Positions 1 through 37,363 of a stretch of 37,363 nucleotides of DNA are shown here, one piece after another. Source of the stretch: Bacteroidota bacterium (lineage in GTDB: Bacteria; Bacteroidota; Bacteroidia; Flavobacteriales_D; Crocinitomicaceae); NCBI GenBank assembly GCA_041172545.1, contig JBEDJV010000001.1, positions 1 to 37,363 on the forward strand. The letters are read 5' to 3'. The notes under the pieces are model-generated. The model was not told the origin of the DNA. It ran no database searches and saw only the letters and a list, made by a program, of their open reading frames with translations. The number at the start of each line of letters is the position of its first letter. Within the stretch, counting starts at the first letter, position 1. Both the position numbers and the translations under genes were made by a program.

Positions 1-44
1 ATCAAATATATTAAATTTAGTCGAACAAAACTTAATCCTTTCAA

Positions 45-926
45 ATGAAACAACTTAGTATTATCCTATTGGTTCTGTCTCTTTTTCAGATACAAGCACT
101 TTTTTCTCAAGATAAACCGGCCTATGTCATTTACACGGCTAATGGCAAAAAAACGACGTTTGAAAAGTTAGTTGAGGCGAGTGAGAACAAAGAACTTGTT
201 TTGTTTGGAGAATTTCATGATAATCCGATTTCGCATTGGTTGCAACTGGAATTAACGAAAGAAATCTATGCGGAAGTTGGAGCAAATTTACAATTGGGAT
301 TTGAAATGTTTGAGCAGGATCAACAAGATTTATTGAGTCAATATGTAGCGGGGAACTTAACGGCGAAACAGTTCAAAGATACGATGCGACTTTGGCCAAA
401 TTACGAGACGGATTATGCGCCACTCATCGAATTTGCGAAAACCAATAAGTTGTTTTGTGTGGCATCAAATGTTCAACGAAAATATGCTTCGCTCTTATTT
501 AAAAAGGGAAGAAAAGCATTGGACACCTTGAGTTTGACCATTAAATCACAGATGGCGCCCATTGACTTCAAGGTAGACACTACGCTTTCTCAATACAGAG
601 AGGTTTTCACGATGGGTGGACACATGGGTGTAAATATGGGAATGAATATGGTGGAGTCGCAAGCGTTTAAAGATGCAACAATGGCTCAATTTATTTTAGC
701 CAATTCAGGGAGAAAAGAGGGGAGTATCCATGTGCATTTCAATGGAGCTTTTCATTCTGATTTTTACCAAGGGATCCTTTGGTATGTGCAGCAAAAACAG
801 CCAGATATTCGCGTATTGACTATTTCAACGGTTACGCAAGAAGATGTGCGCAAACTCGATAAAGAACACCTAGGACGCGCAGACTTTATTATTTGTGTTC
901 CGGAATCGATGACACGAACACACTAA
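45..926 (+). CDS. ChaN-family (haem-binding uptake / Tiki-superfamily, DUF399-like) secreted lipoprotein
   Basis: ATG start and an N-terminal signal peptide (MKQLSIILLVLSLFQIQALFS). The block ELVLFGEFHDNPISHWLQLEL and the later FNGAFHSDF are typical of ChaN/DUF399 proteins. 293 aa. Confidence 0.65.
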   Translation: MKQLSIILLVLSLFQIQALFSQDKPAYVIYTANGKKTTFEKLVEASENKELVLFGEFHDNPISHWLQLELTKEIYAEVGANLQLGFEMFEQDQQDLLSQYVAGNLTAKQFKDTMRLWPNYETDYAPLIEFAKTNKLFCVASNVQRKYASLLFKKGRKALDTLSLTIKSQMAPIDFKVDTTLSQYREVFTMGGHMGVNMGMNMVESQAFKDATMAQFILANSGRKEGSIHVHFNGAFHSDFYQGILWYVQQKQPDIRVLTISTVTQEDVRKLDKEHLGRADFIICVPESMTRTH

Positions 927-2245
927 TTCGTTTTTAGAATCGAAGTCACTTTTGCTGAGATTGTCCCTTGAATCGTTTGTGTTTCAATTTCCGTATCGAT
1001 CTCAATAAGTGCATGTTCATCAATGGCTTTCCCCTTGATTCGTGTGATGCTATATCCACGTTTGAGTACGTGAATCGGGTCTAAAAACTGTACTTTTTCT
1101 TCAAGTTGCTTTACTTTTTGTGCCTCTTTATCCAAGAAAAAAAGCACTTGAGGTTTCAGGCGTGTTTCTTGATTTTCAATCGATTGTTGGTGTTTTGTTA
1201 ATTGACTTCGACTTTGATGTTGTACTTGAAATTGCAGGGATAAAAAACGTTCTTTCGCAGTTCGAACCCTCCTTTGTACAACTTGGGTAAGTCCATTTGC
1301 TTGAGCAACGAGTTTTTGGTTTTTCATCACGAGTAAGCGTTCGCTTTCCAACGAAAGTTGTTTGGTGAGTTGCTCAATTTCTAAGTCAAACTCACGAAAC
1401 GTTAGAACCAAGAACTCCGCTAACTTAGTTGGAGTGATGGCGTTTCGATAGGCGACCAACTCGGCTACTGTTAAATTCGTAGAGTGTCCAATACCTGTGA
1501 GAACTGGAATAGGGAAAGAGGCAATGGCTTTACACAGCTCAAAATGATTGTAACAAGTCATTCCAACTTCGGCTCCTCCACCTCGGACAATCACAACAAC
1601 ATCGAACTGAGTGATGTTGTCTTCAATTTTTTTTAAGGCAGAGCAAATAGAATTGACGGCTAAATCACCTTGAACATAGGCTTCGAAAAGTGTCGTTTCA
1701 AAGTAATAATGGTTAGGATTTTCTTGAAGTACTTGGTAAAAATCAGAGAGTCCTTTACTTGAATCCCCAGAAACAATGGCAATTCGTTTTGGCAAGAGCG
1801 GAAATTCTCTGGATTGATTTCGATTGATCAACTTTAAGGCATCTAGCTTTTTCAAGGTTTCTTCCCGTTCACGCTGCAACTCTCCAAGAGAATAGGATGG
1901 ATCGATGTCTATTATTTGGAGTGTGAGTCCAAAAGTTGGATGATAATTTATTTTCACGAGAAGAAGCAAGGTTTTCCCATCCTGTAATGGTTCTTTGACT
2001 ACTCGTATAAAGGCTTCATTGATACGTTCAAGTTGTTGCTTCCAGATGGTTCCTGTTATTTGTGCAACAATTTTCCCATCTTCCTTTTGAACGAGTTCCG
2101 GAAACGCGTGTCCACTCGGATACCGATTCATTTTATGCATTTCTGCTTTCACCCAATAATTTGTTGAATACCGATCTTCGATTGTCTTTTGAATGGACTG
2201 TACGACTTGTTTAAGCGAGAAGACTTGTTTTTCGGGTTGACTCAT
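923..2245 (-). CDS. xseA: Exodeoxyribonuclease VII large subunit
   Basis: 440 aa. N-terminal OB-fold region (LKQVVQSIQKTIEDRY..YWVKAEM), the catalytic-core motifs IVRGGGA and PVLTGIGHSTN, and a long C-terminal coiled-coil. Its stop overlaps the convergent chaN-like stop by 4 nt. No xseB is adjacent. Confidence 0.9.
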   Translation of the reverse strand: MSQPEKQVFSLKQVVQSIQKTIEDRYSTNYWVKAEMHKMNRYPSGHAFPELVQKEDGKIVAQITGTIWKQQLERINEAFIRVVKEPLQDGKTLLLLVKINYHPTFGLTLQIIDIDPSYSLGELQREREETLKKLDALKLINRNQSREFPLLPKRIAIVSGDSSKGLSDFYQVLQENPNHYYFETTLFEAYVQGDLAVNSICSALKKIEDNITQFDVVVIVRGGGAEVGMTCYNHFELCKAIASFPIPVLTGIGHSTNLTVAELVAYRNAITPTKLAEFLVLTFREFDLEIEQLTKQLSLESERLLVMKNQKLVAQANGLTQVVQRRVRTAKERFLSLQFQVQHQSRSQLTKHQQSIENQETRLKPQVLFFLDKEAQKVKQLEEKVQFLDPIHVLKRGYSITRIKGKAIDEHALIEIDTEIETQTIQGTISAKVTSILKTN

Positions 2246-2287
2246 ATTGAAATGCTGGGAAATAAAGGTAGGAATAAATCCGGCTTC

Positions 2288-3361
2288 TTATTTCAATGGA
2301 ATGCCACGTGAGCTCACTGGTCCCGTATTTTTACTTTTCTCAACGGTAATGACAAAGGTAGTTCCAATACCAACCTGACTTTTAACTTTAATAGATTGAC
2401 CGTGAGATTCAACAATGTGTTTTGCGATGGCGAGTCCGAGTCCCGAACCACCCTCGTTGCGATTTCTACTTTTCTCTACACGGTAAAAGCGCTCAAATAA
2501 GCGTGAAAGGTGATGAGGTTCAATTCCTGGTCCATTATCTTTAAATTCTAAAAGAAAGTGATCATTGAGATCTAATATGGAAACCACTAATATTCCATTT
2601 TCCTTCCCATATGATATGGCATTTGAAATAATATTCGTGAATACTTGTCCTAATTTATTTCGGTCAGCCTGAACATATTTGGACGTAAAGGATTTCTCAA
2701 ATAGTAATTGGTAATTTTTTTCTTTGGCGATGAGTTCAAATGTCTCAAAAGATTCTTTTAGCAATTCCACGATATCAAAGGATCGGATTTCGAGACGTAA
2801 ATTCTCTGTTTCCATGCGTGTAATTTGATCGAGATCTTCTAGAATTCCAGTAATACGATCCGTAGATTTCGATGCTCTTTCAAGAAATGCCCGATTTACA
2901 TTTGGATCTTCTAGACCACCATCAAGTAGCGTAAGTAAGTATCCTTGGATGGAGAAAACCGGTGTTTTAAGTTCGTGTGCTAAATTTCCGAGAAATTCTT
3001 TTCGGAATGCAGCTTGTTCTTTTAGTTTGGAGATTTCGATGGCACTATTTTCTTTCCATTCTTCTACATTCTTTTCGGCATCTTCCATAAGGGAATCAAT
3101 CGATTTGGCGAAGGTAATGTTCTCGGGTTGTTTAACCTGAATGGATCGATAAATGAGGGAAAGTCGGTATTGAATAAATCCTTTTAATAGGAAATAGAAA
3201 ACTAGGTACGCAAAGATTCCAGAGAAAACGGGTATAGCAATAATGAGGTTCGTGCTCAAGGCAAGGATGCTATTGTGAACAAGAAGCGTAAAAATGAAGC
3301 TAATGAGCATAAAAGCTAAGCTTCCATAAAAAATTAATACGCTCGGTCTTGCTGTTTTCAT
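2288..3361 (-). CDS. Sensor histidine kinase (PhoR-like HisKA + HATPase_c, two N-terminal TM helices)
   Basis: H-box FLGNLAHELKTPVFSIQGY, N-box NIISNAISY, G1 DNGPGI and G2 GGSGLGLAIAK. The ATG overlaps the regulator stop in an ATGA unit (3358-3361). Confidence 0.9.
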   Translation of the reverse strand: MKTARPSVLIFYGSLAFMLISFIFTLLVHNSILALSTNLIIAIPVFSGIFAYLVFYFLLKGFIQYRLSLIYRSIQVKQPENITFAKSIDSLMEDAEKNVEEWKENSAIEISKLKEQAAFRKEFLGNLAHELKTPVFSIQGYLLTLLDGGLEDPNVNRAFLERASKSTDRITGILEDLDQITRMETENLRLEIRSFDIVELLKESFETFELIAKEKNYQLLFEKSFTSKYVQADRNKLGQVFTNIISNAISYGKENGILVVSILDLNDHFLLEFKDNGPGIEPHHLSRLFERFYRVEKSRNRNEGGSGLGLAIAKHIVESHGQSIKVKSQVGIGTTFVITVEKSKNTGPVSSRGIPLK

Positions 3362-4035
3362 TTATCCTTGAAGGTATATCCGACACCTTTTATAGTACGA
3401 ATATAGTCATCTCCAAGCTTTTCACGCAATTTTCTGATATGAACATCGATGGTTCGTTCTCCAACGATGGTTTCGTTACCCCAGACAACGGAAAGAATTT
3501 GATCTCTATTAAAGACCTTTCCTGGTCTGCTAGCGAGTAATTCGAGTAGTTCAAATTCCTTTTTAGGCAATGTTAACGATTCACCGTTCACAATGACAAG
3601 GAATCTATCTCGATCAATTTGAATATTGGATTCAATTTGTTTTACGGAAGTTTTCGTTCTTCGGAGCAAGGAATCAATTTTGCTCAATAGCAATCTCGGT
3701 CTAATCGGTTTGTTAATGTAATCATCTGCTCCTGCCTCGAATCCTGCAATTTGAGCGTAATCCTCTGTACGTGCAGTTAAAAAAGCAATGATTGGTTGAT
3801 TAAGATTTAAGTCTTTTCGGATGATTTGACAGGTTTCAATCCCGTCCATGACGGGCATCATCACATCTAATAGAATCAAGGATGGATTGATTTGTTGAAC
3901 AATCCGCAAGGCTTCTTGTCCGTTTGACGCCACGTACACTTTAAATCCTTCCTTACGAATATTATAGGAAAGGAACTCCAGAATATCCGGTTCATCGTCA
4001 ACGATTAAAATAGTATGGCCTTTCGTATTTTCCAT
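3358..4035 (-). CDS. OmpR/PhoB-family DNA-binding response regulator
   Basis: Receiver domain (ILIVDDEPDI, LILLDVMMPVMDG, ADDYINKP) plus a winged-helix output (RTIDVHIRKLREKL, GVGY). 225 aa. Confidence 0.92.
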   Translation of the reverse strand: MENTKGHTILIVDDEPDILEFLSYNIRKEGFKVYVASNGQEALRIVQQINPSLILLDVMMPVMDGIETCQIIRKDLNLNQPIIAFLTARTEDYAQIAGFEAGADDYINKPIRPRLLLSKIDSLLRRTKTSVKQIESNIQIDRDRFLVIVNGESLTLPKKEFELLELLASRPGKVFNRDQILSVVWGNETIVGERTIDVHIRKLREKLGDDYIRTIKGVGYTFKDK

Positions 4036-4050
4036 AGGGATAAAAAAAAA

Positions 4051-4076
4051 GGCTGCTAAACCGAAGTTTAGCAGCC
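4051..4076 (-). terminator. Rho-independent terminator after the T9SS cargo gene
   Basis: 10-bp stem ggctgctaaa/tttagcagcc with a 6-nt loop. On the minus strand it is followed by a T9 run (4042-4050), and the T-run ends 6 nt before the regulator ATG. Confidence 0.8.
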
Positions 4077-4086
4077 ATTAGTGAAA

Positions 4087-6642
4087 TTATTTTTGAATCA
4101 TCAATTTCTGATTCTCAGTACCGTTTGTATTTGTCAAACGTACAGTATAGAATCCTGAAGAAAGATTAGTTACATCGAAAGAAACATTATTGGTTCCAAT
4201 TACGATTGATTGATTTTGCGCAATAACACGACCAGTTGCATCGATTAACTCTATTTGGATAAGGTCATTTGTGTTTTGTTCAAAAGAAACGTTAACTGTT
4301 TCGTTTGCTGGATTAGGGAAGATAGTCAAGTTTGAACTTGCTGCAATTTCATTTAATCCAACAGTTACATCTACGATAAACGTTGTTGTATCTGTACAGT
4401 TTCCGTTGATAGCAGTTAACACAACTATATATGATCCGTTCACAGCATATGCATGAGCTGGTGCCATTGCAGATGAATTTGTGAAGTCACCAAAATCCCA
4501 AGAGTAAGAAGTAGCTCCAGTTGATGTATTGGTAAATGTCGCAACGTTTCCAGCTAAGGTCATTGTTCCAGCTGCAGTTGGTGTAGCATTGAATGTTACT
4601 GTAATTGGAGCAGAAGCACCAACACCGTTACATGCATTTGCATTTGTGGTAACAACGTTTACGTTTGTCGCTGTAGCAGTAACGTCGATGCTTTGTGTTG
4701 TTGCACCTGTTGACCATAAGTAGCTGTCAGAAGTAGAAGCTGTAATGGTAACGATATCTCCTTCACACGCTTGTGTAGCTGTCGCATTAATTGTTGGAGC
4801 TGGAGCGTTAGATACGTTCACAGTAGTTGCTGTAGATGTTGCAGCACATCCGTTTACGTCTGTTACAGTCACAGTGTAAGAACCAGAAGTAGTTACTGTA
4901 ATGGAAGCAGAAGTAGCTGTTGTTGACCAAACGTTTCCAGTTGTAGCACTTGAAGATAAATCTACTGATCCACCTGTACAGAACGTTGTTGCTCCACTTG
5001 CAGTGATTGTTGGTGTAGCAGGTAAAGCATTTACAGTAATCGTAATTGCGATGCGTTGACTTTCGTCGTTGTTCGCGTTAGCTTGACTTACATAGTATGT
5101 AAATGTTCCAGCAGTTGTTGTTGCAGGAGTTGGAGCAGTAGTAGTATAAGTACCACCAGTTGCTTGCGTGTACCAACGTAATGAGTTCCCTAAAGAAGCA
5201 TTCGCTGACAAAGCAGAAGCTGTAGCACCAGCACAATATGTGTAAGTTGATGTACTTGTAGTTGGAACGGCAACGCTATAGAATTTAGGGTGCATAAAGT
5301 TTGCACCTGAACCAGCCACTGAACCAGCGCCTAGACGAGCATCCGGTGTTACCCCTAATGCAGTGAACAAGTTCACCCAGTTGATTTGAGCAATAGTTTG
5401 AGTAGAGTCATTTCCATCAGCACCCCAGAAAGAGTTGTAGAATGCAGCCGTTGAAGCAGCACCACCACTTGTTCCAGCGTTGTAGATTGTGTTCGTGTTG
5501 TTTGCGTAGTTAACAGTGTTGTTGCTTGCGAAAACAAGTGTATCTCCATTTACGTTATTGACAACAGCTGTTCCTTCGATCGAAAGACCTTTTTCCCATC
5601 CAGTTGTCAATGTATTGAATACAGATGTAGCTGTGTTTCTTCTCAAACGGAAAGATTTTTCGAATTTCTCTCCAACAGGAAGTGCAATTGTTCCATTTCC
5701 TTTTGGACCTACGATTGTTCCGTTAGAGAAAATTGGAGCAGTTTTCGGTTGAGCTGTTGATCCAGCTGCGTCGTTGTCTGATTCAAAACTGTTTGAGTCT
5801 CCAGGAGCATCAAACATATCTTTGTCGCGAATAGATAAGAAGAATTGAACTTTTCCTCTGTAACCAAAGTCTGTATCGAAGTCATCGTCTAATCCTCTGT
5901 AAGCGATTAAGTGTTTACAGTTAACTGTTCCACCAAACCATTCGAAAGAATCATCTCCACTAAAAGAAACTTGAACATTATCTACCATTGTTCCGCTACC
6001 AACAGAACCAAAAGTAATACCATTTACTTCTTTGTTTGGCTCTAGAGCAATACCTGCGAACTCAATACGAACGTATTTAATGACACCTGAATTATCTGTA
6101 TCAAAGTTACCACCGAATTGAGTATCTGTTGTTGGTACAATACCTTCAATGTTTGCAACTCCACCTGGTTGGTTGTTTTTCGCAAGACCTAAGATAACAA
6201 GTCCACCCCAGTCACCTTCGTTACGAGAACCTACGGCTTCGTTTGAAGTAAATACGATTGGATTACTTGCTGTTGCGTTTGCATTGATTTTCGCTCCGCG
6301 GGTAATGATTAATGTTGCTTGTGTTAATTTGTCACCACGGATGATTGTCCCTGGTGCAATCGTTAGCGTTGCGTTGTTTTTAACGTAAATTTTGTTTTGT
6401 AACAAAACTACTCCACTCCAGGTTGTATTTGTTGTGATGTCGGTTGAAGCGGTTGTTGTCGTTGCAGGATAAACCGTGTTTTCAGGGTCAAAATTTGACC
6501 ATCCTGATGTCCAGTCTGTTGCAGGTGTGTTGTCCGTTACAGGAAAGGCACCTTTGTAATTGGTCACCGACCAAAATGCATCTTGAGCACTTAACATGGT
6601 GCTAGCAAGTAATGCTGCGAATAGTAAATAACTTTTCTTCAT
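4087..6642 (-). CDS. T9SS-secreted surface protein: N-terminal beta-helix-like domain, Thr/Ala-rich Ig-like modules, PKD domain, type-A T9SS C-terminal sorting domain
   Basis: Signal peptide; PKD signature YSWDFGDF..HAY; C-terminal FPNPANETVNVSF...GFYTVRLTNTNGTENQKLMIQK. 851 aa. Lies directly downstream of a TonB-dependent receptor. Confidence 0.8.
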   Translation of the reverse strand: MKKSYLLFAALLASTMLSAQDAFWSVTNYKGAFPVTDNTPATDWTSGWSNFDPENTVYPATTTTASTDITTNTTWSGVVLLQNKIYVKNNATLTIAPGTIIRGDKLTQATLIITRGAKINANATASNPIVFTSNEAVGSRNEGDWGGLVILGLAKNNQPGGVANIEGIVPTTDTQFGGNFDTDNSGVIKYVRIEFAGIALEPNKEVNGITFGSVGSGTMVDNVQVSFSGDDSFEWFGGTVNCKHLIAYRGLDDDFDTDFGYRGKVQFFLSIRDKDMFDAPGDSNSFESDNDAAGSTAQPKTAPIFSNGTIVGPKGNGTIALPVGEKFEKSFRLRRNTATSVFNTLTTGWEKGLSIEGTAVVNNVNGDTLVFASNNTVNYANNTNTIYNAGTSGGAASTAAFYNSFWGADGNDSTQTIAQINWVNLFTALGVTPDARLGAGSVAGSGANFMHPKFYSVAVPTTSTSTYTYCAGATASALSANASLGNSLRWYTQATGGTYTTTAPTPATTTAGTFTYYVSQANANNDESQRIAITITVNALPATPTITASGATTFCTGGSVDLSSSATTGNVWSTTATSASITVTTSGSYTVTVTDVNGCAATSTATTVNVSNAPAPTINATATQACEGDIVTITASTSDSYLWSTGATTQSIDVTATATNVNVVTTNANACNGVGASAPITVTFNATPTAAGTMTLAGNVATFTNTSTGATSYSWDFGDFTNSSAMAPAHAYAVNGSYIVVLTAINGNCTDTTTFIVDVTVGLNEIAASSNLTIFPNPANETVNVSFEQNTNDLIQIELIDATGRVIAQNQSIVIGTNNVSFDVTNLSSGFYTVRLTNTNGTENQKLMIQK
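4090..4332 (-). other. Type-A T9SS C-terminal sorting domain (Por_Secre_tail-like) of the 851-aa protein
   Basis: The last ~81 aa begin NLTIFPNPANETVNVSF and end GFYTVRLTN..QKLMIQK, the canonical CTD pattern. Confidence 0.8.
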
Positions 6643-6723
6643 TTTTTTTGTTTTTTTTATCGTTACAAAGTTCCCACATAATCAAAGGCCTCAAGTTATT
6701 GGACCCTTAATTCTACTTTAAGA

Positions 6724-6757
6724 GTTTGTTAAGGAATGTGTTTGAATGTTAACAAAC
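6724..6757. promoter_or_regulatory. Candidate operator upstream of the cargo gene: 9-bp perfect inverted repeat enclosing a GAATGT direct repeat
   Basis: gtttgttaa (6724-6732) is the exact reverse complement of ttaacaaac (6749-6757). GAATGT occurs at 6734-6739 and 6744-6749, a 10-bp phasing. The site is 82-115 nt upstream of the ATG at 6642. Confidence 0.3.
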
Positions 6758-6765
6758 AAAAAAAA

Positions 6766-6779
6766 GCGGCTCGAGCCGC
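6766..6779 (-). terminator. Rho-independent (bidirectional-looking) terminator after the TonB-dependent receptor gene
   Basis: GC-rich hairpin gcggc-tcga-gccgc flanked by A8 (6758-6765) and T5 (6780-6784). Confidence 0.8.
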
Positions 6780-6808
6780 TTTTTCATTATAACATCGATA
6801 TCAGATAG

Positions 6809-9655
6809 TTAGAACTTGTATTTCAACGACAAGCTTACGGTCTGACCAAAGGTGATTTCTTGCCAAGCACTGTCCACACCTTTGTCGTATTTCTGATTTT
6901 TATTAATGTCTTGGAAGAATACTAAGTCTTGAGCCAAGGCATCTTTCACATTTAATTTCACTTCATATTTATCCTTGAATGTTTTTGAAATTTGGAAGTC
7001 GATTACATTACGTCCGTTTTCCCAAACACTCGGTTCTTGAATACTTCCTGCGATGGCGATGCGCTGTCCGACTAGGTTGTATGATAAACTTACATTAAGA
7101 GCATTTTCATTCGTATAGAAAAGACCTGCATTGATAATGAACGGTGATTGTCCTTGCATTGGACGGGAAGAGTTTGGATATTCTTCTTGTCCGGAAACAT
7201 CACTCAAATCAACTTGTGAATGAATAAGCGAAGCATTCGTATAGAACGTAAAGTTTTTCCAGAAAGAAGTTGTGTCCTTACTTAAGAAATCCAATTTCAT
7301 TCGGTATTCAATTTCCGCACCATAACTTTTAACGGCTCCAACATTACGGTAGTATAATTCCGGCGTTCCGGAAGTACCTGTGCGCAAGATCAACTCGATT
7401 GGATTTTGGAAATCTTTGTAGAATCCAGAAACACTGATTACTTGTCCTTCACCTGGGAAGTATTCTAATCGTGCATCATAGTTATTAATAAGGGCACGTT
7501 GTAATTTTGGATCTCCCGCTGTTAAGTTATCGTTCAAGAAGTTGTAGAACGTAAATGGCGCAAGTTCACGGAACTCAGGTCGAGATAATGTTCTAGAAGC
7601 ACTTGCTCTGAATTGAAAACGTTTTGTAAAGCTGTAGGTCAAATTAATGGAAGGCAAAATGTCCACAACCGTCGTATCCAGGTCTCTTTGTGCGTTAGAA
7701 CCAAATTCGATGTAGTGAAACTGTTGGTTGTATGATTCCAAACGTGCTCCGGTCACAACTCTCAATTTGCTCCATAAACGCGCGTCGATCATTGCATAAC
7801 CAGCATTCAAGAAAGAAGATGCTTGGTAACTATCGTCTACGTTTGTTCCTTCTTCTAATTTAAATCCACCTTGACCATCTGCCATGACACCTAGGTTCTC
7901 CGCACTAAAAATTTGGTCTTCCGGTAATAAAAGCAAGTTCGAATTAAAACTAGAGCTTCCAACAGGATCTACTTTACTGAATCCAAGGTTTCTTGCATCG
8001 AACGAACGTGTTCTGTATTGGTGCATTCCACCTGCTTTCAAGAAGTTTTTCGAGTCCTCTTTACCAAGTTGATAAGAACCATCATATCGTCCGCTGTAGA
8101 TGCGTTCATCTAAATTCGACCAGAACATATTTCCTGCTCCTAATGTAGAAATGTCATTTGCTTGAATTACCGCAAAGTAAGGCAACGTTGTATCTACTTG
8201 TTGGTAAACCGTTCTTCTCAAGAAAGGAATTTGACGAGAGATATCAGAAATCCCGGTATTCCAAGAAAGTTTGAATTTATCGTTGATGGTGTGATTACCG
8301 ATTAACTGACTACTTAATAAGTTATTTTGTGTATACCAGAAGTTCGTTGATTTCTCGTAATATACAGATTCAACATCCATGTCACGCTTTCCATTTCTAA
8401 CATTCACTTTGTCATCTGCACTAATGGAATACAATGTTTTCAATTGAATGTCATTTTTTGGATTCAATTGGTATTTCAAATTGAGCATACCAGTATTTAA
8501 AACGGACTGCGTATAAGCACTATCGCGCAATTCATTTTTTGTAACTACCCCTGTTGCTTGCTCCTCAAATTCTCTTCTTGTAACATAATTGAACTGCATG
8601 TTATTTGTGTAAGAATAAGCGAATACATAACCGAATTTTCGTTTGTTTTTTAAATTAAACATATTTCCAATTGAGTACTGTAAACTAAGGTTTGGCAATG
8701 CCATCTTATTGCCGGCACCCCATGAGTTCGGAATATTTTTCGCGTAGTCCGCTTTTTGTGCGTTCGTTAGGGCATTGAATTCCGCAGTCGTTGGAAGTCC
8801 CTCTGGTAACTGACGTGTATTTGATCCTAAACCGAAAACATCTGAGTTCCCACTTGCATATGTTTTGAAGTTTTTGAAAGTGCTGATGCTGTTGTAAGCA
8901 CCACCAATTTGGATGTTTTGAAATGCTTCATCGCGCGGCTCTAACGTTTTAATATCAATCACACCACCCGCAAATTCTCCTGGTAGTTCTGGGGTTGCAC
9001 TTTTCATAACAAATAAATTTTCCAACATATTGGAAGGGAAAATATCGAAGGCAAAAGCTTTACGGTCACTTTCAGTACTTGGTAGAGATGCACCATTAAT
9101 TAGAGCGAAGTTGTATCGGTCACTTAATCCACGTACGACCACAAATTTATTATCTTGTACACTTGCTCCACTAATGCGTTTAAATACATCTGACACACGT
9201 GCATCTGGTGTTTTAATAAAGGTGCTTTTATTAATACCATCGACTAGTCCACCTTGATTCAACTGCATTTTCGTGATTTCCGCATCCCCTTTTGGTTTTG
9301 TTTGGAAAATTACCTTAACATCTTTCTCCGTTTTCGTTGCATTGTCCATATCAAAGTTCACCTCTGTTTTCTCTCCAGATTTAACAATGATATTCTCTAC
9401 TTTCTGTGACAAATACCCCATGAATCGTACTTCCATGGCATAAGTCCCGGGTTCTACTGAAGGGAAAGAGAATACTCCGGCTGCATCTGAAATAGCGATT
9501 TTGTTGACTCCCATCAACATGACTTTTGCGGATTCTAAGGGATTATTATTGTTTTTGTCCTTAATAACTCCGGAAATGCTTCCTGTTTGTGCGAGGGAAA
9601 TGAGTTGAATTGAACTAAAAATAAGGAGGGTAAAAAAGCGAAAATAGGTCTTCAT
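6809..9655 (-). CDS. TonB-dependent outer-membrane receptor with N-terminal carboxypeptidase-regulatory-like domain
   Basis: 948 aa. Signal peptide, a CarbopepD_reg-like start (GSISGVIKDKNNNNPLESAKVMLMG..GTYAMEVRFMGY), a plug region (FVVVRGLSDRYN) and a C-terminal barrel ending SLSLKYKF. No SusD partner follows it. Confidence 0.9.
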   Translation of the reverse strand: MKTYFRFFTLLIFSSIQLISLAQTGSISGVIKDKNNNNPLESAKVMLMGVNKIAISDAAGVFSFPSVEPGTYAMEVRFMGYLSQKVENIIVKSGEKTEVNFDMDNATKTEKDVKVIFQTKPKGDAEITKMQLNQGGLVDGINKSTFIKTPDARVSDVFKRISGASVQDNKFVVVRGLSDRYNFALINGASLPSTESDRKAFAFDIFPSNMLENLFVMKSATPELPGEFAGGVIDIKTLEPRDEAFQNIQIGGAYNSISTFKNFKTYASGNSDVFGLGSNTRQLPEGLPTTAEFNALTNAQKADYAKNIPNSWGAGNKMALPNLSLQYSIGNMFNLKNKRKFGYVFAYSYTNNMQFNYVTRREFEEQATGVVTKNELRDSAYTQSVLNTGMLNLKYQLNPKNDIQLKTLYSISADDKVNVRNGKRDMDVESVYYEKSTNFWYTQNNLLSSQLIGNHTINDKFKLSWNTGISDISRQIPFLRRTVYQQVDTTLPYFAVIQANDISTLGAGNMFWSNLDERIYSGRYDGSYQLGKEDSKNFLKAGGMHQYRTRSFDARNLGFSKVDPVGSSSFNSNLLLLPEDQIFSAENLGVMADGQGGFKLEEGTNVDDSYQASSFLNAGYAMIDARLWSKLRVVTGARLESYNQQFHYIEFGSNAQRDLDTTVVDILPSINLTYSFTKRFQFRASASRTLSRPEFRELAPFTFYNFLNDNLTAGDPKLQRALINNYDARLEYFPGEGQVISVSGFYKDFQNPIELILRTGTSGTPELYYRNVGAVKSYGAEIEYRMKLDFLSKDTTSFWKNFTFYTNASLIHSQVDLSDVSGQEEYPNSSRPMQGQSPFIINAGLFYTNENALNVSLSYNLVGQRIAIAGSIQEPSVWENGRNVIDFQISKTFKDKYEVKLNVKDALAQDLVFFQDINKNQKYDKGVDSAWQEITFGQTVSLSLKYKF

Positions 9656-9718
9656 AAAACAGTGTTAATTCACGATGCAAAGGAACGCCGACACTTTAAT
9701 TCGTAAATTAATCAAAAG

Positions 9719-9765
9719 TTAAGGTTATGTTAATTGAATGCGTACAAGAATTAACATTTCCTTAA
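9719..9765. promoter_or_regulatory. Candidate operator upstream of the TonB-dependent receptor gene: 17-bp imperfect inverted repeat
   Basis: ttaaggttatgttaatt (9719-9735) matches the reverse complement of aattaacatttccttaa (9749-9765) at 15/17 positions, with a 13-nt spacer. It shares the ATGTTAA / TTAAGG cores with the 6724-6757 element and lies 64-110 nt upstream of the ATG at 9655. Confidence 0.3.
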
Positions 9766-9775
9766 TATGAGAAAA

Positions 9776-9793
9776 GGAGGGCTTTGACCCTCC
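9776..9793 (-). terminator. Probable terminator after the OmpA-family gene
   Basis: Hairpin ggaggg-ctttga-ccctcc flanked by AAAA and TTTT. Confidence 0.6.
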
Positions 9794-9822
9794 TTTTCAA
9801 TAATCCTAAATGTTGATTTTAT

Positions 9823-12390
9823 TTAGTCGAATACGACTTTCATTTCAACACGTCTGTTTTTCTGACGTCCTTCCGGTGTGTCATTTGGTGCGATTGGTTT
9901 CGTTTCACCGTAATATTGAGTAACGAAACGTGTTGCGTCGATTCCTTGAGAAACCAAGTAAGCTTTCACTGCTTCTGCTCGTTTTTTAGATAGAAGCATA
10001 TTAGCGGTATCGTCACCTTGATTATCTGTATGTCCGGTAATCTCCAGTTTCCATGTTGGTTTTTTCTTCAACACTTCAGCTAATTCTCCTAAAGATACTT
10101 TCGAACCTTCTAAAATGACATCTTTTGACACTTCGAATTCTAAGTTGTCAAATGCTGTTTTTAAGACTTCAATTACTGCTTGTTCAATCACTGGACATCC
10201 TTTGTTTGATTTAGGTCCTGGTGTATTTGGACAATCGTCGTCTTTGTCTAGAAGCCCATCTTTATCTGTGTCTTTATACGGACAACCTTTATTCGCTGCA
10301 GGACCAGCAAGGGTCGGACATTCGTCATCTTTATCTAAGATTCCATCGTTGTCACCATCTTTATATGGACAACCACGATTTTCTTGAGGACCAGCAACAT
10401 CTGGACATTCATCAATGAAGTCATAAACGCCATCGGCATCTTTGTCTGGGCAACCTTTGTTCTCTTTTGGACCAGCATTGTCAGGACACGCATCATCTGC
10501 ATCTGGTATGCCATCGCTATCACGATCCGGACATCCTTTTAGTGCGAGTAAGCCAGCAACGGTCGGACAAGCGTCTTCTGAATCGATGATTTTATCTCCG
10601 TCTGTATCTGGACATCCTTTGTATTCTTTCAATCCAGCAACATCTGGACAGGCATCTTTTTTGTCGATGATTTTATCTCCATCTTTATCCGGACAACCGT
10701 TAAATTCTTTCGTTCCTGCTTCGTTAATACATTCATCATCTGAATCAGGAATACCATCATTGTCTGTATCTGGACAACCTTTAAATGCCCAAGTTCCTGG
10801 CACATCTTTACATTCATCTTTTCGATTCGAAACTTTGTCTTTATCCCTGTCTTTCGCTCTGTGATAAAGGATTGGTAAACGTGCACCAGCATACAATTCA
10901 ATTCCGCTTACGTCATTTTTAGCAAGCAGGGTTTTCATGTCGGTAATTCCTAAAATCAATGGGCCGATTCGCGTTGCTAAACCATATTTCATTCCACTAT
11001 ATTGATTCATGGAAATCGGCATGTAAACCCCGAAGTAAGGACTATCAAAACTTGGTGTAATGGAGAACTGATTCGCCGTTTTTACCTTGGAGTCTTTTCC
11101 TTTAGGAATCATATTCACCATGGAAGTAGCATTGATGTAGAATCCTTTCCAAATTTGGTAATCGAATTGAAAACTAACCGCTGTTGGTGTACGCATTTTA
11201 AATGTTTGCGATGGATCTTGTAGCGAAACCCACTCTTGGTTTCCTGCGGTAGTTGATTGATTGATTAGACTATCGATAACGCCATCAAATCCTTCCAGGT
11301 TCGTTGCCGTGTTAAAGGTTTGTAAGTTGAATAAGTTGGAGGTGTTTACAGCGAAATTACGGCTTAATCCACCTTTGGTAAATTTCATTCCACCCATATC
11401 AACGATGGAAAATCCTGCACGTAGTTTGTACTTGTTTTCGTCTCGGCGCCATAAATCAGTTTCTCCGTCCATGTCATATTTGAAATTGGCAAATTTTGGA
11501 CGCCATTCGTATACGACTCCAATATCTAAGCCAAAACCAAGTTTAGAAGAAGGATCGATTAGGTCTGCCAAAGTTGGATTTTGCCCAGCTATTCCATTAT
11601 TAATGATTCCATTGATATTGTTGGAATAACCGTAATCAAAGGTTCCTGACAAGTATTGAGATGTATCTTCATTGACTAAATTATAGGAGAAGTCATCTGT
11701 GTGTACATAGGCAGCTGCATGTCCGAGTAAAGCTTTCGGAGCGATACCTATTTTCAAAAAATGTTCTTTGTTATCGATTAACACTTGAGAATAGTTGAAT
11801 CCAACTTCCGACCAAGTCATGTAATTTACATTGAATAATTGTTCGTTGTAAACGGCGTTCCATAAACTGGGGTGCTCTAATCCGTCCTCTGCTAAAACTG
11901 CCAAGGTTGGATCCATGTTGTCCACATTGACAATCGTTCTATTTCGAACATTGAATCCAATCGCCGTTTTTTCGTTGACATGGAACATCGTATTCAATAG
12001 GTCCACTTGGAAATTGATATTCGCGCCGAGCGTTTTTGTGGAGTTTTCGTTGTAGTTGTGAACGACAAAACGGTCAATAAAACTGGAGTCTGGCTGTGTC
12101 CAAGCATTAAAAATAGTTTCATCGCCAAATGATTTATACCACCCATATCCTTTTCCGCCTTGTGCATTGCGCATCGCATTCGCATCAAAATACCCAAAGT
12201 TTTGGTAGATATTCAGATTCGTTCCGAAAAGAAGCATGTCAAATTTGTAGCGTCCATCGACGAAGGTAGCAGGATTCACTTGGTTACCGATTACACCGGC
12301 ATAGTTACTGGAGCCAAGTCCGAGGTAACTTTGTGCGTGAAATTTTGCTTGAATAGCAAAAAGGGAGAGACAGATCAGTAGTTTTTTCAT
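9823..12390 (-). CDS. OmpA-family outer-membrane protein: N-terminal ~520-aa barrel-like domain, seven thrombospondin type-3 (Ca-binding) repeats, C-terminal OmpA/peptidoglycan-binding domain
   Basis: Signal peptide; seven repeats of CPDxDxDGIxDxxDxCPxxxGxxxxxG; C-terminal TGHTDNQGDDTANMLLSKKRAEAVKAYL..NRRVEMKV. 855 aa. Confidence 0.88.
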   Translation of the reverse strand: MKKLLICLSLFAIQAKFHAQSYLGLGSSNYAGVIGNQVNPATFVDGRYKFDMLLFGTNLNIYQNFGYFDANAMRNAQGGKGYGWYKSFGDETIFNAWTQPDSSFIDRFVVHNYNENSTKTLGANINFQVDLLNTMFHVNEKTAIGFNVRNRTIVNVDNMDPTLAVLAEDGLEHPSLWNAVYNEQLFNVNYMTWSEVGFNYSQVLIDNKEHFLKIGIAPKALLGHAAAYVHTDDFSYNLVNEDTSQYLSGTFDYGYSNNINGIINNGIAGQNPTLADLIDPSSKLGFGLDIGVVYEWRPKFANFKYDMDGETDLWRRDENKYKLRAGFSIVDMGGMKFTKGGLSRNFAVNTSNLFNLQTFNTATNLEGFDGVIDSLINQSTTAGNQEWVSLQDPSQTFKMRTPTAVSFQFDYQIWKGFYINATSMVNMIPKGKDSKVKTANQFSITPSFDSPYFGVYMPISMNQYSGMKYGLATRIGPLILGITDMKTLLAKNDVSGIELYAGARLPILYHRAKDRDKDKVSNRKDECKDVPGTWAFKGCPDTDNDGIPDSDDECINEAGTKEFNGCPDKDGDKIIDKKDACPDVAGLKEYKGCPDTDGDKIIDSEDACPTVAGLLALKGCPDRDSDGIPDADDACPDNAGPKENKGCPDKDADGVYDFIDECPDVAGPQENRGCPYKDGDNDGILDKDDECPTLAGPAANKGCPYKDTDKDGLLDKDDDCPNTPGPKSNKGCPVIEQAVIEVLKTAFDNLEFEVSKDVILEGSKVSLGELAEVLKKKPTWKLEITGHTDNQGDDTANMLLSKKRAEAVKAYLVSQGIDATRFVTQYYGETKPIAPNDTPEGRQKNRRVEMKVVFD
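10198..10776 (-). repeat. Seven tandem TSP type-3 repeat units (27-29 codons each) inside the OmpA-family gene
   Basis: Protein residues ~539-731. This periodic Asp/Cys/Pro coding produces several long spurious ORFs on both strands (10115-10901). Confidence 0.85.
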
Positions 12391-12393
12391 AGT

Positions 12394-14562
12394 TTATTGC
12401 TTGGTATATTGAATGAGATAGGATCCTAAGAACGTTGTGATGGAGTAGGCGTTAGTCCCGAAAGGACTTACTTGTACTTTTATTTCACCGTGGCGTTCAT
12501 TTTGGTCACTAGCGCGTCCGAGTTGGTCAAATATAAATAATTCATTTTCAAGGGCATCAAGAATGCAAAGAATTGGCGTCCCATTTTTTGATTTTTGGAT
12601 ACTTAACGCACTAATTTCTTGTGCAGAAATAGTTTTTTCCCAAATGATTTTTCCGTTTTGATAAGCGTATAATTCTTTTCCACGGGATAAAATAATCGTT
12701 AATTCCTTGTTTAACAGATAAGACCCGAGCAATTTAACGTTGCTTTTCGTGGAAAATTGTGTGGTCTTGCCATTTTTGATCATCGTTAAATTTGAATTTC
12801 TCGCAGAAATTGGGATTAAATCCACTCCAGTATTGACGAGACTATACGTACTATCCATGTTCACTTTACTGAGTGTTTTACGCTTCTCTAGGTCAATCGT
12901 ATAATACATACTTGAGGTAAGCACGCCGAGTATTGGTTTTTTTGCCTGCGTAGTTACAGCAATTTGTTTAATCGTTCCGTTCACTTGGAATGGTTTGATG
13001 ACTGTCCCTTTATCGTTTAGGATCTGAATACTTTTATCCGTATTTGCTATGACAAACTCCATTTTGTTTTTAGCGAAATATGCGCTTGGAGTAATGTTGT
13101 TTTGTGAGCTCATGCGAAAAACAAGACGTCCGGTTTTATCGAAGAGTTGGGTTTCGGTAGCGAATTGAACAGAAACAAAAGATTGACCAATATCGATCAA
13201 CTGCATGGATAATACCTCTTGCGGACAAGGCTTCTCCCATTTTTTTAGACCGTTAATGTAGCCAACTAGGGTGTGATTTTCGGTCAGTGCAATGACATTT
13301 CCTCTTTCCGGAAATGCCGCAAAGTCGATTACACGCACACCAGGGTTCATGACAAAGTAATCCTTGATTTTCTGATTTTCTTTGCGGTCAACGACATCAA
13401 TCAATCGACAATTCGTTTCCACTAATTTTTTTCCATAAACACTTATAGACTGTTGCTTCGATTTGGACACGTGTCGAAAGGCTACTTTTTTCGGAAGGTT
13501 CCCATAAACAGCTAGTGTTCTTTTTTCATCCTGAGAAAGTGTATTAGAAAGTTCCGACTCTGAAATGACGTAATCAAGGAATTCTTTGGATGTAGAAACG
13601 ACCGCAAATCCATCTATTAAAGCAATGTGCAACGAAGGCTTTTGTGAACTGCCATCGTCGTATTCCTCCAAGATTTTTGCAAAACGCAGGTGCTTGTATT
13701 CGGCACTTAGTTCATCCAAACCTTCTATTTGAAGGTGTTCGTTTAAAATATCGATCGGACTGTAGTCTTCTTGGTAATCAAATATAGCCGCACAGTGCTT
13801 GTCTTTTGTCACAAAAACGACACCACTAGAAATCATTTGTTTTGAAAATACCGAATGCGCAAAAACGGGGTCCACTTTCGCTAAATAGGAGCGTTCATAA
13901 AAAGAATAACTTTCGATATTAGACGGGACAACCGGTGCGAAAATTCGACGGTCATCTAATTCCTTGATTGAATTCTTGCCGATAGAGCTCTTTGTGTAGG
14001 TATAAATTCGTCCCTTTTTTAGGTATATGTCGCTGACACGTCCCCCATTTTTTTTAGTAGATAGAATGACGCGACTGAGGCTAGCTTTGGCATCTACTTG
14101 AAAGGACTTCTCATTCGCTGCGTCAAGATCACCATCGTAAATTAACAATTGATTCCCTTTAAAAACACCATGAAGTTTTCCGTATTCAAATGAATTTAAT
14201 TTACCAAGTTCAATGGGAAACAAACCATTTTGAAACAGTTGTTGAATTTCCTTCTTAGTCCAAGAACTTCTTTTTTCAACCAAAAACAACACTTTTTTTG
14301 CACTAAAGAAATAGGAGCACGGCTCCTCTAAACGTGTAGACAAAGAAGAGTATAGTGCTTGATTGAGTGATACTGTTTGAATTCCATGATCTGCCCAATT
14401 CACTTCATTCGGCTGGTGGATAGCCCAAATCGCTCCGTCGGAAACGTGAAAGTGTGCTCTGAAATCGTGTGTGTTTTCCTTTTGAAGTAGGTCGTAAGAA
14501 ACAAATCCAATCCAAGTAATTAAGAACATGCCGAGCAGGGCAAGAAGCAAGCGTTTCATCAT
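12394..14562 (-). CDS. Hypothetical N-terminally membrane-anchored protein, C-terminal half with a beta-propeller-like periodicity
   Basis: 722 aa with a single N-terminal TM/signal anchor (LLLALLGMFLITWIGFVSY). I recognise no family motif. Its stop is 3 nt from the start of the OmpA-family gene. Confidence 0.6.
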   Translation of the reverse strand: MMKRLLLALLGMFLITWIGFVSYDLLQKENTHDFRAHFHVSDGAIWAIHQPNEVNWADHGIQTVSLNQALYSSLSTRLEEPCSYFFSAKKVLFLVEKRSSWTKKEIQQLFQNGLFPIELGKLNSFEYGKLHGVFKGNQLLIYDGDLDAANEKSFQVDAKASLSRVILSTKKNGGRVSDIYLKKGRIYTYTKSSIGKNSIKELDDRRIFAPVVPSNIESYSFYERSYLAKVDPVFAHSVFSKQMISSGVVFVTKDKHCAAIFDYQEDYSPIDILNEHLQIEGLDELSAEYKHLRFAKILEEYDDGSSQKPSLHIALIDGFAVVSTSKEFLDYVISESELSNTLSQDEKRTLAVYGNLPKKVAFRHVSKSKQQSISVYGKKLVETNCRLIDVVDRKENQKIKDYFVMNPGVRVIDFAAFPERGNVIALTENHTLVGYINGLKKWEKPCPQEVLSMQLIDIGQSFVSVQFATETQLFDKTGRLVFRMSSQNNITPSAYFAKNKMEFVIANTDKSIQILNDKGTVIKPFQVNGTIKQIAVTTQAKKPILGVLTSSMYYTIDLEKRKTLSKVNMDSTYSLVNTGVDLIPISARNSNLTMIKNGKTTQFSTKSNVKLLGSYLLNKELTIILSRGKELYAYQNGKIIWEKTISAQEISALSIQKSKNGTPILCILDALENELFIFDQLGRASDQNERHGEIKVQVSPFGTNAYSITTFLGSYLIQYTKQ

Positions 14563-14640
14563 TTCACGTATTTATTCAAAAATAGCTCGAAATCGATGTC
14601 CTGAGAACGCTAATATTGATTTAAATTAACAAGTGAATGT

Positions 14641-15252
14641 TTACTCGAATAAATCAAGTTGACTTTTATCCGCGAGCAGGCGAAAAGTCATCCGATGATG
14701 TTGACTTGGACCATGTTTTTCGATTGCCGAACGGTGTTCAATTGTTGGATATCCTTTGTTTTTTTTCCACTGATAAACGGGGTATTCTTCATGTAATTGC
14801 TCCATGATTTCATCCCTTTTTGTTTTCGCTAAAATGGATGCTGCTGCAATGGATTGGTATTTCGCATCACCTTTGATGATACATAAATGAGGAATGTTTG
14901 GATATGCTTTGAAGCGATTTCCGTCGATGAGTAAAAATTCCGGTTTAACGGTCAATTGGTCTACCGCACGATGCATCGCCAGAAAACTCGCATTAAGGAT
15001 ATTGATTTCGTCAATTTCTTCGTGTGAAACGATTCCAATTGCGTAGGCGAGGGCATCACTCATAATCTGATCACGGAGAAGCAGTCTATTTTTCTCGTTG
15101 ATTTGTTTTGAGTCGTTGAGTGCTGCGATAGGCTTAGTTGGGTCTAAAATTACGGCAGCGGCAACAACAGGGCCACTTAAACACCCGCGACCTGCTTCAT
15201 CGCAGCCACCTTCCATGCGTCCGAGTTCAAAGTATGCGAATAAATTTGCCAT
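14641..15252 (-). CDS. rnhB: Ribonuclease HII
   Basis: CDEAGRGCLSGPVVAAAV (catalytic DEAGRG), LIDGN, DAKYQSIAAASILAK. The ORF-track start at 15261 is a TTG, so I prefer the ATG at 15252 (MANLFAYF...). Confidence 0.9.
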   Translation of the reverse strand: MANLFAYFELGRMEGGCDEAGRGCLSGPVVAAAVILDPTKPIAALNDSKQINEKNRLLLRDQIMSDALAYAIGIVSHEEIDEINILNASFLAMHRAVDQLTVKPEFLLIDGNRFKAYPNIPHLCIIKGDAKYQSIAAASILAKTKRDEIMEQLHEEYPVYQWKKNKGYPTIEHRSAIEKHGPSQHHRMTFRLLADKSQLDLFE

Positions 15253-15312
15253 TGGATTCAAAATTGCAAAATATTTTGTAGATTAGCACATACGATTTTA
15301 AACCACCTCGCT

Positions 15313-15684
15313 ATGAAACATGTTCTTTTTGGAATCCTTTTCTTTTTATCGGGTTCAATTTCTTTTGCACAAACGGCAAACACAGCTAGTTGTCCATCAT
15401 CTAAAAACCTTAAAGAAGGTGTTGCTTCAGGTAAAATCGAGGTGACGTTACCAAATCAACTGAGTCCAGAAGACGTGGCGACTTTTGCGAAATACTACGA
15501 GCCTTTTTTCTTTGTTGATTTTAATTCAAAAAATCACGTGGCAACTTTTCAAATGGTGAACAATACCTCTGATTCTCGTCGTGTAATTTTACGTTTTTTA
15601 TCTGCTAATCAAATTCAAACGGTTTTGGTTGATGGCAAATCATACCAATTACAAGACTTCTATCAAAATTTCCTTGAAAAATGA
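15313..15684 (+). CDS. Small secreted hypothetical protein
   Basis: 123 aa with a signal peptide ending SFAQT. ATGA overlap with the next gene. Confidence 0.55.
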   Translation: MKHVLFGILFFLSGSISFAQTANTASCPSSKNLKEGVASGKIEVTLPNQLSPEDVATFAKYYEPFFFVDFNSKNHVATFQMVNNTSDSRRVILRFLSANQIQTVLVDGKSYQLQDFYQNFLEK

Positions 15685-16166
15685 GAACTTATTTCGCGTC
15701 TATTTTAAGTATTGGATTAATTCTACAAAGTTGTGGTTCCGAAAAGGAGGCCTTTAAACATTATGGACCAACAGCAGTTGATAGTGCTAAAGCCATTTCG
15801 ATGGATGATATGGTGAAACAATTCAACCAGAATCCACAACAAGATACCTTTACCTTTTATGCTCCAATCGTGAATGTTTGTCAGAGCGCAGGATGTTGGG
15901 TAAATGTGAAAAAAACGGACGGAGATTTACTCCGTATTCGTTTTAAAGACCATTTTGGAATTCCTCCAAAAACAGAAACAGGAAATGTCGCTTATTTTCA
16001 TGGAACGGCATATTACGATACCATTTCAGTACAACTTCAGAAACACTTTCTAGAAGATGGGAATGCACCTCAATCAGAAATTGACAAGATTGTTGCTCCT
16101 AAAATTGAAATGAATTTTCTTGCAGACGGAGTACTTATTCCTACTTCCTCCTCAAAACAAAAATAA
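15681..16166 (+). CDS. DUF4920-like lipoprotein
   Basis: Lipobox LILQSC. The VCQSAGCWVNV..RIRFKDHFGIPP pattern matches the VCQxxGCW..F.P core I associate with DUF4920. 161 aa. Confidence 0.6.
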   Translation: MRTYFASILSIGLILQSCGSEKEAFKHYGPTAVDSAKAISMDDMVKQFNQNPQQDTFTFYAPIVNVCQSAGCWVNVKKTDGDLLRIRFKDHFGIPPKTETGNVAYFHGTAYYDTISVQLQKHFLEDGNAPQSEIDKIVAPKIEMNFLADGVLIPTSSSKQK

Positions 16167-16302
16167 GGGCTAGAATAGAAAAGAGATGGACCATTATTTC
16201 TATCCACCAATTTTTGGATAAGAAGATGGCTGCCATGTTCGCTGGAATCAATACGATTGCCAGCAAATGAAACCTTCCTTGAAGTTTTTTATCTGAAATC
16301 AT
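16141..16302 (-). CDS. Candidate unannotated 53-aa two-TM membrane protein
   Basis: My own translation: MISDKKLQGRFHLLAIVLIPANMAAIFLSKNWWIEIMVHLFSILALIFVLRRK. ATG start 14 nt inside the 3' end of the upstream cyclo-ligase gene. It fills an otherwise hairpin-free 122-bp gap between convergent genes. It falls below the ORF-track size cut-off. Confidence 0.3.
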   Translation of the reverse strand: MISDKKLQGRFHLLAIVLIPANMAAIFLSKNWWIEIMVHLFSILALIFVLRRK

Positions 16303-16855
16303 AGATTCCTTTAGGTGTAATGCACATGTGAAGAGCTATGTCGTTCTCGTGAAGGTCGTCGACCTGGGTGAATTCATCGAACAAGTGAAGTCCAATGAAT
16401 ACACATTCAGGCTTACATCGAACTAGTAAACGGTCGTAGAATCCTTTCCCATATCCAACGCGAAATCCTTTGTCGTTAAGCCCCAAAAGAGGCACAAAAA
16501 CGAAGTCTAACTCTTCTGCTTGAATTTCTAAGCCATTCTTTGGTTCGGGAATACCAATGTTGTTTAACGTCAATTGGCTTTCGCCTTCATAAAGAAATAA
16601 TCGCATACTTAGATCGGAAAAATTGGATGACGCTACGACTGGGTGTCCACCTTGTTTGGTGATGTCCTCAAGCAAGCCAAAAGTATTGATTTCTCTTTGA
16701 CGTTCGATCGGTAAAAACAAGTGAACGTATTTGTCCCTAAAAGAAAAAGAATCCCACACAAGCGCTTGGACTTGTGATGAGATTCTTTCTATGTCGTTTG
16801 GACTAAGTCCCGATCTTTTTTCTTTATAAAAGGATCTGATTTCCGATTTGAGCAT
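16289..16855 (-). CDS. 5-formyltetrahydrofolate cyclo-ligase
   Basis: Signature GYGKGFYDR and the overall ~190-aa size. The track start at 16858 is TTG, and the adjacent ATG at 16855 is more likely. Confidence 0.85.
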   Translation of the reverse strand: MLKSEIRSFYKEKRSGLSPNDIERISSQVQALVWDSFSFRDKYVHLFLPIERQREINTFGLLEDITKQGGHPVVASSNFSDLSMRLFLYEGESQLTLNNIGIPEPKNGLEIQAEELDFVFVPLLGLNDKGFRVGYGKGFYDRLLVRCKPECVFIGLHLFDEFTQVDDLHENDIALHMCITPKGIYDFR

Positions 16856-16876
16856 CAAAAAATCAATATAGGGTGA

Positions 16877-19108
16877 TTACAGACGTAATCTTAATTCATT
16901 CAATTTACGGTTATCAATAACTTCCGCTTTTTTTCTGAGTGCTCCTATAACTTGACCTTGGAATGATCCTTTTAAGGTTTTCGTCATTTCATCACGTTCC
17001 ACTTTAAATGAAGTGCTTGCTGGCGCTTTGGTTGTTTTCATGATTTGCACCATGTACACACCGCTTTTTCCTTTTAAAGGCAAGGTGCGTTTGCCATCTT
17101 TCATTACTGAAGAGAATAACATACCAATGATTTCTGGCTCGTACCCAACGTTTGCGATTTGTGGATTAGCAAAGGTTATCTCAGCTGTTTGAACCATTAA
17201 GTTGCATTTTTTAGCAACAGATTTCAATGAGTTTCCTTTAGACATTTGGTTCATAAATCGTTTTGCTTTTTTCTCGATAATGAGCTCTCTTTCCATTTCG
17301 GCTTTCACGTTTTCAAATGTTGGCTCTCCTTCTTCTTTAATGGAGCTTACCATTCCGATAATGTACTTGTCTTTATCCTTGATTGGGTAGGTAGTTAATG
17401 ATCCAACCTCTACACCTTCGCTGTACGCTAACTCAAGAATTTTGTCAGCTGCCATAGATGTGGCAAATCCGTACGTTTTTGGTGCTTTGTCCTCTAACAT
17501 GATAGAACGAGCAACATAGTTTGCTTGACGCACGATTGTATCAAACAAGCTTACTTTTTTCAACAAGTCAGAAGTTTTACCAATTTTTCTATCCAATTTA
17601 TAAAGGATGTTATTGATTTCACTTTCTTTATTGCTGATGGTTTCTTCTGAAGCCTTAAACTGTTTTGAAATCGATGCCAATACAGGTAGTTTAGAAGCAT
17701 CTCTTTCCATTACTTCAACAATGTGGAAACCAAATTCTGTTTTCACTACACCAAATTTATTCAATGGAGCTGTAGCACAGTATGAACCGAATTCCGCAAC
17801 CATATCCCCTTCAAGGAAATTATCAATAACTCCGCCTGCTTTTTTAGATTGGGTATCATCAGAGAATTTATCAGATAGTGCTACGAAGTTATCTTTATTG
17901 ATCACTTTCAATAAACTATCAGCTGTTTTGCGTTTTGCGTCAATTACTTTTGCGTCTTTAGATCCACCAGTAGCCAACAAAATGTGACGCGCTTTCAATC
18001 GAGACGGTGTAAAACCAATTACTTTCGAAATCACCATATTTTCTTTCATCGCGTATGGGCCAACCACTTGTCCAATAGCAGCCAATTTGAAGATCGTATC
18101 ATAAGAAATTGGATACGTTTGGTATTGGTTAGATTTAGGATTTCCTTCTGGAACAGCTGTTGAACGTTTGTTGTTAAAATAAACTTTCACGTCGCTATTA
18201 CGAAGAACGTACAATGAATCGTTTGTTGACGTAATGAATCCTGCTTTCAATTCATTTAACATGGAATTCATTTTATTCGTATCCGCTTTGGAAGGAGCAA
18301 CAACCACATCGAAAACTTTCACTTCACGAGAAGATGAACGAATCGCATATTTTTTATCCGATTTATGCTCATCATAGTACGCTTGTAATTCGCTATTTGA
18401 AACCTTGATGTTTGCATCGGCGATGTCTGTGTATGGACGGAAAACAAACGAAATAGATTTCGCTTCTTTCGCTGCATAATATTTATCTTCAGCCTCCAAG
18501 TTCGTTACGAAAGCTGCTTGATCAAGGATGCCAAAGTATTTCTCACGTTTCCTTGTGTCCGTGTAATACTGTTTTGTTCCATTCCATTGTTGAACAGCTT
18601 GCGGTTCTTTACTCGTTTTCAATTTCGTCAACGTAGATTGAAGTTTTTTTCTTCCTTCTACCATGGATTGAGGAGAAACAACTCCGGTTGCTGAATCAAC
18701 AAAAAATTGATTTAAGTCCTGAATAATGTTGAATCCGTCAGTTGCCATTAAATAGGCATTGAACTCACGTTCCGATACAGAAATACCTAAGGCTTCGTAT
18801 TCTTTGCTTAGTATGGTTGAATCCACTAAATAGTTCCAGCTATTGTCATTTGCAGATTCCATGTCCGCATCTGTGAACTCTTTGTTATTCTGCATTGCTT
18901 GATTTCTACCTTGCTCCTGAAATTTGGTGCTTGCAACGGTGTAGTCTTTAGGGTCAACTTTTTCCCCGTAAACAGTACCAATTCCATATTGACCTTCATT
19001 TATCCCCAACATTTGTTGGTAATCTGATAAGATAAAAGTTGCTAATGCAAGTCCTACAATTCCAACAAGTAATCCTGATTTCGAACGTATTTTTCCGATA
19101 ATTGCCAT
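16877..19108 (-). CDS. PpiD/SurA-like periplasmic chaperone, parvulin-type peptidyl-prolyl isomerase, N-terminally anchored
   Basis: 743 aa. N-terminal TM anchor (GLLVGIVGLALATFIL) and a parvulin core (ARHILL...FGFHIVEV). Confidence 0.85.
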   Translation of the reverse strand: MAIIGKIRSKSGLLVGIVGLALATFILSDYQQMLGINEGQYGIGTVYGEKVDPKDYTVASTKFQEQGRNQAMQNNKEFTDADMESANDNSWNYLVDSTILSKEYEALGISVSEREFNAYLMATDGFNIIQDLNQFFVDSATGVVSPQSMVEGRKKLQSTLTKLKTSKEPQAVQQWNGTKQYYTDTRKREKYFGILDQAAFVTNLEAEDKYYAAKEAKSISFVFRPYTDIADANIKVSNSELQAYYDEHKSDKKYAIRSSSREVKVFDVVVAPSKADTNKMNSMLNELKAGFITSTNDSLYVLRNSDVKVYFNNKRSTAVPEGNPKSNQYQTYPISYDTIFKLAAIGQVVGPYAMKENMVISKVIGFTPSRLKARHILLATGGSKDAKVIDAKRKTADSLLKVINKDNFVALSDKFSDDTQSKKAGGVIDNFLEGDMVAEFGSYCATAPLNKFGVVKTEFGFHIVEVMERDASKLPVLASISKQFKASEETISNKESEINNILYKLDRKIGKTSDLLKKVSLFDTIVRQANYVARSIMLEDKAPKTYGFATSMAADKILELAYSEGVEVGSLTTYPIKDKDKYIIGMVSSIKEEGEPTFENVKAEMERELIIEKKAKRFMNQMSKGNSLKSVAKKCNLMVQTAEITFANPQIANVGYEPEIIGMLFSSVMKDGKRTLPLKGKSGVYMVQIMKTTKAPASTSFKVERDEMTKTLKGSFQGQVIGALRKKAEVIDNRKLNELRLRL

Positions 19109-19176
19109 TTCACTAAATTTTAAGATTGCGAATATAGCAAGAAATGATGAAAAATACTACTATTCCGAATAAAAAA

Positions 19177-19194
19177 GGAGGCTTATTTGCCTCC
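19177..19194 (-). terminator. Rho-independent terminator overlapping the stop codon of the 1,981-aa gene
   Basis: On the minus strand, ggaggc-aaataa-gcctcc followed by TTTTTTATT. The last Gly codons and the TAA lie inside the stem-loop. Confidence 0.75.
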
Positions 19195-22100
19195 TCCTTT
19201 TAGTGTCGTTCCACCTTGCGGTGTAGTCGGATTTGTTGGATTCTGCTGTCCAGTTGATGGTTTATTCCCACCACCCGTAGTCGTTGTTCCGTTTGTAGAA
19301 GCCGGCGCGGGCTTTGCCGGCGCAGCGGTCGTTGTAGGTTTCGCGGGTGCTGGAGTGACCGTTGGTTTCGCTGGTGGCGGCGGCGGCGGTGGAGTTGCAC
19401 TAGGTTTTGCCGGAGCTGGAGGTGTTACTGCCGGTTTCGCGGGAGTTGGCGTAACCGTTGGTTTTACTGGAGCCGGAGCTGGTTTAGCTGGAATAGCCGG
19501 CGTTTGTCCATTGGTTTTGTTTTGACCTGGCTGATTCTGTTTCATCATTCCATCGGAATTGCCTGAGCCGCCATTTTGACTTCCATCATCAAAAGTAATC
19601 AGGTAGGATTTCGAATCAGAACCACATGAACTTGTTGCGGTTAAAACAACTTCGTTGCTTCCCGGTGATAGCGTCAAATTAGCACTGATGGCTCCATTCA
19701 TATTGCTGAAATTGGTCAAGTTATTTCCGTTAAACATCAACTGAATAACTGTACTTGGTGCATAGTTGGTCACCGTAGATATGTAATTGAGGTTCGTTGA
19801 ATTCGTGGTGCTTCCCGAACTTGGATCAGTAGTTACGTTGACTACTGGCGGAATACAACTTTGGTAACGAATCGTGCGCGATTGACTATCTGTACCACAT
19901 GCATTGGTTGCCGTTAAAACGATTTCGTTTACTCCTTCTGGCAAAGTTAATGTGGAAGTGAAATTAGTGTTGACTAAGTTGAAATTATTGACAGCACTTC
20001 CAGCAACTGTTAAGTTAATACCTTGATTATTAGGCATGTTTAAAATCGTAGCCTGAAAAGGGAAAATCGGACTATTTACCCCATAAAATAAATTCAATGG
20101 ATTTTGAATGCTCACAACGGGTGGTATGCATTGATCAAAGGTAATACTCGTTGTTTGACTATCCGTCCCACAACTATTTACCGCTGATAATACAATCTGA
20201 TTTAAGCCATTGGTTAAGGTTAATACGGCTGAAATCTGACCATTGGAGAAACTAGCATTCGGAATGATGTTGCCATTCAAAGTCAAGTTGATCCCTTGTC
20301 CATTTCCAATGTTTTGAACAGTTCCAGTGAAATTGTAACTCGCATTGGTAACCGTTGTGTTGGAAGTGATTGGATTGCTAATATTCACGACTGGAGCAAG
20401 ACATTCTTCAAATTTGATGTAAACCGTTTTCGTATCGGTGCCGCATGCATTGGTCACTGTTACTTTTATTTCATTGTTCCCGTTCGAAAGATTCACATTC
20501 GCTGAAATGTTTCCGTTTAACATGTTGAAATTCGATACGTTCGTTCCATTCACACTTAAACTAATTTGTGGAAGTGTTGCATTTTGAACATTCGCTGTAA
20601 ATGCATAATTGCTTGAACTCACCGTGATACTGTTGCTAGATGGATTACTGATGTTAACAACAGGTGGGACACATGGATTATACGCCACATTGACGGTTTT
20701 ACTTTCTGAACCACATGCACCGTTCGCGCTCAAGACAACGCTGTTGTTTCCTGTTGATAACGGAATAGTCGCGGAAACAAGTCCAGTAGTTGGATTGAAT
20801 TGAACGTTACTTACTGGTACACCATTCACCGTTAAACTCAAACCTTGTGCATTCGTCATGTTTTGTACGGACGCAGCGAAAGAAATGGAATTACTGGTTG
20901 CGGTGTAGTTAGTACCGCTTGGATTGTTTATCGTTACAACGGGTGCAACACACGGCTCGTAGCGAATCACACGGCTTTGCGCATCGTTTCCACAATTATT
21001 CGTTGCAGAAAGGGAAATGGTATTCATCCCGTTCGATAAAGTAATGCTCGCAGTTACTTGTCCATTCATGTAGTTATATGCACTAATTGGAGAGCCGTTT
21101 AAGGTCAACGAAATCCCTTGTACCGAACTCATGTTTGTTACATTCGCTGCAAAGGTGATGACTGGATTAGAAACACCATAATTGGTGTTTAATGGATTGG
21201 TAATGGTCACTTGAGGAGCAGTACAAGCTTGGTAATTGATGGTTGCCGTTTTAGAATCTATTCCACACGCATTCACTGCTGAAAGGACAAAAGTGTTTAT
21301 TCCGGCATTCAAGTTGACATTTGCGCTAATCACTCCGTTATTAAGGGTCGCATTTGAAACAGTTGTTCCATTTAATTGCAATGAAATCCCTTGTAAACTG
21401 GACATGTGTTGAACGTTTGCTTGGAATGTGTATGCAGCATTTGTGACTGAAAGATTGTTGCTCAGTGGATTCGATATTTGAACAATCGGAGCAGTACAAT
21501 TCAAGTAATTCAAGGTAAGTGATTTCATGTCCGTGCCACATGCGTTCGTAGCGTTTATGACAAACGTGTTCATACCGGAAGCAAGGTTAACCGATGCGGA
21601 TAGTTGTCCATTCGTGAACGTATAATTGGTAATGGATGAACCATTCAAACTCAACAAGAGACCCTGTGCGTTTGTGATGTTTTGAATAGCCGCAGTAAAC
21701 GTGTAGGCAGCTGTTGCAACCGTACCATTTGCATTTGCTGGACTCGAAATAGTTACGACTGGTGCAGTACAATTGGTGTAGAAAATTGTGATTGTTTTAA
21801 TATCTGTACCACAAGCATTTGTAGCTTTTAAAACGATTGTGTTTAATCCATTTTGAAGATTGAGATTTGCGACTACGGCTCCATTGTTGAAACTGAAATT
21901 TGAAAGGCTCGTTCCATTCAGACTAAGGAGAATTTCTTGGGCGCTTGTTATGTTCTGAAGGTTCGCTTGAAAAGCAAAACTTGCTGCATTCACAGAGGTT
22001 CCGCTGTTGCTTGGACTCGTTATAGCAATTGATGGTGCTGTACATGGTGTAAATTGAATGTTCCAATTGTGTTGATCGGTTCCGCAATTGTTGCTAACTG

Positions 22101-25100
22101 TTAAAACAAAGGAATTCACACCTGAAACAGGATTCACAGTTGCGCTGAATTGGCCATTCACTAAGCTAAACGGACGTTGGATACCATTTTGAGTAAAGAC
22201 GGTATTTTGAGTAGTTGCGTGAGCAATAGATGCAGTAATTGTTTGTGAAGCATTAGCAACAGAAACGACGGTGCTTGCATTGTTTGAGAAGTTTGAAATG
22301 GTAGGAGCGATACAATTATCGTAATTCACGGTAATCGTTTCCACATCAACACCACAGTCATTGCTGGCATTGAAGATAATGGTATTTAAACCTGGACTTA
22401 AAACGAGCGCTGCAGTTACCGCATCATTTCCGTTATTAAATGATGTAGAAACACCATTTAATTTTAAACTCATGTTTTGAGTCGTTGCTCCAAGTACGCT
22501 CGCGCTAAATGGGTAATTAGCATTGGTTACGGTCGTTCCCGATGCAATCGAGGAATTTAATTGAATGGTCGGTGGAATACATTGAACATAGTTTACCGTG
22601 AATGTTTCTGCATCGTTTCCACACGCATTGCTAACAGATAAAGTAATCGTGTTGATGCCATTCGTTAGGGTAATGTTTGCGTCAATGATGCCATTGGCAA
22701 AAGTGAAGGGGATTTGTTGTCCGTTTTTAACCAACTGGATGTTTTGTGATTGAGCAATATTGGTCGCACTTGCTTTGAATGCAAGCGTTCCAAGATTTGT
22801 TGTCCCGCCTGTTGTAGTAGGTTGAATCAGGGTGATTTGAGGTGCGATGCAGTTGTTGTAATTAACCGTGATTGTTTTGGAATCGCTTCCACAAGAAACA
22901 CTTGTTACTGTCACTACAAACGTGTTCATACCAGGAATTAGCGTGGTTACGGCATTGATAATTCCAGCGGCTTGATTAAACGCGATCGGAGAGCCATTTT
23001 GAGTCACCGTGATGGTTTGATTCGATGGATTGTTCGTCGTAGACGTACTGCCTACTGAGGTCGAAGAAAGCGTACTGGCAATTAAGTTATAAATGGAGGA
23101 ATTCACTGTTCCACCCGCTGAAAGAACGGTTACGTTCGGTGTAATTCCTGTACAATTGATGTAATTAAATTGAATCGTTTCGACATCTGAACCACAGTTA
23201 TTCGTTGCGGTAATCGTGATGCTGTTCGCACCATTCACTGGATTTAATCCCAATTCTAAAGCACCGGTTGTCGCATTAAACGTGAAGTTCGATTGCTCGA
23301 TTCCGTTCACAATCACTTTGATGTTTTGCTTCGTTGCAACGTTGCTGATGGTTGATTTCAATCGAATCGCATTCGCTGTTGCTGTAAGTGATTGATTTTG
23401 TAAGGGACTTTGAACTGAAATCGTTGGAGCAGTACAATTTTGATAATTGATGGTCGTAAGTTCCACATCGTTTCCACATCCATTGCTAACTTCTAGGTTG
23501 AAGGTATTTATTCCCGCAGTCAGTGTTGTTGGTATTTGGATTTGTCCATTCGCTTGAACCACCACATTCGGAATTTGAAGTCCGTTTTGGAATACCTTCA
23601 TCTGTACATTTGTCAAGCTACCTGTCAACGCTGCACTCATTGTGTAATTTGCTGAATTGGTTGTCGTTCCAGAAGCACTCGGATTTAATAACTGCAGACT
23701 TACAGGGACACAATTGTCGTAATTGATGGTTGCCGTATAGGTGTTCGTTCCGCAGTCATTTGTAACGGTTAGTTGAATGGTGTTCACACCTGGAACAAGC
23801 GTAATAGCACGTTGGATTAAGCCGTTTGCTTGATTGTATGTTGCGCCATTTAGCGCCATTCCATTCATCATCAATTTGATTCCGTTTGCATGAACGGTTC
23901 CGTGAATGACAGCACTAAAGGCAAAGTCGTTTGTTTTTACGGTGATGTTTCCTCCATTTGGATTCGTAAAAGTGGCGGTAGGAGTGACGCAATTAACGAG
24001 TGTTACCAGTACGTTCGCTGTTTCACTGCCACAATTATTGCTCGCTGTCAGGTAAAATCTATTTTGTCCTTCATGCAAAGAAACCATCGCATCCAGTGCA
24101 TTTGTGGAGGCATTGTAAGTATAAAGTACGGGTTGATTTTGGTCGTTCAATAATGTTATGCCATTCGAATTTAACACGTTACTCACTTTAAATTCAATGC
24201 GGTATTGACTATTTGTGACTGTTTTATTGTTTCCAGACATCAAGGTCAACACTGGCTTTGGACAATTACTAGCTGAAGTGTAATTGTTTACATTGCTGGA
24301 AGTATTTTGAGTGGAATTTCCGCCGCGAGATTTAAAGTTTATTCTCAGGTATGCGGAAGTGTAATGGTGCCAATCATTTTTCAGACGTGGCGAGGCAGAA
24401 ATGTAGCCATCAAAAGTATCTCCACGGGTAAATGTTGTTTTGTGTTCGATTCCTAAACTAGTTCTTTTCCCCACTTGATATCCTAGTCCAAAACCTAAAC
24501 TAGGCATCCATTTTACGTTATATTTATTATCAACTCCGCCGTCAAGTCGGGTTTCATAAAGTCCGTCTAACGTCGAAGGTAATTGTGGTCCGATTGGTCC
24601 GTTTTGCTGTAAAGAAGTGTAATCGTAAAGGGAACTAGAATCAATGGTACGTAATAAATCACCGTATGTTTGAGTCCAAGTAAAGCCAATTCCACCAAAA
24701 ATATAGGGATCAATTCCTGTTTTTTCTCGAACACCATTAAAATGTAAAACAAGTTCTAAGGCAAGTCGGCGAACATCTGTTTGGAAGTTGTTGACGTAGA
24801 TTGAATTGCTATCGATGTTGTAGCTATCTAAAGGTCCGCCTTGATAGTTTTTAAGAGAAAAGGCGCTGGTATCCTGTCCAACCCATGTTCCAGCAAGGTA
24901 GCGTCCACGCAAGTCGAAACTAATTTTTTTACCGTAGTTATAATTAAACGAGCGACCAAGAATGAGTCCATAACCGGAACTATTGACATTTTTCACATCT
25001 GTTGAATTCCAGGTAACACCTGCATTTAATCCAAAAAACCACTTAGAACTGATGTCGTAATTGATTCGTTGTGCGTGAGCAAATGTGATACTAAGTAAGA

Positions 25101-25128
25101 GTATGCTTAGAATGTACAATTTTTTCAT
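19183..25128 (-). CDS. Giant envelope protein: signal peptide + ~250-aa OM beta-barrel-like domain + 17 tandem ~92-aa Cys-containing Ig-like repeats + 134-aa Pro/Ala/Lys/Thr-rich tail
   Basis: ATG start and signal peptide ending FAHAQ. The N-terminal domain has alternating hydrophobic strands and ends YLRINF. 17 repeats each begin xC(x)(A/P)P and end N(x)CG(x)(D/E). There is no T9SS C-terminal domain. Own terminator. Confidence 0.85.
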   Translation of the reverse strand: MKKLYILSILLLSITFAHAQRINYDISSKWFFGLNAGVTWNSTDVKNVNSSGYGLILGRSFNYNYGKKISFDLRGRYLAGTWVGQDTSAFSLKNYQGGPLDSYNIDSNSIYVNNFQTDVRRLALELVLHFNGVREKTGIDPYIFGGIGFTWTQTYGDLLRTIDSSSLYDYTSLQQNGPIGPQLPSTLDGLYETRLDGGVDNKYNVKWMPSLGFGLGYQVGKRTSLGIEHKTTFTRGDTFDGYISASPRLKNDWHHYTSAYLRINFKSRGGNSTQNTSSNVNNYTSASNCPKPVLTLMSGNNKTVTNSQYRIEFKVSNVLNSNGITLLNDQNQPVLYTYNASTNALDAMVSLHEGQNRFYLTASNNCGSETANVLVTLVNCVTPTATFTNPNGGNITVKTNDFAFSAVIHGTVHANGIKLMMNGMALNGATYNQANGLIQRAITLVPGVNTIQLTVTNDCGTNTYTATINYDNCVPVSLQLLNPSASGTTTNSANYTMSAALTGSLTNVQMKVFQNGLQIPNVVVQANGQIQIPTTLTAGINTFNLEVSNGCGNDVELTTINYQNCTAPTISVQSPLQNQSLTATANAIRLKSTISNVATKQNIKVIVNGIEQSNFTFNATTGALELGLNPVNGANSITITATNNCGSDVETIQFNYINCTGITPNVTVLSAGGTVNSSIYNLIASTLSSTSVGSTSTTNNPSNQTITVTQNGSPIAFNQAAGIINAVTTLIPGMNTFVVTVTSVSCGSDSKTITVNYNNCIAPQITLIQPTTTGGTTNLGTLAFKASATNIAQSQNIQLVKNGQQIPFTFANGIIDANITLTNGINTITLSVSNACGNDAETFTVNYVQCIPPTIQLNSSIASGTTVTNANYPFSASVLGATTQNMSLKLNGVSTSFNNGNDAVTAALVLSPGLNTIIFNASNDCGVDVETITVNYDNCIAPTISNFSNNASTVVSVANASQTITASIAHATTQNTVFTQNGIQRPFSLVNGQFSATVNPVSGVNSFVLTVSNNCGTDQHNWNIQFTPCTAPSIAITSPSNSGTSVNAASFAFQANLQNITSAQEILLSLNGTSLSNFSFNNGAVVANLNLQNGLNTIVLKATNACGTDIKTITIFYTNCTAPVVTISSPANANGTVATAAYTFTAAIQNITNAQGLLLSLNGSSITNYTFTNGQLSASVNLASGMNTFVINATNACGTDMKSLTLNYLNCTAPIVQISNPLSNNLSVTNAAYTFQANVQHMSSLQGISLQLNGTTVSNATLNNGVISANVNLNAGINTFVLSAVNACGIDSKTATINYQACTAPQVTITNPLNTNYGVSNPVITFAANVTNMSSVQGISLTLNGSPISAYNYMNGQVTASITLSNGMNTISLSATNNCGNDAQSRVIRYEPCVAPVVTINNPSGTNYTATSNSISFAASVQNMTNAQGLSLTVNGVPVSNVQFNPTTGLVSATIPLSTGNNSVVLSANGACGSESKTVNVAYNPCVPPVVNISNPSSNSITVSSSNYAFTANVQNATLPQISLSVNGTNVSNFNMLNGNISANVNLSNGNNEIKVTVTNACGTDTKTVYIKFEECLAPVVNISNPITSNTTVTNASYNFTGTVQNIGNGQGINLTLNGNIIPNASFSNGQISAVLTLTNGLNQIVLSAVNSCGTDSQTTSITFDQCIPPVVSIQNPLNLFYGVNSPIFPFQATILNMPNNQGINLTVAGSAVNNFNLVNTNFTSTLTLPEGVNEIVLTATNACGTDSQSRTIRYQSCIPPVVNVTTDPSSGSTTNSTNLNYISTVTNYAPSTVIQLMFNGNNLTNFSNMNGAISANLTLSPGSNEVVLTATSSCGSDSKSYLITFDDGSQNGGSGNSDGMMKQNQPGQNKTNGQTPAIPAKPAPAPVKPTVTPTPAKPAVTPPAPAKPSATPPPPPPPAKPTVTPAPAKPTTTAAPAKPAPASTNGTTTTGGGNKPSTGQQNPTNPTTPQGGTTLKGGGK
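19297..19503 (-). repeat. Low-complexity PAKP/VTP proline-rich coding tract (locally GC-rich)
   Basis: Encodes PAIPAKPAPAPVKPTVTPTPAKPAVTPPAPAKPSATPPPPPPPAKPTVTPAPAKPTTTAAPAKPAPAS. It creates spurious ORFs at 19187-19525 (+) and 19200-19400 (-). Confidence 0.9.
19588..24267 (-). repeat. Array of 17 divergent tandem Ig-like domain repeats (protein residues 288-1847)
   Basis: Counted by eye from the recurring ..N.CG.D....I.Y..C..P... boundary. 1,560 aa / 17 = ~92 aa per unit. The copies are diverged, not identical at DNA level. Confidence 0.85.
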
Positions 25129-25195
25129 AATCGGAATTTTTAGGTGCTTTACCTATTTTCATGCCAAATTTCCGAAAAAATCAAGGAGAAAAAAA

Positions 25196-25217
25196 ATCAA
25201 CAGCTGAAGTTGTTGAT
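25196..25217 (-). terminator. Rho-independent terminator after the YD-repeat gene
   Basis: Stem atcaaca/tgttgat with an 8-nt loop, followed by a T-run on the minus strand (A-run at 25189-25196). Confidence 0.7.
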
Positions 25218-25227
25218 TTCGATAGGA

Positions 25228-26115
25228 CTATTTAAAGTACGTAAATTTTGTAAAGCGAAGGATGAGTAGGACGTTCGTAACGACATCACGCTGAATCGTT
25301 GACCCTAGTAATTGAGTTTTAGTGTCAAAAACAATTTGAAGGTCCTTCTGAAGTTGTCCGTATCGATAATAGAGCACCTCGATTAAATTCCCAAATGAAT
25401 CATAGCGGTATCTCCATTCCTGTTCTGCCAATTCATCGTGATCGTTATAATGTGCTTTTGAGGCCAAGAGTCCATGTTCGTCGTAGGAGTATTTTGTGGA
25501 ATGCTCAATGGAGCTCATGCGGTAATTCGTTTTCCGCTCAACGAGGTAGCCATCTTTGTTATAGAAACTCACTTCGTTCATGTACGGGAGTTTGTATGAA
25601 TTGTAACGCACTTGTTCATATTCATTCGGCCGCACGACATATTGAAAATACTCCGTGTTCACTAAATTGGATTGAATGACCTGATGATTCTCACTTGAAA
25701 CAATTTCGCGGTACGTACTTTCGGATAGTATTCTATTCAGTGAGTCGTAGATAAATTTACTCGTAGTAAATCCTCCGTTTTCCGTTTTCCGATGTTCAAC
25801 CAGTAAATTGTTCGCATCGTAACTATATTGATGGAGCGTCGTGTCTTTTTTTCGGTTGACGGTCCGGATATCGAGGCTTTCTAATAGTTGGCCTTTTTCA
25901 TCGAAACGGTAGCGAAACCAATCGGAGCTTTCCCGAATGACTTCTCCCGGTTTTTTCGTCGAGAAGTTTCCTTCTATGGATTTGATGTGATTTGAACGGA
26001 TCACATCCGAATTGAAAAAAGGAGTTTCTGTAAACGCTTCTCCTTCTTGATTGAGAAGAATTTGCGAATAACATAGAAATGGAAAAAAAACTAAAAATCC
26101 AAAAGCGAATTTCAC
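25228..26115 (-). CDS. Small secreted protein made of YD/RHS-like repeats
   Basis: 295 aa, signal peptide, and six Y.(Y/F)D..G.L-type units (YRFDEKGQLL, YSYDANNLLV, FIYDSLNRIL, FYNKDGYLV, YSYDEHGLLA, YRYDSFGNLI). Start codon is GTG, 7 nt after the glyQS stop. Confidence 0.6.
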   Translation of the reverse strand: MKFAFGFLVFFPFLCYSQILLNQEGEAFTETPFFNSDVIRSNHIKSIEGNFSTKKPGEVIRESSDWFRYRFDEKGQLLESLDIRTVNRKKDTTLHQYSYDANNLLVEHRKTENGGFTTSKFIYDSLNRILSESTYREIVSSENHQVIQSNLVNTEYFQYVVRPNEYEQVRYNSYKLPYMNEVSFYNKDGYLVERKTNYRMSSIEHSTKYSYDEHGLLASKAHYNDHDELAEQEWRYRYDSFGNLIEVLYYRYGQLQKDLQIVFDTKTQLLGSTIQRDVVTNVLLILRFTKFTYFK

Positions 26116-27357
26116 CTTTATTTTATAAGGTACTTAAAACACTTTTCCAACTAGCTTTTTCGGCTAAAAGTCCTTCAATATCTGAAATGCCAATACGAAT
26201 TTGTTCCATGGTGTCGCGATCTCGAACCGTGACCATGTTGTCTGTCAAGGTCTGATGGTCGATGGTGATGGAGAATGGTGTTCCTATAGCATCTTGTCTG
26301 CGGTAACGTTTTCCAATGGAATCTTTTTCATCATACTGGATGGAATAGTCAAATTGCAGTTGTTTCATGATTTCACGTGCTTTTTCTGGAAGCCCATCTT
26401 TTTTCACCAACGGCAAGACTGCTGCTTTGTAAGGAGCGAGAACTGCTGGAATTTTGAGTACAACACGTTCTGATCCATCTTCTAATTGCTCGTTTTGATA
26501 AGCAGCGCTAAGAACGGATAAAAACATGCGGTCGAGTCCAACGGATGTTTCCACCACATACGGTACGTAGCTTTGGTTTAATTCTGGGTCAAAGAACTGT
26601 AGTTTTTTACCAGAAAACTGTTCGTGTTGTTTTAAATCGAAATCTGTACGGGAGTGAATACCTTCTAATTCCTTGAATCCCATTGGGAAATTGTATTCGA
26701 TATCACACGCTGCATTTGCATAGTGTGCCAATTTGATGTGGTCGTGAAAGCGGTAAAGGTTTGCTCCAAGTCCAAGGTTTTTGTGCCATTTTTCGCGTGC
26801 ATCTTTCCAGTATGCATACCATTTCATTTCTTCGCCTGGACGAACAAAGAACTGCATTTCCATTTGTTCGAATTCGCGCATGCGGAAAATGAACTGACGT
26901 GCAACGATTTCGTTTCGGAACGCTTTTCCAATTTGGGCGATTCCAAAAGGAATTTTCATTCTACCCGATTTTTGAACGTTTAAGAAGTTTACAAAAATTC
27001 CTTGCGCCGTTTCTGGACGAAGGTAAATCGTTGATGCATCACCCGCAACAGAACCTAGTTCAGTGGAGAACATCAAATTAAATTGACGAACATCGGTCCA
27101 GTTTTTAGAACCGGAAACAGGACAAACGATTTCAAGATCGACGATTAGGTTGCGAACTGCTTCTAAATCATTGTTTTCCAATGCTTCACGCATGCGGCTT
27201 TCAATGGAAGTAATTTTTTCTGCGTTTCGAAGGACATTTGGATTCGTCGCACGGAATTGCGTTTCGTCAAAGTCAGCGCCAAAGCGGTTTTTTCCTTTTT
27301 CGACTTCCTTTTCTATTTTTTGACGGATTTTCTCCATGTGCTCTTCGAGCAACACAT

Positions 27358-27425
27358 CCGCGCGGTATCTTTTTTTGGAATCTTTATTGTCCCGCGCGGT
27401 ATCTTTTTTTGGAATCTTTATTGTC
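27358..27425. repeat. Perfect 2 x 34-bp direct tandem duplication
   Basis: 27358-27391 equals 27392-27425 (ccgcgcggtatctttttttggaatctttattgtc), 34/34 identical. It duplicates the [11 protein letters not shown] codons and shifts the frame by +1. Confidence 0.95.
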
Positions 27426-27585
27426 AATCAATGGATCATTAAAAGCATCTACGTGTCCGGATGCTTTCCAAGTAGTTGGGTGCATAAAAATGGATGCATC
27501 AATTCCAACGATGTTTTCGTGCATTTGCACCATTGCTTTCCACCAATATGTTTTGATGTTGTTTTTCAACTCTGAACCTAATTGT

Positions 27586-27723
27586 CCGTAGTCGTATGTG
27601 GCAGCTAGTCCGTCGTAAATTTCCGAAGAAGGAAAAATAAATCCGTATTCTTTTCCGTAGTCGTATGTGGCAGCTAGTCCGTCGTAAATTTCCGAAGAAG
27701 GAAAAATAAATCCGTATTCTTTT
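27586..27723. repeat. Perfect 2 x 69-bp direct tandem duplication
   Basis: 27586-27654 equals 27655-27723, 69/69 identical. It encodes [23 protein letters not shown] twice. Confidence 0.95.
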
Positions 27724-27771
27724 GAATGCGAGATAATGTCCTTTAGTTTGTCTTGATTTTGATCCATGCCA

Positions 27772-27779
27772 CAAAGTTA
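27772..27779 (-). promoter_or_regulatory. Bacteroidota-type -7 box (TAACTTTG) for glyQS
   Basis: The minus strand reads TAACTTTGtggcATG, which matches TAnnTTTG. The box ends 4 nt before the ATG, so the mRNA would be leaderless or nearly so. No clean TTTG -33 element (TTTA only). Confidence 0.35.
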
Positions 27780-27867
27780 GCCCTTCTATAGATTTGAGCG
27801 TTAAAATCTGAAAACAATTTCAACAAGTCATTTTTGAAAGAATGCTGCGATTGTTTACTTTTACTCC

Positions 27868-28608
27868 ATGCGTTTATATCTTTCCAAATCCGAATTTATC
27901 GAAACGAGTGAAGCAATTGATTTATCAATGTCACTTCAAGCCTCAACAGAAAACGTCAGAGCATGGTATGTTGATCCACCTCGAATGGAGACTGTTCGTG
28001 CAAATGGATTCATTGGAAGCATCAAAGAAGGTGGAAGCGTGAATTTTCGCGATGTATTTTTCAATCCACACGGACACGGGACACATACGGAATGTTGTGG
28101 ACACATTACCCAGGAAGTATACGCAGTAAATGATGTGTTAAAGGAGTTTTTCTATCGCGCAACATTGGTAACGGTAGATCCAGTTCAATTGGAAAATGGT
28201 GATTTAGTCGTTCAAGCGGCTCAAATCGCACCTTTTTTAAACAAGGACTTCAGTGAAGCCTTGCTCATTCGAACCTTGCCGAATGGACTGGATAAAAAAT
28301 CAATGAATTATTCTGGAACCAATCCGTGTTATTTGGACATAGAAATAGTGGATTTATTGAACGATTTTGGGGTCAAACACTTATTGGTTGACCAACCATC
28401 TGTAGACCGCGAAGAAGATGGCGGTGCCTTGGCCTTTCATCACGCATTTTGGAATGTACCAGAAAAACCAAATTTTGAACGCACCATTACTGAATTAATT
28501 TATGTTCCGAATGACGTGGCGGATGGAAACTATATTCTTGAAATTCAACTTGCCGCATTTCACAACGATGCGAGTCCGAGTAGACCAGTTCTCTACAAAA
28601 TACAATAA
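27868..28608 (+). CDS. Cyclase-family (kynurenine-formamidase-fold) metal-dependent hydrolase
   Basis: 246 aa. NPHGHGTHTECCGH resembles the HxGTHxDxPxH motif of the putative-cyclase/arylformamidase family, with a later DQPSVD. No signal peptide. Confidence 0.6.
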   Translation: MRLYLSKSEFIETSEAIDLSMSLQASTENVRAWYVDPPRMETVRANGFIGSIKEGGSVNFRDVFFNPHGHGTHTECCGHITQEVYAVNDVLKEFFYRATLVTVDPVQLENGDLVVQAAQIAPFLNKDFSEALLIRTLPNGLDKKSMNYSGTNPCYLDIEIVDLLNDFGVKHLLVDQPSVDREEDGGALAFHHAFWNVPEKPNFERTITELIYVPNDVADGNYILEIQLAAFHNDASPSRPVLYKIQ

Positions 28609-28611
28609 AAA

Positions 28612-28629
28612 AAGGGCTTTTCAGCCCTT
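28612..28629. terminator. Hairpin just after the cyclase-family gene
   Basis: aagggc-ttttca-gccctt. The A-run is on the left side only, so it looks like a better intrinsic terminator for a minus-strand transcript than for the plus-strand gene it follows. Confidence 0.5.
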
Positions 28630-28960
28630 CCTAGTAGTAGACATTAAAGTCTGAGTGGTACGATTTAGTAATAAGGACAGGCTCTTTTTATATATATTCC
28701 CTAGGGACGTCAACAAAAACTATTAAACTCTTATCAAACTAGAAAATGAAACTGCCTCTCCAAGCAGCCTGTCAACTTCTACATATAAAAAGAATCCTGT
28801 TTCTCTCCTTATTTCATTATAAATGTAAGAACTAAGTTTGGGGTTATTTTCATCAAATGAATATCCTTAAGCGTCAAATGAACATTGTGCCCCTTTTTGT
28901 GAATATTTCAATTTAGGATGTAGAGAAATCGACAATTCTCGCCACTTAGGCACAAAAAAA

Positions 28961-28981
28961 AGGCACATTTAACCTGTGCCT
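28961..28981 (-). terminator. Rho-independent terminator after the YHYH/T9SS gene, T-rich on both sides
   Basis: aggcaca-tttaacc-tgtgcct with A8 on the left (28954-28961) and ttctttccatttt on the right. Confidence 0.75.
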
Positions 28982-29007
28982 TTCTTTCCATTTTGTTAGT
29001 GGTTCAT

Positions 29008-30369
29008 TTATTGAATCACCAATTTTTTCGAGCCATTTTGTCCATGCACTTTCACATGATATATTCCTTTATACAAGGTATCTGCATGGAAATAAGCGAT
29101 GGTGCTTCCTTGAACAATCTGTTGAGATTGGATGAGTTTCCCAAGTGCGTCGAACAATTCAACGGTATATGATTGATTTGCCAAATTATTCACTTGAACC
29201 ATGATGATGTCGTTGCTTGGATTCGGGTAAACAGACCATTCATTTTCGGTTAATTCAGTGATACCTGCTGATGAGGTGTATGTGGTGACTGTTTCCGTGA
29301 TCGTTGTAACTTTGGATGCTGTTTTCACTCCGTAAAACGTTGGGCCTACAGCATAGGGATAAGCAGAATTCCATTCGCTATCTACTGTCGCAAAATAGCA
29401 ATAGATTCCATTCGGATACTCGGGAGTGACGCAAACGCGTCCATTATGACTATCTAAATAATCTGCTTGTCCATTATGACTCACAAATTCATAATCTTCG
29501 CGGAAGTAACCTAACGGATAGGTTGTACTTACCACCGGACCGTCTGGAACATCTGTTCCATCCGCCCAAACCGTTCGCGTGGTGATGTTGCGCAACTGGT
29601 ACCCTGATTTGATGCGCGTAATTCCACCAGTTCCATCGGCATTTTTATATCCATATGCCCCGTAAATGGGAAATCCGTCGTAGGCATATCCAATTAACGG
29701 TGAGTGAACATTAGAATCAATGACGTAAAGTCCATCGGCATCGTACAAATCACACACATTTGAAATGACAGTAAGATCTAATTTAAACGCGCTTGGATTT
29801 TGGTGATGGTGGTAGTTTCCCATGGCCGGATGTCCTTTGGAACAATCAAACCCTGCTTTTTCTGCAGGAATGGCGTCTCGATTCCAAGACATGGCAGCTC
29901 CGGGTCCGCCTGGACATGGAGACATGCCGGGTAATCCACCGCATAAGGTGTTCGTATTCGAATTCCACGCAACGCCGTCTCGGTAATCAAATAAGGCCAC
30001 TCCGTTGATGAAAATCCCAATGTTCCCGCCTGATGTTGCTGTTGCCGTTCCGGTGTTTTGTACTGGATTCAATGGCATTTTGAAAATCGCATTTTGACTT
30101 GTTGCTAAAGATGGATTGCCATCCATAAATGGACCAGTGATATAAGACGGAATGCCTTTTGTTGAGACGTAAACCCAATTGTTCGAATACTGAACCGTTT
30201 GAACGTTGGCTAACGTGGTTTCGTTGATTGGTGTGGAATTTCCTTGCACGTAATGTCTTCCAGTTATTCCAGTTGAATTGATTAACCAATGTTCAATGGC
30301 AGGATTTAACTGTGTCATCGCTTGATTTCCCACGCAAAGGAAAAGGATAAAGTGGACTATTTTTTTCAT
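29008..30369 (-). CDS. YHYH-domain protein with type-A T9SS C-terminal sorting domain
   Basis: Signal peptide; GHPAMGNYHHHQNP (a variant of the YHYH motif) and GYAYDGFPIYG; C-terminal VYPNPSNDIIMVQV...GIYHVKVHGQNGSKKLVIQ. 453 aa. Confidence 0.7.
   Translation of the reverse strand: MKKIVHFILFLCVGNQAMTQLNPAIEHWLINSTGITGRHYVQGNSTPINETTLANVQTVQYSNNWVYVSTKGIPSYITGPFMDGNPSLATSQNAIFKMPLNPVQNTGTATATSGGNIGIFINGVALFDYRDGVAWNSNTNTLCGGLPGMSPCPGGPGAAMSWNRDAIPAEKAGFDCSKGHPAMGNYHHHQNPSAFKLDLTVISNVCDLYDADGLYVIDSNVHSPLIGYAYDGFPIYGAYGYKNADGTGGITRIKSGYQLRNITTRTVWADGTDVPDGPVVSTTYPLGYFREDYEFVSHNGQADYLDSHNGRVCVTPEYPNGIYCYFATVDSEWNSAYPYAVGPTFYGVKTASKVTTITETVTTYTSSAGITELTENEWSVYPNPSNDIIMVQVNNLANQSYTVELFDALGKLIQSQQIVQGSTIAYFHADTLYKGIYHVKVHGQNGSKKLVIQ
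29011..29238 (-). other. Type-A T9SS C-terminal sorting domain of the YHYH protein
   Basis: The last 76 aa follow the canonical PNPxxD...G.Y.V.V pattern. Confidence 0.75.
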
Positions 30370-30392
30370 GGATCTTTTTTTAAAGTTAGACG

Positions 30393-31436
30393 TTATTTCT
30401 TTTCAAAACTTGCATTTCGCTCATTTTTAGGATATTTGAAAAGTGGATTAAATAAAAATGTAGGATCACTTAAGGTTTTTAAGAATGCAATGAGGTCTTT
30501 TTGTTCATGATCCGAAAAAGGGCGCTTTAGCTTATCCAACTCATTGCTTTTCAGGTTCGTTGTTGCATGTAATTGACTGTAATGCACTAGGACTTCCTTC
30601 AGTTGCTTAAAGCGTCCATCATGCATATATGGAAAACTAAATTCAATGTTTCGAAGGGTAGGAATTTTGAACAACATAGAATCTTCGTTTCGGTTGGTGA
30701 TGCCCATTCGTCCATAATCCGCTAACTTGGGATTCACCGGAAGTCCATTTGACTTGAATTCATGACGTGTGAAAAGCGGTTCTTGGTGACAGGAAGCACA
30801 GTATTTTTTAAATAAGGCATAGCCTGCTTTTTCCTGTTCATTAAAAACGGCTTGATGGTTTTTCACTTGATCGTATTTCGATTGTGCGGAAACAAGTCCG
30901 ATGGTGAAATTTGCAAGTGCTTTTAACAGGAGATCTGTTGTGATGATGTCATCCCCGAATGCTTGGTAAAAGCGTTTACGGTAATAAGAGGAAGCGTTCA
31001 AACGTTTCAAGATTTCCTGCAGCGAATTATCCATTTCCTTCGCATGGGTGAGCGGATTGATGGCTTGTTTGTTTAATTGTCCAACACCACCATCCCAATG
31101 AAAGGATCGCTGCCAAGCTAAATTGATGAGAACCGGTGAGTTCCTGGTGCCAATCTTCCCATCAATCCCATGACTTAACGCGTGATCAATGTGCGTAAAA
31201 CCTGAATACTGCAAATGACAACTCGCGCATGAAATGGTGCTGTCTCGTGAAAGGTCGGGATCATAAAACAAAGTACGACCTAATTCAAATTTAGTTAGGC
31301 TAATCGGATTCGCCTCAAAATCATATACGGGTTTAGGCCAATTTTTTGGAAGGTAAAATGGGTGTCCGTTTTTCGTTACACTGAACATAAGTGTGATGAA
31401 TAGCAGTAATCCAAATATGCGCAGTATGGACCTCAT
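30393..31436 (-). CDS. Di-haem cytochrome c peroxidase / MauG-family enzyme (MbnH-like)
   Basis: Two CxxCH sites (CASCHLQ and CASCHQE) and PSLRN-like TLRNIEFSFPYMHDGRF. The ATG at 31436 forms an ATGA with the upstream stop. The track start at 31469 is a TTG extension. Confidence 0.85.
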   Translation of the reverse strand: MRSILRIFGLLLFITLMFSVTKNGHPFYLPKNWPKPVYDFEANPISLTKFELGRTLFYDPDLSRDSTISCASCHLQYSGFTHIDHALSHGIDGKIGTRNSPVLINLAWQRSFHWDGGVGQLNKQAINPLTHAKEMDNSLQEILKRLNASSYYRKRFYQAFGDDIITTDLLLKALANFTIGLVSAQSKYDQVKNHQAVFNEQEKAGYALFKKYCASCHQEPLFTRHEFKSNGLPVNPKLADYGRMGITNRNEDSMLFKIPTLRNIEFSFPYMHDGRFKQLKEVLVHYSQLHATTNLKSNELDKLKRPFSDHEQKDLIAFLKTLSDPTFLFNPLFKYPKNERNASFEKK

Positions 31437-32083
31437 TTGGTATAGAAATAACGTGCGATAAATTGACAATAGCTTTTCGCGAGCGGACTAGGAATCATAA
31501 TGCGTTGGACATTCTCCAAATTTGATGCCTGTTCAAAGAATGGTTTGAGGTCTAAAACGAGTGTGTCTCCTTTCATTTCAATGTTCATTGGAACCATGGT
31601 GTCATTTGGTTTTCGGTATCCGCCTAAGTGGAATTCGAAGGTTTGATCCTCTAAAGGAATGCGTGTGGATTTTCCGGTGCACTTGAATTGTATGTAACCG
31701 GAATTCCATGCCCAGTACATTCCTTTAAGTGGATCCAAGTCACCTTCAACGGATTCAGAAACGTGATAAGAACTATCCATGCCAAATTGAAAGGACATCG
31801 TTTCGTATTCCTTGATGGGGAAATCAGTAAATAACGTTAAGGATTGTTCGTTGGCCAAATCGATGAGGTGGGTTCCAAGTATATGATGTTGTCGGATTTG
31901 CTTTTGAAAGTGAAAATCGGACACATACATTTTCAATTCATCGAAGCGAATGGTATCTGTCCCTAGTTTGTACGCTTTTTCGAGTTGAAGGGCATCAGAA
32001 TCCCACTGAAATTGCACATGTAATTGTCCACGAGCATGTAGGGCAAGAAAAAGAATGAGAAAAGTAAATTTCGCTCGTTTCAT
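31433..32083 (-). CDS. Putative MbnP-family periplasmic (copper-binding) protein
   Basis: 216 aa with a signal peptide. The call rests mainly on context: a small secreted beta-rich protein translationally coupled immediately upstream of a MauG/CCP-type di-haem enzyme, as in MbnP-MbnH pairs. It has a W-rich core, GMYWAWNSGYIQFK. Not verified by search. Confidence 0.45.
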   Translation of the reverse strand: MKRAKFTFLILFLALHARGQLHVQFQWDSDALQLEKAYKLGTDTIRFDELKMYVSDFHFQKQIRQHHILGTHLIDLANEQSLTLFTDFPIKEYETMSFQFGMDSSYHVSESVEGDLDPLKGMYWAWNSGYIQFKCTGKSTRIPLEDQTFEFHLGGYRKPNDTMVPMNIEMKGDTLVLDLKPFFEQASNLENVQRIMIPSPLAKSYCQFIARYFYTK

Positions 32084-32520
32084 GGTCTTGGACCCCGACC
32101 CGGTCGGTCGCTTTGTTCAATCATGCGGTGGACCACTTCTGCTAGTTTCTTTGCTTGTTGCGCATTGCAATGAGCTTTTACTCGGGTAAAGTGCTCGAAA
32201 GTACAGGCATCAATTTTGGTTTGTAGCGCACCAATTTTTTGATAAAGCGCTTTGTTTTGAACCGCAGCATTTTTATCCAATTTGATTTGTGCGCGAAGTG
32301 CTTTTTGCTCCTCCAATAAGTCTCCTTTTTCAGCGAAATGTTGTTTAAACTCTGCGTCAACCCATTCAGCATCCTTTCCCTTCATTTTCAAAACGACACT
32401 TAACTTAGGTGGGTGGGGTGGATGTCCAGTATTTCTGCCTTTCATGAACTGCACCAAAATAATGGCATTCATGACAATTAGAATACCTAATAGAACATAC
32501 AAAAGTCGGTTAGTTTTCAT
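32080..32520 (-). CDS. Spy/CpxP-like periplasmic stress / heavy-metal sensor protein, N-terminally anchored
   Basis: 146 aa. TM anchor followed by helical LxxxQ-type repeats (LLEEQKALRAQI, TFEHFTRVKAHCNAQQAKKL). Sits in the usual third position after sigma and anti-sigma. ATGA overlap with the next gene. Confidence 0.55.
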   Translation of the reverse strand: MKTNRLLYVLLGILIVMNAIILVQFMKGRNTGHPPHPPKLSVVLKMKGKDAEWVDAEFKQHFAEKGDLLEEQKALRAQIKLDKNAAVQNKALYQKIGALQTKIDACTFEHFTRVKAHCNAQQAKKLAEVVHRMIEQSDRPGRGPRP

Positions 32521-32526
32521 CGTTCG

Positions 32527-32769
32527 TTATATGGAAAGATTAGAGCCAAAATTAGCATATTGTGTTTCAAGTAGTTGTTCCTCCGTTAATTTTTCTTGTC
32601 GAACACTTAAATAGCTGAGGTTAACCACTACGCATACGATCGTTGCAACAGCGAAGATGGTAGTTCGACGAGTCGCCTTTTTTGCTAATATCGGTGCTTG
32701 CATGAGTTTTTCATGTAAGGTACTTGAAACCTCTAGTTTTTGCTGGTGAAATGGATGTTCGTTCATCAT
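32527..32769 (-). CDS. Small single-pass membrane protein, probable anti-sigma factor
   Basis: 80 aa with one TM helix (TIFAVATIVCVVVNLSYL), located directly downstream of the ECF sigma gene. Confidence 0.5.
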   Translation of the reverse strand: MMNEHPFHQQKLEVSSTLHEKLMQAPILAKKATRRTTIFAVATIVCVVVNLSYLSVRQEKLTEEQLLETQYANFGSNLSI

Positions 32770-32805
32770 ATTGTTTTAGATGTTATCAGGTTGTAAATCT
32801 TGCAG

Positions 32806-33375
32806 TTAAATCCAATTATTTTTTACGGATGCTTCTAATTGTCGTTTTAATTGCTGTTTTGCACGGAAAATAAGTGATTCGATGGCGGATAATGAAAGGT
32901 CCATACTTTCACTGATTTCTTTGTAGCTAAATTCTTCCATGTGATGTAAGGTATAGGCAATGCGTTGATTTTCTGGTAGGTTTTGGACAGCTTTCAAAAA
33001 TGCTTTTGTTCGTTCTTTCTCCATCAATACTTGTGCTGGATTTTTTTCTAGGTCTAACGTATGATCTATAAAATCCGTATCGATTCGTTGGTGTATGCCG
33101 AATCTTTTTTTTCGCTTGGCTTTTCGAATGTATTCCAAGCATTTGTTCAAGGTGATGCGATGTACCCATGTCGATAATTTCGCGTCCCCTTTGAATTTAT
33201 GGATGGACTGATAAATGGTGATAAAGACGTCTTGGGTGGCATCCTCTGCTTCTTCTTTGTTTTGTAGAATGTACCAGCACATATTTAATACCTTTTTCTC
33301 ATAGGTAAGTACGAGTACTTCAAATGCATGTACATCACCGCGTTGCAACGCTTGAATATCAATTTCTACGGACAC
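32806..33375 (-). CDS. ECF-subfamily RNA polymerase sigma-70 factor
   Basis: Region 2 (EEAEDATQDVFITIY, STWVHRITLNKCLEYIRK) and region 4 (LPENQRIAYTLHHMEEFSYKEISESMDLSLSAIESLIFRAKQQL). The start as tracked is GTG. Confidence 0.9.
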   Translation of the reverse strand: MSVEIDIQALQRGDVHAFEVLVLTYEKKVLNMCWYILQNKEEAEDATQDVFITIYQSIHKFKGDAKLSTWVHRITLNKCLEYIRKAKRKKRFGIHQRIDTDFIDHTLDLEKNPAQVLMEKERTKAFLKAVQNLPENQRIAYTLHHMEEFSYKEISESMDLSLSAIESLIFRAKQQLKRQLEASVKNNWI

Positions 33376-33410
33376 TGCTAATGAGATGTCATTTTACAAG
33401 AAAACTTGTG

Positions 33411-33857
33411 TTAAAAGAAAAGCCTGCCATTCAACCATTCAGGATCGAGGATGGCCTTTTGTTTTTCATAAAATCGAATGGCGGGTTCATTCCAGGTGAG
33501 TACTTGCCAGTCCATGCGCTGTACCTTCCTGTTTTTCGCTGTTTCTAGGACTTCATCAAACAACAATTGACCAATGCCATGTTGTCTTTCGGATTCGATA
33601 ACGTAGAAGTCTTCTAAGTATAAACAGGCACCTTTCCAAGTGGAGTAGGAGGTATAGTAAAGGGCAAATCCAACAACTTTGTTTTCCTTTTCTGCAACAA
33701 TGGCTTCACAGAGTTCTTTTTCGAATAAGTCAATCGCTAATTGCTCCACTGTATTGGTGACTTGTTCCGGTGCTTTTTCGTAGAGCGCAAGCTCTTGAAT
33801 CAGCGCGAAAATGGCTGAAACATCTGTTTGTTTAGCTGGACGAATGAATGCATTCAT
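33411..33857 (-). CDS. GNAT-family N-acetyltransferase (diamine/SSAT-like)
   Basis: 148 aa with IQELALYEKAPEQV and QHGIGQLLF (the acetyl-CoA Q/RxxGxG/A motif). Its ATG overlaps the sprA stop (TAATG). Confidence 0.8.
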   Translation of the reverse strand: MNAFIRPAKQTDVSAIFALIQELALYEKAPEQVTNTVEQLAIDLFEKELCEAIVAEKENKVVGFALYYTSYSTWKGACLYLEDFYVIESERQHGIGQLLFDEVLETAKNRKVQRMDWQVLTWNEPAIRFYEKQKAILDPEWLNGRLFF

Positions 33858-36800
33858 TATTTCAATCCGTTCAAGTCAAAGCGTAGGGTAATTCCTGTTT
33901 TCAAGTTACCTGTTGGATAGCTAATGAAAATTTTCGGGGTATTGAGGAATTGCTCGTAATAGAAAATCGCACTTAAATGTTCTGACAATTTGTAGTTCGC
34001 GTCCAATTTGAAACTTACAGTCGTTTGACCCGCTGTTGCAAGGTTCGTGTTCTCAACGACTTTACGGATAATGGTCGAATTATCTCGGAAAGAGAAATTC
34101 ACATTGATCAATAGATCACTCGGTTTTAAGGTGCGAACCGGTAATTTCAATTTAGGGATATTGATCACCGTTCCTACGACAATTTCTTTCCCAAGAACTT
34201 CGGTTACTTGATTGTTGTTTAAGGAAAGTGTTGTTTGACGGTCTTTCTTGTACTCAAAATTGGTCGTAATGTTTTTACCAAAAATGTTCCATGTTGCTAA
34301 CATTCCAATTAATGGAGAAAAGCGTTCAGAGATTGTAATGTTTTGAACCTGCATTCCCGCGATGTAATTGTTATTGATGTCTAACGCTGTTGCTTGTCCA
34401 TTTGCATCGAGTACCGCATTCAAGTTTGTTTGCATACCATTTACACTCACCGATGATGAGTATCCATGATTCAACTTAAAGGATTTCACGACATCTTTAG
34501 CAAATTCAAATTTGGAAAGTCCGTTGTAGTTGATGGTCCAGTTTGGCAATGGAAGATTCGATAATGGATTAATCGATTTACTCGAGACACTCGTATTGGT
34601 GTAAGCAGCTAAGAAAGCACCCATTACGACTTCTTGTTGTGAACCTGAATAACCACTGTAATATCCATTCGGTAAAAGTGTGGAGTTCGAATTTTGCGCA
34701 CCAAGTAGGCTAGACACTTGCTTGCGATTATCTAACAAGGTTTGGAATACAGAGGAGGAGAAATCTTTCCCTTCTTTGATGAATGCCGATCCCCACGTTA
34801 CCGTTGAATAAGTCAGTGTACTTGTTTCGAATTTACTTTGGCTTTCAAAGGCGCTAGTTGTAGAATTCCAACGGTAGAATTCACCAGAATTCGTGCTGTA
34901 ATTTCTACTTAGATTTAAATTAATATTTAAATCTTTCATCGGTTCTAAAGTTGCTTTCAACTGAAGATTCGCTGTATGCGTTGTGGTAAATTGTTTGTTC
35001 AAGTTTTCATTTTGAACCAACCAATTATTATCGCGAGACAAGGTACTCACATTGTATCCGTTGCTTCGTCCAAGAAGATCATATCCTTGTTTACCAAAGA
35101 CAAATCCGGACATTCCTAAACTACTTCCGTTCATTCCAAGAATGCTTGATTCCTGATTATAGCCCGGTAACATCGTTCCATCTGTTAAGGAGTAGGTACC
35201 AGAAATATTACGCACACTCATTATCAATCGCGCGATGAATCCACCAATTGGATTTACTTTTTCTTTTTCCTTGTCCTTAATTTCTTGAAGGCGAAGTTGT
35301 TTTTTATCGAAACGTTTTTTCTGTCTTTCGTATTGTTTCAATTCTTTAGCGGTCATTTCCTCCAAAGGCTTCTCTGGTTTAAATTCCGGTAATTTTGTTG
35401 GTCCAGGTTTCGGTTTGCCAGCTGCGCCACCTTCACCGGCATTTCCAACTTTGGCATTGACATTGGACTTCATTCCTTTTCCGTCCGAAAGCACACGTTT
35501 GAAATACGGTACTTTGTTGTAGAGTGTCACAAGGTTTCCTTGCAAGGTCATGTTAACCGTGCGATTATTCTGAACCGTATTTCCGAATGGTGCTTGTCCA
35601 AGTGGGGCACGTTGCCAGTTGAAGGTCCCTGCATATTTTGCGTTTGCAGTGATCCAACTTGTAAGTGGGAATTTATCCAATGGAACATTGTAGCTCACGC
35701 TGTAGTTGTGTGTGTAATCCATCGTGCGTCCAAACGTAGTTATTTGTGAACGAATGGTATCCATGAATTCACGGTATCCTTCTGGATTGGTTACACGATC
35801 CACACCATTGTTTCCTTCAACGAAAATGGATTTGTTCGTAGCGCTAAATGTTGTTTTTAAATTTTTCGTTAAGTCGTAGCCAATTTGGTAGTTTCTGTTC
35901 CAATCAAAACGTTTCAAGTAGATAGGATCGAATTCATAAGTAGGAACGATGATGTTTCTAACTTGACGTTCGTTGTAAATTCTTGAATAATCATTGGTGA
36001 ATGTCATGCTTTTCGGTAGAAGGAAAAGGTTGAAATCTTTGATGAATTTTAACCAAGGAGATTTTTGTACTGGTTTCCATTTTTTGAAAGGTTCAATGGC
36101 TTTTCCAGCAAAGGTGTAATTGTAATTTAGTGCACCTGTCCACGTTTTTGTACGGTCTGCTGTGATGTTGAAATCACGTTTTAAGTTTTCTGCAAACGCA
36201 TAGGTTGCGGACCAATTGGAGAGGCTCCAGAATTGTGCTTTCGTTCCGGCTTTCGCTTCTTTACGGACATTTGTAAAGTTAAACGAACGGCGTTCTGTGA
36301 AATCTTGTCCAAGTTTAGAACGTTCTCTTCGCGTCGCAAGATCGTAACTCGATAACTTGATGTCTGGATTGAATGGATCATATTCTGGATTGATGACACC
36401 CAATGAATAGCCATAAAAGAACGGCAAGGAAACACGTGCTTGTTTACCAAAGAATTGTCCGAGTTGAACAGTAGAGTTCATATCGAAACCAATTTTTTGA
36501 TTTCGTTGACGGTCTTGCACACGGCTATCTACACTTCCCCAGTTAATGCCCGAATAGTTTCCAGAAGCAGAAATATTCGCAAAATCAGCTAATTGAAGTT
36601 GCATTTGACCAATTGCGGCATCGCCACCATCACTTACGAAGTCCGTTAAGCGTAATTCATTTACCCAAACATTCACACATTCAGCATCTCCAGCATCTGG
36701 TTGCCAAATATTATCTGGATCTGTTTTCAATGGATTGCGGACACCAATCATGATGGTGCGCATTCCTTGTAAGTTTGGACTACCTTTTACTTTTAATCTT

Positions 36801-37363
36801 CTCTGTGGATTTTGTGGATCCACGATTTCATATTCGTTGATGTAGGAAACGCCCGGAGCACCTTGTTCTACCTTTTTGTTACGTTCCGTTTTGAGGTTTA
36901 ACAAATCATCAAAAACAATTTCAATGTTGTTCGCTTCAGGCCAAATGGACTCTGGATTCGTTGTTCCCCAGTCAGTGACTTTCATCGGAAGTTCATATTC
37001 GTAGTAGTTTTCTACGTAATCTGTTCCTAGGCGCACAAACACGGACAATTCGTTGTCTTTCAATTGATTTTGCACAACGGATTCCGCATGGACAAACATC
37101 TTCATTTTTTTGTAGGTACGCACGTCGAATTGTACGTTACGGTATGCCGCACGCGCATCGCCGTCTTGTAAGTTACATACTTCTAATACCAACGATTGCT
37201 CGTTCATTTGACGTTGATATACTTGCGATGGATCGATTTCACGCGTAATTCCAGGAGGAATGACATAATTGATTGGTTGACGTTGTCCGTTCTCCTCGAT
37301 GTTCAATGCCGCGATGTTGAACGATGTTAAGTTCGGATCCGTTTGCACACTCAGTCCTGGCTG
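33857..37363 (-). CDS. sprA: SprA, T9SS translocon / gliding-motility outer-membrane protein (C-terminal part; the gene continues beyond the window)
   Basis: The frame is open to the window edge, and the tracked M at 37348 is an internal GTG. Very large barrel protein whose composition and C-terminus (..GITLRFDLNGLK) fit SprA. T9SS cargo genes lie in the same window. Confidence 0.8.
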   Translation of the reverse strand, partial: QPGLSVQTDPNLTSFNIAALNIEENGQRQPINYVIPPGITREIDPSQVYQRQMNEQSLVLEVCNLQDGDARAAYRNVQFDVRTYKKMKMFVHAESVVQNQLKDNELSVFVRLGTDYVENYYEYELPMKVTDWGTTNPESIWPEANNIEIVFDDLLNLKTERNKKVEQGAPGVSYINEYEIVDPQNPQRRLKVKGSPNLQGMRTIMIGVRNPLKTDPDNIWQPDAGDAECVNVWVNELRLTDFVSDGGDAAIGQMQLQLADFANISASGNYSGINWGSVDSRVQDRQRNQKIGFDMNSTVQLGQFFGKQARVSLPFFYGYSLGVINPEYDPFNPDIKLSSYDLATRRERSKLGQDFTERRSFNFTNVRKEAKAGTKAQFWSLSNWSATYAFAENLKRDFNITADRTKTWTGALNYNYTFAGKAIEPFKKWKPVQKSPWLKFIKDFNLFLLPKSMTFTNDYSRIYNERQVRNIIVPTYEFDPIYLKRFDWNRNYQIGYDLTKNLKTTFSATNKSIFVEGNNGVDRVTNPEGYREFMDTIRSQITTFGRTMDYTHNYSVSYNVPLDKFPLTSWITANAKYAGTFNWQRAPLGQAPFGNTVQNNRTVNMTLQGNLVTLYNKVPYFKRVLSDGKGMKSNVNAKVGNAGEGGAAGKPKPGPTKLPEFKPEKPLEEMTAKELKQYERQKKRFDKKQLRLQEIKDKEKEKVNPIGGFIARLIMSVRNISGTYSLTDGTMLPGYNQESSILGMNGSSLGMSGFVFGKQGYDLLGRSNGYNVSTLSRDNNWLVQNENLNKQFTTTHTANLQLKATLEPMKDLNINLNLSRNYSTNSGEFYRWNSTTSAFESQSKFETSTLTYSTVTWGSAFIKEGKDFSSSVFQTLLDNRKQVSSLLGAQNSNSTLLPNGYYSGYSGSQQEVVMGAFLAAYTNTSVSSKSINPLSNLPLPNWTINYNGLSKFEFAKDVVKSFKLNHGYSSSVSVNGMQTNLNAVLDANGQATALDINNNYIAGMQVQNITISERFSPLIGMLATWNIFGKNITTNFEYKKDRQTTLSLNNNQVTEVLGKEIVVGTVINIPKLKLPVRTLKPSDLLINVNFSFRDNSTIIRKVVENTNLATAGQTTVSFKLDANYKLSEHLSAIFYYEQFLNTPKIFISYPTGNLKTGITLRFDLNGLK

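Follow-up and report, generated by a model that had tools for sequence, protein, structure and literature searches.

Two private tandem duplications interrupt the glycyl-tRNA synthetase gene of a Bacteroidota contig and probably reflect a local assembly error

Does a bacterium live with an essential aminoacyl-tRNA synthetase gene that is broken in two, or is the gene broken only in its assembled sequence? The question is raised by the window (the whole 37,363-nt stretch of DNA that was analysed), in which the gene for glycyl-tRNA synthetase (GlyRS), glyQS, is divided between two minus-strand ORFs, that is, 27384..27767 (127 aa, ATG start) and 26123..27427 (434 aa, TTG start), which share 44 nt (27384–27427). 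The original prediction, made from the sequence alone, described this as the only GlyRS gene in view, and a search of the 37-kb window found no second GlyRS (nor any Rfam family or tRNA). It also gave the span as 1,645 nt (26123–27767, minus strand), reduced to 1,542 nt, or 513 codons plus a stop, when one copy of each of two duplications is removed; we recomputed this arithmetic, and all of its details are right. As written, the locus is two ORFs of 127 and 434 aa rather than a single uninterrupted ORF of ~513 codons; with the extra copies deleted in silico it is such an ORF, without an internal stop, as are the 14 conspecific loci described below. The features of the locus are as follows.

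26123..27767, minus strand: glyQS-type (alpha2, class II) glycyl-tRNA synthetase gene with two tandem duplications, identified by Pfam, by solved-structure matches and by identity to a conspecific protein (P0121)
27655..27723, minus strand: 5' copy of the 69-nt duplication, in frame, encoding a 23-aa peptide; all relatives and conspecifics lack the duplication
27586..27654, minus strand: 3' copy of the 69-nt duplication, identical to the 5' copy by repeat search and string comparison; the match runs just 1 nt further (27585)
27392..27425, minus strand: 5' copy of the 34-nt duplication (GACAATAAAGATTCCAAAAAAAGATACCGCGCGG), which shifts the frame by one nucleotide (repeat search, string comparison)
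27358..27391, minus strand: 3' copy of the 34-nt duplication, identical, with a junction without microhomology (repeat search, string comparison)
27384..27386, minus strand: premature TAA that ends the 127-aa N-terminal ORF, produced by reading the 3' copy of the 34-nt unit in the shifted frame
27392..27654, minus strand: 263-nt middle block with one copy of each duplication at its ends; conspecific alignments break at both ends

The duplications are exact. Tandem Repeats Finder reports two 100%-match arrays, one with a period of 69 at 27585–27723 and one with a period of 34 at 27358–27425, and a second repeat search agrees; by direct string comparison, 27655–27723 is identical to 27586–27654 and 27392–27425 is identical to 27358–27391. 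These are the only two perfect tandem duplications of at least 18 nt in the 37,363-nt window, and a perfect tandem copy of 34 or 69 nt cannot be chance. Both have zero spacer and 160 nt lie between them; the microhomology at the junctions is 1 nt for the 69-nt unit and 0 nt for the 34-nt unit.

Judged by its domains and structural matches, the restored gene is a normal member of the alpha2 (glyQS-type) class II GlyRS family. Its protein passes the cut-offs of two Pfam families, PF00587 (tRNA-synt_2b; E=6.5e-11) and PF03129 (HGTP_anticodon; E=2e-18), and the conspecific GlyRS products additionally carry PF28494 (GlyRS_ins_1). The top solved-structure matches are the bacterial GlyRSs 8u2q (E=1.3e-124), 8sld and 1ati (E=3.7e-120), with an alignment that covers residues 12–107 and 178–502 of the restored protein; both duplicated segments are located inside residues 12–107, a region that is aligned to 8u2q with high confidence. 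The restored protein thus resembles the bacterial alpha2 enzymes (Thermus thermophilus 1ATI and the GlyRS of 8U2Q) in its class II core and HGTP anticodon-binding domain, and at 513 aa it has the same length as the GlyRSs of Bacteroidota relatives; in contrast to those enzymes, the ORF as written is interrupted and contains a 23-aa repeat of a conserved N-terminal segment.

An exact-sequence look-up located the restored 513-aa protein verbatim in a public collection (P0121, annotated as "glycyl-tRNA synthetase", with JGI, ENA and Logan as sources). Eleven contigs of independent freshwater metagenome samples encode it in an intact gene of 1,542 nt; 10 of these contigs were listed and nine were read as DNA. 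Their DNA is 95–98.4% identical to that of the window, so these contigs are conspecific with it; they also share its gene order (SprA … cyclase, GlyRS, an RHS-like protein of 295 aa, a protein of ~2,000 aa, a SurA-like protein and 5-FTHF cyclo-ligase). Three more conspecific contigs (L096–L098), located via the neighbouring RHS-like protein, likewise contain an intact 513-aa gene, so at least 14 conspecific assemblies (11 + 3) encode the uninterrupted enzyme. The glyQS gene is polymorphic in its DNA within the species, yet all 11 of the P0121 contigs encode the same protein as the restored gene. The original claim, namely that an essential gene is intact except for two simple insertions, is therefore strongly supported, because the restored protein is identical to the GlyRS of 11 conspecific contigs and 98% identical to that of a sister species.

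The lesions are found on one contig. P0135 (127 aa) and P0123 (434 aa), the products of the split gene, are encoded by a single contig, a whole 37,363-bp NCBI contig that is the window itself; P0135 is a singleton cluster and was the sole 100%/100% match in a homology search with the 127-aa fragment. In the 119 next-best N-terminal GlyRS fragments, the SSEIY motif is never repeated and the frameshift tail never occurs. The products expected from either duplication on its own, that is, a 536-aa allele (69-nt duplication) and a 104-aa N-terminal fragment (34-nt duplication), are absent from ~15 billion proteins, as is the 547-aa product of the rescue considered below. When the window was aligned by megablast to all 12 conspecific loci that span the region, each alignment fell into three blocks (..27391, 27392/4–27654 and 27654..). 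The middle block (27392–27654) is 100% identical to L087, L089, L090 and L094, and the flanks of these loci are 96–98% identical to the window. Near-identical strains occur in SRR30127127 (99.97% over 3.5 kb), JGI 3300047280 and JGI 3300047392; the strain fragments of this kind that were found (L099, L102 and L103; 99.8–99.97%) do not cover the duplications. Across the 21 kb that can be compared with conspecifics, there is no private indel >6 nt besides the two duplications. Thus, the duplications exist in the deposited sequence, are perfect and are private to one contig.

In a scan of one genome per species we collected 599 related loci; the best 80 of these 599 are all uninterrupted, with ~513 codons, and the 120 best-listed protein matches are all in frame. 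When metagenome contigs were scanned with a 32-mer that lies between the duplications, the matches were all from other species, with nucleotide identities of at most 81%. The nearest relative among the loci listed is a Crocinitomicaceae MAG from Lake Mendota (L001), whose protein is 98% identical over 513 residues without gaps and whose flanks are collinear with the window at ~75–77% identity. At the nucleotide level, the restored gene and that of L001 are 86.7% identical, with 64% identity at third codon positions, and their codon differences comprise 182 synonymous and 10 non-synonymous changes. Because the protein is so much better conserved than the DNA (98% vs 86.7%) and synonymous differences so outnumber non-synonymous ones, these codon comparisons show strong purifying selection on the gene along the whole lineage to the window, with no decay besides the two duplications. 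A decaying pseudogene would be expected to contain an excess of non-synonymous changes or further lesions; the gene shows neither (182 vs 10 codons relative to L001, and 0 amino acid differences from the conspecific protein).

The 5' end of the gene is conserved beyond this. The intergenic region between glyQS and the divergently transcribed cyclase gene is strongly conserved in three species (the window, L001 and L081), with a conserved stretch at 27697–27888 (minus strand) that extends into the 5' end of glyQS and matches no Rfam family; glyQS and its L001 counterpart do not differ in their first 71 nt (100% identity), despite 64% identity at third positions gene-wide. We considered whether this 71-nt identity identifies a cross-species chimera and rejected the possibility because L081 is equally conserved, as for a conserved 5' end and promoter. 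A TAACTTTG motif at 27772–27779 stops 4 nt short of the glyQS ATG; we take it to resemble the Bacteroidota -7 promoter element TAnnTTTG, and its position suggests that the glyQS leader may be very short or absent. Further along, in the intergenic DNA downstream of the cyclase gene (at about 28667–28668), the window lacks 1 nt that is present in all eight conspecific contigs whose alignments were scanned for indels here; this position is outside ORFs of at least 150 aa.

If both lesions were real, the frame might be regained during expression, for which the original prediction proposed the following slip site in the overlap of the two ORFs.

27404..27410, minus strand: A7 run (AAA AAA AGA, Lys-Lys-Arg) in the 5' copy of the 34-nt unit

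On such a reading, one A of the A7 run would be lost in transcription, or the ribosome would shift by +1 there, and the result would be an active 547-aa GlyRS whose conserved N-terminal core tolerates both the 23-aa repeat and an insertion of 11 aa. The frame arithmetic holds: when we recomputed it, loss of one A from 27404–27410 gave a 547-aa ORF with the predicted peptide. The A7 run is within the interval 27386–27429, anywhere in which a one-nucleotide deletion also yields an uninterrupted 547-aa ORF; nothing supports use of the rescue. The run is located in the ORF overlap because it is part of a duplicated native coding unit, that is, it is present by construction (a second A7, at 27370–27376, is downstream of the premature stop). 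The same A7 occurs in L001 and in the intact conspecific genes, which need no slippage; in 97 relatives, the homologous A-run is between 2 and 8 nt long, according to which synonymous codons are used, whereas the SKKRY peptide is unchanged in 93/97; and A/T runs of at least 7 are common in the window (30 per 37 kb). Read in this context, the A7 is ordinary AAA-AAA-AGA coding in a 40% G+C genome, not a recoding signal. A programmed frameshift is also disfavoured because a programmed event would be conserved among orthologues and this frameshift is private to one contig: the 80 best genome loci, the 120 best-listed proteins and the 14 conspecific loci are all in frame. Sites of the prfB/RF2 type combine a stop codon where the shift occurs with a Shine-Dalgarno-like stimulator upstream, and different species share them. 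The locus is like them in that a +1 shift is needed to join two ORFs; unlike them, its premature stop is 7 codons downstream of the A7 run, the shift site itself contains neither a stop nor an obviously rare codon, and orthologues do not share the frameshift. Slippage is known to rescue frameshifted genes in endosymbionts. The locus resembles slippage rescue on long poly(A/T) runs in having a frame-disrupting indel beside an A-run, with the frame restored by the loss of one A (Baranov et al. 2005, PMC1088944). However, selection against slippage-prone runs is evident at ~9 nt in many bacteria and runs of 8 nt are productive in some (PMC1088944), so that an A7, which is shorter, should slip only rarely, although the threshold may differ in this organism; unlike the known productive sites (~8–9 nt or more, and conserved among homologues; PMC1088944), this run is not conserved in nucleotides, is present in intact orthologues and accompanies a frameshift that is private. 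Moreover, production of an essential enzyme would hinge on an inefficient event, and the N-terminal core, its most conserved part, would contain 34 additional residues. We consider rescue on the A7 run very improbable, in agreement with the original prediction, which had rated an artefact or a recent pseudogene as likelier than programmed recoding; the privacy of the lesions and the presence of the A7, with synonymous variation, in intact genes uphold that rating. We give still less credence to a functional split enzyme, in which the 127-aa N-terminal and 434-aa C-terminal fragments would assemble non-covalently into an active GlyRS: the two ORFs do jointly cover the whole protein with a slight overlap, but the split is private to one contig, no relative examined is split, the downstream ORF has only a TTG start that is inside the upstream ORF, and the break is within the conserved N-terminal region of the catalytic core.

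The remaining choice is between a lesion in the organism and a lesion in the contig. For the former, two tandem duplications, possibly generated by one complex replication template-switch event, would very recently have inactivated glyQS, leaving a brand-new pseudogene in a cell with another GlyRS elsewhere or in a dead-end variant. Spontaneous mutations normally include tandem duplications, copies that are still perfectly identical are in keeping with a very recent event, and the deposited sequence contains both duplications with no Ns; also, k-mer graph assemblers normally require reads that contain a junction, which favours real duplications and counts against an assembly error. However, GlyRS is essential, and the strong purifying selection in both the species and the genus argues against a redundant second enzyme, of which the 37-kb window in any case contains none; without such a backup, a null allele could not be the majority in the population. 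The event would also have required two rare changes within 260 nt, while the remainder of the gene and the 21-kb flank stayed free of lesions, and the allele is in no other assembly found. A real, recent lesion is therefore unlikely in our assessment. We favour a local assembly or joining error in one MAG contig as the origin of the split glyQS, with a probability of about 0.75. This reading is favoured because the restored protein is found verbatim on 11 independent contigs while the split products are found on one contig only, because the gene shows no decay, and because an inactive allele of a gene this essential and constrained cannot predominate in a population that lacks a backup, against which the constraint itself argues. 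The occurrence of two perfect duplications 160 nt apart in an essential gene, with microhomologies of 1 and 0 nt and no private indel >6 nt in 21 kb, also indicates one local problem rather than two independent mutations.

The assembly error can be pictured as follows. A 263-nt piece (27392–27654) would have been joined to both of its neighbours with overlaps of 34 nt and 69 nt that were not collapsed, and each uncollapsed overlap would then appear as one perfect tandem duplication. The duplications would be absent from the actual DNA, the junctions would presumably lack read support, and the organism would make the same uninterrupted 513-aa GlyRS as its conspecifics, with no recoding. The gene would then be the ordinary, single-copy glyQS of a population of freshwater Crocinitomicaceae (Flavobacteriales). 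The locus is hard to assemble, as judged from near-identical strains: their Logan contigs stop inside glyQS (L099 at 26176, L100 at 26958 and L101 at 26822) and their JGI contigs are just 5–6 kb. One documented type of local error in metagenome assemblies is a duplicated overlap that is left at a scaffold join (Chen et al. 2020, Genome Res, PMC7111523). As in those errors (PMC7111523), the copies in the window are perfect and directly adjacent at a proposed join, they would make a protein-coding gene sequence in a public MAG incorrect, and removal of one copy would give the true sequence, here an exact match to 11 independent assemblies. The duplications are also private to one assembly, with a single copy in the others. 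The locus differs from the published cases in that those have Ns between the copies (PMC7111523), whereas this contig contains no N anywhere, and in that two proposed joins would flank a 263-nt piece. The sizes of the overlaps also count against an artefact, that is, 34 and 69 nt fit no single k-mer size, and no specific assembler step can be named; by inspection, we found no consistent fit of 34, 69 or 263 nt to a k-mer size or read length. The conspecific haplotype that the window matches best changes at the duplications, so that the sequence upstream of them, the sequence between them and the sequence downstream each match a different one. We considered this switch at the block boundaries as evidence of a chimeric join; it is compatible with one but not diagnostic, because similar mosaicism occurs approximately every kb along the contig.

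The biological weight of the locus is small: the species has a normal GlyRS, and the anomaly, well observed, has a mundane explanation. Its value is for quality control, that is, as an example of a public MAG contig whose essential gene will be called by automated annotation as two bogus proteins or as a pseudogene; the spurious 127- and 434-aa products are already in a large protein collection. The analysis also provides a cheap test for broken essential genes in metagenome contigs, in which the gene is restored in silico and the exact protein is sought in independent conspecific assemblies. If the lesion were real, the locus would be an interesting case, in which the cell would need either recoding or a backup enzyme to replace an essential aminoacyl-tRNA synthetase gene.

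Outside glyQS, the window is unremarkable Bacteroidota chromosomal DNA; it encodes SprA, a TonB-dependent receptor, an OmpA/TSP3 protein, a SurA-like isomerase, RNase HII, exonuclease VII and a PhoR/PhoP-like pair. Within the OmpA-family gene (9823–12390, minus strand), six diverged direct repeats of ~81 nt (63–72% identity) are located at 10262–10818; these are thrombospondin type 3 repeats (Pfam TSP_3), that is, ordinary repeat-domain coding. The protein of ~2,000 aa (19183–25128, minus strand) has no confident Pfam domain and differs in length among strains (1,979, 1,981, 1,993, 2,005, 2,008, 2,010 and 2,035 aa); the strain differences are clustered at ~19250–20250 and 21000–22500, and the neighbouring genes are 97–100% identical. 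This pattern suggests that it is probably a variable surface protein.

A second variable region is located at about 29750–33750, where two of the conspecific contigs (L090 and L097) are 80–88% identical to the window or do not align; their flanks are 97–98% identical. The region encodes a YHYH protein, a di-haem peroxidase (CCP_MauG), MbnP, two small ORFs and an ECF sigma factor; the pattern suggests that an allele block within a copper-related gene cluster was recombined or imported. In the window, the ORFs for CCP_MauG (30393–31469, TTG start, 358 aa) and MbnP (31433–32083), both on the minus strand, overlap by 37 nt; the conspecific gene calls place the CCP_MauG start later (347 aa, with a 4-nt overlap with MbnP), and this later start is more likely to be the true one.
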